Shown here one piece after another: positions 1 to 64,000 of a stretch of 64,000 nucleotides of DNA. Each line of letters opens with the position of its first letter. Within the stretch, counting starts at the first letter, position 1. The translations under genes were made by a program, and so were the position numbers. Below the pieces are notes generated by a model. The model was not told the origin of the DNA. It made no database searches and saw nothing but the letters and a program-made list of their open reading frames with translations. The DNA is taken from positions 62,001 to 126,000 of the IMG/VR virus record IMGVR_UViG_3300012277_000001. One strand, 5' to 3'. Source of the DNA: an uncultured virus (IMG/VR IMGVR_UViG_3300012277_000001) (lineage: Duplodnaviria > Heunggongvirae > Uroviricota > Caudoviricetes).

Positions 1-126
1 GACAAACTGAGCCGCGAGCACCACAAGTTGCTGGAAGAAATCAAAAAACTTCCGAAGAAAGAGAAGGCAAAGAAAACGGTAGAGGTCGATAAGATCAAGC
101 CGAAGAAAATCAAGAAAGCAGCATAA
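1..126 (+). CDS. 3' end of a gene entering the window (Lys-rich C-terminus ...KPKKIKKAA)
   Basis: Frame 1 open from base 1 to TAA at 124-126, followed by a hairpin. Confidence 0.75.
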   Translation, partial: DKLSREHHKLLEEIKKLPKKEKAKKTVEVDKIKPKKIKKAA

Positions 127-131
127 ACCAA

Positions 132-155
132 AATGGCGTCCTTCGGGGCGCCATT
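132..155 (+). terminator. UUCG-tetraloop hairpin (weak terminator or RNA-stabilising stem)
   Basis: AATGGCGTCC-TTCG-GGGCGCCATT right after the stop; poor U-tract. Confidence 0.55.
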
Positions 156-178
156 GCACTTTCTGGCAAAGGAAAACT

Positions 179-457
179 ATGGATATCCAGATTAATACCA
201 AGGCACTGTGTGAACAGATTCAGGAAGTCTTGCTAGATAAACATCCTGTGCTTTTTATCCGGATCGAACCAAAAGACACCAACGCACACACCATCGAAGT
301 TCTGGTTCCTGATACCGACGCAGAATTCGGCCTGATTATCCACCCCTACAAATCGGTAGAAGTCTGGCGCTGCAACGAAGATCCGGCGTCCATTGCGTTG
401 CTGGACTGGACGTTGGAATACATGTTGACCCGTGGCTATCAACAGGTGGCAAAATGA
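179..457 (+). CDS. hypothetical phage protein, 92 aa
   Basis: AAGGA SD; ATGA overlap with next gene. Confidence 0.8.
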   Translation: MDIQINTKALCEQIQEVLLDKHPVLFIRIEPKDTNAHTIEVLVPDTDAEFGLIIHPYKSVEVWRCNEDPASIALLDWTLEYMLTRGYQQVAK

Positions 458-1140
458 ATCTACAAGAATTCAAAGAGAAAGTTGAGGAACTGTTCGGCCA
501 TAAGTTCCACCTTGGAAATGATTCAGAGTACCGGCAGGTGCGCTCCTATTTGGGCCGTGTGCTGCTTGTCACGTGCCCCTACGGTCCAGCTGGTAGCATC
601 AAGCATGTGGAATACGCGGTGCGTGGTAACTTGCTGGAACTGAGGCCACGCCATGTGGCTGCACGTTGGAAAGAACCATCCCAAGATTTTTCCGATGTTT
701 TCGAACAGCTGGAATCCATGGCGAAGATACAGGCACGCCGCCATGGTTCCGATCTGGCAAATATCGAAAAGCACATTGCCGAACTCGAATTGATCCGCAA
801 ATGCGCGGTGCAATACATGCGTCACGAAGGTCCACGCCCTTCGGTTCGTGTTGTTCTGGCAAATTCAGATATTGCGCTGTTTGATATTTATGGGGATTAC
901 ATCAACTACGAACCGTCCTCGAAAGCCTTGGCAGCCAATGGCTTTACTGATATGCGTCTTCGGGCACCGAACAAAGCGGCGACCGTTGCAGAAATGATGC
1001 TGCTACCGATCACTGACAAAAAGCGGTCAAGCACGCGGTATGTTCCTCGCCGTGCCGATATCTTTGTGAGCAATGCGCGTTACGTTTTGCCCACCAACGG
1101 TGAAAATCCCTACGTTGAATTTGTGAGCGATGAAGAATGA
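454..1140 (+). CDS. hypothetical phage protein, 228 aa
   Basis: Coupled to both neighbours by ATGA overlaps. Confidence 0.85.
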   Translation: MNLQEFKEKVEELFGHKFHLGNDSEYRQVRSYLGRVLLVTCPYGPAGSIKHVEYAVRGNLLELRPRHVAARWKEPSQDFSDVFEQLESMAKIQARRHGSDLANIEKHIAELELIRKCAVQYMRHEGPRPSVRVVLANSDIALFDIYGDYINYEPSSKALAANGFTDMRLRAPNKAATVAEMMLLPITDKKRSSTRYVPRRADIFVSNARYVLPTNGENPYVEFVSDEE

Positions 1141-1445
1141 GTGCCCTTAATCCGATCAAGGCGACGGAGGCTCTTATGCGGAGCCTCATTCAAGAATTTC
1201 CTGATGTGATGTTTAGCCCGCGCACCAGCTGCGTACCCCACACCGAAAGGCCCGGTTGGAAAAGTGCCGATTTGGTTCTGTATTCGCACAATTTCACGGA
1301 TCTGGAAGTTCGCATTCACGTACTGGAAAGCGGCCAGTATGAAATCACGGCGGACCCTGACACTTTGTCGCAGGCTTGCCGGTCGTATTCCATGGGTTTC
1401 CTAGACGGACTCAATGACGCGCAGGCCTTCCGCGAGAAACTGTAA
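1137..1445 (+). CDS. hypothetical phage protein, 102 aa
   Basis: ATGA overlap with upstream gene. Confidence 0.75.
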   Translation: MSALNPIKATEALMRSLIQEFPDVMFSPRTSCVPHTERPGWKSADLVLYSHNFTDLEVRIHVLESGQYEITADPDTLSQACRSYSMGFLDGLNDAQAFREKL

Positions 1446-1495
1446 ACACTACAGGCACCAGTAACACCAACCCTCTGATAGACAAAGGATGCACC

Positions 1496-2191
1496 ATGAC
1501 CCAAGCAGCACAAAACCTGATTGACGCTTTCGCCATTACTGATCGTGTTCCCGCTTTCCAGTTGGCCGACTTCCTGTCGCGTATGGGTTCCCTGATCGGT
1601 TCGCGTGACGTGTTCGAGGAATCAGAAAACGCGGGTAGTTTCATCTATCGCAACCAAGCCACCTACGGCGCACTGACCCTCAACGTGCAGCCTCATGATC
1701 GTGTGGTCTATGTGAAATACCGGTCGGGTGCAGAAATGACCCGTTCGGATCGTTTCAGCCTCGATGATGGTGCACACTTCGAACAGTTCATGGCATCGTT
1801 CGAAAAACGCATCAATATTGCCAAAGTTTGGCATCGTGGGGCCGTGTTGATTGCCGAAGAACTGCTGGCCACCGTGCCCACCAGCGCGTTCCGTCACGAA
1901 GTGATTCGTCGTCCGTCGTACGAAAAGCCGTACCCATTCTGCGATTTCGTGCTGAAAGAATTCCCCGACGTTTGCATGCTGCGCGTTGCCCACGATGGTT
2001 TCTCGCTGTGGCAAGACGGCAAATTCCAGCGCGTTGAAAAATGGTCGGATATTGACACCCGCCCGATCACCGAAGAAGTTGAAGGTGAAGTGCAAGCAAT
2101 GTGGCGCCTCGGCACCGGCATTCTGTTCACCAGCGGCACCTTCGAACGTACCGAAAACGGTATCAAATTCGTTCCCGTAAAACGCGGGTAA
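1496..2191 (+). CDS. hypothetical phage protein, 231 aa
   Basis: AAGGA SD, strongly biased codon usage. Confidence 0.85.
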   Translation: MTQAAQNLIDAFAITDRVPAFQLADFLSRMGSLIGSRDVFEESENAGSFIYRNQATYGALTLNVQPHDRVVYVKYRSGAEMTRSDRFSLDDGAHFEQFMASFEKRINIAKVWHRGAVLIAEELLATVPTSAFRHEVIRRPSYEKPYPFCDFVLKEFPDVCMLRVAHDGFSLWQDGKFQRVEKWSDIDTRPITEEVEGEVQAMWRLGTGILFTSGTFERTENGIKFVPVKRG

Positions 2192-2200
2192 GGAACAAAA

Positions 2201-2962
2201 ATGGAAAAGGCCTCGGATTACGATGTAATTGTCGAGGCCGCTTGCAAGCTGATGGGGGCTGTGGCCACACCGGACCCGGCACCCCACATGCAGGCGGTAC
2301 GCAGCTGTGAAATCATTACCCCGGAAATGACGGTATCTGTCACCGAATATCCGGACTACACCAACACGTTCATCGACCATGCAACCAGTGCCATGCACCA
2401 GCCGGAAGGTGAGTGCGCATCGGATGCACTGCACCGTATTGACATGGAACTGCCAATCGCCCGGCGAGACTTTCCGGAATACGTGGATTCCTTGAATAAG
2501 GCTCAAGGAGTTTTTGCAGAAAAAACCAAAGCACAAAATCTGTGCTATGTGTCGAAAGCGGAACAACACCTTCCGGGTTATGACGTGTATTTGGCGGTCC
2601 CGAAAGACAGCAAGGTTAATCTGTTCCACCTCGGTGCCGAAACTACAGGTGAAGTGCATGTCAATCATGATGATATGCGTAGCTTCTACCACAAACGAAA
2701 CCTCAAAAGCGGGCTGTACGTTTTCAAATGCAGGGAACTCGATAACGTTCTACATATCGACTGGCGATCAGATGACTGTGGCTACCAAATGCGCAACCTG
2801 AGCACCATCCTGCAAACGGAGAAAAACGTAAAAGTCAAATTGCGCCGCTTCCTAGTAAAGCCTGAATTGGTGGAATCGGATGACGAACTTCCGGACACAC
2901 CGGAATATAATGAAATCATGATCACGTATGAGCACGTGTTCCTTGAGTTTTGGGTGAAGTAA
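2201..2962 (+). CDS. hypothetical phage protein, 253 aa
   Basis: TAAGGA SD, operon context. Confidence 0.85.
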   Translation: MEKASDYDVIVEAACKLMGAVATPDPAPHMQAVRSCEIITPEMTVSVTEYPDYTNTFIDHATSAMHQPEGECASDALHRIDMELPIARRDFPEYVDSLNKAQGVFAEKTKAQNLCYVSKAEQHLPGYDVYLAVPKDSKVNLFHLGAETTGEVHVNHDDMRSFYHKRNLKSGLYVFKCRELDNVLHIDWRSDDCGYQMRNLSTILQTEKNVKVKLRRFLVKPELVESDDELPDTPEYNEIMITYEHVFLEFWVK

Positions 2963-3661
2963 ATGGACCTGTACCAACATCCGGATTTCAAACGGCTGCA
3001 AGGTTTTGTGGCGGCTATCGTTGAGCGTGCCGCGTTGGCACCTGATCAAATGGGCCTTATCCCGTACTGCACGATGGCAGGCCCAACGGCGCGTCTGCAC
3101 GGCACCGTTTTTGAGGCCGGGGTTTTTATGGAACTTCAGCACCCGGCACGCCGACGCCCAATCACACTGAGCCTGATGATCAGTGATGAAATGGAATTCA
3201 ACGTAAGTTGGCACCTCGACGATCCAGATACGTTGGAAGAATTCACCAGTATGATTAACAACGGGCTGCGCATTGCCAACAACGTCGAAAATGTCGAGCG
3301 TGGCATCTGTGCCCCATTCAAGGTGCGTATCGCAGACTCACGTGGTTCCCACTTGATGCTGCGGGTGAAGCGTGCGTTAGAAAAAAGCGGAATTTACGAA
3401 GAACACGATCCACGCGATTGGTTCGGTAATGGCTCGACGGTTGTTGCGGATTTGCCCGTTGGTTGCATGCAGCTGACGGTTCACAGCGAAGAGCACGGCG
3501 ACGGTTTGATTTTGTTCATGCACTCGCTGGCCGGTGGGTGGGCCACCATGTTCGTAAACGACTGGATGTACGCCCCGGAATTCGCGGCTGTGCGCGTTTC
3601 TATGCAGAAGCGTTTCGAAAAAGCTGTAAAGGACCACAAAGAAGAAATCGAGGGCATTTAA
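2963..3661 (+). CDS. hypothetical phage protein, 232 aa
   Basis: Abuts upstream stop; TAATG coupling downstream. Confidence 0.85.
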   Translation: MDLYQHPDFKRLQGFVAAIVERAALAPDQMGLIPYCTMAGPTARLHGTVFEAGVFMELQHPARRRPITLSLMISDEMEFNVSWHLDDPDTLEEFTSMINNGLRIANNVENVERGICAPFKVRIADSRGSHLMLRVKRALEKSGIYEEHDPRDWFGNGSTVVADLPVGCMQLTVHSEEHGDGLILFMHSLAGGWATMFVNDWMYAPEFAAVRVSMQKRFEKAVKDHKEEIEGI

Positions 3662-3936
3662 TGAATGAACCAAAGTGGACTCTGACAGAATTGGCGCAGC
3701 ATAAAAAGATTTCACTGATTGCACTACGCAGTCGGATCAAATCCGAGCGCTGCCAAAAAGAAAACCCGCTGCCTTCTTATGTCTTGCAAGGCGAGATATT
3801 CATCAAAGGGTCGAAAGCTTCTGAGCACAACCTTTGTAAGCGCAGGGGCACGCAGCATACGAAGCGTTACGACAGGTCGCAGCTGCTGGCATGGTTTGAT
3901 CGAGAAGAACAGCACAAAACTTTCAAGCGGATCTAG
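3661..3936 (+). CDS. putative Xis/AlpA-like winged-HTH DNA-binding protein, 91 aa
   Basis: Start moved to TAATG overlap (MNEPKWTLTELAQHKKISLIALRSRI); C-terminal YDRSQLLAWF; paralogue of next gene. Confidence 0.6.
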   Translation: MNEPKWTLTELAQHKKISLIALRSRIKSERCQKENPLPSYVLQGEIFIKGSKASEHNLCKRRGTQHTKRYDRSQLLAWFDREEQHKTFKRI

Positions 3937-3938
3937 TC

Positions 3939-4220
3939 ATGGAAATGATATCCACCGACGAATTGGCGGCTATGAAAGGCGTGACCGCTAGCGGCGTACA
4001 GTGCCGTATTCTGGCAGCGCGTGCCAAGCGTGCACACAACGTGACGCCGCTGCCTGAAGAAATCGACGTTATAACCGACGCAAATCGGGGCATCGGCTTG
4101 TTTGCCAAGGGCGACCGCAAACCTTGGCCTAAATACTACGAAAAAGGCGCACTGTTGCAGTGGTTCGACTCTGAAAGTGCACGGCGCTCGTTCCATCGCC
4201 TGAAGCGTCGTAAAGTCTGA
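3939..4220 (+). CDS. putative Xis/AlpA-like winged-HTH DNA-binding protein, 93 aa
   Basis: ISTDELAAMKGVTASGVQCRI HTH-like start; YEKGALLQWF end. Confidence 0.6.
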   Translation: MEMISTDELAAMKGVTASGVQCRILAARAKRAHNVTPLPEEIDVITDANRGIGLFAKGDRKPWPKYYEKGALLQWFDSESARRSFHRLKRRKV

Positions 4221-4549
4221 TGGCGGGCCTGTTTGGGGAACGCGCACAGGTGCTAATCGGTCGTGTAAATGAGCCTCCTTTGGAAGGCTTTACCGATATC
4301 CGTGTGGATCGTAAAACCGTATTCGGAAACAAATTCCCGATCAGTCAAACCGGGTCACGGGTCAAAAGCTGTAAACTCTATGACGACTGGGCACAGCGGC
4401 GCATGGCGGCCCGCAAGCAATACTGGTATCGCATTACGCAGCTGCGAAAAATGCACCAGTCCGGAATTAACCTGCGATTACTGTGCCACTGCTGGCCCAA
4501 GCAATGCCACGCACAGACAATCCGCAATCTAATCTTGAGGGTACAATGA
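4220..4549 (+). CDS. DUF4326-family protein
   Basis: VDRKTVFGNKF and LLCHCWPKQCHA match the family's R.s.wGNPF and L.C.C.P..CH motifs. Confidence 0.8.
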   Translation: MAGLFGERAQVLIGRVNEPPLEGFTDIRVDRKTVFGNKFPISQTGSRVKSCKLYDDWAQRRMAARKQYWYRITQLRKMHQSGINLRLLCHCWPKQCHAQTIRNLILRVQ

Positions 4550-4926
4550 ATCATCCCAACGAAGAACGTTATCAGGAAGTGCTGGAAAAGATCGTCAAGT
4601 TGGCCGACGAATCGTTCCCTGTGAAATGCGCCGGTCGCTTCACCCGTGGTTCTAACCAAGGTGAGGATGGCCAGCCTAAAGCCCACGTCGGCATCATGAT
4701 CGTACGGGCTGAAGATCACGAAATCATGTGCATCGTTCGCCTGTGGCTCGACGATGGTAAATTCGAGGCCATTTCGCCCGCCCTGCCCGGCACAACAGAC
4801 GCCGAGCAATGCAGCCAAATACAAACGGCGCTGCGGGCTGCGTATTTCCACGTATGCCGTGACGAAATCAAAGTTGTGGAACATGCACTGACGTTCGATG
4901 GCAGTCTGCCGGAGAAAGGCGAATGA
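4546..4926 (+). CDS. hypothetical phage protein, 126 aa
   Basis: GAGG SD and ATGA overlap at 4546. Confidence 0.8.
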   Translation: MNHPNEERYQEVLEKIVKLADESFPVKCAGRFTRGSNQGEDGQPKAHVGIMIVRAEDHEIMCIVRLWLDDGKFEAISPALPGTTDAEQCSQIQTALRAAYFHVCRDEIKVVEHALTFDGSLPEKGE

Positions 4927-5585
4927 TCCTCAAGTGGTACGAAGCAAAAAAGGAAATGGGTTTCTATTGGGAATTCGAGCGCTTGGGTGGACCCGGCACC
5001 ATCATTCAAGTTTTCGACGACGGCATGTGGGGTTTCATCGGTTCCGAAGAGGCGCACTTTTTTGACGAAGAGTCTCACGGCAGTAACTACTACGTGAAGG
5101 CCGTGCAGCCGGATATCGAACAAATGCTGTCGCAACTTTCGTACAGCGGCCTACGCAATTTCCATAACGCGAACGAGAAATCTAAATTTCCTGAAAAAGT
5201 CGAAGGCTATTGGCGCCAGCACGATGTGATTCCAACGTACACTGGCGAGAAGTGCAATATGAAAAACTTCATCGCCCGCGACGGTTCGGAATACCCGTGG
5301 CCGGTAGTGTGGGAAATTCCCGAATTCGACAAGCAACTGTTCATCGACCATCTGGCAGACACCGAAGACAATCTGGCAGAAGTCAAAAAGTATCGTGGCT
5401 TTAGCATTTGCCGATTGACCGGTGCAAATCGAGGCTGTAACGAATACGAGTACGGCGGCTGGCGCTGGCCCGGTGGCTTTATCGAGTACGTTCGCATGGG
5501 TGTTCCGCCATCGCGTGCATTCTACGCATTCATCATGCAGGTCGAAGAGGAAAACTGTAAATACCTTCCTACCTACAACCGTTGA
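4923..5585 (+). CDS. hypothetical protein, 220 aa
   Basis: ATGA overlap; C-terminal YRGFSICRL...EY..GGWRWPGGF..Y block looks like a conserved domain. Confidence 0.8.
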   Translation: MILKWYEAKKEMGFYWEFERLGGPGTIIQVFDDGMWGFIGSEEAHFFDEESHGSNYYVKAVQPDIEQMLSQLSYSGLRNFHNANEKSKFPEKVEGYWRQHDVIPTYTGEKCNMKNFIARDGSEYPWPVVWEIPEFDKQLFIDHLADTEDNLAEVKKYRGFSICRLTGANRGCNEYEYGGWRWPGGFIEYVRMGVPPSRAFYAFIMQVEEENCKYLPTYNR

Positions 5586-5593
5586 GGTAAGGT

Positions 5594-6466
5594 ATGAATC
5601 AGGATCGCTATGCGACCAACAAATGGAATGACCGGAACAGGAATCGCAATATGGCCTTAACCGAGGCGAAACAAGAACAGCTGCTGAACGGCTGCAATTC
5701 TTTGGAGCGTAAAGTTTTCGAGCACGTTCCTATACAGGAAGCGTGGGACGCGAAGGAAATCAACCGAGTGTTTCACGCATCCGGACAATCGTCAGACCAT
5801 CACAGGCTACGGGCCGCCCTCGGTGGCCTGAAAGACAAAGGGTTAGTTCGAGAAATGCGACGTGACCACTTTCAACGTACTGCTGTAAAAATCCGTGAAC
5901 TTCGTGAACCGCTGGAGCGTGAACGTCCCGCCGTTCCGAAACTCGGTGACAGTATCGACGTAAACGCGCTGCGTCGTGCTGTTGTCGTGCCCACCAAACA
6001 AACCCGCGTCGAAGAGCCGGTAGAAGTCGAAGTGGTGGCAGAAGAATCACTGTACGAAGAGCCTTCAGTGGAAGCCGCCGAAGAAGTGGAAACTGCTGTG
6101 AATACCCAAGTCGCGGAAGCCTGCGACGTAATTGAAAAAACCGCCAAAGAAATCGAAGCTTACGAAGGGGAAGTGAACATGGTTGTACAGTCTCAAGCAG
6201 TTGCCGAAACCGATCCGCTGATCCAACTGAAGGCACTGGCCGAAACTGCAATCAAAATCTCGCTGGCTTCGAAAAACAAACTCGAACAGCTGTCGTCGCT
6301 GGCCATGCAAATCGCGGAAGAAACCGACGACCAACTGCTGGCCCTCGGTGAGAAGATCGAACAAGTAACGGCGATGCTGGAAGAACAGCAACAAATCGAC
6401 GCCAAACAGATGAAGAAATTCCGTCAGTGGAAGGCCCTGATGCACAGCCTGTCCGAGGACGATTAA
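5594..6466 (+). CDS. hypothetical protein with winged-helix-like N-terminus, acidic linker and C-terminal coiled coil
   Basis: GAGG SD; LRAALGGLKDKGLVRE resembles a wHTH end; E-rich middle; heptad C-terminus. Confidence 0.75.
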   Translation: MNQDRYATNKWNDRNRNRNMALTEAKQEQLLNGCNSLERKVFEHVPIQEAWDAKEINRVFHASGQSSDHHRLRAALGGLKDKGLVREMRRDHFQRTAVKIRELREPLERERPAVPKLGDSIDVNALRRAVVVPTKQTRVEEPVEVEVVAEESLYEEPSVEAAEEVETAVNTQVAEACDVIEKTAKEIEAYEGEVNMVVQSQAVAETDPLIQLKALAETAIKISLASKNKLEQLSSLAMQIAEETDDQLLALGEKIEQVTAMLEEQQQIDAKQMKKFRQWKALMHSLSEDD

Positions 6467-6729
6467 TGCTTGATCCGTTTGCGTTTCTCGAAGGCGTGAC
6501 GGATGCTGAGCGGGCCGCATTTGAACTGGGCTTAGTGTATGCCGACCTGTGCATGGGAAGCAAAGGCCCTTGGATAATGCGGGACCGCCCGCATAAAACT
6601 CTGCATGACATGGCAGATTGTTTTCACCTTCGTTTCGTAATCAAACCATACACGGAGCTAGATAAAACTCCGTGGCCGATGATCGAAGTTATGGGCTATG
6701 TAAAAACGCCCGATTTGAGGCTGATCTAA
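6466..6729 (+). CDS. hypothetical protein, 87 aa
   Basis: TAATG coupling (MLDPFAFL...). Confidence 0.7.
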   Translation: MLDPFAFLEGVTDAERAAFELGLVYADLCMGSKGPWIMRDRPHKTLHDMADCFHLRFVIKPYTELDKTPWPMIEVMGYVKTPDLRLI

Positions 6730-7038
6730 ATGGCAAAGGTCGATCTGATACACCCGGAAAAAGGCGTACCGGGTAAACGTTATTGGGTGTATCGGGCCGA
6801 TCCTGATATGCTCGACCGCCCACAATGCGTGCAGTGCTACGAAAACGGAGCGTACGTCAAATATGTATGCCGCGACGGGGCAATGACTACGACGATGGTC
6901 CCGCGAGAAATGCAGGGCTGTCGGCTGGTTGAGATTGTGCCGCCCGATCCAGCGGACGTGCTGCGCTACATGAAACGCCAGCGGTTGATTAAACCGAAAC
7001 CAGATGCGGCAGAAACCGCAAATATTTTAGGCATCTAA
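6730..7038 (+). CDS. hypothetical protein, 102 aa
   Basis: GAGG SD, abuts upstream stop. Confidence 0.7.
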   Translation: MAKVDLIHPEKGVPGKRYWVYRADPDMLDRPQCVQCYENGAYVKYVCRDGAMTTTMVPREMQGCRLVEIVPPDPADVLRYMKRQRLIKPKPDAAETANILGI

Positions 7039-7050
7039 GGAAGTGTGTAA

Positions 7051-7623
7051 ATGGCTTTGATCGTAAGTCGTGAACAGCTGTACCGGGTTCTGAGTGACGA
7101 CGGACACATGGCGTTGTGGCCCGCACACACCGAGAAAGGGAAAACGCGGTACGCCCATGCATGTGTTGGCCAACCTTTCGCCCGGCTGCATGTTGGTGAC
7201 AAGGAACCGGCTTTTCTGTCGAACGAAAGTGACGTTATTTTCACAGGTCCGCACCTGAAGAAGATCGACGCGCTTTCCATCACCAAATTCAATCCGACGT
7301 ATGTTTACCCGAATGAAGAACTGATGACGTTCGGCAAACTCGACCGTTTCTACATGTCGTTGCTGAAGGCAATTCACCGCCCGGTAATCATTTCGCCGTT
7401 GAAGAAAGAACAGCAGTTCCGGGCACCTAGCGACGTTGACGGCACCGATCCACTCATTGACGAAATCTTTTACGATTACCTCAAAATCGACCAAGCTATT
7501 TACGTCGAGACGCTGTGTGGTGAACAAGGCTTCAACACCGATAAGTTGAAAGCCTACATGAAAGCGCACAACCACAACGCCGGTTCGCTGTGGACCATGC
7601 TGCGTAACAAGTGGGTCGAATAG
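7051..7623 (+). CDS. hypothetical protein, 190 aa
   Basis: TAAGGA SD; last gene before terminator. Confidence 0.85.
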   Translation: MALIVSREQLYRVLSDDGHMALWPAHTEKGKTRYAHACVGQPFARLHVGDKEPAFLSNESDVIFTGPHLKKIDALSITKFNPTYVYPNEELMTFGKLDRFYMSLLKAIHRPVIISPLKKEQQFRAPSDVDGTDPLIDEIFYDYLKIDQAIYVETLCGEQGFNTDKLKAYMKAHNHNAGSLWTMLRNKWVE

Positions 7624-7638
7624 CGGTCCAGAAACGAC

Positions 7639-7676
7639 AAAGCCCCCGAATCCATTGCGGAAACGGGGGCTTTTTT
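7639..7676. terminator. bidirectional intrinsic terminator at convergent junction
   Basis: AAAGCCCCCG-AATCCATTGCGGAAA-CGGGGGCTTTTTT between convergent genes. Confidence 0.85.
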
Positions 7677-7687
7677 ATGCCTGAAAT

Positions 7688-8134
7688 TTACCCATATGCC
7701 ACGGCGTGCTCATGGCCCTCTACGTGCGCCTCGATGTAGACCCGTGGCAGCATGGCCGTAGGCTCGCACAGGGCCTCAAAGAAGGCCGCTACGCTGTCTG
7801 ACGGGCGTTCCCATAGCCGGATGGTGCCCACGTCCACGAACACGCTGCTAGTGAGCAACGCGACGTTGGCGAAGTCTGCGATCCGGTGGCCATGGTTGCG
7901 CAAGTAACGACCCACGTCCGGGCAGGCCAGCGGCAGGTGCACGATGGCATCCAAGACCCCCAATTCTTCGAGTTCAAGTTTGCGCCATTTAAAATCAGCA
8001 GTACGGCACACCACAAGCGTTTTGCCATAAGCAGACCCTTGCGAAATGGTGGCCAGCAAAGCAAACGATTTGCCTGCGCGCTGAGGGCCGATGAACATTA
8101 GAGAACGTTGCGGAATTTTCAAGTCATGGTTCAT
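7688..8134 (-). CDS. small P-loop-like protein (thymidine-kinase-like Walker A, probably degenerate)
   Basis: FIGPQRAGKSFALL; GAGG SD; no clear Walker B. Confidence 0.55.
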   Translation of the reverse strand: MNHDLKIPQRSLMFIGPQRAGKSFALLATISQGSAYGKTLVVCRTADFKWRKLELEELGVLDAIVHLPLACPDVGRYLRNHGHRIADFANVALLTSSVFVDVGTIRLWERPSDSVAAFFEALCEPTAMLPRVYIEAHVEGHEHAVAYG

Positions 8135-8163
8135 ATGGGTTTCCTCTTAGTCGGGAATTAATT

Positions 8164-8607
8164 TCAGTTCAAAACGATTTTGCGGTTGGCTTTAGCCACG
8201 TACGAAACGTGAATGTAAGAACCGCGCTGTTGCAGAATGTCGAACGTCTGCTGCTGAAGCCATTCGAAAATGGCAGTGCTTTCGTTCGAAATCAGCGATA
8301 CTGCACAGCCCAAAACGTGCTGCTTGTCGTTGAGGTAGCGTGCCCAATTCGCCTCGTTGAAGGACAGGCCATTTTCGCGCAGCCAGTCGTAGTAACTGAC
8401 CTTGCAATACTCACGCTCAAGTGCGGGGCTGCGATACCAACTGACGATCCGAAAATCGAACTTTTCACGCAAAGGTTCCAGAATGTTTTCTGCAACTTTT
8501 TCGGCGGCCAGCAAAGCTTCACGTGGCGGCGTGTTGTCGATCTTGGATTTTTGGGCCAGCAGGTCAAAGCCTACGTCAAGGTCCGAGTAGTGTTCACTAA
8601 TCCGCAT
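8164..8607 (-). CDS. peptidase M15-family (M15_3-like) endolysin candidate
   Basis: ILEPLREKF..RIVSWYRS, QHVLGCAV and YIHVSY motifs; adjacent to membrane and lipoprotein genes. Confidence 0.75.
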   Translation of the reverse strand: MRISEHYSDLDVGFDLLAQKSKIDNTPPREALLAAEKVAENILEPLREKFDFRIVSWYRSPALEREYCKVSYYDWLRENGLSFNEANWARYLNDKQHVLGCAVSLISNESTAIFEWLQQQTFDILQQRGSYIHVSYVAKANRKIVLN

Positions 8608-8616
8608 TCCATTCCC

Positions 8617-9063
8617 CTACAGCGCAAGGCCTACAATGGCCAAAGCCTGCCAAAAGATTTTCTCAATTTTCCACCAACGCTGATCGTTTTGGTGGTCCTC
8701 AAACTCCTGTGCGTAGCGAGCGTAGTTCTCGTTAGCACGGGCCTCCTGCTGTTTCGCAATGTCTACCATCAAATTATATTGTTCAATTGTCTGGTTGTGC
8801 GCTTGCGCCAGCAGGTTCAGGCCTTTGGTGTTTGCGGCTGCCTGTTTGGTGTAATCGGTAAGCTGGTCTAACTGGGAAACAGTAAAACCAGCATAATCGA
8901 CGTTGTTAACTACCAGCGGCGTCGGGTCCGGCCTTTGTGGTAGGGACGCCTGCAACGTAATTTTTTCCAACTTGTTCAGCTGCATGTTCGACTGCGGCGG
9001 CTGTGGCATTTGGCTTGAGCACGCCGGGAGGAACAATGATAGAAGGAGAATTACCCATTTCAT
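8617..9063 (-). CDS. lipoprotein, spanin candidate
   Basis: MKWVILLLSLFLPAC lipobox-type signal, coiled coil, hydrophobic C-terminus IFWQALAIVGLAL. Confidence 0.7.
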   Translation of the reverse strand: MKWVILLLSLFLPACSSQMPQPPQSNMQLNKLEKITLQASLPQRPDPTPLVVNNVDYAGFTVSQLDQLTDYTKQAAANTKGLNLLAQAHNQTIEQYNLMVDIAKQQEARANENYARYAQEFEDHQNDQRWWKIEKIFWQALAIVGLAL

Positions 9064-9403
9064 TTTGTGCTGCCTCGATTTTTTCCAGTGCAGTGCGCAC
9101 AGCGAGAGGCATGGGCGGTTTGCCGATCATGGAATCAGCAGCAATACCGATTGCGAAATAGGTGGCTTTACCAACCCCCGGTTCCAGAATCACGGTCGTG
9201 ATGAATGCGGCAACTGCCCCCGCAAAAACAAGCACCGTTCCCTTCACATCGTCAAGCCAGTAAGAACTGAGCTTGATCCCCTCACGTTTGCACTTCCAAA
9301 TCCAGTTGACGATCACCCCGGCCAACGTGCAGATGAAGAACCCACCTGCGCTGTCGAGCGGAATTTCAATTGCGTTTTCGATGCTCTTAATCAGGAATTC
9401 CAC
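8906..9403 (-). CDS. holin-like membrane protein (2-3 TM segments)
   Basis: GTG start with GGAG SD; hydrophobic segments GGFFICTLAGVIVNWIW, VLVFAGAVAAFITTVIL, TYFAIGIAA. Confidence 0.65.
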   Translation of the reverse strand: MEFLIKSIENAIEIPLDSAGGFFICTLAGVIVNWIWKCKREGIKLSSYWLDDVKGTVLVFAGAVAAFITTVILEPGVGKATYFAIGIAADSMIGKPPMPLAVRTALEKIEAAQNEMGNSPSIIVPPGVLKPNATAAAVEHAAEQVGKNYVAGVPTTKAGPDAAGS

Positions 9404-9406
9404 GGT

Positions 9407-9676
9407 CTAATCTCCCGCACTTTTCCACGCGTTGATCGCGCTGTTCATATCTTTAGACACGGTTTTTTCGACCGGCTTCAGAATCTCTTCTACCTGTTTC
9501 TGTTGCTCAATGATCGGCGCGGTTTTCACCTGTTCTTCCAACCGATCACCTTTGTACGTGTTGGCTTCGGGTTCTGGTTTGGTGCGACGTGCAAACAACG
9601 CAGCCGCCAGCGCCAGCACGAACATCATGCCTGCGATAAACCACTTCCCGTATTTTTTGATTGTTTCCATCGTCAC
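9407..9676 (-). CDS. single-TM membrane protein (i-spanin or antiholin candidate)
   Basis: KKYGK followed by WFIAGMMFVLALAAALFA and a short helical tail; GTGA overlap with upstream ORF. Confidence 0.6.
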   Translation of the reverse strand: MTMETIKKYGKWFIAGMMFVLALAAALFARRTKPEPEANTYKGDRLEEQVKTAPIIEQQKQVEEILKPVEKTVSKDMNSAINAWKSAGD

Positions 9677-9843
9677 AGACCCTGCTTGTTGAATGGAGTT
9701 TCCGGCCCGCGCCCTTTACCTGCGTTCATGCCTTCGTCGTCGATGGTATCTTGACGATTCAGAATTTTCCGCTTGCTGAGGCGTTTCATGCGGCGCTTAA
9801 CAGCGTCGTTTTTCACGGGCTTTGCATCAATCCATACAATCAT
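9673..9843 (-). CDS. small basic protein, 56 aa (absent from ORF track)
   Basis: MIVWIDAKPVKNDAVKRRMKRLSKRK...PFNKQGL; GGGGAG SD; stop overlaps next start. Confidence 0.65.
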   Translation of the reverse strand: MIVWIDAKPVKNDAVKRRMKRLSKRKILNRQDTIDDEGMNAGKGRGPETPFNKQGL

Positions 9844-9865
9844 AAAATCTCCCCCGATTTTAAAG

Positions 9866-9892
9866 AAAAGAAAGGGGGCACTAGGCCCCCTA
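9866..9892 (-). terminator. intrinsic terminator
   Basis: Minus strand AGGGGGC-CTAGT-GCCCCCT then TTCTTTT after the 553-aa gene. Confidence 0.75.
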
Positions 9893-9909
9893 TCTAAGTC
9901 TGAAACAGA

Positions 9910-11571
9910 TTACGCGCTAGGCGACAGCCACGAAACCTGTACCAGAATGGCAGCGGCCACGCCCAAGCTGATCACCAGTTGATTTTCGTTGGTGAACGAA
10001 ATGTCATCAGGAGTGAACACTTTGTTGGTGGCTTTGTCCACGCACTGCACGATTGGCCAGCGGAAACCGATGTTGTGAGTAACGGTGTGGCTGGTCAGCG
10101 AATCAGCGCCGGAATCATACGCGAAGTACGATTTCGAAACCTGAAGTTGCAGGTTGTTGATTACCTGCGCAACAGGCGCGATATCGCTTTCGGTGATGAA
10201 ATCAGCGGTAGCGGTGGCCAAGGCAGCCGGGGTAACGTAAGCGTTGGACAGATCACCAACTTTCACACCAGCGGCGCTAACCACGATGGATGCGTCAGCA
10301 GCTTTTACCGAAACAACGTCGCCGGTTTTTTCGATACCGTCACCAGCAGAAACACCGGAGATACCGCCGAATTCAGCCCAGCTGGAACCATCCCAGCGGA
10401 TGAACACACCGGCTTGGCGATTCCACACCAGTGCACCCGGACCAGCGACAGAAACGTCGTAGGCCAGTTCGGTGATGGCGCCAGCAGCGTCTACGACAAC
10501 GATATCACCAGCAGCGGCAGCAACGCCGGAACTGAAGGTGGTGCCGTCAACGTACACGTAGCGACCGGCAACGCCAGCGAACTCGGTTTCCAGTGCCAGA
10601 ACGTCAGCTTGGAAATCCAGACCGGCGAGGGCATTTTCGATGGCGTTGGTTACGGATTGGGTCGAAGCCAAACCGGCAACAGCGGTCGAAATTTCCTGAG
10701 TTACGTCAGCGCTTTTCGCGTAGTCGGTCAGTGCAGCAACGACCAGCGCGTTTACCTCGTCGGCGTCTTGGAAATCGGCAACAGCGGTTTCGATGGCGGC
10801 GGTAACTTGGGCAGCAGTTTGCAGACCCGAAACAGCAGCAGAAATCGCAGCAGTTTGCGCGGTCGGGGTCACGTAAGTGCCCGACAGGTCGCCAACTTTT
10901 ACACCGTTCGCATCGACCACGATAGAAGCGTCAGCCGCTTTTACCGAAATGGTATCACCGGCTTTTTCGAGGCCGTTACCAGCAGTGATGCCAGACAGGC
11001 CACCAAACTCGGCCCAGTCAGTACCGTTCCAGCGATACCATGCAGCGGCTTCGCGGTTCCAAGTCAGGGCGCCGGGACCGGCAGCCGAAACGTCGTAGGC
11101 GTTGGCGGTGATAACACCGGAAGCATCGACAACCACGATATCGCCAACGGCAGCGGAAACGCCGGTTGCGAAGGTGGAACCATCGACGTAAATGTAACGA
11201 CCGGCAACGTTGGTGAAATCGCTTTCCAGACCGAGCACGTCAGCTTGGAAATCGAGGCCAGCCAGTGCGTTGTCGATTGCAGCCCGCATTTCGTTATCGG
11301 AAACGAGGTCAGCAACGGCGGTGCTGATTGCGGTGGTAACGTCAGCACTTTTCGCGTAAGCGGTCAGCGCATCGTTCAGTTCTTCTTCGGAAATACCGGC
11401 GCCGATTGCACCAGCGGCAGTACCGTTGAAGAACTTGATCACTTTGGCAACGTTATCGTACCAAACGCGACCTTCGATCAAACCAGCGCCCGTAGGGTCG
11501 GCGCCCAGTTTTTCCAGTTTCAGGTCGAGAATTTCACCAGCGACCCGGAGTTGACCATTGATGTTAGCCAT
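9910..11571 (-). CDS. virion fibre/structural protein with internal ~168-aa duplication, 553 aa
   Basis: Ala/Gly/Val-rich, strong codon bias; LT.YAKSADVT...LAGLDFQADVL...YVTP occurs twice, 636 nt apart; C-terminal HTVTHNIGFRWPIVQ fibre-type motif. Confidence 0.8.
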   Translation of the reverse strand: MANINGQLRVAGEILDLKLEKLGADPTGAGLIEGRVWYDNVAKVIKFFNGTAAGAIGAGISEEELNDALTAYAKSADVTTAISTAVADLVSDNEMRAAIDNALAGLDFQADVLGLESDFTNVAGRYIYVDGSTFATGVSAAVGDIVVVDASGVITANAYDVSAAGPGALTWNREAAAWYRWNGTDWAEFGGLSGITAGNGLEKAGDTISVKAADASIVVDANGVKVGDLSGTYVTPTAQTAAISAAVSGLQTAAQVTAAIETAVADFQDADEVNALVVAALTDYAKSADVTQEISTAVAGLASTQSVTNAIENALAGLDFQADVLALETEFAGVAGRYVYVDGTTFSSGVAAAAGDIVVVDAAGAITELAYDVSVAGPGALVWNRQAGVFIRWDGSSWAEFGGISGVSAGDGIEKTGDVVSVKAADASIVVSAAGVKVGDLSNAYVTPAALATATADFITESDIAPVAQVINNLQLQVSKSYFAYDSGADSLTSHTVTHNIGFRWPIVQCVDKATNKVFTPDDISFTNENQLVISLGVAAAILVQVSWLSPSA

Positions 11572-11595
11572 GTTTTTTTATCGCCTCTATATTGC

Positions 11596-12387
11596 TTATG
11601 CTGGGAGATTGGGCGTTTCCACGTCGATGATATCGACGTATTCTGCGCACCGTTTCAAAAGGGTGGCCAGCGGTTCATCCCCTTCGATCACACCGGAGTA
11701 ACTGAGGTTACAGGTGGAATGATTTTTTACGAGGGTCGGTAGGCGGCGGCAAGCAATGGTGTTGTAATAACGAATCCTTTCTTCAAACATGAACACGCCC
11801 GTTTTGTAGAAGTAATCAAGGGCGTAATTGTCCACGTACATAACCATGCGGTTGCTGTTGGAGCGGTTGGTACTGCACCGATCTTCAACGAAATCTGATC
11901 CTAACAGGCAGTCGATTTCATAGAGTTCGTACATGCAGTTTTGCAGCGTCGAACCAAGGGTGGCCATGATGATCGGGTAGGCCTCAAGGTGCGACTGACC
12001 TTCAACGCTGCGTATCGTGGTTTGGAAAGCCTTACGTGTGTGTGCGTTGACGGCCCACCAAATCTCCACAAACTTTTGCGTGAAAAGATCGGGGTTTTCC
12101 ACAAAGACTTGGCGATGCCAATTCTGCAATCGTTGCTCGGCGTCCAGCGTTGCGTCGATTTCGGCGCGGGTCAGTGTGGGGCGATTCAAGAAAATGGACT
12201 CAACTTCGTGTGCCCATTTGCTGTAGGAGTTGAACAGCAGAAGCAGAGTTTCCTTTGCCACTTCGCTGAACTGGTTTTGCTCGTTTATAACCACGTTGAG
12301 CATGTACGACTTTGCAGCGTAAAAATGCTCAAGGGAATATGCGGCTACAGAACGAAATCGAATGTTGTTTTTGATGAAAGGTGCCAT
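11596..12387 (-). CDS. hypothetical helical protein, 263 aa
   Basis: ATG at 12387 with GAGG SD. Confidence 0.75.
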   Translation of the reverse strand: MAPFIKNNIRFRSVAAYSLEHFYAAKSYMLNVVINEQNQFSEVAKETLLLLFNSYSKWAHEVESIFLNRPTLTRAEIDATLDAEQRLQNWHRQVFVENPDLFTQKFVEIWWAVNAHTRKAFQTTIRSVEGQSHLEAYPIIMATLGSTLQNCMYELYEIDCLLGSDFVEDRCSTNRSNSNRMVMYVDNYALDYFYKTGVFMFEERIRYYNTIACRRLPTLVKNHSTCNLSYSGVIEGDEPLATLLKRCAEYVDIIDVETPNLPA

Positions 12388-12394
12388 ATGAGCC

Positions 12395-12877
12395 TCAAAC
12401 GCCGCGTGGAGGATTACCACGCTGCATGCCTATTCCAAGCATTAAGCCTGTAACTTGACTTTGTTTATCGCTTACGTCAGAAACTGTGCGCAGAATACGT
12501 TCCGAATTACGTTCAAGTGATTCAAGCAAGTTCAGTAGCTCGGCACGTTCCCTCGGGTCTTCCTTACCTAAGTTGAGGCGAATGTCATTCATCTGCGTCA
12601 TGATGGCATCGCACACAACCGCCAAGGACGTTAGGGACTGCGTATCCGGGTGTTTCACCAGATCGTGAATTTCGTCCAAAACATCCTGCATCTTCTTTAT
12701 TGCATCAACACTCTGAAGGTAGCTGCTGTCGAAATTTTCCGCACGCTTCCGCAAAGACTTTACTTCTTCTTGCAGTGGCAGAACGTAAAACCAACCAACG
12801 GCCAGTAATATCAGGTTGAATCCAATCGCCAAGGAAACCGGGATCGGACTGGAGTAAAGAACGTCAATCGCTCCCAT
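12395..12877 (-). CDS. membrane-anchored coiled-coil protein, 160 aa
   Basis: N-terminal TM LAIGFNLILLAVGWFYVL then heptads. Confidence 0.75.
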   Translation of the reverse strand: MGAIDVLYSSPIPVSLAIGFNLILLAVGWFYVLPLQEEVKSLRKRAENFDSSYLQSVDAIKKMQDVLDEIHDLVKHPDTQSLTSLAVVCDAIMTQMNDIRLNLGKEDPRERAELLNLLESLERNSERILRTVSDVSDKQSQVTGLMLGIGMQRGNPPRGV

Positions 12878-13151
12878 CGGCGCACCTATCTGTGGTTGGG
12901 GTGAATCTTACTGTCACAGCACCTTCGTAGTCGCTGATGGTTATTTTTGTTATTTTAGGCTGCTTAATCACTGTGCACGCTTCACCGGCTCCCGGCAAAT
13001 CGTTACAGATTTTTGCGACACATTCGTACGTTTCACGAACCGTTAAGACTTCGGCGCGGTCCCAGTTGAACGATAGTACCGCCCAAACCAGAACCCCGGC
13101 GATAGCCAGAATGAAAAACTTGCTAATCGTGTTCCGCGTGAGATTTAACAC
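12864..13151 (-). CDS. small membrane-anchored Cys-containing protein (start uncertain)
   Basis: TM FFILAIAGVLVWAVLSF followed by four Cys; GTG at 13151 chosen. Confidence 0.6.
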   Translation of the reverse strand: MLNLTRNTISKFFILAIAGVLVWAVLSFNWDRAEVLTVRETYECVAKICNDLPGAGEACTVIKQPKITKITISDYEGAVTVRFTPTTDRCADGSD

Positions 13152-13890
13152 GGTAGAATTTCCCTGCCGACTGCGAATATAGGTCCAACCTTTCCAGTTG
13201 CCGCAATCGGTCGAGGTTTGCACAGATGCTTTGGGATTTCCCGCCAGCTACCACTGTGCTCACGTCGATAGGATCTACCGTGGGTCCAACGGCCATAGCA
13301 GTTTTGAAGCCGGGATAACAGACGCCGACTTCAATGTGCCCGGTACGATGTTGCAACACGGTTTCTTCAATCATTTTATATGAGCGTTTGTCGCCCCATG
13401 AATCGGTCAGGGAGAACGCATTGATAACTAAAAACCCCGGTGGCTTCTTTCGAACTTCCACCAACGCTTTTCGCAAATCATAGTCAGTCCTTATCTCGAA
13501 TTCTTCAGGCTTCAGCGGCTCAAAGATTGCTTTGCGGTCTTGCTCAAGGCGGCTTCTTCCTTGGAGCAGGTAGATTGGCATTCCGCTTAAAAACTGAGGC
13601 AACTCAAATTGAGTCAGCACCGGAATATAAGTGCTTTCCAAATTCTGCCGTTGCCCTATCACTGTAAGCTTGTCGAACTTGTGACTGGCTGCATATTCCG
13701 TGACGGCATTTTGAACCTCGGAAGGTCGTGCTTGCCGCTCAAGGAACACCACATTTTTTGCGTCCATTTTGTTGAGAAACACCGACCCGTAAAGGTCGGT
13801 GATTGCCCGGCTTTGGACGTACAATGGGTCAGCCAAACCACAAGCGCTATAACAATAAATTAATGACAATATTGCAATGCGCTTTAGCAT
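13123..13890 (-). CDS. exported protein with signal peptide, 255 aa
   Basis: MLKRIAILSLIYCYSACGLA signal-like N-terminus; AAGGA/AGGT SD. Confidence 0.7.
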   Translation of the reverse strand: MLKRIAILSLIYCYSACGLADPLYVQSRAITDLYGSVFLNKMDAKNVVFLERQARPSEVQNAVTEYAASHKFDKLTVIGQRQNLESTYIPVLTQFELPQFLSGMPIYLLQGRSRLEQDRKAIFEPLKPEEFEIRTDYDLRKALVEVRKKPPGFLVINAFSLTDSWGDKRSYKMIEETVLQHRTGHIEVGVCYPGFKTAMAVGPTVDPIDVSTVVAGGKSQSICANLDRLRQLERLDLYSQSAGKFYRVKSHAEHD

Positions 13891-13910
13891 TTTACCTAAA
13901 TTCCTTTTTA

Positions 13911-16166
13911 TCAAAATTGCCATATACGAACGCGATTAAGATCCCCTTCCACCAAACGGTCAAAACCCCAGCGGCTACGGAATACACGCGAAGACGAACG
14001 GGGCAGCAATTCGTTTCCAAGTTCCATGGCAGCTACGATATCTTCCGCATAGGCACGCGCATCCGCCAACTTGGCAGACGTATTATCTGCACGGGCAGAC
14101 AGAGGTGCAGTGTACAGCAGGTTGCCAGTGGTTTCCCAAACCAAAGCATCTTTCAAATGCGCCATAAATTTAACGTCTTCAATTGTTTTCAACACAGTAG
14201 GTGCGCCAGCTGTTTCAGGAACGAATAGCAGAACTACTTGCCGGTTGCCGTTTGCGCAGGCAAATACATTAGAGCCGACGTAATAAATCTGCGTATTAGT
14301 CGTAAGCCCCGAAACGTAGTAGGAAAAAACCGTTGCCGGATAATCCCAGCTTACATACAGCAAGGTCGGGGTTGCAGCTGTAGACTGAGAAATCAACACA
14401 GCGTTATCGTTTTTACTGATGTAGTTGCTGGTATTAACTGCCTTGGCCCCGATGTTAGATGTTACGATCGTACCACCAGATACACCGCTCGCAGCTTTGG
14501 TCCAGTTTGCACTAGCCGCGTTATAAATATAGTTGAATCCTTTGTGTCGAATGGCCATACCCGTTCGGTACGAGTCAGCGGCCCCGATAGCGGTCCATGA
14601 TACGCCGTTGTTTGCCGTTCGATAGCCGTAGCTTCCGGTTGCGGCCAATGCAGCATTTGGATAATCCATGAAATGCACATTGGCGTAGTTAACATCGGAA
14701 GGTGTGGTAATGGGCTGTTCTACCAAATTCCGGTCCAACAGCTTCAGTGGTTTCGACGGGATGGCATAGTAATCGTCCGTAAAGTTGAACGAAAAATTCG
14801 CGAACGAAGTGGCACGTGAATACGCTTCGTCATATATTAACTTCGGCTGTGCGGGCAATGGTGGGAAAATAGCAGACAGGCTTAGCTTAACCGGGCCACG
14901 GTAGGCAGGCATTGTAAGGCCCCCACTTGAAACGGCCCCAATCAAAACGCGCTTGATGGCCGTCAAGTCAGAATCGACCGGAAACGACGGTTGGTCGTAA
15001 GTCGTACTGGTGCCAATCGCGAGGTTTTGTTTAACGTTGTTTACGTATGCAAAAACACGAGTGCCTTGCTTTACCAACCGGTATTCCTTTACCACGTTGT
15101 TCAGTGCAGTTTTCGTAAATTTCGCATTGTATATGCTGGACAGCCCGCTAACACTGCCGCCGAATTGCAAACGCTGGCCAAAACCGGAATCCCCGTAACG
15201 TGCGGTGATGCCGAAGTTGCCAACGGCAGGCAGCATAGCAATCTCCGCAAAATACCCGTCGCTGGCCGCTAAGTTTTTAGAGGACCATTCCAGTGTCCAA
15301 TCGGTGTCCGAGAGGTTAATTGCTTGCGCGAAAGTGAACTCAATCAAGTCTTGGTTGCCCGCAGGTAAAACAGCGGTGGCATCGCCGATTGACGGAAATT
15401 CTTCAAACGTAACACCGTTGGTTAACGATGCGGTGTACGGCAAATTATCGGCCAATGTGAACATTTCCAACGGGGGTGGCGGGGCGACGTAGGGCCGCAA
15501 TTTAACCGGGGCCGTCAGTGGGAATTTCCGCATGTACGTCCATTCGTCTACACCGTCGTTCGCCACGACGTGTTGGCCAATAGTGCGGTGGCCTTTAAGT
15601 GCGGTAAGCGGACGTGATACGCCAGAAAGTGATACAGATCCGTCGCTATAGAAAAACGCGAATTTATCGGAACCTGTATGCGCAACGTGAAGCAGGGTTT
15701 TTGCCTGCGCCTGTTCGGTCAGAACAAACCCGGTATAGGTGCCGGTCAAGGTCCGTGTGCCGCTGTATACCACGAAAGAATTTAGGCCGCAGCAAACCTT
15801 ATCAGCGTTCGACGTGGAGGCAGTCAGGAGCACCGTCATTTCGCGAATTACCTGCACCGCCGTAGGCTGGCATACAATAAGGTAATTCGAATCAGAAATT
15901 GCCATGGCGCCAGTTGTAACCAACGGATCGTCATCAGGCATATGCAGACGCACAGTTTTAGATGGCGTTTGCGCCGCCATGTTTTGCCCGTTTTCAGAAA
16001 TCGCCAGACGCTTTACATCGGCCAGCGGATACGTCGCACGTAGCAAAAGCGTATTATCCGAATTTTTCCGATAGCGTTTTACTTCACCTGCCTGATAGGC
16101 AAGCAGGTGATTAGGACCGTGCGCCACCAAAGAGTTCGGCAGCACATTTGTCTTCAGTAAAGTCAT
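13911..16166 (-). CDS. tail fibre / receptor-binding protein, beta-rich
   Basis: ~751 aa; Pro-rich linkers (APPPP, FPPLPAQP) flank a LamG/ConA-like central domain. Confidence 0.65.
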   Translation of the reverse strand: MTLLKTNVLPNSLVAHGPNHLLAYQAGEVKRYRKNSDNTLLLRATYPLADVKRLAISENGQNMAAQTPSKTVRLHMPDDDPLVTTGAMAISDSNYLIVCQPTAVQVIREMTVLLTASTSNADKVCCGLNSFVVYSGTRTLTGTYTGFVLTEQAQAKTLLHVAHTGSDKFAFFYSDGSVSLSGVSRPLTALKGHRTIGQHVVANDGVDEWTYMRKFPLTAPVKLRPYVAPPPPLEMFTLADNLPYTASLTNGVTFEEFPSIGDATAVLPAGNQDLIEFTFAQAINLSDTDWTLEWSSKNLAASDGYFAEIAMLPAVGNFGITARYGDSGFGQRLQFGGSVSGLSSIYNAKFTKTALNNVVKEYRLVKQGTRVFAYVNNVKQNLAIGTSTTYDQPSFPVDSDLTAIKRVLIGAVSSGGLTMPAYRGPVKLSLSAIFPPLPAQPKLIYDEAYSRATSFANFSFNFTDDYYAIPSKPLKLLDRNLVEQPITTPSDVNYANVHFMDYPNAALAATGSYGYRTANNGVSWTAIGAADSYRTGMAIRHKGFNYIYNAASANWTKAASGVSGGTIVTSNIGAKAVNTSNYISKNDNAVLISQSTAATPTLLYVSWDYPATVFSYYVSGLTTNTQIYYVGSNVFACANGNRQVVLLFVPETAGAPTVLKTIEDVKFMAHLKDALVWETTGNLLYTAPLSARADNTSAKLADARAYAEDIVAAMELGNELLPRSSSRVFRSRWGFDRLVEGDLNRVRIWQF

Positions 16167-16167
16167 A

Positions 16168-17556
16168 TCAAACACTCACCGAAATAACACCGAGTTGTGG
16201 GGTGGCGTCGGCGGCAGTCATGAAGCAGCCGATCAGCCAGAAATGCTTGTCATCTACTTTATGCAAAACTTTGCTGTTGTTTGTCCGCTCTTTGTAAAAA
16301 TACGGAGTGGCGATTGGATCATAAGGACCGATATATTGACCCGCACCCACCGGCAAGCGGAAAGACAGCTGTAGAGGCCGCACAGTATCCACCAAACCAC
16401 CGATATTTGTGGCGTGTAGGTGCATCGCCAGATCGCTATCGAACGTCATAAGGGGGTGCGAAGTATCCTGCTTTCCGCCCACGATACAGACAACACCCTC
16501 GCTAGAAACCCAGCCAGTATCTAAAGGGTTTGAGAGATAAGTCGGTTGGCTTAGGTAATTGGAATTGTAAGAAACCCCAGCTGACGGCGACGATCCGCCT
16601 ATTGCGTAATGGTTGCCGCGTTTGTTGGCGTCCGGTAAGGCTACCCCATTGGGCGTAAAGTTGGTCAATGTGGCTTTTGAAAGGCTTGTGTATGTCGGAT
16701 TGGCACAAATCAAATAGCAGTCGTGGTACAGAGTATTAACAAGGGGAAGCGTCCAGATGCACCGATATTGGCTGCTGGGCGTTAGTGCTGTACCAAGGTC
16801 GCTAACGGTTACTATTTCAGTTTCGACGCCATTCAAGTCTTTGATGTTCTTCAGATCGGCAGCAATCAGATAGTTAGTGAAGTTTCCGATATACGCATGA
16901 TTTTCGATTGAACTGGTAGGCGCACCTAAAATGCCATCCGCGACCGGGATTTTGATTGCATTGAGCGGTAGTCGGTTGGACGGTACACTGTTGCCACTAT
17001 TCCGAAAAACGGCTTTGCGAATCGTAATGGAAGTTGTTGATGCGGAAGAAATATTTAGCGCATACAAAGGGCTATCGAATACACCCGGAGAGTTAGTCTG
17101 ATCAGAAGTGCTGAATGTGGCACTCGACTTGACCGAATACTGACCCGACGAATTTCGCTCCATCACATAGCCAGTGTATCCAACAGGAGCACGTGCATTG
17201 TTACGGATTGCTGAAGTGTTGGTTGGTGCAGTAGTGGAGTATATAGAACCATAACCAACCTCGTACTGACCAGCGTAGGACCACGAATTGGGCACCATCA
17301 CAAAAACAAGATTATTACCCATGCTTTTGATTTTAGGGCGCATGTGAAACCAAGGCTGAGCGTTTGGCAGTTGGCCCACGAAGTAAGGGGTGCCCACAAC
17401 AGGCGCCCCATCAACCTGATTTATTTCCTGAATAACTGCTTTGTAATCGGCTGTGATTGTAACCATCACGATGCGCGTATCACTAACAGCATCCCATGCC
17501 ATTTGCCCGCCATGATGGAGTATCCCACCGGGGTTGTCAATTGTCACGAAGGCCAT
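16168..17556 (-). CDS. virion structural protein, 462 aa
   Basis: S/T/N/G-rich beta protein in fibre cluster. Confidence 0.7.
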   Translation of the reverse strand: MAFVTIDNPGGILHHGGQMAWDAVSDTRIVMVTITADYKAVIQEINQVDGAPVVGTPYFVGQLPNAQPWFHMRPKIKSMGNNLVFVMVPNSWSYAGQYEVGYGSIYSTTAPTNTSAIRNNARAPVGYTGYVMERNSSGQYSVKSSATFSTSDQTNSPGVFDSPLYALNISSASTTSITIRKAVFRNSGNSVPSNRLPLNAIKIPVADGILGAPTSSIENHAYIGNFTNYLIAADLKNIKDLNGVETEIVTVSDLGTALTPSSQYRCIWTLPLVNTLYHDCYLICANPTYTSLSKATLTNFTPNGVALPDANKRGNHYAIGGSSPSAGVSYNSNYLSQPTYLSNPLDTGWVSSEGVVCIVGGKQDTSHPLMTFDSDLAMHLHATNIGGLVDTVRPLQLSFRLPVGAGQYIGPYDPIATPYFYKERTNNSKVLHKVDDKHFWLIGCFMTAADATPQLGVISVSV

Positions 17557-17564
17557 AAATATTC

Positions 17565-18893
17565 CTATACTTGTTCTTGCTGGTAAGACAGATTGGTAAT
17601 GTTGGTTTTCACCGGGTTCAAATTCGATTTGGCGTAGTCGAACACATAGGCCCCGATTTTGCCGGACTGAACCTGCGAAAGGGCTGCAAAACTAGGCACA
17701 ATGTTAATGTAGCCAAAATTCATCGTAGCGTATGGAATATCACCATAAACTTCGACCTTGGCCCGATCATCAATCCAAATGTTATTCATGTCGCGATAAT
17801 CGTGTTCGTAACCGAATACTAGGTCAGTGAACGATTGTGACGATGGAATTGGAATTTCGCACGGATACAGATTCCAGCTGTTGGCAGGCACCACAACTTC
17901 ACTGTAGTAACGTTGGCCCCCCAGCGTGATATAGGATCGCACACCGAGGCCATCACCAGCTGCCTGCTGGCGTTTATGCTGCACTGTAACGAAAGAGGCA
18001 GCAGGGACTTTATTGTTCGAGCGAGTGGCTGTGAATTCATTGCGAACATAGCCTTTTGGTGATCCTAGATAACCGATGGTGTAACCATCTGCATCGTTGA
18101 ATTTACCACTGGCCATCCGCGTGATCATCGCTAGATTTGAAGCTGATGTGTATTTCACCACATCGGATTCAGTCGATGTAATAGACGCGATAGGTTCGGT
18201 CTTCACGACGCGGCGCCCCATACGCTGCGAAAACCCCGGTGAATTGTCGATCAAGGCCAAACTATGCAGCCACATGACAAACGCATTGTTGGCGCCCATT
18301 CCATACGGACTGAAATAGAATTTATTGATCGGAATATTCATACGCGGAACAGAAGCAACCAATGTCGGCCCCGACCACATTTCCAGTGTGGTCGGTTTGA
18401 ACACTAGGTCGATGTAGCATTTGACGATGGCTGGAGGGTAAAACGCCTGCAACGTGGTGGACTCACCATTCAGCGTAAAGAAACCATTGTCATCCACACC
18501 CAGCGCAGCCTCACCGTCATTGAGTGTGAGGAAATTTCCGCTGGCTACATAACCGCCGTGCAACGAAATACACATGCTGAAATTCAGTGTATCGCCCTTG
18601 TATCGAATATTTTGACGCATCAATCCTCGATACTGACCAACGTTAACGCCGGTATAGGTAGGGTGATGCATCAGGGCCAGTGCGCCTTGGCTCAATTCGT
18701 AATACACGGAAGGTCTTGACTGGTATTCCAGACTGGACGAAAAGCAGGCTGGGGATTCATACCCCAGCCCGTTCCAAAATGGAGTGTACATGCGTTGGTT
18801 TGCGACGGTATCTTGGACAAAGATACCATTGTAGCTAGCAGCGAGCATCGACCTGTTTATTTGCTGAAAGTCGTCAGCAAGAACAATAGCCAT
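17565..18893 (-). CDS. virion structural protein, ConA-like beta-sandwich, 442 aa
   Basis: MAIVLADDF start resembles neighbour MSLLQHDGF; similar organisation. Confidence 0.65.
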   Translation of the reverse strand: MAIVLADDFQQINRSMLAASYNGIFVQDTVANQRMYTPFWNGLGYESPACFSSSLEYQSRPSVYYELSQGALALMHHPTYTGVNVGQYRGLMRQNIRYKGDTLNFSMCISLHGGYVASGNFLTLNDGEAALGVDDNGFFTLNGESTTLQAFYPPAIVKCYIDLVFKPTTLEMWSGPTLVASVPRMNIPINKFYFSPYGMGANNAFVMWLHSLALIDNSPGFSQRMGRRVVKTEPIASITSTESDVVKYTSASNLAMITRMASGKFNDADGYTIGYLGSPKGYVRNEFTATRSNNKVPAASFVTVQHKRQQAAGDGLGVRSYITLGGQRYYSEVVVPANSWNLYPCEIPIPSSQSFTDLVFGYEHDYRDMNNIWIDDRAKVEVYGDIPYATMNFGYINIVPSFAALSQVQSGKIGAYVFDYAKSNLNPVKTNITNLSYQQEQV

Positions 18894-18909
18894 AAACCAT
18901 CCCCCTTTA

Positions 18910-19977
18910 TCAGGTCGGCTTTGGCAGAATGCGTTGGCCGAATTTTACGTTCTGTGCCTCGGTCGGCGACCACGGTAGCTTGGTCTTAGGGTTCACTTCG
19001 AAAATGTGTTTCATCGAAGTATAAGTAGAGGCCTTGAGTTTCATGCGGTAGCCAGTGGCTTGAACGCCGTCAACGTCAACCACGGCAGTTACAGACAGGG
19101 AATCCGGTTCGACCATACGGGCACTCGGTACAACAGTAATTGCACGCACTGCCGCGTCGTCCACCGTTTCAAAAGATGCGGTATTGGTGTAAAGATCGGT
19201 GGTGCCTGCTTTGTTGGAGGACACGTAAGAAGAATCACCGTCGGGCGCCGCCTGATTAACCCGGCTAAAGTTTGTAGTGCCCGAATCCGGAGTCATGCCT
19301 ACAGCAGAATCAGCGGTCGGAAAACGAGTCATCGTCGTACATTTACCGATGCGTTCGTTGTTGTATTGACCAGCGCCATCGAGCAAGTGGTGGTCGTCAA
19401 CATGCAGTACCGTATGGCTAGTGCCGCCACTTGTGTATTGCGCACGAATTTCCCAAAAATCTAGGGTGTAACCCGTTATGGCTTTCTCGTAGACTTTAAC
19501 GTCGGTCATCCAAAGTTCGAATTTGTTGTTGGCGATATCAACAACCAACTCAACAAAATTCCAGATGTTAAGTTCGCACTGGTAGTTGGTGTTGACACCA
19601 TCGACATAAATGTACCAATCGGAACCAATAGAAACGTTCACACCCGCTATGCGAGCAAATTGCAAGTTGCCGGTAGGAGCCAATGCGAAGCGTGCGGCGA
19701 ATGCGTGCACTACACGAATTGTTGGCGTATAGGCCTCACCAGTCGAGAAAAACGATTCGGGCTTGATTGCTTTTTTCAACCAAACCAAATCGGTAGTGGA
19801 TGAAGTCAGGCCCACGCCTAGCGATCCTGCGTTTTTCCCGAAGCTAGTGGTACAAACGCAGGCGCCTGTAGGCTGAACAAAACCACCCGAGGTTAGGGCC
19901 ATAGATGCAACGGTAGTGGCAGTGTGCAGATTCGTCGTACCGTAATGATCGAAGCCGTCGTGTTGCAGAAGACTCAT
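18910..19977 (-). CDS. virion structural protein, ConA-like beta-sandwich, 355 aa
   Basis: WNFVELVVD, VDDHHLLD, NPKTKLPWS motifs typical of phage tail-associated proteins. Confidence 0.7.
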   Translation of the reverse strand: MSLLQHDGFDHYGTTNLHTATTVASMALTSGGFVQPTGACVCTTSFGKNAGSLGVGLTSSTTDLVWLKKAIKPESFFSTGEAYTPTIRVVHAFAARFALAPTGNLQFARIAGVNVSIGSDWYIYVDGVNTNYQCELNIWNFVELVVDIANNKFELWMTDVKVYEKAITGYTLDFWEIRAQYTSGGTSHTVLHVDDHHLLDGAGQYNNERIGKCTTMTRFPTADSAVGMTPDSGTTNFSRVNQAAPDGDSSYVSSNKAGTTDLYTNTASFETVDDAAVRAITVVPSARMVEPDSLSVTAVVDVDGVQATGYRMKLKASTYTSMKHIFEVNPKTKLPWSPTEAQNVKFGQRILPKPT

Positions 19978-19988
19978 AAAAATTCTCC

Positions 19989-20016
19989 AAAAGAAAAAGG
20001 GGCCGAAGCCCCTTTT
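19989..20016 (-). terminator. intrinsic terminator (UUCG loop)
   Basis: AAAAGGGGC-TTCG-GCCCCTTTTTCTTTT on minus strand. Confidence 0.85.
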
Positions 20017-20036
20017 GAAGGGAAGCTAATTCCCTA

Positions 20037-21092
20037 TTAAGTCAGCGAAATGCCGCCGCCTTCCTTGATGGTTACGATACGCATACCGGTGTTGTTGGGG
20101 CCGTTTGCAACCAACGAAACGTATTTGCGGTCGTTGGCTTCACCGTAAACGCGCAGCGGAACGTCAGTGTTTTCCGAAACTACGTCGGCAGACGTATAGC
20201 CCATCATATCCAGTTCGTACGTGTATGCGTAACGTGTGGTATTGAGACGCGACGGGAAGTTAACAACGTATTTATTACCCTCGGAAATCGAAACCTGCTC
20301 GATGCCGTTGATAATTGCGTTGTTGTAGTCTGTGTCAGTAATGGCACTCACAGGATCGGAAGGGCGCAACACATCAGATTCACGCACCACAAAGCGCATG
20401 ATTTTGTTGTTCACGCCGTAGACGCAGAACACAGGAGCCTTGCCAGACACAATGGTTTTGCCATCTTCGCGATTGACTGGACGCTGTATGCACACCCAAG
20501 AAATCGCCACCGCCCCCGAATCCGAAACGTAGTCTTCCCAAACGCACAGCACGATACCGCGATTGGTGATCGACAGGCTGTAAGTCATCGGGAAAGAATC
20601 CGACAAATCGAGGGTGTTCAGCATTACGCGAGAGGCGCGGTTAATGAAACCTTCTTCGGGTTTAGTCACGTCCGGCTGGAACGTGGCCAAATTGGCGGGG
20701 TTTTTGGTGTAATAGCCACCAACGGCGCCGATAGGGCCTTGCAGACTTTTCGAAGAACCCGAACCTGCGGTGCCATAGGAAGCCGTGCCGTCAGTACGCA
20801 ATGCTTGCTGTGAACCTACAGTGATGCCAGCGGTGTGCTTGTCGAACACCTCGATTTGCACGCGCCATGGTTGCTTGTTCTGCAATTCGGTAGCGTTCAG
20901 TGGATCAACCGTCGGACCAGCCTCAAGCGTGATCTTGTATTTGCTACGACCAGATTCGTCTACAGGAGGAACCCATGGGGTCGGAAAACGGGCTGTGAAC
21001 CCGTTAGTGGTCAGGTCGTTAATCACGGCCAACATCAGTTCGCCGACGTGCGTGTAACCGCTACGGCGAACATAAAAACCAGAAACTGCCAT
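20037..21092 (-). CDS. virion structural/tail-associated protein, paralogue of 21105-22259
   Basis: Shared blocks QPWR, EGFINR, QRPV.R..G, GKAPVFCV, SRLNT.RYAYTYELDM.GY. Confidence 0.8.
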   Translation of the reverse strand: MAVSGFYVRRSGYTHVGELMLAVINDLTTNGFTARFPTPWVPPVDESGRSKYKITLEAGPTVDPLNATELQNKQPWRVQIEVFDKHTAGITVGSQQALRTDGTASYGTAGSGSSKSLQGPIGAVGGYYTKNPANLATFQPDVTKPEEGFINRASRVMLNTLDLSDSFPMTYSLSITNRGIVLCVWEDYVSDSGAVAISWVCIQRPVNREDGKTIVSGKAPVFCVYGVNNKIMRFVVRESDVLRPSDPVSAITDTDYNNAIINGIEQVSISEGNKYVVNFPSRLNTTRYAYTYELDMMGYTSADVVSENTDVPLRVYGEANDRKYVSLVANGPNNTGMRIVTIKEGGGISLT

Positions 21093-21104
21093 TTAAAATT
21101 CTCC

Positions 21105-22259
21105 TTAGATACCAGCGCCAGCTTTCAGAGCCAGAATGCGCATGCCGTTGTTGGCAGGGAGGTTGGAATGCATACCGAGATAAGTGCGGTCAGTTTCTTC
21201 GTTATAAAGACGCTGTGGAACTTCGGTGGTGGAAGATACAACGGTCGCACTTGCGTAACCGATCATGTCCAGTTCGTACGTGTATGCGTAGCGCGAAGTG
21301 TTGAGGCGCGACGGGTAGTTGACGATGTACTGGTTATTTTCAGAAACACCAACCTGTTTTTTGCTATTGATAATAGCGGTGCAGTCTTTCGAATCGACGT
21401 CGGCCGATGCGATTGCAGAAGCGTCAACCACGTCGGATTCGCGAACTACGAAACGGTTGATCTGATTGCCCACGGAGTTCACGCAGAAGACAGGAGCCTT
21501 GCCCTCGGTGGCAACCAAACCGGTGTCACGTTTAACCGGGCGTTGCACCAAAACCCAGCTAAAATTGGTGCCACTCATGTCAGCAGCGGAACCTTCCCAA
21601 ATCGACAGGAATACGCCGCGATCAGTAATCGCGAGGTAGTATGTCATTGGGTAGGTGGCGCTTACGTCTTTGGCTGGATCAGTTGGGTAAACTGGCGGGA
21701 TTTCCGGCGAACTCGGTGGAGCGACGGTTTTCACATCGAGCCATACGCGAGCTTTTCGGTTAATGAAACCTTCCGTTTTGTTATTCCAGTGCGGCATGAA
21801 CAGGCTTGCATTGGTGAAGTATAGCGGACTCGGTGCAGGAAAAACGTTTTTGTACGGAGTGTAATCGTCACCAACAATACCTTTTGCGCCAACCAGCCGA
21901 GTGCTGGAACCGTTACCGGTTTCCGGAACAGTAGCCGTGGTGTATGGGATGGTGCCGGTGTCTGGCAGGGCTGCTGCCGAACCAACGAAAATACCCATGG
22001 TGGCATTGTCGGAAACTTGGAACGCAATGCGCCAAGGTTGTTTAATCGCCACGTCGGTTTTGTTGAGCGGATCAACGGCGCCGGTAGCTTCCAAAGTCAC
22101 GATGAATTTCTCGGCAGAAGTGCCGGAAGGTTTTACATAACCACCAGTACCGTCTACAGGGAAAATAGGTTTGAAGCCGTTTGCGATCATGTCGTCAATT
22201 ACGGCCAGTGTTACTTTGCCCGCTGTGGCAAAGCCTTCTTTGAGAACTGCGATACCCAT
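21105..22259 (-). CDS. virion structural/tail-associated protein, paralogue of 20037-21092
   Basis: Shares the same conserved blocks as 20037-21092. Confidence 0.8.
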   Translation of the reverse strand: MGIAVLKEGFATAGKVTLAVIDDMIANGFKPIFPVDGTGGYVKPSGTSAEKFIVTLEATGAVDPLNKTDVAIKQPWRIAFQVSDNATMGIFVGSAAALPDTGTIPYTTATVPETGNGSSTRLVGAKGIVGDDYTPYKNVFPAPSPLYFTNASLFMPHWNNKTEGFINRKARVWLDVKTVAPPSSPEIPPVYPTDPAKDVSATYPMTYYLAITDRGVFLSIWEGSAADMSGTNFSWVLVQRPVKRDTGLVATEGKAPVFCVNSVGNQINRFVVRESDVVDASAIASADVDSKDCTAIINSKKQVGVSENNQYIVNYPSRLNTSRYAYTYELDMIGYASATVVSSTTEVPQRLYNEETDRTYLGMHSNLPANNGMRILALKAGAGI

Positions 22260-22261
22260 TT

Positions 22262-22684
22262 TTAATCCTCGACGGTCAGGTACATGATTTTGATTGTGAT
22301 AGCAGCGGCAACAGGCTGCGAGTTCGTGATCTTTCCGTACACTTGAGGCTTTCCGGGCGTCTCAAGGTTCACAAAAATCGAATATTGCCGCGACTTAATA
22401 ACGGTTCCGTCACGCAAGGTAGTGGAGCCGTCATCAACAAGGTGGCCAGCAACCGCGACAAACCTGTAGGGTGTTTGGTCGAGAATGGGACTGTGGTCTT
22501 CAGTCCCGAATACCTCGACCACACAAGGTCCGTCAACCTCAAGCCTTTGGATGATTGCGGACTTGCCGCAATCAATCACAAAATTTTCCGTGGCGTTGGG
22601 GTTAAGCAGCAAGGTTTTCAATTGAAAATTCTTGCGTATCCGGTTGCCGACTTCACTTAGCTTTTTGACAGGTGTTAATGCCAT
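22262..22684 (-). CDS. hypothetical structural protein, 140 aa
   Basis: GAGG SD; in virion cluster. Confidence 0.75.
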   Translation of the reverse strand: MALTPVKKLSEVGNRIRKNFQLKTLLLNPNATENFVIDCGKSAIIQRLEVDGPCVVEVFGTEDHSPILDQTPYRFVAVAGHLVDDGSTTLRDGTVIKSRQYSIFVNLETPGKPQVYGKITNSQPVAAAITIKIMYLTVED

Positions 22685-22710
22685 GTGAAATCCTCAACGT
22701 TTCTATTAAA

Positions 22711-25700
22711 TTAACCACCTTGAATGAGGCCGGAAATTGGACCATTGTAGTAGATTTCGCAAACGAATGTTTTATCTACGTCAAGGTTGTAAACGTACCC
22801 ATTGAACTTTTGCAGGATTTTCACGCCCGAATAATTCGCAGTGAAGTCCTTTGCATCAGCCGTCGTGTCGAAGCCCATGTACAACGAGGCTTTGCCGCGA
22901 CCGGTGGCGATTTGTGCAGGGCGATATGGGGTGTTTTTGTAAACGCCCATTTGTGCCTTCACCCGCACCCAATTAATCTGCACTTGAACAACTTTTTCAA
23001 CCCGTTTTACAATCCCCGTTTGGTAGGTGGAAACACCAACGGCACCTGCATAAATCGGCGTTGTTCGGAAGTTGTGGAATTCATGAGCACTGTGCACTTC
23101 TGCTGTTTTACCCACAAGCTCCGTATGACCAAACGATCTTTCTGCCGGGAACATTTGGGCAAGTGTCATTTTCGGTCGAACGATATACATCGAAACATCC
23201 CAAACACCAGTGTTACCCGAAAGGTAGCGTGTGTAGTCCGACGATCCGAGTACCGAATATGCAATAGTGTCAGTGAAACCCATCGTGAACGTGGAAGCGA
23301 AACCTGTGGTTATCATTGCTTCGTATTCTTGGGTATCACTGTAGGATTTACCTACAGGTACATAATCGAAATCTTGATCAACTGGAACTACGGTGCCTTG
23401 TGGCACTGCATTGTATTCCTGATCAACATCGCTGTAGCCGACAGCAGCTTCTAGGAAGGCAGCATTTTCCAACAACGCTGCGCCCGGAGACGCGACCTCC
23501 AACGAGGAATTCTGAGCGGTCAATCCGTAGGAGGCTTGCAGTTGCTCTACCGTCATTTCGTAGTAAGCGGCACCCACACCGATTCCGGAATCAAACGTGA
23601 CTACGTTCTGCCCGAAATAGTTTTTGGTGGGAATGAAATCATCCTGAATAAACTGGCTGATTTGCGCGCTAGCCATAACAGCATCGAACGCCTTAGAAAG
23701 CGCGTGGTAAGACTGAGAAACAACTGGTCCTAGCGAATCTTTGGCCATCGCATGATAAGACTGCGAAACCTTTTGACCCATCGAATATTTGGCAGCATTC
23801 AATTTTACAATCAGTGTGCCCACTACCGGGCCTATTCGGCTGTAGCTACTACTCGCCAGCGCGTTCAAGTTGTGAACGGCAATTCGGGCTTTAGTGAAGA
23901 TCGACAAAATAGTTGCGGTCGATGAATAGGATTTAACCAAAATCCATCGAGGACTCGTAGTCATAGAGTAAGCACGGGGCTTAGTTGGAACACGTACAGG
24001 GTGTTTAAATAGCCACATCCCAACCTGTTCACGGGTAACTTCTCCGTTGGTTAGGTAATACGTGTAAACGTTAATCGAGGGCTGCCACCAATTAGGGATG
24101 CCTCCGACAATACGAACCCTGTCATTGTTTGCGATTGGCGACGATAGTCCAACGTCCACATCGTTTACAAACATGGTCGTGCCTTTGGCTATTGGGCCTT
24201 CCAACTGAATATAGGCACCGGGTTGGACGCTGGTAGCGCGACCCGTCAGCGATGTGTACATTCGATCTTTTACTGGATCAGCAACTTCGCCAAAATTTAA
24301 CCAGAATACAGACGGAATTTCAGAGACGAAAACCAGTTCCGCCAGCTGCGTCATTCGGTACGGAATACGTGGCGTACGCGCCAGAATCATTTCCGCACTT
24401 TGCGTAACTTGCGTATTGGTACTGCCTTGTTTTACCAACAGCTGTTCAGAGGTTTGCGTAATCCACGTTTCAGGATCGCCCGCCTCAACAATGAAACCAA
24501 CGTTGGCGTAGGAAACTTGCAGCGAGTTATTTTGCTCACCTTCCTTAACCAGAATCAGTTCGGGTGTCTGCGTAACTTGAGTGTTAGCAGCACCATCTTT
24601 TTTCAGCATTAATTCCGGAGTTTGTGTGACGTAAGTGCTGGGCACTACGTCTTTCATCAGAATTTGTTCAACCAGCTGCGTTACTTTTAAAGAGGGTATG
24701 GACTCGGTTTCGTAAATGACAACTACGCCCGGATAACCATATGCCTGTGGTGTACCACCAGCATCACCTTGACCGGGAACTTGAATATTGATTGTGCGGT
24801 CTACAATGTCAGCTTCAGTCAACATGAAGAAGGCAGCAGCACCCGAACCACCTGAATATACAGTGCTGGTGTTAGTGCCAGTGTACTGCCCAGCGCGGCT
24901 GTACCCGTAGTTTGAGAAAATGCCCAAACCTGAACTGAAGTATTGATTAGCCACGCCGTTCGATTGCCAAATAGTTTCGCTATTTGACGAAAACTCACCG
25001 ACTTTGCCCGGCCTAGACCAGATGTAACCGCCTGATAGTTCCCGTGGGCTGGAAACGCCGGAACCTGCGGTAAATGTTTTTTGGTTAGTGCTAACGATTG
25101 CAGGATCGCTGTAGATTTCCGGAAGTACCGCGTTAATTAGCTGTGCATTACCACCACCGCAACCCGACATAAGAACCAATACATTTTTGGTACTGGGTCG
25201 CAATTTGTGCACATAATTCTGTTTTGATGCAATCCCCCGCCCGACATAATCTGTTCGGTACACTCCGGGCAATGGGTTGGTCGCAACATTGTAGTTTGCC
25301 AACGAATAATCAGCAGGCTCGGAATACGCCATGAACCCTTGATATTCGTAGACGACGATTACGCCGTCACCACCATTACCGCCAGACGAACCACCCGAAC
25401 CGCGTGTGCCACTATGTTCGGATGTTAAGGTCTGCCCAGCAGGTTGACCGATGCCACCTTTAGGAACCGTCAAACTCAAAGTGGCGGGTGCCATAACCAC
25501 CCGGCTTTGGCGTCCAGAAGCGCCGCCGAAACTGCCGCCTTGTCCAACGCCCGTAATCAGAACGGCGCTCAAATAAACGTAAGCAGCGGCGTTCGAACCC
25601 GTTCTGGTGCAGGTTTGTTTTACGGTAACAGGCCCATTCTGTGTGACTGTATAAGCAACCGATTTACCGCCCAAATATGAGGAAGCATCAGAAGCTAGTA

Positions 25701-26892
25701 ATTGGTCATTCACATAAACGTTTACGGTGCCGAATGATGTGGAGGAACCACCTTTACCATAGGAAACGGTAATTACCTGCCCGGCGTACGCATTAAACGT
25801 CATTTCCAAAAGGCACTCGGTGCCTACAGCAACAGCATCGCTGCGATACCCATCAGCAGAACCACGCGTGAAATTCTGTAATGTAACCGGTACTGCTGCG
25901 TCCGCTGTACGGAAGTTGTTTGTCGCCCCCATACCGCTGTTTGTAATCTGAGGCGTAAGCTTGTAGGCAACACCGGCTACGCCGCCTATATCGGCAAGGC
26001 CCCCGGCGGCCCCCGCGTCGTTACCAGCGGCAATACGACTCGATGAACGGGTAGCAAAATCCGCGTAGTTTATCCAATCAAATTCTGTTTTGCCCGAATA
26101 CTGCAAAGATGCTTCGGCTGCCGTATAACTAACGGCACCGGGCGCAATAAGAACATTCCCAGCGGCAGTTGCAACTACTGCATCGCCACCTTGAAAGGCA
26201 GTAGCAGGGGCGACGGAACCGTCCAGATTCAGATTTACAAAGCCGCCTGCACCTGCACCCTGTGCAGCGATCAACATTAATTTCGTGGCGGATTCTGGAA
26301 CGTGTGTAAATTGCCCTACCGTGGAATATTCGGTGCGCTTCCAACCAACGGGAGTGCTCAAAAATGGCGAAGTTGGTAAGACTGTAGGAAGTGTCGGGTT
26401 CGCACCTTCGTCACCAACCGTGTCGTACATGGAAATTTCCCAAATACGCACGCGGTCAATACCGGTCGTGCTGGTAAACCAAATGCCCCAAAACTTTGCA
26501 GCAATTTGGTTGTCGGGCAGCAGTATAACGTTTTGGGTATTTAGGTCGGCACCACTGGGACCATAAACCCAAGGATTTCCCCGTGAGTCGTTTGGTTCTG
26601 ATGCAAACGTAATACCTTTTATTTCGGTGTAATTCGCTTTTACCGTACCACCTTCATGTGAGTACCCGATCCGTAAATCAGGCCCCCACGTTCCCAGCAA
26701 AAGGCGAATTTGCTTGGGCGTTACAGGTTGCGCAAATCCCAAAACAAATACTTCTTTGATCGCATCGCCACCGGTGGAATTGGATTCCCAGCGTGTGTTA
26801 CTTTTGCCGTCGATTGCCAAATTAGGGGGCGAGCCGCTACCTGCCGTATAGTAGGTCGTAGCGTAAGCTGTGGCGCCAGTAAGTTTTGCCAT
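22711..26892 (-). CDS. large tail fibre protein with N-terminal discoidin (F5/8 type C)-like domain and Gly-rich modules, 1393 aa
   Basis: LAIDGKSNTRWES discoidin motif; AAQGAGAGG...GGNGGDGVIVVYEY and MSGCGGG...GYPGVVVIYE Gly-rich domains; six (V/I/M)TQxxE repeats. Confidence 0.8.
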   Translation of the reverse strand: MAKLTGATAYATTYYTAGSGSPPNLAIDGKSNTRWESNSTGGDAIKEVFVLGFAQPVTPKQIRLLLGTWGPDLRIGYSHEGGTVKANYTEIKGITFASEPNDSRGNPWVYGPSGADLNTQNVILLPDNQIAAKFWGIWFTSTTGIDRVRIWEISMYDTVGDEGANPTLPTVLPTSPFLSTPVGWKRTEYSTVGQFTHVPESATKLMLIAAQGAGAGGFVNLNLDGSVAPATAFQGGDAVVATAAGNVLIAPGAVSYTAAEASLQYSGKTEFDWINYADFATRSSSRIAAGNDAGAAGGLADIGGVAGVAYKLTPQITNSGMGATNNFRTADAAVPVTLQNFTRGSADGYRSDAVAVGTECLLEMTFNAYAGQVITVSYGKGGSSTSFGTVNVYVNDQLLASDASSYLGGKSVAYTVTQNGPVTVKQTCTRTGSNAAAYVYLSAVLITGVGQGGSFGGASGRQSRVVMAPATLSLTVPKGGIGQPAGQTLTSEHSGTRGSGGSSGGNGGDGVIVVYEYQGFMAYSEPADYSLANYNVATNPLPGVYRTDYVGRGIASKQNYVHKLRPSTKNVLVLMSGCGGGNAQLINAVLPEIYSDPAIVSTNQKTFTAGSGVSSPRELSGGYIWSRPGKVGEFSSNSETIWQSNGVANQYFSSGLGIFSNYGYSRAGQYTGTNTSTVYSGGSGAAAFFMLTEADIVDRTINIQVPGQGDAGGTPQAYGYPGVVVIYETESIPSLKVTQLVEQILMKDVVPSTYVTQTPELMLKKDGAANTQVTQTPELILVKEGEQNNSLQVSYANVGFIVEAGDPETWITQTSEQLLVKQGSTNTQVTQSAEMILARTPRIPYRMTQLAELVFVSEIPSVFWLNFGEVADPVKDRMYTSLTGRATSVQPGAYIQLEGPIAKGTTMFVNDVDVGLSSPIANNDRVRIVGGIPNWWQPSINVYTYYLTNGEVTREQVGMWLFKHPVRVPTKPRAYSMTTSPRWILVKSYSSTATILSIFTKARIAVHNLNALASSSYSRIGPVVGTLIVKLNAAKYSMGQKVSQSYHAMAKDSLGPVVSQSYHALSKAFDAVMASAQISQFIQDDFIPTKNYFGQNVVTFDSGIGVGAAYYEMTVEQLQASYGLTAQNSSLEVASPGAALLENAAFLEAAVGYSDVDQEYNAVPQGTVVPVDQDFDYVPVGKSYSDTQEYEAMITTGFASTFTMGFTDTIAYSVLGSSDYTRYLSGNTGVWDVSMYIVRPKMTLAQMFPAERSFGHTELVGKTAEVHSAHEFHNFRTTPIYAGAVGVSTYQTGIVKRVEKVVQVQINWVRVKAQMGVYKNTPYRPAQIATGRGKASLYMGFDTTADAKDFTANYSGVKILQKFNGYVYNLDVDKTFVCEIYYNGPISGLIQGG

Positions 26893-26901
26893 ATTTGCTC
26901 C

Positions 26902-26930
26902 AAAAAAGGGGCCTTTTTATCGGCCCCTTT
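26902..26930 (-). terminator. intrinsic terminator
   Basis: AAAGGGGCC-GATAAAAA-GGCCCCTTTTTT on minus strand. Confidence 0.8.
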
Positions 26931-26934
26931 CCCA

Positions 26935-28971
26935 TTAGAATGTACCGGTGCCCACTGCGTCATTCAAGATGGCATTGCGCTCATTCGACAAGCGAACCAT
27001 GACATGAACCTTGGCAGGATTAGCGGTTGCGGAACCGTTCACCGTTACCGAAAGTGCGGTAGTCGAATCACCAGAACTGATGCCGACCGTACCGAACGAA
27101 GTCACATAATCAGGATTTGCAGGTTGAGTAAATGCAATGTCGTCAAAGAATGCGTAAGCCTGCGAGTATGCAGCGAAACCGAAGCGGCAGAAGTCTTGGA
27201 AGACTGCCAAATCTGGATCGCTCGACAGGTTAACAGTGATAGGGGTTGCGTTCACGGTTGCGCTGTTGAAATCCGATGCGTAGGCGCTAATCGAATTACC
27301 GTCACGCACAACACGAACACGCGAAGTTTTATTGCTCCAAGCACCCGACACAGTGCCGATATCCACGGCGGCCAGATTCTTGACAACGGTATTGCCGCGA
27401 ACATAAACCAGCATGAAGTTTTTCAGCGGTGCAAGACCACCGGCACCACCCTGATTTCGCAGGGCCATGATCGAATGGTTAACGCCATTGACACGTTTGA
27501 ACGCCACAACCAAACCAACCGCATCATCGTCAGAATCAGTCGAACCAATGGTAGCTTCAATCGTGAATTTCTTGTAAGAAACTGGCGCCAGCGACATGAC
27601 ATACGTCGAGGTGTTGCGCTGCACTTCGATACGGTTATTGTCGAACAGCAAGAATGCCGCATCATTGGAACCCGGAACGATAACCGAAGTCGGGAAGTAA
27701 TCCACGCCCGACGCACGATGCCACGTTTTGAATGTGTTCGCGTCGTTCGGTTCTGCAATCATGGTGCCGACTGCATCGTCAGAAACGGTTTCGTAATCTG
27801 CGATCACGTTTTCGTCCGATTCTTTATCAATCGAAACCGCGAACGTCAGTGACGACTTTTCCGGGGCGGTTGGGCGCGCCTGCAACGTCGGACTATTGAT
27901 GGTCAGGGTTGGCGTAGGCGTCATTTCGAACAGTTTGATTGTCCAGTTGAAATCGAGCGATGCAAACGACTGCGCACCGTTGAATTTCAAGACGCACGAT
28001 TCTGCCCCTTCAATCGTGTCTTGGGCACTCACCGTGTAGCTGCCCGGATTCGCCCGCAATTCAGAAGGGAATTTGTTGAACGAAATATACGGAACAACAC
28101 GGCGTGGAGTTTCGCCGTTGAAATTCAGCGTCAATTCGATATCTTGCGTTGCAGAACTGGCGACGAAACGACCGGAAATTTCTAACGATTTATCGCCAAC
28201 TTCCACCGAGTAGTAACGACCTACCCGCGAATCGGAATGCTGCCACGAACTATTGGTAAACATTGGAGCGGCGCCAGCGGGGCCGGGAATACCAATACCA
28301 GCGGGACCAGCGGGACCGGCAGGGCCTTGAACACCTTGGCCAGATGGACCGGTTACGCCTTGTGGGCCTGTTGGACCAGTGGCGCCGGTTTCACCTTTTT
28401 CACCCTGTGGGCCAGTTGCACCAGTTGGGCCAATCAAACCTTGTGGACCGGTGGGGCCAACTTGACCTGCGGAACCTTGACCACCCGAAGGCCCTTGTGG
28501 ACCGGTAGCGCCAATTTCGCCTTTTTCACCGGGCAAACCTTGGGGGCCTTGTGGACCTGTAGGACCAACGGGGCCACGTGGACCGATACCACCATAACCA
28601 CCAGCGGGGCCAGCGGGGCCAACATCACCTTTCGGGCCAATGCAACCAATTGCACCGTCGCGCCCGTCTTTACCATCACGCCCGTTTGCGCCTTTATCGC
28701 CTTGCGGACCGGTGGGGCCAGTTGCACCAACCCCGATATTCGAAGAAGTCGGCAACCCCGGAACCAGAATTACAGAACTGTCGGAGTTTACGATTTTAAG
28801 CGTGCCGGTTTCCCGATCATAATCTGCGGATTTGACGGTGCCGGTCGCGTTTTTCCGTTCTTCACTCGGTTCGAAAACTTCACCAGTATCACGCAGGATA
28901 TTGCCGATGCTCGAACCTTGAGTGCTGATCATCCGCGTCGGAATACGCGTCAGCCTTGTATTTGATGCCAT
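26935..28971 (-). CDS. collagen-like fibre protein with Calx-beta-like and L-type-lectin-like C-terminal domains, 678 aa
   Basis: Long Gly-X-Y run; [16 protein letters not shown] and DYVTSFGTV Calx-beta motifs; [13 protein letters not shown] lectin-like insert. Confidence 0.85.
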
Positions 28972-29030
28972 TCTTTTTACCCTATGCGTTGGCTGTATCC
29001 GGCCCTATAAAAGCGACCGGATTAACCGTG

Positions 29031-32000
29031 TTAACTGAGGCCCGTAAAGTCAAGATCCGCCCACTTGCCACGCCACCCGGTTGCTTCGCTGTCGTAGACA
29101 ACTTGGCCCGCCGAGTTGAAGAGCGTGAACCAGAAATAGTTTGGCCTTTTCGACTTCTGGTTGTAGCAACGAATATGCATTTTCTGAGGCCCGGCTTTCA
29201 AACGGAACAACTGACCGGCAATACTGCGATTCTGACAACCGATGAAAACTTCGACCGCATCGTCTGCGTAACCTGTGACGTAATAATCACCATCAGCCGG
29301 AATATTGATATCCCGTTCTGCCGACCACCACGCGTATTCAGGACCGCCAAACGCAATCGAGGTAGAAATGTGGGTCATCCACCGGTTTTGGTACATGGTG
29401 CTATGCAGCGGCACCGGTAAACCGTCAAGGGAACCCACGGCACTAACCCAACCCTCCGGTGCACTCGCGTACATCGCTTGGCCATCAGGTTTGATAATGG
29501 CAAACGCCACATAACCCGGCGTACAGTGCGGTACGTTTTTATACGACACTGTAACTTTGTGAGCACCTGCCGCAACGAACACAGTTGATTCTGGAATGTT
29601 CCCAAGCAAGGCCGTAAATACCGATTGGCAATCTACGAAAATCTCGATTGTGTCATCACCAGTACCACGGAACCTGTAGTTACCAGAAACCGGGAAATTC
29701 AGCGTTTGTTCCAGCGTATAAAACTGGTTGCCGATTGCACATTGCGCAGGGTGCAGCGTTGAATGGATCGTAACCGCACCGTAACCGACGCCCGGATCAC
29801 CGCCATATTGAGCACAACCACCGGTAGGCGTGATGTTGCACGTATCGGGGAATTGGTTGCAGGACGGCGGCGTACCTTCGTTCATCACACGACCACGCCA
29901 ATTAGCCGGATGCGATGCGTAAACAACTCGGTTTTGTGAATCCAGAATTGCCATCGCAGCATAGGCAGGCCGTGGTGTTTTCGAAGCGCCCGTGTCATAC
30001 GTGATGTAAAATTTCCGCATGCCGACGTTCATCGGGGTCCACGTACGAACTGCACCACTGGCCCCGCTGTTGCTGGCCAACAATTGGCAATCCATGTACA
30101 GATGCGCATTATCCATGCCGTGAAAATAAATCGTGTACAGACCAGATGCCGGAATGTAAATGTCGGCATCCATCACTTTTGTTGCGCCACCATTGGTCAA
30201 AAGATCGCTGGTGAAAAGTTGATATGCACCACGGTTCACGTACGGGCTGAGTCCGTTGGTATCGACCGCAAGCTGCGTGTTCTGATCACAGCTAAATGAG
30301 TTCTGATTTTTGATGGTGCCGATTGCCGTCATTTTTCCCGGCTCGGCATTCTGTAGATTCCCCAGCGTCAACTGGAAAGTAACATCAGGCCCCATTAGAT
30401 CAGTGCCGCAAACTGGCACACAAATTCGCGTAGAATCGGTGCACGCAGGAATAATGCCGGAACCTTGCACGAAGTTGTAATCTGCGACATAGGTAACAGG
30501 CAGCGGCGGCGGTTCAACGGTAATGCCACCAACTTTCGAACGCCACAAATGGGTATTCGGATTGGTTGCAAATACGACGTTTCCGGCGCCGTCCAGAATT
30601 ACCAGTTTCGCCCAACCCGGTGTGCAGTTCGGCACGTTCTGATACATGATCGAAAGCGTCTGCCAACCGGCACGCGCAGTGATTGGCGTAGTCTGCACGT
30701 ATTCCCATGTCGTGCTTTTGGCCATCACTTGTTTGCAATCGAGATAAACGTACATGTTATCGTCGGCGGAACCGACCATTGTGTACGCACCGTCGTAAGG
30801 CAATTCGATTTCCGTTTCTACAACGTAATACTGACCACCAACCGCGCAGTTTGGTGCGTGGTGGCTGGAACGAATGCGGAAACACTGATAACCAATCCAC
30901 GTGTCGTTCGAAGAACCTGCTTCGACGCCTGTACCGGTCGCCAAGATATTGCAGAACGGCGAATCGGTTACGGTTTCTGTAACGCTGCACGAACCATCCA
31001 TGGAAACGATGGCAGTAAGCGGCGAAGTTTCCCACGTGAATGTAACGTCACGCGGCGTACGGTTGCCCAAAGTTACGTCGAAGCAAAGGTACGATGTTTC
31101 ACCTTTACGACCACGCACAATTTCAGCATCCGGCACGTTCAAAATCGTGGGCGCGACTGGGCAACCCATGGTGAATGCCCAATCGGGACAGCACGGACCC
31201 ACAATCTGCACGCGAATAACGGAACCAAGCGCAGGATTAAACCGGAAGAAGAAACGGTTATGGCCTTGCACAATATCCCGTGTACCGGCCAGCAACGTTT
31301 CGTTTGGGAAACTGCCTTGGTAGAAAACCATCTGCACCGGATCTGTCGCGAAATACTCAACGACAATATCACCGCCCGGCATCCCTGAATAATCGTACCA
31401 AACGTCAGAAGTATGCGCGCCTTGCCCCACAACCGAATGCGCAGGATCAAGCGTGGCATTAAGTGGCGAACACATAACGTCGGTCGCAACCGACATGCAC
31501 CGTTTCATGTTGATTCGAGAACCAACTTGACCCGGACAGAAAATGGAATACGTCCAATTGTTGTATTGGCGTGGTCCGATATAACGGATGATCACGTAAT
31601 TGTCACCGCCACGCACAGTGTGGTTGAACGTCAGGGTATTAGCCTGATGCGGTGCAATCTTCGAGTTTGCGGTCCAGATTTGTGTAACCCGTACCCCAGC
31701 GTAAATCACCTCCAAATAAACAGGTTCTGTTCCCGTTACCGTCATGTCGATATCGACTTTACCGCTATTCGGAATGTAGTGGACGTTTTCGTAAGTGGCC
31801 ACGTCGTGCTGCAACAGATTGCCGTCGTCATTCACGAAGCACGGCAGGATCGGGCCAAACGTTCCGTAGCACGGGGCAGGACGGTCGAAATTGGTACGTT
31901 GCGAAATGTTGGGTTCGCCCAACTTCACGTACCAGCGAGCGCCGGGCTGTGCGTCCACACGAACAGTCAAGAAATTGTTGGCAGGAATTGGATCGCCACA

Positions 32001-32612
32001 TTCCCCCTCGGTCAACTCTTCTGGTTCGGTGTTGAAAAATACGTTGAAATAATTGCCGCTTACGTTGGAATCGCCGAGCAGCGTGCAATCATTGTAAATG
32101 CGGACTCGAACACGTTGGTCGAGTTCAAGAATGCTCACTTCAATATGGCCGCTACGCGTACCCGCATGCACCAACATTTCAGTGATTTGCGCTTCATGCC
32201 CATAAAGCGTGGTAGGCAAAGAATATGCAGCGGTATCTTTTACAACAGGTGCCGTCGAAGTGAATCGACCTGCTGCCACGTTGTAATCAGGCGTATGGCC
32301 CGTATAGGTTTTGCAATTAAGACCATCACAATCGCAAACCAGATAACCAGTTGTGCCCCCAACTTTGAATTGAGAACTGTCGAAATTGCCGCTATATCCC
32401 GGCCAGCATTTCGCCAGTTGTTCCGGTGGGCAATAGGCCGCATCCCGGTCACAATCAACCTGAAGCCAATAATCATTCGAGCCGTGACGCACGCGCAGGT
32501 CATTGAGTGGATCAAGCTCTTTCCACGTCATATCTTCCTGCAAAACTTTCCATTCGCTACCGCAAATGTTAACCCATTGGCCGTTAGGCGACCGGATCGT
32601 TAAGTCGCTCAT
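29031..32612 (-). CDS. Cys-rich multi-domain adhesin with four PA14-like domains and one Calx-beta-like domain, 1193 aa
   Basis: Repeats GAYTMVGSADD, GLYTIYFHGMDN, GNYRFRGTGDD, GDYYVTGYADD. Confidence 0.8.
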   Translation of the reverse strand: MSDLTIRSPNGQWVNICGSEWKVLQEDMTWKELDPLNDLRVRHGSNDYWLQVDCDRDAAYCPPEQLAKCWPGYSGNFDSSQFKVGGTTGYLVCDCDGLNCKTYTGHTPDYNVAAGRFTSTAPVVKDTAAYSLPTTLYGHEAQITEMLVHAGTRSGHIEVSILELDQRVRVRIYNDCTLLGDSNVSGNYFNVFFNTEPEELTEGECGDPIPANNFLTVRVDAQPGARWYVKLGEPNISQRTNFDRPAPCYGTFGPILPCFVNDDGNLLQHDVATYENVHYIPNSGKVDIDMTVTGTEPVYLEVIYAGVRVTQIWTANSKIAPHQANTLTFNHTVRGGDNYVIIRYIGPRQYNNWTYSIFCPGQVGSRINMKRCMSVATDVMCSPLNATLDPAHSVVGQGAHTSDVWYDYSGMPGGDIVVEYFATDPVQMVFYQGSFPNETLLAGTRDIVQGHNRFFFRFNPALGSVIRVQIVGPCCPDWAFTMGCPVAPTILNVPDAEIVRGRKGETSYLCFDVTLGNRTPRDVTFTWETSPLTAIVSMDGSCSVTETVTDSPFCNILATGTGVEAGSSNDTWIGYQCFRIRSSHHAPNCAVGGQYYVVETEIELPYDGAYTMVGSADDNMYVYLDCKQVMAKSTTWEYVQTTPITARAGWQTLSIMYQNVPNCTPGWAKLVILDGAGNVVFATNPNTHLWRSKVGGITVEPPPLPVTYVADYNFVQGSGIIPACTDSTRICVPVCGTDLMGPDVTFQLTLGNLQNAEPGKMTAIGTIKNQNSFSCDQNTQLAVDTNGLSPYVNRGAYQLFTSDLLTNGGATKVMDADIYIPASGLYTIYFHGMDNAHLYMDCQLLASNSGASGAVRTWTPMNVGMRKFYITYDTGASKTPRPAYAAMAILDSQNRVVYASHPANWRGRVMNEGTPPSCNQFPDTCNITPTGGCAQYGGDPGVGYGAVTIHSTLHPAQCAIGNQFYTLEQTLNFPVSGNYRFRGTGDDTIEIFVDCQSVFTALLGNIPESTVFVAAGAHKVTVSYKNVPHCTPGYVAFAIIKPDGQAMYASAPEGWVSAVGSLDGLPVPLHSTMYQNRWMTHISTSIAFGGPEYAWWSAERDINIPADGDYYVTGYADDAVEVFIGCQNRSIAGQLFRLKAGPQKMHIRCYNQKSKRPNYFWFTLFNSAGQVVYDSEATGWRGKWADLDFTGLS

Positions 32613-32662
32613 TTGTAGTTCCCGCGTAAATGATTCTGTATTTAAATTACCCTAAAACAAAG

Positions 32663-32684
32663 AAAGGGACCGTTTAAGTCCCTT
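32663..32684 (-). terminator. probable intrinsic terminator
   Basis: AAGGGAC-TTAAACG-GTCCCTTT then CTTTGTTTT on minus strand. Confidence 0.65.
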
Positions 32685-32698
32685 AATTTGCATTGCAT

Positions 32699-33214
32699 TT
32701 ATGGCTTGACCCAAATTGCGCCCGCTTTTACCACGCTGCCTTCCATAGCGCTAGGATCTTCAGACTGGATATAGACCTGAACAAAGCCATCAGAACCACG
32801 TGGCCCCGGTTCACCTTTTGGACCGGCAGGGCCTTGAATACCTTGCGGACCGCGAGGGCCTTCGGGACCAGTATCACCGCGAGGGCCTGCCGGACCTTGG
32901 CAACCTGTTGCCCCTTGTTCACCATCGCGACCATTCGTACCATCGCGACCATTTTCACCTGCATAACCACGCGGGCCTGCCGGACCTTGAATGAGGGAAT
33001 TCGCAGTATAAAAACCGTCGATTTCCACATATTCGCCGTCAGACATTTTCAGGCGCAGAACGCCGTTCGGATTCAGCGTACCGGAAACGAGGGTAGGAAC
33101 CAACTTGTCGTCATCGGTTGCAACCTGCACCGAACTGCCCGTGTTTTTAAGACTGGCACCCGTTCTACCGCGAGCGCGCAGCATGGTTACGGGAACCCGT
33201 GTCATATCTCCCAT
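32699..33214 (-). CDS. short collagen-like protein, 171 aa
   Basis: Gly-X-Y run; C-terminal IQSEDP...GAIWVKP. Confidence 0.85.
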
Positions 33215-33240
33215 AAATCACCTATTTGTTGGGCATAGGA

Positions 33241-34278
33241 TCAGTATTCAATTTTGCATTGATTACCGGAACCGATAATAAACGACGCCGATTTAAAGTT
33301 GCCTTCCCCTAGAACGGCAATGGCACTCAACCGACAGAATTCGTTGACGTTGGCTGGATCTTTACCTTCTTCGTTTTCGATACCCGCCTGATGGATCATT
33401 GCAACAACTTGATCAATCGGTGAAACACCGTTCGCAGGCTGCAACGTTACCAAAAGATTCTGCCAGCCTAACCAGCCTTTTAGTTCGGGGCAGCGACCGA
33501 AGCCATTTGGAATCGTTTTATACGCTTGGATAATACGATTCTTTTGATCGAACGTTACACCCGGCGCACCCTGCATGTAATACGGAGAATCCGGACCACA
33601 AATCAGCTGCGAAGTTACGTCTTCGATTCGCGAAGGTTTACCCGATTCGCCACAGAAATTGTCGGCATCTGGATTTACCCAAAGCAGGCCGTCAACGCGA
33701 TATTTCTCTTCGGGTTCCGTGGTGGAAACAATGATATTCATGTAGCCTTCCGGGCCTTTCGGACCGGGGCGGCCTTGGGGGCCTTGTTCACCGCGTGGAC
33801 CTTGGGGGCCTTGTGGACCTTGGGGGCCGGTCGGACCTATAGGGCCTTGCAAACCTTGTGGACCTTGGGGGCCGGTTGGACCCGCTGGCCCCGGTTGCCC
33901 GGTGCGACCCGTTTCACCTTTCGGCCCCGTTTGCCCAATAACACCTTGTGGACCGGCGCAACCTGCTGGCCCCGGTGCACCGTCGCGCCCGTCTTTTCCG
34001 TTTTTACCGTCAATGCCGGGCAACCCCTGCGGCCCCGTAGGACCGGCAGGAATTTTCGACGGGACAGGAAAGCCGGGAATACGCAGCTGATTACCGTTGT
34101 AGAAAGTTACGGTAAGTACACCCTGCGTTTCATCGTAGAGTGCACTTTCGATTTCCGACACATCGGCATCAGTTGGGGCAGTTGCAGAAAGACGTTCGTT
34201 TTTTACCTCAAGAATACTCGAATCACGCTCGCCCTTTGCGCGAATCATAAACGTTGGGATTTTGGTCAAACCTGTCAT
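33241..34278 (-). CDS. collagen-like protein, 345 aa
   Basis: Gly-X-Y run; IVSTTEP...GLLWVNP. Confidence 0.85.
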
Positions 34279-34287
34279 GATTTTTCC

Positions 34288-36789
34288 CTACTGAATGTAC
34301 TGAATGGAGTAGCGGTCGGTACGTGGGCTGTATTCGGCAAGTGTGGTAGTTTCCTGTCGAATGATTACCCAGTCGCGCACACCATTACCGTCGTCGTACT
34401 GCACGGTCAGATAAATCGGAAGTGCCGGATCGTATCCGGGCATACCCTCGTAATTACCGAGAATATCGTTGCGCCACAAAATACCTTCGAATTCCACCTC
34501 GAAATTGTTCCCGAGGTTGATGATTTTCACACCTTTGGAACCTGCACGTTTATCCCACATAACGTAAACGAAATCGTCCACGGTAATTGTGGGTTCAATG
34601 ATGCCGGGTGTTGTGGCGGACATTGTGAACTTGTTAGTCATCACCTGATCGACAAACTGCTGAATGCCAGTCCAGTGCGTGTAATTGCGCCCGCTCGGAC
34701 TTGGGTTAGCAACAACACCGTAGGATTTCTCTTCAGCCGTAATTTCCGAAGCAATCGGACCACCCGTGAATTGCTTGTTGGCAAACATCGCCACGCCCCA
34801 ACGCGGGATGCCCATAGGGGCCTCGGTATTAACCACTTTGCATTGTCCGTTGTAGGTTTTGGTGCTGGAAGTTGTCGAACCGTCTGACCACGTGTAAACG
34901 GTCCAACTGGCAATAACGAACGGATCACCGTTAGGAAGGCCGCCGTTTGTTTGGCCCGCCGCACACTGGATCTTTTCGGTTTTCTCTTCTTCGCTCACGA
35001 TGTAGATTGGAACCGCGCACTTCACGTAAAGCTTGAATGTGCCGGTGCCCGTCGTGACGATGCGCAGGCCATCCGACGTGCTCCAAATCTGCGTAAACGT
35101 TTCGGATGCAGTAACCGTTTTAACCGCTGTCGAACCCACGCGGAACACCGCGTTAACTTGGCCCGTGATTTCGATCTTAACTTCCACGTGCCCACGGATG
35201 CGCGGGGTAGCAAATGCAACGTCGATAATGTCACCGGCATTGAATTGCGTCAGCTGATCACCACATTGCAGCGTTTTTGCCGCTGGGCAACTGGCCTGAA
35301 TCGTCAGGTATTCGTCAAGCACTTCGCAAATGACTTTCACCGTGCCCGAACCGGGATAGAAGAACGTAACATTACGACCGAAACCGACCAGCACATTATC
35401 TCGATAAACCGAAACGTCTTGGCTTGTGGTGATTGTCGTGTTGCCCGGCGTAGAACCATAACGCACAGTCAGTTCCGAATACGAATCGAAGCTGCGAATG
35501 ATCCCGCAATCCACGGTGGCTTTTACCGGCTGCCGAATCGGGCAGGAAATACGCATTTGGAAATCGTTGCCGCGTGCCCGAATCAACAGGGGCACCGACC
35601 GGTCGTACGTCAGCTGGTAGCTTCCGGATTTGTCGATTGTGCGGGTTGTCCCGTGCACGATTTCGAGCACCGTTTCAGTGACCACCAAATCGAGAATGGC
35701 GGGGCCACTGATATTGTTCATATCAACCGTGATATTCGAATAACCGGGATAGTTATTCAGAACTGTTCCGCATTCCGCGTCTACATCGACCGGTATAGGA
35801 TCAGGCGAAGTGTAAGGGCATTTCGCAAACACTGCGATTTCCCCGTAACCCAACGCGTTCACCGTAATCTTGCCCTTGTCAGGCTGGTAATCGTAGGAGA
35901 ATTCCACGGTTCCCGAATGCCCACTCACAACATAAAACGGCACGTTGTTTTGTGAGAAAATCAGCTGCGCAGTTTCAACCAAGTTCACCCGGAAATCGAC
36001 GGTGCCTATTTTCACAGGCAGTTCCAATTCAGTCAGCTGCGGCGCGTTGAACTTGTAATCCTCTTTCGAGTCACAAGCGAATTTGTAGGTCGGAACCTCA
36101 ACCGTTTCTTCTTTGTACGGGCAGCTGAAAATGTAATCGACGGAACCGGTGCCCTGCGTCAACAGGTACACATCGCCTTTGTCTGGATCGTAATCGAAGG
36201 TGAACACTTCATCGCGGTCTGCTGTCATGGTGAACAGCAAAGTTTTACCCTGAAAAATCTGCACCAATGCGTTGCCGACCGTGGTCCAGATCACATCGAC
36301 TTTACCCGCTTTATCACCGAGCAAAATCGTATTCCGTTTCACGTATCCGGCTTGGTGCCATTGGCGACCGCAACCGATTGACGTTTCCACTGGCGAAGGT
36401 ACAGGAACAACGGCAGGCAAACACGGATCAACAGGGCACAGCAAATGAATGTGTACACGGCTGCCTCTCGACTGACCTTCGTGGGTCAGGATGATTTCGT
36501 CACTACCCTTTTCATCGTCGATTGGGCTGTAATCGAAAGAGAACGATCCGTTTTTTACCTTGAGCGGTGCAGCCGCAATGACTTCATCGTTCTGGTAAAT
36601 GTAGATTTCATCCTCGATATTTTCTTTGTCAAACCAGACCGTTACCGGGCCTTGCTGATAGCCGAGAAAATACGAAATTTTGTGTTTGCCTCTGCCGCAC
36701 AAGGTGATCCAATTGCCGCATACAGCGGAAATCTTACTCACTTCTAGATGCTGCGGGGCCACAACCGGAAACGAGTTGCAGTCTCTCAT
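34288..36789 (-). CDS. Cys-rich tandem beta-sandwich repeat virion protein, 833 aa
   Basis: About six ~85-100-aa units opening with CG/CD and closing with CP/CA. Confidence 0.75.
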   Translation of the reverse strand: MRDCNSFPVVAPQHLEVSKISAVCGNWITLCGRGKHKISYFLGYQQGPVTVWFDKENIEDEIYIYQNDEVIAAAPLKVKNGSFSFDYSPIDDEKGSDEIILTHEGQSRGSRVHIHLLCPVDPCLPAVVPVPSPVETSIGCGRQWHQAGYVKRNTILLGDKAGKVDVIWTTVGNALVQIFQGKTLLFTMTADRDEVFTFDYDPDKGDVYLLTQGTGSVDYIFSCPYKEETVEVPTYKFACDSKEDYKFNAPQLTELELPVKIGTVDFRVNLVETAQLIFSQNNVPFYVVSGHSGTVEFSYDYQPDKGKITVNALGYGEIAVFAKCPYTSPDPIPVDVDAECGTVLNNYPGYSNITVDMNNISGPAILDLVVTETVLEIVHGTTRTIDKSGSYQLTYDRSVPLLIRARGNDFQMRISCPIRQPVKATVDCGIIRSFDSYSELTVRYGSTPGNTTITTSQDVSVYRDNVLVGFGRNVTFFYPGSGTVKVICEVLDEYLTIQASCPAAKTLQCGDQLTQFNAGDIIDVAFATPRIRGHVEVKIEITGQVNAVFRVGSTAVKTVTASETFTQIWSTSDGLRIVTTGTGTFKLYVKCAVPIYIVSEEEKTEKIQCAAGQTNGGLPNGDPFVIASWTVYTWSDGSTTSSTKTYNGQCKVVNTEAPMGIPRWGVAMFANKQFTGGPIASEITAEEKSYGVVANPSPSGRNYTHWTGIQQFVDQVMTNKFTMSATTPGIIEPTITVDDFVYVMWDKRAGSKGVKIINLGNNFEVEFEGILWRNDILGNYEGMPGYDPALPIYLTVQYDDGNGVRDWVIIRQETTTLAEYSPRTDRYSIQYIQ

Positions 36790-36800
36790 TGTTTCACCAT

Positions 36801-37601
36801 TTAAGCTTGCGCCACTGCGCTAGATCCAACGTCAACCAAATCAATGGCTGAAGGGCAGAACGGCTCCAAACAATCTTCAGCAGCGGCCCAAATCAATTCG
36901 TTCTGTTTCGGGTAAAAATCGGTGCCGACATTTGGGTTCATTGCCTGTCCTTGTGGGCCGCACGGACCGCGTGACGTTGTAGGGCAACTGAAGCCGCACA
37001 GGCCACGTTTGCCTTCGAAACCCTGCACGCCTGTAGGCCCGATATCACCGCGTGGCCCAGTTGGTCCCAAAGGCCCTACGGGACCGGCTGCACCTACCTC
37101 ACCTTCTTTGCCCGGATCACCTTGTGGACCGGCGCGCCCTTCAATACCCTGCACACCGGCACAGCCTGTTAGGCCGTCTTTTCCATCTTTTCCGTCTTCA
37201 CCGATTTTCCCGTTTTTTCCGGGGTCGCCACGCGCACCCGATGGACCCACACCGAAGTCGATTTGTCGCAAAAAACTGGTGACTTCAAAATGGGTTCCGT
37301 TCTTCCGGTAAAACGTGAGAATACCCGTCGAGTCATCGAACACGACTTCGGCCACGCGCAGTGCTTCGCGGTCGGTTGGTGTATCGAAATAAACATCGTC
37401 GGAATTATCGCGGAATGCTTGCTCGCCATCGTAGCCGGGGGCCTCGATGTGACGATAACCGGGGGCCGTTACTTCTTTGCCCGTCATCGCCGTTTGAACA
37501 CGCAGCGAGTTTTGTGGTTTGCGGTTGGTGATTACGTTAGTGCCAATCGGCACCGTCACCGATTTGTTGTCTAATACGGCAATCGTTAAATCGTTTGACA
37601 T
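36801..37601 (-). CDS. collagen-like protein, 266 aa
   Basis: Gly-X-Y run preceded by FDDSTGILTF motif shared with the other collagens. Confidence 0.85.
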   Translation of the reverse strand: MSNDLTIAVLDNKSVTVPIGTNVITNRKPQNSLRVQTAMTGKEVTAPGYRHIEAPGYDGEQAFRDNSDDVYFDTPTDREALRVAEVVFDDSTGILTFYRKNGTHFEVTSFLRQIDFGVGPSGARGDPGKNGKIGEDGKDGKDGLTGCAGVQGIEGRAGPQGDPGKEGEVGAAGPVGPLGPTGPRGDIGPTGVQGFEGKRGLCGFSCPTTSRGPCGPQGQAMNPNVGTDFYPKQNELIWAAAEDCLEPFCPSAIDLVDVGSSAVAQA

Positions 37602-38011
37602 TTCAGATACCCGTCCACCTCTTCAGGCGTTCGCGCAGTTTGAATGCCGGAACGCCGTAGGGTGTATTTGCTGTTCCTGTCTGTCACCAGCCGAATCATA
37701 TGTTCCTTGGAAATATGGCAGGGGCCACCTTCGCGCAGGATGTAATGCGGGCCAATGTAAGGCAATTCATCATCCCAAATTTTCTGACCCCGATAAACTA
37801 TGTAATTCACCGGAGTCAGACGCGCGAGGGCCGCACGACGATAAGCAACGATATCGACTTCAGATTCGACGCGACCATCCACCACACGAATATTCAGCAG
37901 GCCTTGGTTCTCAATGAGATAGCAATAAACCTCTGCAACAATTTCGATTGCGTTTGGCTCCAAATCTTCGCCCTTACCGACACTTCCGTCTAAAGCGACC
38001 CAATATTTCAT
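37586..38011 (-). CDS. hypothetical protein (fibre assembly candidate), 141 aa
   Basis: ATGA overlap with upstream gene. Confidence 0.7.
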   Translation of the reverse strand: MKYWVALDGSVGKGEDLEPNAIEIVAEVYCYLIENQGLLNIRVVDGRVESEVDIVAYRRAALARLTPVNYIVYRGQKIWDDELPYIGPHYILREGGPCHISKEHMIRLVTDRNSKYTLRRSGIQTARTPEEVDGYLKCQTI

Positions 38012-40317
38012 ACCGGAATCTCAATGATGTTCAGGTTGATCGAAAGAAGCACACTGAATTGCGCAGTGTTCGCGTTATTCACCCGCATTTTTGCCACGAT
38101 ATCAATCGTGTCTGCGGTGTGGTTTTCCGGATCAATCTGGAACAGCTGGGTCATGGATGCGTTAGCGTACGCCATACCGCCGCTGGTGTTGTTGGAAATC
38201 ACACCCGCCTGCCCAGTACCGCGAATCTGCCGACCGAAATCAGGTTCTTTCGATTGCGCACTGCGCGTACCGATTACGAACTCGATGTTTTCTGTGCCTT
38301 CTGCCGATTGGTAGCCGGGGCCAAGCTTGGCGCTGAAGTCCGCAACAACCTGATAAATCGACGCTTGGTTTTCAGTCAGGGTAATGGTCTGCACGATTAC
38401 AGCATCAGCCGATTTGAACGCTTTATCCACGCTCCATTTGCGGAAATTCCGCATGGAAGGGAACGCATCTTCGTTCAGGCTGATCATCGCTGTGCCCGTC
38501 GAATTGTCGAGAATCAAACCATCACCAACCGCGATTTTCGGGGCGGGAATTGGAAGTTCAACAGGGTTCGCCCCGTGACGCAACAACACCAGATTTCGAT
38601 TGGAAACGTAACCGTCGATAACGATCCCGTTCAGGCCCGTTGCTTCGGAACCCTGCGACTGGATATTTTCAAAAACGATTACCTCAACTTCAACGTCCGG
38701 TTCGAGGCTAGCGGTAAACACCAGCGCATCGTCAATCAGCGTGTAGTTGAATTCGTGGATGTGTGCACCGGATTGCGAGACAAATACCTGTTCAATCGAC
38801 TGCGGTTTGGTCGGCAGTTTCAGGAAGTAGGTTTCACCCGAAGTGATGTAAGTCTTGGTCACGATGCGCGTCGAGTAACCGGTTTCTTGCACGTAGCTCA
38901 ACAGGCGGAATTCGATTTCCAAACCTGCTTCAACCGGGCCGATCATGCGAAGCTTTTTCGTGGTCTGGTCGATGCTGTACGTGGTGATCGGTTGCAGGGT
39001 GGACGCAACAAAGCAAAACACGTGCGAATTCGAATCGACACTTTGCCCCAAGTCATATTCGACGGTAGCGCCATCGCCCACAAATTCTAGCGTGGTCCAA
39101 ACAGCGCGGGTGCCGGTCGAAGGTGATTTGGTAAACACACGCAAATCAACAGGAACTTGCGACGGGATATTCTCGGCAAATTCCACTTCGGACGCCGACA
39201 GCTGGAAGGCCGAACGGTGCTGCGAGGTCAAACCGACCGCTGGGTAAATGTAGTTTGCGTTTTCTGCAACGAGTTCGCCCGTCGAGTATCGCGCAACATC
39301 GCCCGTACCCATGAAATTGAGGGCGTTTACGTCGAGTTTCGAAGGGCCGTTGTACAGCGTGGAAATGATGCGCGATGCAGCTTTAGGCGGTTGCCATACC
39401 AGTGTACCGTCAGCGCCCGGCGTCAACACCCAATCTTGCGGAATGTCATCGGTGCCCGGAATTGTGAGGTTGCCGCCCCCGCCACCCGAAGTGGTGGAAG
39501 TGGTGCACATTTTCCAGATTGCGATTGTGGAGCCTGCGAGATTTGGCAACGCTTGGCTATCAGGATCACGGAATTCTTGGGCGCCTGCGTTCCAGCGATA
39601 ACGGCGGGTTTTACCTTCACCGGAACCGGCCACAACGTGAACGATTACCTGTTCATCAGCCGCCCATTGCAGCGAGCTACTGATTTTGAACGTGGTGGCG
39701 GTGGCAGATGCAGGCTTGCCGTTGAACACGCGCAAATGGTCGGCAAAACCCCACTGAAACGAACCGGCCCCGTAACGCATGGCGATTACAGGGCTGGAAG
39801 TACCATCAGGATTTCGTTTGCCATTCAAAACAGAAATAGCGTTGAAATCCGAATTCGCAGGAGGCGGCAACTGGTAAATAAACGCAGTGGCCGGAATTGA
39901 TTCGTGCTCACCAACAGAGACGTTGATGGTTGTGAGGTCTGCACGCGAGGTGGCCAGCACAACAGAAAGGCGTGTCGGCTCATTCGGATTGAGAATATAA
40001 GGTTCGGCAAATACCGCACGACCGAACGCTACATTTCCTTCGAAGAAAACAACAACTTCTTTTACTTCGGTAGGCTTGGTAAGCCCGCGAGTGTCGATGG
40101 TCAGCACAAAACGGCAGACGCGTGCACTCAAAGTTTCCACGTGGTGAATCTGACCGCCGCAAATGTATTTGCCGACGATATCGGTGTGTTGGGTACTGGA
40201 AGCATACAACCCCGAATCGCCCATTTTGAACGAAACAGGTTTGATCAGAATGCCACCGGCGCTAGCGTTGTTGAGCGCCTGTTCCCCAGCGTCGAGTAAT
40301 ACCAACTTGTCAGTCAT
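38008..40317 (-). CDS. baseplate-attached tail fibre / fibre-anchor protein, 769 aa
   Basis: N-terminal LLDAGEQAL..IKPVSFKMGD resembles fibre baseplate-binding domains; three beta repeats (F.G.G...Y.L). Confidence 0.65.
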   Translation of the reverse strand: MTDKLVLLDAGEQALNNASAGGILIKPVSFKMGDSGLYASSTQHTDIVGKYICGGQIHHVETLSARVCRFVLTIDTRGLTKPTEVKEVVVFFEGNVAFGRAVFAEPYILNPNEPTRLSVVLATSRADLTTINVSVGEHESIPATAFIYQLPPPANSDFNAISVLNGKRNPDGTSSPVIAMRYGAGSFQWGFADHLRVFNGKPASATATTFKISSSLQWAADEQVIVHVVAGSGEGKTRRYRWNAGAQEFRDPDSQALPNLAGSTIAIWKMCTTSTTSGGGGGNLTIPGTDDIPQDWVLTPGADGTLVWQPPKAASRIISTLYNGPSKLDVNALNFMGTGDVARYSTGELVAENANYIYPAVGLTSQHRSAFQLSASEVEFAENIPSQVPVDLRVFTKSPSTGTRAVWTTLEFVGDGATVEYDLGQSVDSNSHVFCFVASTLQPITTYSIDQTTKKLRMIGPVEAGLEIEFRLLSYVQETGYSTRIVTKTYITSGETYFLKLPTKPQSIEQVFVSQSGAHIHEFNYTLIDDALVFTASLEPDVEVEVIVFENIQSQGSEATGLNGIVIDGYVSNRNLVLLRHGANPVELPIPAPKIAVGDGLILDNSTGTAMISLNEDAFPSMRNFRKWSVDKAFKSADAVIVQTITLTENQASIYQVVADFSAKLGPGYQSAEGTENIEFVIGTRSAQSKEPDFGRQIRGTGQAGVISNNTSGGMAYANASMTQLFQIDPENHTADTIDIVAKMRVNNANTAQFSVLLSINLNIIEIPV

Positions 40318-40321
40318 TTAT

Positions 40322-40561
40322 TTATTCCATCGGCTGAGATACGCGGTCAACGTCGCAGTAGAAAACCTTCGTACGGTCGAACAGGAAACCAAAGCCCATT
40401 TTGCGACCGCATTTAGGGCACATCGACGGGTCAACGTTGGTCAATGCAGAGGCCGTGGCCATTTCCTGCCCTGCGGATTGGGCAGCGGATGCGGTTGCCA
40501 GTTCGGCGGCTTTTGCTTTGCGCTGAATAACGATATCCAGCGGGTTAACGAATTCGGTCAT
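40322..40561 (-). CDS. small zinc-ribbon-like protein, 79 aa
   Basis: CPKCGRKM...FYCDVDR; GGGG SD. Confidence 0.7.
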   Translation of the reverse strand: MTEFVNPLDIVIQRKAKAAELATASAAQSAGQEMATASALTNVDPSMCPKCGRKMGFGFLFDRTKVFYCDVDRVSQPME

Positions 40562-40614
40562 TTGGTCCCCCAGTTAATAAAGTGGGCACCCGATTAAAGA
40601 TGCCCTTATACCGT

Positions 40615-42072
40615 TTAAATTATTGTTTTTTCAATCACGATTTGCCAATCGAACGTAATGTTCATATTGAAATCGCCACGATACCAGTCCGAGAACTGAT
40701 CGCTGGTTTTCCAATAACGACCGGTGGCCAAGAATTGCGTGGTGTCTTCCGGCTGCACGACCAAGTTTTCTTTCGAATCTTCTGCCGTTGTAAATGCACC
40801 CTCGAACGTACGGTCGAATGTGACCGTGAACCCCTGCACCTTATTTGCCGGATTGTACAGGTCAAACAACAAATCGGCTTTCAGTTGAGCACTAACATCG
40901 CGGGTTTCAAACGACGGGTTGGTCCATTTGGTTTTAAACGAAACGCCCGTCTTCGAAATCCAATCGTCGTTAAACGTCCATTTGACCGATTCGTCACCGC
41001 CTTTATCCAGCGTAACGACCGGATCAACAGGCGCCAGCGGGAAGGTATCCAACGGTTTAGGAATATTCGAACGAATGGTGCCAGTAAACAGCGTTTGGCC
41101 CATGTAAACAAACGAAACAGGCAGCGTTTCACCCGTACGCTTTGCGGTAATGGTCAGCAGCCACGCATCTTCGACCCCTATTTCCGAAGCGTCACCGGAA
41201 TAAACAACGGTGAACCCGTCATTATCTGCTGCACGAACCTCGAATGTGCCGGGATCAAAGTATTCATCGGGGCCAAACCAATCGCCATTTTCATCCTTGC
41301 CCTGAATAACGAACTGATATTCCTTCAATTCATCATCCAATGGGTTAGGCAATTGGATAGAACCACCGGTCAGGATTTCACCGTAAATCTGGTATTCACC
41401 ATTGGCCTCGATATCCACCACGTCGCCCCCGACTTTAACCGGGTTGCTATCGGCGCCAATTACAGCCATGCGCATTGTGGGAATGTAGTTCGGGTCACGC
41501 ACGCGAATATCAATACAGCGGAAGTCGGACAGCTGCCCCATGTCGGTTTTGATTGCATAGGTCACAGAATCGCGACCATACATACCGTAATAGGGGCAAT
41601 AAATCAGCTGATCACCATCGGCATTAGGGCGGCAAAAACCAATGGCGCCCTGCGTAATGCAAATGGGTTTGGCGTGCGTTGCAACTTGCGGCCCTTCGCG
41701 ACGATCCGTGCCGTAAGCGGTAAGCGTCGTGTCGTCGGAGTGCAGGAGATTATTGGCCGGAATTACCAGCCATTTTTCATTCATGTCCGGAAACTGGTCA
41801 TCTTCCACGAATTCCAAACGCCCTTTCAACGGGGCGTCGAATTTGACCGTGGTTCCGTTCACCTGATACCCGTCCACAACCCGAATGCTATCGTTGTAAA
41901 TCTCCAACGAACTTGGGTTATCCGGGGCGAATGGCAACACCACTTGGTTGATGTTTGAACCCTGTGTGTTGAATGTTTTTGCGAACCGCTGGCGACCGAA
42001 CATACGAATGCGCAGTTCCATATATTTCGACAGCGGTTTCACGAACCGAAGGTTTGGAGTTTCTGCAATCAT
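40615..42072 (-). CDS. baseplate/virion structural protein, 485 aa
   Basis: ATGA overlap; YCPYYGMYGRDSVTYAI resembles a cadherin/Ig-like (Big_9) motif. Confidence 0.7.
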   Translation of the reverse strand: MIAETPNLRFVKPLSKYMELRIRMFGRQRFAKTFNTQGSNINQVVLPFAPDNPSSLEIYNDSIRVVDGYQVNGTTVKFDAPLKGRLEFVEDDQFPDMNEKWLVIPANNLLHSDDTTLTAYGTDRREGPQVATHAKPICITQGAIGFCRPNADGDQLIYCPYYGMYGRDSVTYAIKTDMGQLSDFRCIDIRVRDPNYIPTMRMAVIGADSNPVKVGGDVVDIEANGEYQIYGEILTGGSIQLPNPLDDELKEYQFVIQGKDENGDWFGPDEYFDPGTFEVRAADNDGFTVVYSGDASEIGVEDAWLLTITAKRTGETLPVSFVYMGQTLFTGTIRSNIPKPLDTFPLAPVDPVVTLDKGGDESVKWTFNDDWISKTGVSFKTKWTNPSFETRDVSAQLKADLLFDLYNPANKVQGFTVTFDRTFEGAFTTAEDSKENLVVQPEDTTQFLATGRYWKTSDQFSDWYRGDFNMNITFDWQIVIEKTII

Positions 42073-45000
42073 CCGAAAGTAACCCTGTAGGATTTCTGCC
42101 CCAAATCACGGCCGACAGTGCGGTACACGTACCAGCTAACATCGACCCCGTTTTGCGATTGTTTGTGCACGGCTGGAATTGGCGAACCATCAGGGCCTGC
42201 CCAATCGTCGGTTGGTCTTCCCGCCGCATCGTAAAACTTCACGGCGCCGAATACGATTGGCACCAGAACGTAGCTGTAACCGTCGAAATCATCACGGAAT
42301 TGCTGATCGGAAATCATGATGGATTTCTCAAACAACGTGGAATAATCAACGGACGCCGATTGGCCCGTGCAGTAAACCGGGCTGCTGCCCAACACACGTA
42401 CCGTTTTAGTTCCTTGCACAATCGTGTTTTCGTACGTGAAATCGGCAGAAATGGTAAACGTCTGATTCACCACCGCGTTCTGCACGAACACCGTGCCGTC
42501 ATCCAGAATATGCAGGTTCAGGCCGTCAGTGATGATTTGCCAGTTAGGCGTCACCGGAATGCCTTGTCCTTCAGTGATCCCAGTTTCAGGCGTATAGGCT
42601 TCTGCCGAATAACGCTCTTTTACCCCGATTTGAATTGTGTCCGGGCCGGTAATGCCGAGGCCGATGTAGGCCGCGTCAACAGGCACCACGACAACGGACA
42701 ACGAATCGGTAACGGTGTACCCGCCGCAACTCCAAGTGGCGGTAATCGTGAACGTCATATCGCGGTTTGCTTTGCACGTGACGAACCCGTTTTCATCGAC
42801 AATTACGTCGTCGTTATCTACCGTCCAATCGGAGGAAACCAACAATTCGTTCTTGCACTGCTTGAACAGAATGGCTTGGCTAAACGAAGCAATTTGCGTC
42901 GAATAAATAACGGCGTTACCGATGATGCGGCTGGACAGCGGAACGTCAGGGCCTTTTGGTGCCACATAACGAACAGTTACCGCGTATTCTGCTGTTTCTT
43001 GGAAATACGTCGCACGAACCATGACCGGCATATCGAAATCAACAGGTCGGCCAGTAACCACGCCATAACCGCCAATGTCAGCAGCCACAAATTCAGCGTT
43101 CGAATCGAGCGTGTAGATTTCCCATTGCGGGTGGACCGTGGCAAAAGAACCGTCTTCATACATTGCGGTCGCCGTTAATACGATTCGATCCAGCGAATCA
43201 ACTGTATCAGGGCCGGTGATCATTAGGCCGGTGATGCTATTCGTGGCACTGACGCAAACGACGGTTTTCGTCTGCTGGTAAACCCGTTGATTTTCCATGT
43301 AGGAAATTTCGAGGTTGATCAGAGATTCTTCGGGCTTGTCGATTAGCAATTCACCGTCGATCAATGTCGCCCAATCCGATACAGGGTTAAGGGTCCAAAT
43401 AGGATCAATGGGTTTGATTCGACCGTCCGTGTATTGCGCGTATGCCTGATAAACGTTTACGTTGCCCTCACGTACGGAATCCGGACCCATGATCAGCAAT
43501 TGTTGCAGCGTGATCGGCGGACGTTGGACCGTCACAGAAAGCATCTGCGTCATGCCCTGATACTGCGCACGAATTTCAACGGTTAGCTGATCCTTGACCA
43601 TACCGGCGTTCAACGTGCCTTGTGGTGTGATTTCGAATTCAGTGGTGAACCATTCGGGCGTGACGTAGGTAGACGAACCATCGCTCATGATTGCCAGACA
43701 CGAATAGCTGGCTTTTTCCATTTCATTAACGAGGGTAGGCCCAGTGATCGTAAGGCTAGCCAGTTGCAGGAATTCCGGATAAACCGTGGCTTCGTGCTGC
43801 GCTGTCATCACAACCGAGCGGAAACCGTATTGAGCCGTGATTTCTACTTGCGTTTCGCCGTTTACAAGCGTGGTGCTAGCCAGACCATTGTCGATAACGA
43901 CAGCAGGACTGCTCGAATCCCAGTACGACAGAACATCAGCGCTCGAACCATCCGAGAAAAATGCAGTTGCATATAGCTGCGTTGCCGAACCTTCTTTCAA
44001 CCGATTTTCACCGCTGATGGAAAGGCCAGTAAGGTACACATTCGGATCAACGAAACGCAGCTTCACTTTTTTGGATGCAGCGTAAGAAATTCCGTTGATA
44101 TTCAGTTTGCAGCTGAGCATTACTTCCTGATCTTCCAGAAGGTTACGCCCGTGCAACGTGTTGCCCACGAAATAGGCGTAGGGGCTAACGACCTTCAGGT
44201 CTACCGGGACAACATCACTGCCCGTCGAATGGAAAACCGTTACCGAATAATCGCCAGATTGTGTGGAAAGGATTTCATCCGGCCCGTTGATCTGCACCAA
44301 CCGGATATCCTGCATACCGAGGCGAACAGTAACGTTCTTGGTGATAGTTTTGCCACGAATAACGGCGGTCAACGTCACCAATTGATCTTGTGTGAAACCA
44401 GCAAACGTAACGTGGCCCTGCCGGATGGAGACATTGCCCGTATGCGTCGAGGTCCATTCGTTGCTTTCGAATTCCTGCCCTTTGGCCACAATGCGGTAGG
44501 TCGCGGAATCGCCGCTGTTGACTTGATCAGGTCCGTCGATGGTGAACGTCGCGTTTTCCAGTGAGTAATCTGCATCACAAACGAGACGGCGCACAGGCTG
44601 TTTGTACACCACACCTTGAAGGCCGAAATCTTCTTTGTTTTCGATTTCAATACTGAAGAAGAACTGGTCGATCACCAGATTAATAGGCGCCAACGAGAAA
44701 AACGCCGAGAGGAAGCGATCCTTCAGCGTTGTTCCGGTGGGCAACACGATATTTTGGTCAGCAGGAACTTTCTGCATTTCGAGGTTAATGTGCGTGACTT
44801 TGTACCACGTACCCCCGTCAATGCGCAGCGCGCCCAACGGTTCCTCGTAAAACGAAATGTAGTCCTCGGTGTAAAGTTCATAGGACACCACGCGGCGCCC
44901 CAAGATGTAGGAAATCAGGCGGATTGCAGAATCACGGCCCGTCACTTGGTGAATGAGCGGAATCATGTAAATGGAATTGTACAAACGTTCCGGATTCACA

Positions 45001-45221
45001 ATCATATCAGGCGGCAGCGTGATACCGAGGTCCATCAGCGCCTGTTTCATGAACACCAACGGGCTATCCGTTTTCAGGTCGCGAATTTCGATCACTTCGG
45101 ACAGCGGTTGTCGAACTTGTTCGGTCAAGAATTCCTGCACCGCTTCGAGGAATGCACCCCAAAGCGGCTCTGTGCGGATGAATTCAACGTCAAGTTCGCT
45201 GAAGTCGATTTTATTCATCAT
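42069..45221 (-). CDS. baseplate wedge-associated protein (gp7-like position) with tandem Ig-like repeats, 1050 aa
   Basis: Seven I.GP(D)/ISGE-led ~90-aa repeats with A.Y.DG motifs; follows gp6-like gene. Confidence 0.75.
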   Translation of the reverse strand: MMNKIDFSELDVEFIRTEPLWGAFLEAVQEFLTEQVRQPLSEVIEIRDLKTDSPLVFMKQALMDLGITLPPDMIVNPERLYNSIYMIPLIHQVTGRDSAIRLISYILGRRVVSYELYTEDYISFYEEPLGALRIDGGTWYKVTHINLEMQKVPADQNIVLPTGTTLKDRFLSAFFSLAPINLVIDQFFFSIEIENKEDFGLQGVVYKQPVRRLVCDADYSLENATFTIDGPDQVNSGDSATYRIVAKGQEFESNEWTSTHTGNVSIRQGHVTFAGFTQDQLVTLTAVIRGKTITKNVTVRLGMQDIRLVQINGPDEILSTQSGDYSVTVFHSTGSDVVPVDLKVVSPYAYFVGNTLHGRNLLEDQEVMLSCKLNINGISYAASKKVKLRFVDPNVYLTGLSISGENRLKEGSATQLYATAFFSDGSSADVLSYWDSSSPAVVIDNGLASTTLVNGETQVEITAQYGFRSVVMTAQHEATVYPEFLQLASLTITGPTLVNEMEKASYSCLAIMSDGSSTYVTPEWFTTEFEITPQGTLNAGMVKDQLTVEIRAQYQGMTQMLSVTVQRPPITLQQLLIMGPDSVREGNVNVYQAYAQYTDGRIKPIDPIWTLNPVSDWATLIDGELLIDKPEESLINLEISYMENQRVYQQTKTVVCVSATNSITGLMITGPDTVDSLDRIVLTATAMYEDGSFATVHPQWEIYTLDSNAEFVAADIGGYGVVTGRPVDFDMPVMVRATYFQETAEYAVTVRYVAPKGPDVPLSSRIIGNAVIYSTQIASFSQAILFKQCKNELLVSSDWTVDNDDVIVDENGFVTCKANRDMTFTITATWSCGGYTVTDSLSVVVVPVDAAYIGLGITGPDTIQIGVKERYSAEAYTPETGITEGQGIPVTPNWQIITDGLNLHILDDGTVFVQNAVVNQTFTISADFTYENTIVQGTKTVRVLGSSPVYCTGQSASVDYSTLFEKSIMISDQQFRDDFDGYSYVLVPIVFGAVKFYDAAGRPTDDWAGPDGSPIPAVHKQSQNGVDVSWYVYRTVGRDLGQKSYRVTFG

Positions 45222-46668
45222 TACGTTCCGAAATGGAAGGGATAATCAGCGGCTTTTCTGCCAGCACGCAGTACGAAGTTGGATCGTCCAGAATGATCGA
45301 ACGTTCGGTAGGGCTGAGCACTTCGATATAGTCAACGCCTTCGATGCGGCAGGCTTTTTCGATATCGGATTTGGAGACGCGACGTTTGAGAATGCCTTGG
45401 CGCTTTTTGAACAGGCGGTAAATCCGCTCTTCAATCGTTTGTGTCAGCTGGTCAATTTGTGGAGCCGCCCACGAAAAGAATGCAATTTGCACCTGCACTT
45501 TTACCATAACTTGCGTTGCGTTCCATGCCTGCACTTCAAGGTTGCCGTGCAGCATCGGTTGCAGCCATTTGATGAACTGCTGCCAAGACGCGGATTTCGG
45601 ATTCGGGTTGGCACCGCCCCACGTATCGGTATTCAGCGGCAGAACACAAATGCGGATAGTGTTCATCCACGTTTTGTCTTCTGGTGCAATGTCACGCTGG
45701 CCCAAAACCATGCAGTCAGCAACACCCGGATATTTCCGTACGGCTGCTGCAATTTCTTCGTGGCTGATCAGCTTTTCACGTGCACGATAAAGCACAGGAG
45801 CGTAGGTGCGGTAATACGCGGCATCCTTTGGGTCGGCCCCGCCCTCCGTGGTTTCCAACGTTTCGCCCTGAATCATCGGTTGCGCGATGTAGGAGCAACG
45901 CACACCCGGCAAGATCGCATTGTGCTTCGTGCCTTCGTTGACGACGTAACGAACGGTCAGCAGCGATTTACGCGGGAGTCGTGCACCGAACTCACCGGTC
46001 CCGAACACAAGCGATACGTCACCGCTGGCGGTTGTGCTATGGAAATAAATGTAATCATCAGCCGTATATTCATACATGCCACGATCAGTCTGTTCCCAAA
46101 TGCGGGTATTGCCCGTGTTTTTGTCGGTCGTGTAGACGTACAGTTCCGAACTCACATTGAAACCCGGCTCATTCAGCAGGAATTCATACAGCGACAAATC
46201 AGTGATCGTATCGAGGTCGAATTCTTTGGTGCGGATTACGCCCTGCGTCAGGATGGTTTCCGTGGTCTGGCCCGCTACTGCGAAATACTGCGCAGGATTG
46301 TAAAACGGCACTTTGTCCACGATGTGCTGCGAGAAAGGCGCGACAAACATCGTGTTTTGGTAGCCGTTGCGCATCCGCACCGTCGTACTGGCACCGGCCC
46401 GGCGTTCCATGAAAACACCGTGACCACGCGTAAGGGCGAAGATCGAGGTATCGCGGTTTGCAGTTTGGAAAAATGCGTTTCGCGCAGCTGTCAGAATTGC
46501 ATGCTGATGGCCTACGGCGGCACCGGCCCAAATACGTTGCAGGAACGCACCAACGTTGGTGGGCAGCATGTCATCCCACACGCCAGTTTCTTTCAGCTTA
46601 TCCGCGAAAGAAAGTGCTGCTTCGTCAATGTCTACGATAGACGTGGGGAATTTGTCACGCTCACTCAT
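45211..46668 (-). CDS. baseplate wedge protein (T4 gp6 / baseplate J-like)
   Basis: NAFFQTANRDTSI, VSLVFGTGEFGARLP, VRYVVNEG, GGADPKD, YPGVAD motifs. Confidence 0.85.
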   Translation of the reverse strand: MSERDKFPTSIVDIDEAALSFADKLKETGVWDDMLPTNVGAFLQRIWAGAAVGHQHAILTAARNAFFQTANRDTSIFALTRGHGVFMERRAGASTTVRMRNGYQNTMFVAPFSQHIVDKVPFYNPAQYFAVAGQTTETILTQGVIRTKEFDLDTITDLSLYEFLLNEPGFNVSSELYVYTTDKNTGNTRIWEQTDRGMYEYTADDYIYFHSTTASGDVSLVFGTGEFGARLPRKSLLTVRYVVNEGTKHNAILPGVRCSYIAQPMIQGETLETTEGGADPKDAAYYRTYAPVLYRAREKLISHEEIAAAVRKYPGVADCMVLGQRDIAPEDKTWMNTIRICVLPLNTDTWGGANPNPKSASWQQFIKWLQPMLHGNLEVQAWNATQVMVKVQVQIAFFSWAAPQIDQLTQTIEERIYRLFKKRQGILKRRVSKSDIEKACRIEGVDYIEVLSPTERSIILDDPTSYCVLAEKPLIIPSISERNDE

Positions 46669-47051
46669 AATGTCCGCCCGAGGTTGAAGTTAAATACGAT
46701 TGCTTTTGCGTTAAGGTCCGGCGCGTCATAACGGATCGTCACGTAAAATAGGTTGTCGTCCGGCATAGGCACAACGACACAACCCGTTACGATAACGCGA
46801 GTTTCCATATTGCGCGGTAAAACGTTGATGATTTCCTCTTTGATGCGATCTGCCGTGTAATCATCGCACGGGTCGAAAAGGAATTCAGGAACCAAACACC
46901 CGATGGTTGGGTTGAACCACGCACTGCGAATGGGAGTCGCCAGAATCATGAGGATGTTTTGGTTGACGGATTGTTCGTCGAACACCAACGCACTTTGCGT
47001 TTGTGCCGCGTACAAACTCACATCGGAATATTTGTAGGATTTGTCTGCCAT
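46665..47051 (-). CDS. baseplate wedge subunit, gp25/GpW-like
   Basis: DEQSVNQNILMILATPIRSAWFNPTIGCLVPEFLFDP and ETRV motifs. Confidence 0.9.
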   Translation of the reverse strand: MADKSYKYSDVSLYAAQTQSALVFDEQSVNQNILMILATPIRSAWFNPTIGCLVPEFLFDPCDDYTADRIKEEIINVLPRNMETRVIVTGCVVVPMPDDNLFYVTIRYDAPDLNAKAIVFNFNLGRTL

Positions 47052-47054
47052 AAA

Positions 47055-47348
47055 TCACCCGGAGAAAACGTTAGGGCTGCCGTTCTGCGCGAAATCGCCG
47101 CAATCAATGGCCCCGCCCAACGTGTGGACCAACATTCCGTTGGTGAATGTGCGAATGGCACCGGTCAATGCCTTGCCTTGGTGACAGCCTTTGCTAGGAC
47201 AGCAATGCGTCATGTAGGAATCGCCTACGCGCACTTCGGCCAGACCGTTGCAAAAAACATTGATCGAAGCGACAACAGGCAACGTTGGCGGCCAGCAGCC
47301 GTGGCCACTGGAAAGGTCGGTGTTGAGGCGTACGTTAGGCATGCCCAT
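47055..47348 (-). CDS. PAAR-like spike tip protein (T4 gp5.4-like), 97 aa
   Basis: DLSSGHGCWPP..NVFCNG..VRVGD..H..H..CGD..GSPNVF; start moved to ATG with GGGGA SD. Confidence 0.9.
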   Translation of the reverse strand: MGMPNVRLNTDLSSGHGCWPPTLPVVASINVFCNGLAEVRVGDSYMTHCCPSKGCHQGKALTGAIRTFTNGMLVHTLGGAIDCGDFAQNGSPNVFSG

Positions 47349-47510
47349 CTGGTGTTCCCCCGCGCAGCTAATACTGTAAATAGGATATATCAGTAAATTA
47401 CGCACATCAGTCCATTAAAGGGGCTTTAATTGCCGAAAATTCCACGCAGTGATTTAGACGACTGCTTCAATCCGAAGCCGTGGCATTCTTACACCATAGG
47501 AGATTCGCAA

Positions 47511-48773
47511 ATGAATGAAGACGTAGACTACAACGGACGCGGTGACTATTTCCGTACGCAAGGCGAAGCACCCAGCGCTGGGCCGGAAGAGGTTTCGTAT
47601 CGCGATAACCAATTCGATCACCAGTACAACAATTGGCTGAAGCGTATTCTGGAAGAAGGCGAACGGCGGGACGACCGCACGAAAACCGGCACCATTTCGC
47701 TGTTCGGTGACGTGAATATGAAATTCGATCTGCGTATCAACTTCTGCGCGATCACCGGCAAACGCCTCGCATTCAAAACGATGAAAGTCGAAACCATCGA
47801 CTGGATGTTGAAAGGTAAATACGACCTGAAAACCCTGAAAGAAAAGGGGGTGCGGATTTGGGACCAGAACGTAAAACCGGGAACCGAAGTTTACGAAGGC
47901 GCACCGCTGTCTACGGAAGAACGAATGAACTTCCTGACGGATAAACAGCGCATCGAATTCACTGTGTTCCGTGACGAACTATTCGACAATCAAAACGTCG
48001 ATGATTCGGAATTCCACATCGCGTGTGAAATGAAGCTGAATAACTGGGGCGTTCCGGATCGTGCGTTGAGCGATGGTGATTTGGGGCCTATTTACGGCAA
48101 GCAATGGCGAGCGTGGGAAGACATTCGCATTATACCGGCTTATAACCTGTACGATCCGGGCCGGGTGCGTGTGTTGCAGGAACGCGGCTATATGCACACC
48201 AATTTCAGCAGTCAAACCGAAGTGGTTATTCGTCGCGAAGTTGACCAGATTGCATTGGTCGAAGAGGCCATCAAAAACGAAATCCGTTTCCACAACGGCG
48301 AGATTCCAAAACACAGTGGTGGCCGCCGTATCATTCTGACCGGCTGGAACGTTGCACAACTCGACGAAATGTCGCTGCCGCCCTGCCACACGCTGGCCCA
48401 GTGGTACGTCAGCAGCACCAAAGATGAAAACGGTAAATACTACCTCGACTGCAAACTGTTCATGCGTTCGAATGACATTTTCCTCGGAATGCCATTCAAC
48501 GTTGCGCAGTATGCAATGCTTACCCACATGCTGGCGCACGCGCATGGCCTGACCGCTCGTTTCTTCCACGTGACCGAAGGTGACGCGCACATTTACGCGA
48601 ATCATGTGGATCAGGTGAAAGAACAACTGTCGCGTCCGATCATTCACAAAGCACCGAAACTGGAAATTACGTGCGGTCCCGTCAATTCGATTCTGGATAT
48701 CCGGGTCGAAGACGTTCACCTGCGCGGCTACGAATCCTACGAATCCATCAAAGCACCTATTGCGGGCAACTAA
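47511..48773 (+). CDS. thyA: thymidylate synthase with large insertions, 420 aa
   Basis: DRTKTGT, GDLGPIYGKQWR, RRIILTGWN, LPPCH, RSNDIFLGMPFN, GDAHIYANH; AGGAG SD before ATG 47511. Confidence 0.95.
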   Translation: MNEDVDYNGRGDYFRTQGEAPSAGPEEVSYRDNQFDHQYNNWLKRILEEGERRDDRTKTGTISLFGDVNMKFDLRINFCAITGKRLAFKTMKVETIDWMLKGKYDLKTLKEKGVRIWDQNVKPGTEVYEGAPLSTEERMNFLTDKQRIEFTVFRDELFDNQNVDDSEFHIACEMKLNNWGVPDRALSDGDLGPIYGKQWRAWEDIRIIPAYNLYDPGRVRVLQERGYMHTNFSSQTEVVIRREVDQIALVEEAIKNEIRFHNGEIPKHSGGRRIILTGWNVAQLDEMSLPPCHTLAQWYVSSTKDENGKYYLDCKLFMRSNDIFLGMPFNVAQYAMLTHMLAHAHGLTARFFHVTEGDAHIYANHVDQVKEQLSRPIIHKAPKLEITCGPVNSILDIRVEDVHLRGYESYESIKAPIAGN

Positions 48774-49108
48774 TGAACTACCCTGATCCATTCAGGTTCT
48801 GCAATTTGAAAGGGCGTCGTGAGGAATGGCGCCCTTCGCTTGATTTGAATCATGCTGAATTGTGGGAACGTGTAGGAGGCGCCTGTGCCGTCTACATCCC
48901 GGCGTCGTATTGGCGCAGGCTGATCAAAAAAGGCAATCTGATCAGCCTAGCAAGTGACATGGTGATGATGGCCAGTGGCGAATGGCCCGTAGGAATTAAC
49001 AACGGAATTCACATTTACTCCGACGCATTCAACGGCAAACCCAGCCGTTTCGACCAACCGATAATTATTGTGCACAAAGCACCGAGTATTGCTCATGTCT
49101 CAAGTTAA
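48773..49108 (+). CDS. hypothetical protein, 111 aa (capsid A-domain-like family)
   Basis: TAATG coupling; VYIPASYW...VGINNGIHIYSDAF. Confidence 0.7.
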   Translation: MNYPDPFRFCNLKGRREEWRPSLDLNHAELWERVGGACAVYIPASYWRRLIKKGNLISLASDMVMMASGEWPVGINNGIHIYSDAFNGKPSRFDQPIIIVHKAPSIAHVSS

Positions 49109-49511
49109 AATTGCTCCAGAAATTCCAATGGCCGACGTATCGCTGGGCATGACCTTGCTGTGTAGCCCATCCGATGGTAAACGCGAAGTGCTGGACGAAA
49201 TTCGTGCCCAGCTTTTCAAGGAAACTCACGATACGGTTTTCGCCCGTGCTTTCCTGATCGCAGAACTCAATAACCGCAAGCTCTTCGGTCGCGATTCGAC
49301 CTACAACGAATTCCTGAAAGAGTACGACGGTCGCGATGCGTTGTTCCTGAGCCTGCCGGGCGATACCCCAGTTTGTGCCGCTATTTGCGGCGGTAACGTA
49401 TTGGCCCCAAGTGCCGAAATGTCACCCGAAAACAAACCAGACCAAAAGCTGTTCATTCTGACCGCAATGGGCATTGCCCGCGCCGAGTCGGACGGGGAGT
49501 CTGTGCACTAA
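49095..49511 (+). CDS. hypothetical protein, 138 aa
   Basis: ATG 49095; TAATG coupling downstream. Confidence 0.75.
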   Translation: MSQVKIAPEIPMADVSLGMTLLCSPSDGKREVLDEIRAQLFKETHDTVFARAFLIAELNNRKLFGRDSTYNEFLKEYDGRDALFLSLPGDTPVCAAICGGNVLAPSAEMSPENKPDQKLFILTAMGIARAESDGESVH

Positions 49512-49951
49512 TGGCCCCGCACGAATTCAAAATGCCGCTGGGCGTGCGCATCATCAGCGCATTTCCCGGCGTAGGCAAAAGCAAACTGACCGAAGGCAAT
49601 TACGCGTTTGTCGATCTGGATCGCCCCGATCTGAAAAATGATCTGCTGGAATACAAGCGCATGATCGACATGGCGCTGGCTATTCCCGGCGTTACGGTGC
49701 TGCTGCCTTCGTGGGATAACCTGCGCCAGATGCTACGCAACGAAGGCATGCCCTATGTGTTGTTTTATCCATCGCGAGATTTGAAGGTGGATTACAACAA
49801 ACGTTACGTGAATCGGGGTTCGCCTAAAGCGCTGGTAGATACGCTTTGGTGGAAGTGGGACGAATTCCAAGACAGCTGCGAAAATGACCCGACACCACAC
49901 CATGTCGAAATGAAGCAGTCGCAGGCTTTCCTGTCCGACTATTTCCTGTGA
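49511..49951 (+). CDS. P-loop kinase-like protein
   Basis: IISAFPGVGKS Walker A, FVDLD, lid-like RYVNRG. Confidence 0.75.
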   Translation: MAPHEFKMPLGVRIISAFPGVGKSKLTEGNYAFVDLDRPDLKNDLLEYKRMIDMALAIPGVTVLLPSWDNLRQMLRNEGMPYVLFYPSRDLKVDYNKRYVNRGSPKALVDTLWWKWDEFQDSCENDPTPHHVEMKQSQAFLSDYFL

Positions 49952-49961
49952 GAGAAAAACT

Positions 49962-50657
49962 GTGAATAAGAGCGTAGCCGATATCTTCAACTACTGGGAC
50001 TTGCCGCGTGACGGACGCACGCAGTTCCTTTACGACGACGAATATTCGAAAGCAGCGTTTCTGGATATGGCAAAGGATGCAGTCTATATCCTGATTCCGG
50101 GCTGCTATTCGGAAATCATCACCAAGTGGGCGGTCGAGGAACCGGCGTTCCAACTGGCACCCATGACCGAAGAAAACATGAAAGGCGGGTTCATCGGTAC
50201 GTGCAATTCGGTGGAAATGTTCACAGATGCATTCGCGCCAAAACATCTACGCTATCCGGTTGGCGTGCCTTGTGTATTTGGGCAATGGGGCGGTAAGTTT
50301 TCGGTACAACTGGAAACCGAGCGTTCACCGTATTACGCGGCAAAGCTCAACGCCGAAGGGTTTGCCATCATCCGCACCACGGGTTTCGACCCGGATCGTG
50401 TAGCCGAATACTACCCTGATCGCAAACCAGTTCGCATTCTGATTCCGCGTCGTTTTTACTCGGAATTTCTGGCTAACGTCAGTGCCGATGATTGGAGTCC
50501 GAAACGCGGACTGACCATCGAAGAGCAGTTCAATGGTTTGACCGGATGGTTCCGGGGTATTCCGGTGTTGACCGACGACTATCTCAATGATCGTATGGCC
50601 AACCCGAACGATTTGGTAGAATTCCACTTCCGTTCTTTGTACACCAAAGAGGACTGA
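49962..50657 (+). CDS. hypothetical protein with internal duplication, 231 aa (capsid A-domain-like family)
   Basis: ILIP..YSE...GFIGTCNSVEMFTDAF and ILIP..FYSE...GLTGWFRGIPVLTDDY. Confidence 0.8.
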   Translation: MNKSVADIFNYWDLPRDGRTQFLYDDEYSKAAFLDMAKDAVYILIPGCYSEIITKWAVEEPAFQLAPMTEENMKGGFIGTCNSVEMFTDAFAPKHLRYPVGVPCVFGQWGGKFSVQLETERSPYYAAKLNAEGFAIIRTTGFDPDRVAEYYPDRKPVRILIPRRFYSEFLANVSADDWSPKRGLTIEEQFNGLTGWFRGIPVLTDDYLNDRMANPNDLVEFHFRSLYTKED

Positions 50658-50660
50658 ACA

Positions 50661-50918
50661 ATGGGCCACAACTTCGACAAAATGCGTAAAGATTTTCTCA
50701 TGCATTACATCTTTTGTCCGGATGTAGTCGAGTTGTCAGCTGCCTACGAAGACGTGCTGCTGTCCCTCAATGTGTGGCCGAAAGGCAGCATGGAACAGCA
50801 GCGCCGAGGTCTGTTAAAACGTGAGCAATTCCGGCTAGGCAACACCACGATAAAAACCGGGTTTGCCCAAACCACAATTATTTCCCGTGGCGGCGACCGT
50901 CACACAATGGAGCAGTAG
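50661..50918 (+). CDS. hypothetical protein, 85 aa
   Basis: GAGGA SD. Confidence 0.7.
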   Translation: MGHNFDKMRKDFLMHYIFCPDVVELSAAYEDVLLSLNVWPKGSMEQQRRGLLKREQFRLGNTTIKTGFAQTTIISRGGDRHTMEQ

Positions 50919-50922
50919 AAAA

Positions 50923-51255
50923 ATGCCACAACAATACGCAATGCCGTGCCACATTTCCGACCGTCTCTATGAGCACACCAACGGTTGGACCAACTGCTAC
51001 AAACTTCCAAGCGAAGAACAGTTGGAATCCGATAACGGCATTCTGGCAATTCTGATCGACAGTGGTTCGCCGCTCTACAAAGAAATGCGCAACCACGTTT
51101 ATTTCGATGTGGAGTCCCGCGAGCCGGGTCACGTCGGTTACTACAAAACGATTCCGGTGTTCATCCCGAACCTTCCGTTCAAGTCCGGGGCGCCTATGCG
51201 TCTGATCACCAACATCAACCGCCAAGCCTACGATATCTTGAGGAAGTTTGTGTGA
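50923..51255 (+). CDS. hypothetical protein, 110 aa (capsid A-domain-like family)
   Basis: GGAG SD; ILIDS...GHVGYYKTIPVFIPNLP. Confidence 0.7.
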   Translation: MPQQYAMPCHISDRLYEHTNGWTNCYKLPSEEQLESDNGILAILIDSGSPLYKEMRNHVYFDVESREPGHVGYYKTIPVFIPNLPFKSGAPMRLITNINRQAYDILRKFV

Positions 51256-51581
51256 AAATTTATTTGGTTTGTGACACAACGAAACGTGCCCTTTCCATCG
51301 GCCATACTGATTGGCTGAAAGAAGGCCAGTCCGCTAACTGGCAGGCATCTGCAAACCAGACTGCCGAAATGCATTCGATCATTGAACAGTGTGCACCGCG
51401 CATGCCTGCGTCGAAAACCGCTTACACCGAAGAAATCAAAACTTTCTGCGGTGATAACGTGATGCGTTTCTTCACCGAAGATCAGCTGCCATCGGATTAC
51501 AAGCGTATCAGCAGCTACTGGGAAACTGCGTACGTCGCGGTCCCTAAGTCGAAACGTCGTAAGGTCGGGAGTGTTATTTAA
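51252..51581 (+). CDS. hypothetical protein, 109 aa
   Basis: GTGA overlap, GAGG SD. Confidence 0.75.
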   Translation: MKIYLVCDTTKRALSIGHTDWLKEGQSANWQASANQTAEMHSIIEQCAPRMPASKTAYTEEIKTFCGDNVMRFFTEDQLPSDYKRISSYWETAYVAVPKSKRRKVGSVI

Positions 51582-51901
51582 TGGACGATTTGGAACTGGA
51601 TTTCGACCGTGGGCAAGAACGCGAATCAGCGTTCCGCAACCCCAAGCAAGAAACCATCGACGCCACCAAGAATTTCCTGCGTACGTTCTGCGAATCCAAG
51701 CACTACGTCACCGAAGTTTTTGGTGGCGAAGCGGATCTGAATAAATTCCGCAAGTTGATTTCCAAAACGTTCAAAGAACCCAAGGCCACGCCAGCCGGTG
51801 TGCAGCGTGGTATGGTGCACGTTCGGGTCAAACGTCTGGCCACTCAACATGCGGGCGATATCTTCGTTGGGCAGTTCAATTCGTTGGAGTTGTTGAAATG
51901 A
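51581..51901 (+). CDS. hypothetical protein, 106 aa
   Basis: TAATG coupling, GGGAG SD. Confidence 0.75.
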   Translation: MDDLELDFDRGQERESAFRNPKQETIDATKNFLRTFCESKHYVTEVFGGEADLNKFRKLISKTFKEPKATPAGVQRGMVHVRVKRLATQHAGDIFVGQFNSLELLK

Positions 51902-52416
51902 AACTGGGGATTATTTTCGCGTGTGATGAAGACGGTGGGATTGGTAAAGACGGTAAAATGCCGTGGCACCTTCCGGGGGATTTGCAGCAGTTCAAAGACG
52001 CCACAATGGGTTGCCCTATCATCATGGGTCGCAAGACGTGGGAATCGTTCGGTGGGCGTATGCTGCCGGGCCGTCCGCACATCGTGGTTTCTTCGCGGCC
52101 CGGCGAAAGTTTCGTGGTGCCTACCAGTGACGCAGATTTTTATGTGGCCGAAACCTTTGAAGAAGCAAAAGCCACGGCAGAAGCGATCATCGAGGAACGT
52201 TCGCTCGATGGCTGGGCGTGGGTTATTGGTGGCGCCCGTTTGATTCTGGATGCGCAGTTGGCGGCGTCGAAAATCCGCGTGACTCACATTCGCGGCGTGT
52301 ACGAATGCGATGTAAAAGTGCACCCGAATTTCTTCATGCACATGATGGTCAACCGGCTGGAATTCAAAGAGGTCATGGACACTGAAGAATTCCGCGTCAC
52401 GGAGTATTTGATGTGA
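51898..52416 (+). CDS. folA: dihydrofolate reductase
   Basis: IGKDGKMPWHLPGDLQQFK, IIMGRKTWES, LPGR, VIGGA, CD motifs. Confidence 0.95.
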   Translation: MKLGIIFACDEDGGIGKDGKMPWHLPGDLQQFKDATMGCPIIMGRKTWESFGGRMLPGRPHIVVSSRPGESFVVPTSDADFYVAETFEEAKATAEAIIEERSLDGWAWVIGGARLILDAQLAASKIRVTHIRGVYECDVKVHPNFFMHMMVNRLEFKEVMDTEEFRVTEYLM

Positions 52417-52754
52417 AAAAGATCGACACGACGAAATGTATTTTCGCACTCGACGGTCGCAGCGTAGACAACATCGTCGAAGAGTTTCTGGTGACGCATG
52501 GGCGTTTCCCCAGCCTGAAAATGTACCTGTGTGATCGCCTCGACGACGCAACCGGTATTTCGCTGCTGGTTAAAGCCAAAAGCGAGGCTGCGGCAGACCA
52601 CATTTTCTTCCTGTCGAAAGATGAAATGCTGGCGTTTTCTGCAACCAGTGCTCATTACGAATTCCGTACCAACGATGTGTTTTTCTATTTGGGCGAAACT
52701 GACCAGCAGTCGATTGTGTACAGCTGCTGCGGCTCACTCGAAATCGGAGATTGA
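52413..52754 (+). CDS. hypothetical protein, 113 aa
   Basis: GTGA overlap with DHFR stop. Confidence 0.7.
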   Translation: MKKIDTTKCIFALDGRSVDNIVEEFLVTHGRFPSLKMYLCDRLDDATGISLLVKAKSEAAADHIFFLSKDEMLAFSATSAHYEFRTNDVFFYLGETDQQSIVYSCCGSLEIGD

Positions 52755-52758
52755 TTTA

Positions 52759-53055
52759 ATGCGCGTACTACCAACGCATCAGGTTTTGGACAAAGATGGC
52801 AACCTCACACTAACGTTTCTTGCGTTGTTGGAACGTCAGACTGTGACGTTTCGTGCAGAACCAGAAATTTCGCAGCGTATGCGTTTGCTCGGTCCCGAAG
52901 TGGATTGGTCGCGGCATATCTTTCTCGGCAACGAATTCGGGATTCCGAAACATGACGATGTAACACTGCACATGTTTATCCATGCAAAGGAAAACATGCG
53001 CGGCGTTGAATGCTACGTGCAGCTGGTTTGTGAAGGCACCGTGCGTATTAGCTAG
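52759..53055 (+). CDS. hypothetical protein, 98 aa
   Basis: GGAG SD, ATG 52759. Confidence 0.7.
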   Translation: MRVLPTHQVLDKDGNLTLTFLALLERQTVTFRAEPEISQRMRLLGPEVDWSRHIFLGNEFGIPKHDDVTLHMFIHAKENMRGVECYVQLVCEGTVRIS

Positions 53056-53059
53056 ACCC

Positions 53060-53092
53060 AAAGCCCCGTTAGCCCTATGGCGCGGGGCTTTT
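53060..53092 (+). terminator. intrinsic terminator
   Basis: AAAGCCCCG...CGGGGCTTTT after last gene of block. Confidence 0.8.
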
Positions 53093-53125
53093 GCGTTTCT
53101 GTAACTTCCGAAATTGCGTGACTGG

Positions 53126-53154
53126 TTGACATTCGGTTTGGGCCTTGTTACCTT
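53126..53154 (+). promoter_or_regulatory. sigma70-type (early) promoter
   Basis: Perfect TTGACA, 17-nt spacer, extended -10 TG-T-TACCTT, just after a terminator. Confidence 0.75.
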
Positions 53155-53200
53155 TGGCCCCCTATTCACATACACCAGCCACTCACTTAGGAACCTCCGA

Positions 53201-53542
53201 ATGGACCTGATCAAGGAACACGCATTCACCCCCGGCACCGCTACAGGCGGCGTAACCGTCATCAAGCAGATGCCGGGCGTTGGTGGCTGGATGGTCACGT
53301 TTGGCCACAAGCACGGTTCAACCCCCGATAGCCTTTCGTTGGACGTGTACCACGATATCGTGGGCAACGGTTACACAAGCTGGCCCTGTGCCAAAACGCT
53401 CAACCGTGAAACCCTGCTTTCGATCACGGTTGCGTTTGATCACTGGCTGGAAAACGTACCCGCTGAACACGTCAGCGCCGAACTGTTCCGCAACTTCGTT
53501 AAGTGCCGCGACATGTACCGCGACCAATTGAGGGCCATGTAA
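53201..53542 (+). CDS. hypothetical early protein, 113 aa (paralogue family)
   Basis: AGGA SD; FDHWLENVPAEHVSAELFRNF. Confidence 0.75.
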   Translation: MDLIKEHAFTPGTATGGVTVIKQMPGVGGWMVTFGHKHGSTPDSLSLDVYHDIVGNGYTSWPCAKTLNRETLLSITVAFDHWLENVPAEHVSAELFRNFVKCRDMYRDQLRAM

Positions 53543-53880
53543 TGGTTATGCACGCACCCCACATCAAGTTTCAGGTAGACGGCAGCGGCCTTGTTCGCAA
53601 TTCGATGGCGACGTGGGACGATCAGTTTTTGGCGGTCGAAGTGGAGCACCTGCGCGTTGCCAGCGACGGCCATTTGCGTCTGACTGTTTACTTCGACGAA
53701 GCACTGGCCCGTGGCGAAATCCCAACCACGACAATGCACCCCGAAGTGCTGGCGCTGGTCGTCAAAACCCTCGACGACTGGTTCGAACACTGCCCGCACA
53801 CTAGCGTGCCTAACAATCTGGTTAAGCACTACATCAAAGCCCGCGCCGCATTCCAAGGCGCATGGATGGAGCACCAGTAA
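53542..53880 (+). CDS. hypothetical early protein, 112 aa (paralogue family)
   Basis: TAATG coupling; LDDWFEHCPHTSVPNNLVKHY. Confidence 0.75.
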   Translation: MVMHAPHIKFQVDGSGLVRNSMATWDDQFLAVEVEHLRVASDGHLRLTVYFDEALARGEIPTTTMHPEVLALVVKTLDDWFEHCPHTSVPNNLVKHYIKARAAFQGAWMEHQ

Positions 53881-54152
53881 TGAACAACGCCAATTTCCCG
53901 CAAAACGGCCTATCGGTTGAATCAGCCGTCGTTATCAAGGCCGTTTACTGTGCCGAGTCTCATTCGGTGAAAGTGACCCTTAACGGCTCACCATTCGGCG
54001 TTGCCTCGACTCTCAGTCGCAGGCGTTACGCAGCAGAGGCTTTGGACGTGCTAGGCGAACTGGAATGCACGCTCATGCACCAGTACAACGCCGACCCCGA
54101 AGAAGTCGAACGCCTTATCAGCAAGGCCCGCAATAACGTTAACGCCGACTGA
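53880..54152 (+). CDS. hypothetical protein, 90 aa
   Basis: TAATG coupling, GGAG SD. Confidence 0.75.
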   Translation: MNNANFPQNGLSVESAVVIKAVYCAESHSVKVTLNGSPFGVASTLSRRRYAAEALDVLGELECTLMHQYNADPEEVERLISKARNNVNAD

Positions 54153-54156
54153 CAAG

Positions 54157-54176
54157 TTAGGCCCTTCGGGGCCTAA
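54157..54176 (+). other. perfect UUCG hairpin without U-tract
   Basis: TTAGGCCC-TTCG-GGGCCTAA between genes. Confidence 0.6.
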
Positions 54177-54205
54177 ACCCCACTCCCTTTATCAAGGCCC
54201 TTACC

Positions 54206-54643
54206 ATGAAAAAAGTCCTGTCGTTCCCATCCCCAACTAACCAACCGGTCGAACAGGCTGTAACGCGGGCGCTTTCCAACACCTGCGTTTTTGCGCCGGG
54301 CAAAGCATACATCGTCGAATGCTACGAAGAGCAGCGCTTTGTACTCGAATACACATTGGACATGGAACGCGAAGGGCCGAAAATGGACCTCGATCTGCAC
54401 ACGTTCATCGGTGAGATTGACGAAACCGGCACAGGTCAAACTAACGGCTATCGCTGGCCCACTGCCGCACAAACTACAAAAGAACAAGCAGACGCCATCA
54501 TCAAACTGTTGTCGCGCATCATCAATGAATGGCCATACGAAGACATTCCTGTAAAGCTGGTGCGGGCTTTAACCCGGTATGAAATCCAAATGAAGGTAGG
54601 GCAAATCGACCGTGTAATGGGCGTCCTGAAGACTGAAATCTAA
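54206..54643 (+). CDS. hypothetical protein, 145 aa (paralogue family)
   Basis: IINEWPYEDIPVKLVRALTRY resembles the two upstream proteins. Confidence 0.75.
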   Translation: MKKVLSFPSPTNQPVEQAVTRALSNTCVFAPGKAYIVECYEEQRFVLEYTLDMEREGPKMDLDLHTFIGEIDETGTGQTNGYRWPTAAQTTKEQADAIIKLLSRIINEWPYEDIPVKLVRALTRYEIQMKVGQIDRVMGVLKTEI

Positions 54644-54655
54644 CTGAATACAAAG

Positions 54656-54689
54656 AAGCCCCGTTTCCTTTTGGATTCGGGGCTTTTTT
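54656..54689 (+). terminator. intrinsic terminator
   Basis: AAGCCCCG-TTTCCTTTTGGATT-CGGGGCTTTTTT. Confidence 0.85.
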
Positions 54690-54898
54690 CGTTTCCGCCT
54701 GTTGGGCCATCCACTAACGCGCTGGTAGTCGGCTGCCCAGCCCCAGCGTATCGAGGGCCTGCACAGTACGCCCTAGCAGGCTGCACGGAGCGCGATCACA
54801 CTGCCACCCTAGTCACCCTACAGGCCCACCAGAGAACGCACTACAGAGGCCTCACAGGGCGTTCCTATCGGCCATGCGCGGCTAAGTCGGGCGCCAAA

Positions 54899-54937
54899 GA
54901 AAAAGCCCCCGAATCCAGAGTGGAAACGAGGGCCTTT
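54899..54937 (-). terminator. intrinsic terminator
   Basis: Minus strand GCCCTCG-TTTCCACTCTGGATT-CGGGGGC-TTTTC. Confidence 0.8.
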
Positions 54938-54940
54938 GTG

Positions 54941-55381
54941 TTACGCCTTGCCTGCTGCTTTCTTGGCTTTGCCTTGCAGTTTGATCGTACGCTCACGCGC
55001 TTTTTCCATTTCCTTTTTCGATTTGTCCATCAATTGAGTCAGATGGCGAACCGCTTCCTTATCGTCCCGCCCTTCCGCTTTCTTGAGCGCCATCTTGATC
55101 TTCACAAGTTTTTCCGTGTTCTGCTGCGCAAGTTTGGCCAGCAGCGATTTCGCTTTGGCTTTCCCTTCGCGGGTCATTACGCGGTTGTGCTTGGAATCTT
55201 TCACCTCTACCAATTTGTTACCGGCAGTACGGTGCGTGATGCGCCCAAGTTTACCCCAGCGACCGTAACCCATGGATTGCAAACCGAGCTTGCGTGCACG
55301 GGCCGCAACAGGGCTGATCTTGCCTTTCTTACCGCTGGTTTTGGTAGCTTTTTTGATACCTTTAGGTTTCTTGACGGCCAT
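54941..55381 (-). CDS. highly basic Lys-rich protein, 146 aa
   Basis: MAVKKPKGIKK...; GGAG SD; LGLQSMGYGRWGK core. Confidence 0.8.
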   Translation of the reverse strand: MAVKKPKGIKKATKTSGKKGKISPVAARARKLGLQSMGYGRWGKLGRITHRTAGNKLVEVKDSKHNRVMTREGKAKAKSLLAKLAQQNTEKLVKIKMALKKAEGRDDKEAVRHLTQLMDKSKKEMEKARERTIKLQGKAKKAAGKA

Positions 55382-55739
55382 ATGCGGCGTTCTCCAATTC
55401 ATCGGTGATGATGCGGAACAGCTTGAGGCTATCGGGCCGGTCCACGATGTAAAGTTTGCGCCGCAAAATTTCAGTGTGACGCTTTTGAATCACGTAGACT
55501 TCGATTTTCTGTTTGAAATCCACGTGAATGAAAAACTCGTTTTCATATTTGTACAGCTGGTAAGTGGCACGGTTGAACATGGTCCCGTTGAAGAAGAAAG
55601 CGCGTAGTTCGTACGGCACTTCCACCCGCATATAGTTGACGGTCCAGTCCGGCATGAAATCCTGAAGCATCTGCGCCAAATTGCTCATGGTGCTCAATTG
55701 CAGCGCATCGGGTTCTTGAAACTTCAGTTCAATTTCCAC
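55362..55739 (-). CDS. hypothetical protein, ~125 aa (start uncertain)
   Basis: GTG start (MEIELKFQEP) overlapping upstream stop. Confidence 0.65.
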   Translation of the reverse strand: MEIELKFQEPDALQLSTMSNLAQMLQDFMPDWTVNYMRVEVPYELRAFFFNGTMFNRATYQLYKYENEFFIHVDFKQKIEVYVIQKRHTEILRRKLYIVDRPDSLKLFRIITDELENAAYGRQET

Positions 55740-56286
55740 GATATTCAGTTCTCTTATCAGCAATTCGCTGATCGGACACGCGAATAGATTGACGCTTCTC
55801 CATGATTTGCTGGGTCAGCGCTTGGCGGCGAGCGGTCCACGTTTTCACCTTTGCGGGATCTTTCGGGCGCTTGCTGTTCAACTCGGCCAACCGCTTCTGC
55901 AATTTGCCTAGAGACTTGTTCTTTTTCTGTTTGAAATCTTGTGCCTTTTTCACATCACGGTGCAGAGCGTTGTCTGCCTTATGGCCCGCATGCTGCTGTT
56001 TTGAAGGTGGCGTAGATGCAACGGTCTGATAGTTGTTGGCCTCACGTGCACGGCGCGAACGTTCCAGACCTTTGCGCAGTTCGTTGCGGAACCAGTCTTC
56101 GGCAATTCCTTTTACACGCGGCTTAATCGCGGTATCCGGAACAGGATCAGTTTCTTCACGACCTTCGTGCAGTTGGTCAATGCGTTCAAAGAAATCACCA
56201 AAAGGATTGCCAAAAATCTCTTTGAAGTTCCGAGGCTTTACGGGCTTATCTTCACAAGCGAAGCCGTCAATTGTGATTTCGGTCAT
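55729..56286 (-). CDS. protein with acidic N-terminus and basic coiled-coil C-terminus, 185 aa
   Basis: ATGA overlap at 56286. Confidence 0.75.
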   Translation of the reverse strand: MTEITIDGFACEDKPVKPRNFKEIFGNPFGDFFERIDQLHEGREETDPVPDTAIKPRVKGIAEDWFRNELRKGLERSRRAREANNYQTVASTPPSKQQHAGHKADNALHRDVKKAQDFKQKKNKSLGKLQKRLAELNSKRPKDPAKVKTWTARRQALTQQIMEKRQSIRVSDQRIADKRTEYRGN

Positions 56287-56546
56287 CGCTGGCGCCCCCG
56301 TTCCCGACGTGAAAGCCAATTGGATTTCGACACGTGCATTTTGTCGATGTAGTCGTGCGGGAATGCCATGGCACCCTGCGCACTGGAACGGGTTTTATCA
56401 CGAAGCAACGTCTTTTTCTTTTGACGTGGCATCTTTTTGATCATTTTGTCGTCGTCTTCCCATTTCGTCAGGCGTTTGCCCGAGTGCTGTGGGTTCTCGA
56501 CGCCATCGGCCTGTTTGGCGCGGCCTTTAATTGTTAGTTTTGGCAT
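56283..56546 (-). CDS. small basic protein, 87 aa
   Basis: GAGGA SD. Confidence 0.75.
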   Translation of the reverse strand: MPKLTIKGRAKQADGVENPQHSGKRLTKWEDDDKMIKKMPRQKKKTLLRDKTRSSAQGAMAFPHDYIDKMHVSKSNWLSRRERGRQR

Positions 56547-56553
56547 GGTGTCC

Positions 56554-56775
56554 TCACGGGCAGCGAACCGTATCCTGAATGTCCATTTGCCGCTTCTCCG
56601 CGCCTTCCAAAGGCGTGTCGATCAGTCCGCTCTTCAGCCGAACTTTACGGCGTTTCTTTTTACCGGTGGCTTTGAGCGGTCGCCCATTTTTCACTTGGTC
56701 AAAACGTACATCAGGGATAGCGTCCCAGCGTTCGTCGGACCCAGCTTTGCCAGCCAAAGAAATCAGGAGTTCCAT
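56554..56775 (-). CDS. small basic leader-bearing protein, 73 aa
   Basis: TAATG coupling; starts MELLISLAG. Confidence 0.75.
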   Translation of the reverse strand: MELLISLAGKAGSDERWDAIPDVRFDQVKNGRPLKATGKKKRRKVRLKSGLIDTPLEGAEKRQMDIQDTVRCP

Positions 56776-57200
56776 TATTTGCCACTTCCGAAGTCAATGA
56801 AGTTCGGAGCGCGACGTGCAACCGACGACGCAATTGCGTAATCGGTGCCCCGCACTTTCATTACGCGAGATTCAAGGTTGAATGGTTCTACATCGTCCTC
56901 AAAAATCACGAATGCTTTTGCAGGGTTCGGAATATGCAGGAACTGGCCCATGGTCGGTATCGCATACACGAAGGTAACGCGCTGGTGATTGCGGTCCTCG
57001 ACCTGTACAACAACCGGCACATGATCTTTATCCATGTCGCGAACCTGTTTGATATCGGATTTCTTGCGATCTTCGAAATCAAAAACCTGTGGAAAAACGT
57101 TGGCAAACAAAGAGCTATACGACCGCTTGAGGATGGTGCGCACACCCTCCGCAATACGTGCGCTATTGTCCGTGGCAGCCAATGCAAGCATCAGTTCCAT
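56775..57200 (-). CDS. leader-bearing hypothetical protein, 141 aa
   Basis: GAGGA SD before ATG 57200; starts MELMLALAA. Confidence 0.8.
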   Translation of the reverse strand: MELMLALAATDNSARIAEGVRTILKRSYSSLFANVFPQVFDFEDRKKSDIKQVRDMDKDHVPVVVQVEDRNHQRVTFVYAIPTMGQFLHIPNPAKAFVIFEDDVEPFNLESRVMKVRGTDYAIASSVARRAPNFIDFGSGK

Positions 57201-57278
57201 TATAATTCCTCTACGACGCGTCCGTCCTATAATTGAGGCCGGATTTTTAGGCCCGGCGTATACAATCAAATTACCGTT

Positions 57279-60020
57279 TTAGTAACCGGCATCGTCTTTG
57301 TAACCTTCGTGTGCATCGGAAAAATCCTGATACTTTTCTTTCAGGTATTCCTGCTTCTCTTCGATATCGGACATGTGTTCTTGGATATCTTCCTCTGAAA
57401 TGTTTGGCGTCACATAACCAAAGCTGAAATCATCCGGATCGTGTTCGTCAGGATCGCCGAGGAACGTCACAATTTGCCGCATGGCCTGAAGACACTTGGC
57501 ACCCTGATCAACCAGTTTAATGTTGAGGCTTTCGACTTTTTCGCGTGCAGCTTCGCGAGCGTCTACATACGCCTCTTCGTAATCCGGATGGTCAGCATCC
57601 ATCGCAGGTTCGACCATGTTTTCGTTAATCCATTCGTCTTCTTCTAGGGTCGGCGGTGGATCAAGGTTGTCGGCCATATACTCCAATGAAGTAAGGATGG
57701 TTTCAACCGACGCCAGTTTCGCCAATTCCTTCAAGATCAAGCGGTGGTTCTGAATCAAAACTTCTTGCGGCAGTGTGTACAAAGATTCAGGTGCCGACGA
57801 CATGAGCAACGGCATATCGTTTGTCACGTCCACCGATTCTTCGCCGATGCGAATCTTGCTCAAACAACTGGCAAGATTATTAAATGCGCCATTGCGGTTG
57901 TTACGGCTGGTGCGCTGCGTGTAAATTTCCGCGAGCTTGGCGTTCGATACCTCTTCGATTTCGAACTTATTCGCCAAGCTTTTCGGGTGCGGCAACAGCT
58001 TGCAAGCGGCCTGCGCAACTTGCAGCACGAATTCGATATCCTGATTACCGGGTTCCAGTTTTGGACCATCGTAAGCCAACAACGTCGGCATAACCTGATT
58101 CAGGAACACATGCACTTCGGATTTGAAAAGCGTGGTTTCCGAATACAGGTGCATGAAACTCTTCATCGAGAATTTCACGAATTCCTTGAGGTGGTCGAGG
58201 GTCCAGCCACCACGCAGTTCTTGGCTGAATGCTTCAACCAAATCATCATCTTCCTCAAGCCACTTTCGGACCGCATCGAATGTGTGTTTGAATTGTTGGG
58301 CCTGATAAGGCTGGGTCACGACAATTTTCAAGATTTCCATCTTGATATCCGACATGAAACGCTGGGCCTTTCCGTCATTGATCGAATCAAATGCTTTGAA
58401 TGCTCGGCGCCCTGCCAGCATGTAGACAGCTTTTGCCGGTTGAATTGCGTACCAGTCATCGGCGCTGGTGTAGACCGCGTTATCCAGCAAATAACACAGA
58501 AGCAATTCAGGATGTTCGGTTTTTTCCAGCAACTCTACCAAGTGCGGCCCGCGTTCCTTTTTACCATCCTTGTCGATATGGTCGAGGATTTCGTAGGCTG
58601 CTTCCTGATAAACGTTCTTGCCCATCAAAGGCATGTAACGGGCGGCGCTGGCAATGGTGTGTAGCGTATCGCGCAGCTTTGGCATTTCGTCCAAAACTTC
58701 TTTGGACGGAACCGGGATTTTACCCGACAGAATTTCGTTAACGGCCCATGCCCCATCGAACACATGATCGTCTTCTGAAGGTTCTGCGATGAACGCCAGC
58801 TGCTTGAATGCGCTTACGTTTCCGGAGCGTGCAAATTTAATTGCGTTATCCGAACGCAGGTATTCGTGGTTAATGCCGTCGAGTCGATGCAGCGCCCCCG
58901 ATTTGCGCGCCACGTAACCGAGGCTAGCGCTCATGTCGCGGGTCAGTGCAGACGTTTGCATTTCGCTTTTGACAAATTCGCTGTCTTTGACCATTTCTAC
59001 AATGGCTTTCAGTTGCCCTTTCTTGAGTCCGTGCGCTTGTTCCAGATAGGACACGATGCCAATGGAGGCGCCGCGCCCCTCTTCGGAAATGCTACCCGGA
59101 GCATCCTTTTCTAGGGCTTCACCTTTGTGGACTTTCTCCATCAGCTGTCGTACGAATTCTTCGGCCTGCGTCAGGTCGTCCAATGCGTCTTCGAATGTGA
59201 TTTCGTTTGGATCGGATGGTGTGTGGTGTGCATGGCGGTCGCCCGAATCATCGTACAGTTTCGGATTCAAAGTGTACGCGCCAGCCTTCGCCTTTTCGTT
59301 CAGGCGGGCAATGAATTGCTTCAGCGTGCGATCAAAACCGGGAACAGGGTTGCCGTAAATGCGGGATTCGCGGCGATACAAAACGTCCTCTTCGCCGTCG
59401 TCACTCAGGAACGGTTTCACCAAGCAACGACACAGCGGTTTTTGAATGTTCAGGTCATTGGAACGGATGGCATAAACCACAAACGTTCCTTCGGCTACGT
59501 CTTCCGCCACGTGGCGGTTGTATTGGCCGGGATTCCCACGGTTTACAACACCGTCATCGAGGCGCATGCAGCTTTGGCGATCCCAATCACGGCCCGTGCT
59601 CATGCCGATGATATCGTACGGGTGACAGCTGATAACCATCTGCACCAAATCAGCAGAGCTATTCTGCAATTGTGGATCGTTGTCGAATGCCTGTTTCGCC
59701 AACGCATCTTTGGCGATCACCTTGCCGATGTTGTAAACGTTTTTCTGTTCCTTATCGTCGATCTTGACGCACTTTTTAGCCAGATAATCCGTGGCCATGT
59801 AGCCCGCTTTTTTCAAAGCATGACGCACAGCTGGCGGAATGGTGAAGCTGTGTTTCTGCGGCTTACCGATTGGAACATACAGGCGATAACCTTTCTTGCC
59901 CGGCCCATGAGGCATCATGGATTGCAAGGCCTTCACAGCCGGGGAATTGCGGTTCCAATTACGGCGGTATTTCAATGCCGTGCGCATCGACACGGCGGCA
60001 ACTGCCAATTCAAGTTTCAT
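57279..60020 (-). CDS. large leader-bearing protein, 913 aa, acidic C-terminus; paralogue of 60030-61958
   Basis: Starts MKLELAVAA; SCHPYDIIGMSTGRDWDRQSCMRLD. Confidence 0.85.
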   Translation of the reverse strand: MKLELAVAAVSMRTALKYRRNWNRNSPAVKALQSMMPHGPGKKGYRLYVPIGKPQKHSFTIPPAVRHALKKAGYMATDYLAKKCVKIDDKEQKNVYNIGKVIAKDALAKQAFDNDPQLQNSSADLVQMVISCHPYDIIGMSTGRDWDRQSCMRLDDGVVNRGNPGQYNRHVAEDVAEGTFVVYAIRSNDLNIQKPLCRCLVKPFLSDDGEEDVLYRRESRIYGNPVPGFDRTLKQFIARLNEKAKAGAYTLNPKLYDDSGDRHAHHTPSDPNEITFEDALDDLTQAEEFVRQLMEKVHKGEALEKDAPGSISEEGRGASIGIVSYLEQAHGLKKGQLKAIVEMVKDSEFVKSEMQTSALTRDMSASLGYVARKSGALHRLDGINHEYLRSDNAIKFARSGNVSAFKQLAFIAEPSEDDHVFDGAWAVNEILSGKIPVPSKEVLDEMPKLRDTLHTIASAARYMPLMGKNVYQEAAYEILDHIDKDGKKERGPHLVELLEKTEHPELLLCYLLDNAVYTSADDWYAIQPAKAVYMLAGRRAFKAFDSINDGKAQRFMSDIKMEILKIVVTQPYQAQQFKHTFDAVRKWLEEDDDLVEAFSQELRGGWTLDHLKEFVKFSMKSFMHLYSETTLFKSEVHVFLNQVMPTLLAYDGPKLEPGNQDIEFVLQVAQAACKLLPHPKSLANKFEIEEVSNAKLAEIYTQRTSRNNRNGAFNNLASCLSKIRIGEESVDVTNDMPLLMSSAPESLYTLPQEVLIQNHRLILKELAKLASVETILTSLEYMADNLDPPPTLEEDEWINENMVEPAMDADHPDYEEAYVDAREAAREKVESLNIKLVDQGAKCLQAMRQIVTFLGDPDEHDPDDFSFGYVTPNISEEDIQEHMSDIEEKQEYLKEKYQDFSDAHEGYKDDAGY

Positions 60021-60029
60021 GTTTTGTTC

Positions 60030-61958
60030 TCAGTGAAAGCCGTCGTTTTCGGGCGCCGGTTGGAATTCCAGATCGTCAAGGTCGCCCAGTTCATCCATGA
60101 GGGCGTCTAAATCTTTTTCATGCTGTTCGGCAGATTCGAGATAGTGCTTTGCCCAGTTCTCCAGCAGCGAAGGGTATGGACCCGGATTCTGCTTAGCAAT
60201 CTTGACCATGAGACTTTTCGTCCACGGGAAATCTCGCAAATACATGGAAGGGCCGAGGCCATTAGTCTGCGCATCTTGGCGAAGACGCAAACCAAGAACC
60301 GTGTTGAAATCCTGTGTGTTGACTTTCATCATGTTTTCGAAAACATGTTTATCGGTCAGTATCATGCGGTTGGCATCAACGACAATCGACATGTCGGCAG
60401 CTGGCCATGATTTGTCCACCGCGCAAAGCAGGGCGCGCCCATCCTCGGCACAGTAACGGTTGAACAAGACGGTATAACCCGCGTCTTGCAGGAAGTTGTA
60501 GATGCTTTCGTCGTAATAGAAATCGACTGGCATTTTCTTCGCAAGTTTCAACGAATTTTGCTGCACGTTGTGGTTATGGATGGTCTTCGACTGGTTCAGC
60601 ATCTTGCACAGCATACCGACCTGTTGACGCAACTGCACGGACCCTACGAATTTCGACTTCGCGAGTTCTGGTGTGAACTTGTACATGCCAGACAGGAACC
60701 CACGCCAAACAAGGCCCACATCACGTGCAGGAATTTCGTCGTTGATTACCGACAGCCAACGAGAATCAAACGGTGCTGCTTTGTTAATGCAGAACTGATA
60801 GTTGTCACCTTCGGTATCGTCATGCAGCGACCAATCGTACATTTCGCGTACGACACTTTGCAGCTTATTCGATTTCTTGACCAGTTCATCGCGCCACGCG
60901 AGAGGCGCCAGAACTTCGACCAGATCCAACAAAACGCCATCTTCCAAATGCTTGTCGATATAGGAACCAAATTGCCGTGCCGTAATCTGCTTGCGGTTCT
61001 CGCCATAAAGTGTGCTGATTTGGTAAGCGGCTTCGCCTTCGTCACCGTTGTAAATGTTGAGTGCATTTTCCATGAACACGCCGAGCCAGCGCTTGTCCTC
61101 CATCAGGAATTGACGCAGGCGAGGTTCATTGAGTTTCAGACTACGCAGCAAGTTGACTTTATCTTCGATTTCGTCGAATTTACCGACAATGTGATCGGTG
61201 CCCTGCCCATCGTTATACAGGCCGTCGATCAAGTGGTACATGCCGGAAACGGCCCCTGCGTTCACCTTGCGCAGCCAGCGAGAAAGTGTTTCCTCGAAAC
61301 CGGGAATCGGCGTGCCGTAGACTTTGGAACCAATGCGGAAAAGAATGTGCCCGTTTGGACCCACGAAAGGTTTGATCAGCAGGCGCGCATGAGGCTTGTT
61401 GATATTGGTATCTTTCGGCGAGATTGCGTAAGCAACCAACGTGCCTTCGGCGATATCGTTTTTGACGATGTGCTGGTTAATACCGCCCCGCGATTTGCCC
61501 GGCTGATCCAGACGCATACAGCTGGTTTGGTCCCAACGGCGCCCAGTGCTCATGGCCAGAACGTCGTACGGGTGGCACGAAACCACGCACGTGAAATCAT
61601 CTTTGTGTGCGGCGCGTTGCGGGTCGTTCATGAACTCTTTCAGAAGTTCGGCATCTTTCAGCAATTTGCCGATACGCATTTGGCGCTTACCTGTCGAGTC
61701 AACGGCGATACCTAGCACGTAATCGTCAACCGTATAACCCTTGCTGGTCAGGGCCATGGTGATCTTTTCCGGAACCGTGATTTTGGTCTTAACCGGCTTG
61801 ATCGGCATGTACAGGCGATAAGCGTTTTTCTTCCGCTTTTTGTTCTTTGGCAGGAAGCGCTGGATTACCTGCACACCCAGCCCGTTTTTGTTCCAGTTTT
61901 TCATCAAGGGCCGGGCCACACTCAAGGGCACAGCAGCCAGCGCCAATTGCATTTCCAT
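60030..61958 (-). CDS. large leader-bearing protein, 642 aa; paralogue of 57279-60020
   Basis: Starts MEMQLALAA; SCHPYDVLAMSTGRRWDQTSCMRLD. Confidence 0.85.
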   Translation of the reverse strand: MEMQLALAAVPLSVARPLMKNWNKNGLGVQVIQRFLPKNKKRKKNAYRLYMPIKPVKTKITVPEKITMALTSKGYTVDDYVLGIAVDSTGKRQMRIGKLLKDAELLKEFMNDPQRAAHKDDFTCVVSCHPYDVLAMSTGRRWDQTSCMRLDQPGKSRGGINQHIVKNDIAEGTLVAYAISPKDTNINKPHARLLIKPFVGPNGHILFRIGSKVYGTPIPGFEETLSRWLRKVNAGAVSGMYHLIDGLYNDGQGTDHIVGKFDEIEDKVNLLRSLKLNEPRLRQFLMEDKRWLGVFMENALNIYNGDEGEAAYQISTLYGENRKQITARQFGSYIDKHLEDGVLLDLVEVLAPLAWRDELVKKSNKLQSVVREMYDWSLHDDTEGDNYQFCINKAAPFDSRWLSVINDEIPARDVGLVWRGFLSGMYKFTPELAKSKFVGSVQLRQQVGMLCKMLNQSKTIHNHNVQQNSLKLAKKMPVDFYYDESIYNFLQDAGYTVLFNRYCAEDGRALLCAVDKSWPAADMSIVVDANRMILTDKHVFENMMKVNTQDFNTVLGLRLRQDAQTNGLGPSMYLRDFPWTKSLMVKIAKQNPGPYPSLLENWAKHYLESAEQHEKDLDALMDELGDLDDLEFQPAPENDGFH

Positions 61959-62485
61959 TATTTCAATAGCTCCAAAAAGAGTTTGATCAGCGGACCATTA
62001 CCTTTGCCCATCCACTCTACGGTGAATTGCTCCGCCAACCATTCGGTTTCGTTTTTCGCTGCATATTCGCTCGGATTTCCAAGCTTTTTGCGCAGGTCAC
62101 GAAGGGTCGATTTGTAGTGGCCCCACGCATCGTCGTCGTGTCCGCATTCGTGAGCGATTGTCGCGTGTATGCAATGTCCGTATTCGTGGACGATCAACGC
62201 GTCAAAGGCTTCGTGTGGGCCGTCGTGCACCACAAACCCCGGAGGATTAGCCTTGCCACATTCGCGCTGTGCATCGGCCACCGTGCCACGTGTAAACGCG
62301 GTTGTCAGACGAATCTTTCTGGTTTCCCGGTCGAATTCGGAGGTCAGCCGGTCGGTGTATTCCACACCTTTCAAAAACTTCGCAGCTTTCGGAAAAATTA
62401 AACCCAAAGATGCCAGCTTCTTCTTAACGTGCTTGGCAACTTCCGGCGATACGTCAGTTGAGGCCATCGCCAGCATCATTTCCAT
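61958..62485 (-). CDS. leader-bearing zincin-like metallopeptidase, 175 aa
   Basis: True start at TGATG overlap (MEMMLAMAS); IVHEYGHCIH and SEYAAKNETEWLAEQF. Confidence 0.8.
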   Translation of the reverse strand: MEMMLAMASTDVSPEVAKHVKKKLASLGLIFPKAAKFLKGVEYTDRLTSEFDRETRKIRLTTAFTRGTVADAQRECGKANPPGFVVHDGPHEAFDALIVHEYGHCIHATIAHECGHDDDAWGHYKSTLRDLRKKLGNPSEYAAKNETEWLAEQFTVEWMGKGNGPLIKLFLELLK

Positions 62486-62874
62486 CAGCTGAAATCCTTC
62501 GCAGGCTTGTAGACCATGAGCAAACTGCCCCATTCGTCTTTGAACAATTTCTTGGTTTCTTCCAACGAGGCCTTGAGATTCAACGCCGGGCGGAAACCGT
62601 TTTTGTAGAACACATGCAGCGAAGCGACACTGGATACCTGCGCCCCGATATCGCTTTTGTATTTCCGCACAATTCCCTTCAATAGGAAATCGCCGTGGCC
62701 TTGGCCTCGATGTTGTTCGTCGATCACGTAATCGGTAACGCTGTGTTTGCACGGCGAGAATTCCCCGCCAGTGCGCACGCAAATGTAACCAAACTCGGAA
62801 CGGAATTCCGTACCAAAATGCTCGCCCCGATCCGTGATTTTAATCGAGGCGGCCAGCGCCAATTGCATTTCCAT
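62485..62874 (-). CDS. leader-bearing GNAT acetyltransferase, 129 aa
   Basis: Starts MEMQLALAA; IDEQHRGQGHGDFLL motif A; FYKNGF motif B. Confidence 0.85.
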   Translation of the reverse strand: MEMQLALAASIKITDRGEHFGTEFRSEFGYICVRTGGEFSPCKHSVTDYVIDEQHRGQGHGDFLLKGIVRKYKSDIGAQVSSVASLHVFYKNGFRPALNLKASLEETKKLFKDEWGSLLMVYKPAKDFS

Positions 62875-62879
62875 TTCTT

Positions 62880-63797
62880 TTACTCCAAACCGTGCAGTTC
62901 GCGCTCTTCGCTAGTCATCCAACGCTTGCGCACATAATCCAAGAATCCTTTAGTGTCAACACGCAATTTACGTTTAACACGTTTGAGTTTCTCAAGGAAT
63001 TGCAAATCAGAACCCTCTCGGGCCGCATCTAACAGCCGGTTGAAGTCGCGCACAGCTTGGCTACCAACGTCCCACGTGTTTATCAGGTGTTTAATTTGGC
63101 GAGCAACACGGTCCCGATTTTTCTGCTCTTCCTTTGTGCGGGCGCCTTTCAGGTACTGTGTGTAGTGTGCTTCGCTGCCCTTGAAGACGATTTGTGACGC
63201 CACGTACCAAGCTTCCAACTCACCCGTACTGTAGGGCTGGAAAACCTTCTGCCCGAACTTACGTTTCTTTTTGTCCGAGACTTCCAGCTTGATTTTCTTG
63301 CGTTTATCGAGGTTCATAAACGCATTTATATCGGCGTACTGGAACAGTTCTATACCGTTCCTTTTTGCAAGCAATGCCAGCGTAAGTGAATCGTTGGATT
63401 TGAATTTACCACTCTCTTTCATAAAGTGGATTTCTTTCACGTACCGGATGCACGGGATGTACATTTTGTTTGAGAACAGTCGATCTTCTTTTTCGTCATT
63501 GTCCACATACTTTTGATCGGCCCAGTAATCAACGGCTTTGATCTTATAGTTCGCGTTCATCTTCTGCCCGTCGAGCACAAAGATAACGTGAGTACCACCA
63601 GCCTCATTCCTGAAGTAATCGGAATGCTTGGAGCGGGCAAGGCTCAGAAAATATTGAGCATCGCCGAATCCTGATTCAACGCCTTCGTTGGTGGCTGCCA
63701 ACTTGAACTTATCGTTCTTCAGCGCAGTAATTGCGTGCTCCATCAGGATCAAGTGATAGAGCACACTGGAACCGGCCAGCGCCAGCATCATTTCCAT
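62880..63797 (-). CDS. leader-bearing ADP-ribosyltransferase-fold candidate, 305 aa
   Basis: Starts MEMMLALAG; LYH, FLSLAR, IFVLD and EKEDR in the order expected for an ART core. Confidence 0.6.
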   Translation of the reverse strand: MEMMLALAGSSVLYHLILMEHAITALKNDKFKLAATNEGVESGFGDAQYFLSLARSKHSDYFRNEAGGTHVIFVLDGQKMNANYKIKAVDYWADQKYVDNDEKEDRLFSNKMYIPCIRYVKEIHFMKESGKFKSNDSLTLALLAKRNGIELFQYADINAFMNLDKRKKIKLEVSDKKKRKFGQKVFQPYSTGELEAWYVASQIVFKGSEAHYTQYLKGARTKEEQKNRDRVARQIKHLINTWDVGSQAVRDFNRLLDAAREGSDLQFLEKLKRVKRKLRVDTKGFLDYVRKRWMTSEERELHGLE

Positions 63798-63998
63798 TTA
63801 ACGTTTCCTTGCGGCGCGGGCCGTAGCCATGGCGGCGCGTTTGAATTGCGCCAGTTTACGTTGAGCCATCTGCAATTGACGACCAATGACCGCCAATTGG
63901 GAATCGCTCAAATGTTCTTGGTTATACTGCTTCTTCAGCCGTTCAATTTCTGCACGGAGTTGTGCAACGTGCGAACGGTAGGCATCGGCGCCTGAAAC
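63798..63998 (-). CDS. 3' end of a gene entering from beyond the window (basic coiled coil ...MATARAARKR)
   Basis: Open frame to TAA immediately abutting next ATG. Confidence 0.75.
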   Translation of the reverse strand, partial: VSGADAYRSHVAQLRAEIERLKKQYNQEHLSDSQLAVIGRQLQMAQRKLAQFKRAAMATARAARKR

Positions 63999-64000
63999 TT

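Follow-up and report, generated by a model that had tools for sequence, protein, structure and literature searches.

Introduction

In phage T4, the internal proteins IPI, IPII and IPIII and the Alt propeptide carry a capsid targeting sequence (CTS), a short N-terminal peptide of about 10 residues that is found on unrelated proteins, is removed by the prohead protease gp21 and ends in a head protease site common to the scaffold and the capsid protein (PMC9026906, PMC5694885 and PMC9958956, in the parts available). Head (ejection) proteins of phiKZ and SPN3US carry propeptides that are cut by the prohead protease and for which a CTS-like role has been proposed; these propeptides are mostly longer than 100 residues and are cut after S/A/G-x-E (available sections of PMC5694885). 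Cleavage after Glu is described for the T4, phiKZ and SPN3US proteases alike (PMC5694885, PMC9026906, partial texts). The polyvalent injected proteins of Iyer et al. combine ART-PolyVal, GNAT and zincin domain types in one polyprotein (PMC7824862, available excerpt).

The DNA analysed here, referred to as the window, is a stretch of 64,000 bases corresponding to bases 62001-126000 of a 307,943-base jumbo phage genome that is Lu11/HRDY3-like and of Pseudomonas type. Its capsid protein is 95% identical to that of HRDY3, 85% to that of Lu11, 62% to that of PaBG and about 49% to that of Y3; the group related to Lu11, HRDY3, PaBG and Y3 has been named 'Lupandier' (PMC7412058, accessible part). A first-pass annotation of the window had proposed that a leader shared by consecutive genes is a lineage-specific head propeptide. 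The present analysis supports this in part, through the A-x-A end of the leader, its match to the scaffold, its letters in orthologues and the occurrence of cargo homologues in virions, and the leader, which comprises eight residues, is probably a capsid-loading propeptide for proteins packed in the virus head. In the literature, most subscription papers being out of reach, no description of this leader or of an Ala/Ser head protease site in the group was found.

Leader-bearing genes in the window and in the genome

All seven N-termini were recovered at the minus-strand starts given by the first-pass annotation, and the proteins are 305, 129, 175, 642, 913, 141 and 73 aa long (Table 1). Two of the starts are hidden within longer TTG open reading frames, namely the one at 62485, which overlaps the stop of the upstream gene as TGATG, and the one at 57200, which is preceded by GAGGA. 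The leader pattern was limited to these genes among the gene calls of the window (7/70), and past residue 9 the sole real similarity among the seven proteins is that of the 642- and 913-aa pair (41.5% over 253 aa). The leader had been taken as nine residues long and is better read as eight, residue 9 being the first after the predicted cut. Residue 8, the position matching the Glu of T4, is Ala in all seven leaders.

Table 1. Leader-bearing genes of the window; the slash in each leader marks the predicted cut.
Feature	Position in window	Strand	Leader and family
305-aa cargo	62880..63797	-	MEMMLALA/G
129-aa GNAT acetyltransferase	62485..62874	-	MEMQLALA/A; PF00583
175-aa HExxH (zincin-like) protein	61958..62485	-	MEMMLAMA/S
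642-aa cargo	60030..61958	-	MEMQLALA/A
913-aa paralogue of the 642-aa cargo	57279..60020	-	MKLELAVA/A
141-aa cargo	56775..57200	-	MELMLALA/A
73-aa basic cargo	56554..56775	-	MELLISLA/G

The run of seven is present as it had been described, but the array extends past the window edge (genome positions 126763, 128448, 130136, 130555 and 130895) and lone leader genes lie elsewhere (genome 186635, 239687, 244312 and 247478), the last of them directly upstream of the putative scaffold gene. Additionally, a NUDIX hydrolase at genome 61584 bears a longer variant of the leader. In the whole genome, 16 of 443 genes (our own gene calls) match a relaxed pattern written from this genome and Lu11, compared with 1.6 expected and a maximum of 6 in 200 shuffles.

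The array sits downstream of AACTGTAAATA at genome position 137176 (-), in a gene run with gaps of at most 78 nt, and this element lies where a middle/late promoter is annotated in Lu11; since replication genes are also preceded by the same promoter motif, the timing of the array is indicated only loosely. The A-A/T-C-TGTAAATA motif, as in the annotated Lu11 promoter, was found at window 47376 (+) and 5557 (+) and at genome 137176 (-), and recurs upstream of many genes. The gene unit that holds the array also contains baseplate and tail-fibre-like genes.

Clustering and translational coupling with such short gaps would be in keeping with a leader that is a DNA or RNA element without protein function, such as a copied translation-start cassette or a recombination scar left by array expansion, and the same codon is chosen slightly more often than codon usage predicts (in 124 of 279 same-residue pairs versus 100 expected, with 124 reached in 19 of 401 simulations). 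However, Leu5 is encoded by four different codons, single leader genes are found over 100 kb away and the leader letters follow the scaffold letters as described below, so that such an element is highly improbable. The constraint on the leader is mainly at the protein level.

Two genes below the array, a gene at window 55729-56286 (-) starts with MTEITIDGFA/C and its Lu11 orthologue has a full leader, MKIMLAVA/C; it is possibly an eighth array member with a degenerate site. The same gene run is closed by small Lys/Arg-rich proteins without a clear leader at window 54941-55381 and 56283-56546 (-), which are possible DNA-condensing head proteins.

The leader in related phages

When the relaxed leader pattern was scanned for in relatives, as the first-pass annotation had advised, it was found in 13 genes of Lu11, 5 of PaBG, 9 of Y3 and 7 of NCTB (1.1-1.9 expected), with no excess in RSL1 (1/318) or Amme-1 (0/241) for this pattern, for which Lu11 and this genome had been the source. 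When built on this genome alone, a profile matched 10 of 379 Lu11 genes versus 0.64 expected, and elsewhere 2/324 in PaBG, 1/325 in Y3, 0/313 in NCTB, 1/318 in RSL1 and 0/241 in Amme-1. A first EM motif search was too loose and was discarded; a stricter one was clearly above its two shuffled runs only for this genome and Lu11, modestly above for Y3 and RSL1, and not above for PaBG, NCTB and Amme-1.

The leader had been expected to persist in orthologues. It does so with lineage-specific letters (MKIQLAVA in Lu11; MEMxLALA in HRDY3 and in this genome), but some orthologues have no leader at the called start, namely the Lu11 orthologue of the gene at genome 126763 and the PaBG NUDIX proteins. 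The Lu11 orthologue of the 141-aa cargo starts with MKIQLAIA and the HRDY3 orthologue of the 73-aa cargo with MEVLISLAG. Leaders of Y3 and NCTB end in S-x-S, those of this genome and Lu11 in A-x-A. Among the 120 homologues listed for the 642-aa protein, 78 fit the strict leader pattern and most of the others have longer leaders ending in G/A-x-A-A. RSL1 seems to use another leader: some ten genes close to its head module (L100-L106) have a separate common N-terminus of the approximate form I-x-A-A-V-x-R-L-x-A-T.

One cargo family with two types of leader

The 642-aa cargo consists of a conserved N-domain of about 245 aa and a helical tail, and the N-domain has 2,142 matches among 50% cluster representatives. 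In the best 150 of these 2,142 homologues, the residue aligned with Ala8 is Ala or Ser in 91 and Glu in 45, with 7 other residues and 7 unanchored cases, a few rows of the alignment being visibly out of register. The Glu-ending, T4-type leaders in the same register belong to T4-like phages. The starts read LALA/AVPLS here and VSLS/ALPPS in Yoloswag, and their counterparts are ...TLME/ALPLS in RsoM2USA ORF132 and ...DLIE/ALKPS in the Atu_ph07 homologue. The same swap between Ala/Ser- and Glu-ending leaders is also seen in the family of the 305-aa cargo, in SCTP-2, K566 and Slickus01. In the AlphaFold model of the 642-aa cargo, residues 1-8 have a pLDDT below 50 and the remainder is folded; the homologue register together with this disorder places the predicted cut between residues 8 and 9. 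Homologues of the N-domain also occur as tandem copies, as fusions to ART-PolyVal (PF18760) or with DUF4116 repeat tails (P0195, P0121, P0182, P0138).

These data bear on an export signal, Sec or other, that would be cut at A-x-A by the host signal peptidase I, of which A-x-A is the motif. The first-pass annotation had dismissed a Sec signal, and we agree: Glu2 is present in 6/7 leaders, there is no basic n-region, and the A-x-A already ends at residue 8, the leader having eight residues in total. Moreover, T4-like phages have Glu where this same cargo would be cut, and cargo proteins such as the topoisomerase IB and the ADP-ribosyltransferase work in the cytoplasm. Export is therefore scarcely credible.

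The leader end as a predicted head protease site

The head genes were located through PHROGs. Besides the capsid protein, the head module encodes a 655-aa acidic protein, a structural protein and a maturation protease that matches phrog_18299 (E 5.8e-94); genome searches with PF03420 (Peptidase_S77) and PF07068 gave no match here and none in the control genomes either. The 655-aa protein, labelled 'ATPase' in PHROGs, is read as the putative scaffold because of its position, its acidic run and the lack of its PaBG orthologue gp82 among 14 virion bands, which include gp80, gp81 and gp83. Both the 'ATPase' label and that of PaBG gp82 (L022:22918-24849), '60S ribosomal-like protein L2-A', are likely mis-annotations, and in the HRDY3 record the putative scaffold is split over two open reading frames (W02:C1:226749-228721).

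The first-pass annotation had advised looking for the A-x-A site in the capsid, scaffold and portal propeptides. A site profile was built only from 13 leader ends (residues 5-9) and is thus non-circular; it ranks the putative scaffold first of 424 proteins (11 sites versus 2.6 expected). The capsid protein ranks 10 of 424, and the portal and the maturation protease rank only 78 and 81. This profile replaced an earlier site count in the scaffold (8 versus 0.46), which was circular in that its pattern had been drafted with the scaffold already seen. Single sites are present in the N-regions of the capsid protein, the protease and the portal but do not reach significance by themselves (P 0.18, 0.09 and 0.14, respectively).

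In Y3, a profile from eight leader ends of that phage ranks the Y3 scaffold first of 312 proteins and the Y3 portal second. The crossed profiles fail: the leaders of this genome put the Y3 scaffold at 280 of 312, and those of Y3 put the scaffold of this genome at 420 of 424. As the Y3 proteome contains more Ala (8.45%) than Ser (6.88%), composition is no explanation for the reciprocal ranking. For a wider comparison, 80 IMG/VR capsid loci were reduced to 35 whose capsid protein is distinct and whose scaffold has at least 5 sites, and to 28 with a leader gene; five N-terminal prefixes were taken off by hand as false starts before counting. Over these 28 loci the P1 residues of leader and scaffold correlate with a rho of 0.72, with few independent switches in the tree and with L177, L156 and L138 as exceptions.

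The capsid protein carries IATA/S at residues 69-73, and the portion before this cut would amount to 18.3% of the mass. Phage G gp27 aligns to it from query residue 82, at gp27 residue 10, so that the first approximately 72 capsid residues look like a propeptide. The mass of the PaBG capsid protein drops by about 20% on maturation (PMC7412058, in the part available); a cut after A-V-A78 would remove 20.6%, a loose fit, as any cut at about 70-82 fits 20%.

Two further proteins are candidates from their sequences. A 79-aa protein at window 40322..40561 (-), a candidate head core protein, carries the predicted protease site at two internal positions, with S-x-S forms in its Y3 and NCTB orthologues, and its gene adjoins the portal gene in Y3. 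A 283-aa protein at genome 211344-212195 (+) (L015:9344-10195), a candidate second core protein, ranks second of 424 for protease-type sites and is kept in Lu11, PaBG, Y3 and NCTB.

Taken by itself, a match between leader end and protease site would also be obtained if the leader were only a protease site, serving as an activation or release peptide, and packaging went via DNA binding or folded domains. The site letters are the most conserved, homologues of the 913-aa type differ in how long the part upstream is and in its sequence, and several cargoes are basic, all of which would suit this reading. Against it, residues 2-4 are also common to unrelated cargo and switch jointly from one genome to another (MEMxL here, MKIQL in Lu11), and the 10-residue peptide of T4 has its targeting residues ahead of those for processing (PMC9026906, accessible text). 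A protease site and nothing more is accordingly considered unlikely. On the T4 model, it is very likely that the head protease cuts the leader after A-x-A, and the leader itself is likely, with slightly less assurance than its loading role as a whole, to target the cargo to the head.

Homologues in virions

RsoM2USA ORF132, a 76.6-kDa homologue of the 642-aa cargo (42% over residues 7-251), was identified by mass spectrometry as one of ten virion bands (PMC8504454, available part). The Atu_ph07 homologue is gp394, assigned by its mass of 55.10 kDa and the masses of its neighbours, and is listed with 18 peptides and 41% coverage among 131 proteins of PEG-purified virions (PMC6102473, Table S5 and accessible text). 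In PaBG, the gene immediately upstream of the scaffold encodes the virion protein gp83, whose leader-like start is longer and ends in AVAA. None of the five PaBG proteins that fit the strict leader pattern is among the 14 Coomassie-stained virion bands, a low-sensitivity list (PMC7412058, available portion). In the literature, no virion proteome or N-terminal sequence was found for this phage, Lu11 or HRDY3, and the accessible part of the Matilda preprint contained no virion proteome.

Virion mass spectrometry gives no location, and together with the baseplate and tail-fibre-like genes of the same unit this would also accommodate a leader that docks proteins on the neck, the tail, the capsid surface or a chaperone, in which case the cargo would not be ejected. 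The match of the leader site to the scaffold and the capsid propeptide, both cut inside the prohead, speaks against such docking sites, which are very unlikely. For a cargo loaded into the head, ejection into the host is somewhat favoured.

Cargo families and folds

Pfam gave a family signal for only two of the seven window cargoes. The 129-aa protein matches PF00583 at the cut-off (E 5.2e-4, 20.7 bits) and phrog_1249 (acetyltransferase) with E 0.036; the 175-aa HExxH protein matches PF07737 below the cut-off (E 1.5e-3) and is 36% identical to the N-part of a minor head protein of Bordetella phage CN2. The family of the 305-aa cargo has invariant H15, S52, R55, E102 and E104-D105-R106; the H, S and E-x-E among them resemble those of an ADP-ribosyltransferase, an assignment for which Pfam, PDB and hhalign gave no support.

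The N-domain shared by the 642- and 913-aa cargoes was modelled with a pLDDT of 93, and its fold may be weakly GNAT-like. Nearly all of the best 50 matches in the fold search of the 642-aa N-domain are acetyltransferases, with Z up to 6.1 (Hat1, rmsd 4.1, 108 aligned) and thus within the background, and the best Foldseek E-value is 0.07. The full-length 642-aa model matched nothing in the PDB at E 0.001 and, in BFVD, nothing but its own family; its best VIA Z was 7.7, on helical parts. In the ESM Atlas, the 642- and 305-aa cargoes fall in unnamed clusters only. The HRDY3 918-aa cargo (P0078) is named 'Portal protein' in UniRef, which is likely a mis-annotation.

Beyond the seven window genes, named cargo comprises an ART-PolyVal protein (PF18760, E 3.5e-21), a KMPT-N protein and a leader-bearing protein of the tyrosine-recombinase fold (topoisomerase IB), annotated as topoisomerase I in HRDY3 and Lu11. 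To call the GNAT, ART and HExxH cargo effectors is a fair guess, given similar domains in polyvalent proteins that are injected (PMC7824862, available excerpt).

Discussion

The data are best accommodated by the following sequence of events for a head-loading propeptide. The cargo genes would be expressed from a middle/late unit, and leader residues 2-5, hydrophobic and extended, would be the likely address, followed in residues 5-8 by the motif at which the phage's head maturation protease is predicted to cut, [AS]-x-[AS] and then a small residue. Through its leader, every folded cargo would be tied to the core of the scaffold, the shell would close, and the protease would then cut the scaffold, the capsid propeptide and the leaders, all at the same site. 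Once released, the cargo (GNAT, ADP-ribosyltransferase, topoisomerase IB, metallopeptidase-like and other proteins) would stay in the head and probably enter the host with the DNA.

If this is true, the leader would name, from sequence, probable head-carried proteins of a little-studied group (Lu11, PaBG, Y3, NCTB and JA phages) that are delivered before gene expression, making the leader-bearing set a place to seek counter-defence and host-takeover factors. The predictions are a head protease that cuts after Ala/Ser and not Glu, a precise cut site in capsid protein and cargo, and a portable eight-residue loading tag. A broader proposal is tentative and somewhat doubtful: that large phages share a modular code of an address and an own-protease site, swapped on mobile cargo between lineages, with a widespread injected acyltransferase and an Ala/Ser-specific protease. 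The code types would then be Glu in T4-like, Ala/Ser in Lu11/PaBG/Y3-like and a third type in RSL1-like phages, the 642-aa N-domain (more than 2,100 clusters at 50% identity) would be a divergent acyltransferase and, among injected phage enzymes not yet described, one of the most widespread, and the prohead protease of this lineage would be Ala/Ser-specific, unlike the Glu-specific T4 and phiKZ enzymes. In that case, the genome of a phage would be enough to read off its injected proteome and the specificity of its head protease.

Among known systems, herpesvirus assemblin, a maturation protease of clan SH, cuts the scaffold at V/L-x-A followed by S, a small residue after Ala. The predicted maturation cut after Ala before a small residue resembles this; for the head maturation protease itself, no solved relative and no sequence link to assemblin were found. 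The N-terminal 'motif' in the RaK2 paper is no precedent, as it refers to tail spikes. The ART-PolyVal, GNAT and zincin domain types of polyvalent proteins also occur here, and in one homologue the 642-aa N-domain is joined to PF18760, a polyvalent-type domain, but the domains are encoded by separate genes with their own leaders instead of one polyprotein. Compared with the long, Glu-ending propeptides of phiKZ and SPN3US, the leader has eight residues and ends in Ala. The closest likeness is to the T4 CTS, with which it has in common a short N-terminal peptide on unrelated proteins, an end that matches the predicted head protease site of scaffold and capsid protein, and an ADP-ribosyltransferase among the cargo. 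It is no member of the T4 CTS by sequence because the Glu site is lacking: the site here is [AS]-x-[AS] whereas that of T4 is I/L-x-E, and the leader has no sequence likeness to the CTS. Furthermore, about 16 cargo genes of up to 913 aa lie mostly in one array here, and phage G gp27 is a closer match to the capsid protein than any T4-like protein detected. By analogy, the leader may work like the T4 CTS, as a variant with a different site code.

Follow-up and report, generated by a model that had tools for sequence, protein, structure and literature searches.

In phage T4, IPI-III and the Alt propeptide carry a capsid targeting sequence that is cut by gp21, according to PMC9026906, and Alt is treated as an R-S-E enzyme in section 9 of PMC5512222. 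The packaging of ADP-ribosyltransferases (ARTs), GNAT acetyltransferases and zincin metallopeptidases in phage heads has already been proposed in PMC5512222, PMC7824862 (section 3.4.4) and PMC9503650 (sections 3.3.1 and 3.7.1); GNAT and zincin by themselves are ordinary members of this proposed repertoire. The packaged-effector strategy is itself known; the new element described here is an ART family related to DarT, and this is the part worth testing.

The window analysed is a stretch of 64,000 nucleotides, positions 62,001-126,000 of a 307,943-bp virus record (the whole genome is G000 in the coordinates below). The capsid protein is 95% identical to that of HRDY3 and 85% to that of Lu11, and the source is therefore a Lu11-like Pseudomonas-type jumbo phage (308 kb). 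Its genome has a match to sigma-70 region 2 and none to RNA polymerase beta, which indicates that the phage depends on its host. Promoter and terminator counts were no higher than chance, and there was no RNA holder among the matches listed. CCWGG and many palindromic hexamers (ATCGAT, CTGCAG, GTCGAC, CCCGGG, GGGCCC) have observed/expected ratios near 0 over the whole genome, as in Lu11, the effect being far weaker in PaBG; such extreme avoidance of restriction sites suggests largely unmodified phage DNA. The features of the locus are the following:

62880..63797, minus strand: ART-fold protein, 305 aa; phage family without catalogue entry, related to DarT
63774..63797, minus strand: leader of the ART gene, 8 residues; predicted head-targeting and prohead-protease site (residues 1-8 with pLDDT <50)
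63303..63773, minus strand: ART domain, about residues 9-165, with H15, S52, R55, E102, E104 and R106
62883..63302, minus strand: C-terminal part of the ART protein, residues 166-305; basic (pI 10.1), mostly helical by prediction
62485..62874, minus strand: GNAT acetyltransferase, 129 aa; leader at 62851-62874
61958..62485, minus strand: zincin metallopeptidase, 175 aa, with lethal-factor/PPEP-type fold; leader at 62462-62485
60030..61958, minus strand: the tagged gene that follows, 642 aa; included as context and as a packaging proxy
56554..60020, minus strand: a further three genes with the tag (913, 141 and 73 aa) in the array, which runs on beyond the window end

A first-pass annotation had pointed out three adjacent, tightly packed genes with ART-like, GNAT and zincin motifs, and actually all these motifs are present: LYH (13-15), FLSLAR (50-55) and EKEDR (102-106) in the ART, HRGQGHG (55-61) and FYKNGF (89-94) in the GNAT, and HEYGH (100-104), Y141 and EWLAE (148-152) in the zincin. 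The gap between the ART and GNAT genes is 5 nt, the stop and start of the GNAT and zincin genes overlap by 1 nt, and the zincin overlaps the next gene by 1 nt as well. The zincin reading frame begins with the ATG at 62485; a longer frame from 62782, which would give 274 aa with a TTG start, was rejected in its favour. Since a bare HExxH occurs in 7 of the 371 ORFs and RGxGxG-type motifs occur in 8, these motifs by themselves are weak proof, and the extended zincin and ART patterns, which were derived from these same proteins, match one ORF each. Purifying selection acts on each of the three genes (pN 0.04-0.29 versus pS 0.56-0.83, in 8 of 8 orthologue pairs).

The three proposed folds also gained support, the ART and the zincin by structure prediction and the GNAT by sequence profiles. 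The GNAT scores 20.7 bits against PF00583, which is exactly the cut-off, and has the acetyl-CoA loop R/Q-x-x-G-x-G and a downstream Y-x-x-x-GF-type motif. R56, G57, G59, G61, Y90, K91, G93 and F94 are invariant across 22 sequences, and the GNAT profile matches three PDB chains, two of them named acetyltransferases (E 9e-4 to 7e-3). Regarding the zincin, HExxH, the third-ligand Glu, the Tyr and the LF/PPEP-type fold are all present. Its score against PF07737 is 18.7 bits, under the cut-off of 27.4, and PF07737 is listed for 4 homologues; one homologue is fused to MuF.

Each of the three genes opens with an 8-residue leader similar to ME(M/L)xLA(L/M)A. The corresponding regular expression finds 11 ORFs in the genome, versus a mean of 0.13 (maximum 2) in 30 shuffles and of 0.29 (maximum 8) with 299 permuted patterns; a PSSM adds two weaker ORFs at the same locus, and all but one lie at genome 118.5-130.9 kb. 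The leader core A[TVL]A[SA] is found 15 times in the putative scaffold, where 0.74 copies are expected, and once each near the N-terminus of the major capsid protein, the portal and the head protease, single copies that alone are not significant. Cutting the PaBG capsid protein at this motif would, by computation, remove 20.6% of its mass, and removal of "about 20%" has been reported (PMC7412058); the PaBG virion protein gp83 begins with the leader motif and gp191 does not. At the register in which Lu11-type leaders finish, seven residues ahead of the YH motif, 49 of 107 ART homologues have E (T4-type LxE), and a rough regular expression gave 59 T4-type LxE and 20 Lu11-type leaders among 146 distant homologues. 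The leader type follows phage lineage, the LxE leader replacing the Lu11-type tag in T4-type phages. In Atu_ph07, the 10 printed proteins with an M[KR]WxxLxE leader all have counterparts by mass in the virion table (PMC6102473, Table S5). They are joined by gp394, a homologue of the 642-aa gene product (55.10 kDa, LxE leader, 18 peptides in the virion), and by gp407, a probable Foldseek match of the ART whose mass is in the table too. The recurrence in the scaffold, the LxE replacement and the tagged homologues in the Atu_ph07 virion make head loading likely. The suggestion that these genes encode leader-tagged head cargo gains support from proxies, the PaBG virion protein included, and the leader is likely a head-targeting tag whose end is a predicted head-protease site. 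The open literature searched holds no description of this leader.

Some other genes have similar features. A Nudix-like protein at G000:61584-62126 (motif read by eye) has a longer variant of the leader. PaBG_00228 (L054:42633-43166), a 2H/LigT protein adjoining the prohead protease, has a leader-like start and is a candidate packaged anti-CBASS enzyme. Two proteins at G000:211344-212195 and 186635-187330 are enriched in the predicted protease motif and are candidate head-core proteins.

The ART had been the weakest of the three fold calls, and the structure prediction suggested as a check gave the split beta-sheet ART fold. The active-site residues of the superfamily in strands 1, 2 and 5 are kept across 120 sequences (H15 in 114, S52 and E104 in all), as are E102 and R106 (120 of 120) and R55 (119 of 120). 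The strand-1 residue is Arg in 4 of the 120. T17 occurs in 108 sequences, and the query has I17, that is, HxI and not HxT. Tpt1, DarT and DUF952 make up the best seven or eight fold matches, which barely reach residues 166-305. Against a 76-sequence DarT profile, 135 columns align collinearly and E104 falls on the glutamate conserved in DarT (E >= 0.19 for controls), versus just 27 columns for the Tpt1/KptA profile, which is shallow; PF01885 (Tpt1/KptA) has no match in the genome.

Pfam, PHROGs and NCBIfam gave no name for this protein. PF14487 (DarT) did not match the query nor any of the 120 family members at E <= 0.05 among the matches listed (25 of 28 families); likewise among the matches listed, Pfam found only PARP, in 3 members (best E 2e-3). 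PADLOC gave scattered single matches over the same 120, and the ART profile had none among PDB sequences at E <= 10. In the ESM Atlas the ART reaches 0.91-0.93 to viral clusters, one of them auto-named DarT, but the shared-feature counts are low and this cluster is therefore a mere lead. The family comprises 1,926 representatives, with up to five paralogues per phage (3 in Lu11, 5 in Slickus01), and has no family model. Among 26 long homologues there are fusions to GNAT (4 over the cut-off and 1 weak), Acb1 (2), Nudix (1) and ART-PolyVal (2, below the cut-off). We found no description of the family in the open literature searched, and nothing of relevance in PMC13326640; the supplements of PMC7824862 or PMC9503650 may list it, and in the portion of the latter covered Lu11 stands only in the genome list, its protein accessions not being found. 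As for particular members, the match of the Lu11 orthologue gp212 (L001:12001-12914) is split in two near the C-terminus of this protein, due to a frameshift or a sequencing error, and Lu11 has two more paralogues. Alishewanella phage Slickus01 (L057:4866-11468) has a nine-gene array with LxE-type leaders near the terminase, five of the genes being ART-family paralogues.

The ART had been likened to T4 Alt. This analogy is not supported as worded, because Alt has R-S-E and the present protein H/S/E, its nearest relatives being nucleic-acid ARTs; the Alt/VIP2 clade is defined by Arg in strand 1, where the query has His. The wider proposal, that all three are injected protein-modifying enzymes with the ART acting on the host's RNA polymerase or on other proteins, we consider unlikely. 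In its favour are the ExE motif, typical of protein ARTs specific for arginine, the phage's own sigma factor without an RNA polymerase match, and the lack of genome matches to eraser/antitoxin genes (DarG/NADAR; 0 for PF01661 and PF08719). Iyer et al. also predict such a role for the ARTs and GNATs of jumbo phages (PMC7824862, section 3.4.4). Nevertheless, the first-strand His, the top fold matches, the collinearity with DarT and the basic C-terminal domain argue against it. Self-avoidance of the DarT-type motif was dropped as evidence, because the depletion of TCTC is too weak (observed/expected 0.80 here, 0.73 in Lu11 and 0.90 in PaBG).

In order to compare the arrays, we took 19 loci with the ART and left out the duplicates L003, L011 and L013 and the five distant loci L015-L019, which have no GNAT or zincin match. 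Among the 11 related arrays (flanks of 8-12 kb, two loci incomplete), 7 have the GNAT, 4 the zincin and 3 all three genes, contiguous in 2 and never in the present order; Lu11 and HRDY3 have different GNAT and ART families in their place. A fixed three-gene module is therefore rejected, and with it the idea of a fixed kit: judging from gene content, the unit is the leader-tagged array and the three genes are interchangeable cassettes shuffled within it. Just beyond the window end (G000:127945-130136) there are a leader-tagged ART-PolyVal gene, with PF18760 over the cut-off, and a leader-tagged topoisomerase IB-like gene, whose name comes from the annotation of Lu11/HRDY3; it would be unusual to find a topoisomerase among packaged proteins. 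At 57279-61958 of the window, a conserved N-terminal domain of ~260 aa, without family match, is common to the tagged paralogues of 913 and 642 aa. Close relatives have 2-4 copies each and one homologue is in the Atu_ph07 virion; no name was obtained for the 642-aa neighbour.

This patchiness also bears on whether the enzymes are packaged but act within the head, the zincin processing internal proteins and the others acetylating or ADP-ribosylating packaged DNA or core proteins, with no host target. PMC5512222 (section 8) suggests that such zincins serve in autoprocessing or maturation, and the leader speaks for head entry, not for ejection; however, the presence of the zincin in 4 and the GNAT in 7 of 11 arrays and the expansion of ART paralogues are more in keeping with an arms race than with assembly, and the fusions to Acb1 and Nudix also point away from it, so that we hold this improbable. 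A role of the leader in translation or recombination, with the enzymes as ordinary cytoplasmic late products, is very improbable indeed: both ART homologues of JA11 are leaderless and the genes do shuffle as cassettes, but the leader codons vary synonymously, the peptide motif is repeated inside the scaffold and the leader type goes with phage lineage.

Beyond the leader, the folds, the conserved catalytic-type residues, the selection and the shuffling, our main reading, with a probability of about 0.6, is that the genes are cassettes of a tagged array whose products would be loaded in the prohead, trimmed and injected as early conflict enzymes. Late expression and head loading through the leader are likely, and the head protease would probably cut after the Ala at about position 8; there is a reasonable likelihood that the proteins enter with the DNA and act in the first minutes of infection. 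The zincin is predicted to cut a host defence protein, the GNAT to acetylate a host protein or a small amine, and the ART to use NAD+, its basic C-terminal domain binding nucleic acid. Regarding the ART chemistry predicted from these likenesses, the odds for nucleic-acid ADP-ribosylation are about even, protein modification is less likely, and NAD+ hydrolysis or another activity is a minor possibility. It is doubtful, although conceivable, that large phages have turned a widespread DarT-related family into a virion-delivered weapon which ADP-ribosylates nucleic acid at infection, either to hide the entering genome from restriction or to stall the DNA of the host or of rivals; interchangeable tags matched to the protease would let phages swap such cargo. 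If the ART modifies nucleic acid, it would be the phage-side counterpart of the DarT defence toxin, and as a weapon it would reverse what is known of DarT, which acts as a toxin against phages. Moreover, the tag singles out uncharacterised genes whose products would arrive ahead of phage transcription, and thus gives a short list for anti-defence screens.

Compared with the known systems, the leader resembles the T4 capsid targeting sequence in being a short N-terminal tag on unrelated variable proteins with a predicted head-protease site at its end, and the ART family itself carries LxE tags in T4-type phages. However, the putative Lu11-type tag ends in Ala-x-Ala instead of Glu, and the protease lineage differs. 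With T4 Alt the ART shares the fold, the predicted head packaging and a myovirus dependent on host RNA polymerase, but its signature is H/S/E, its top fold matches include no Alt-type protein and its substrate is probably different. As in the polyvalent and MuF-fused effectors (PMC5512222; PMC9503650, section 3.7.1), the repertoire includes ART, GNAT, zincin, Nudix and 2H, and the ART and zincin domains found here also occur in such fusions, whereas in this array each domain has its own, individually tagged gene. The 305-aa ART is not of the H-Y-D ART-PolyVal type, whose gene lies separately in the same array. The zincin resembles the lethal-factor/PPEP-type zincins (PF07737) in its fold and in HExxH with downstream Tyr and Glu in register, although it is a minimal 175-aa domain with 17% identity, under the Pfam cut-off, and without toxin delivery domains. 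Finally, the best fold matches of the ART are DarT (PF14487) and Tpt1/KptA. It differs from the H-H-h triad of Tpt1/KptA by S and E at positions 2 and 3. It differs from DarT in the missing Pfam match, in ExE versus QxE, in an extra basic helical domain, in having no DarG/NADAR partner and in being phage-borne and tagged. Nevertheless, the alignment with DarT is collinear and includes YHxT, RS, DG, W and the catalytic Glu, HxT being present in the family and not in the query. The essential DarT loop Arg R51, mapped from the numbering, would fall on a gap in the shorter ART loop, and the invariant R55 or R106 might stand in for it.
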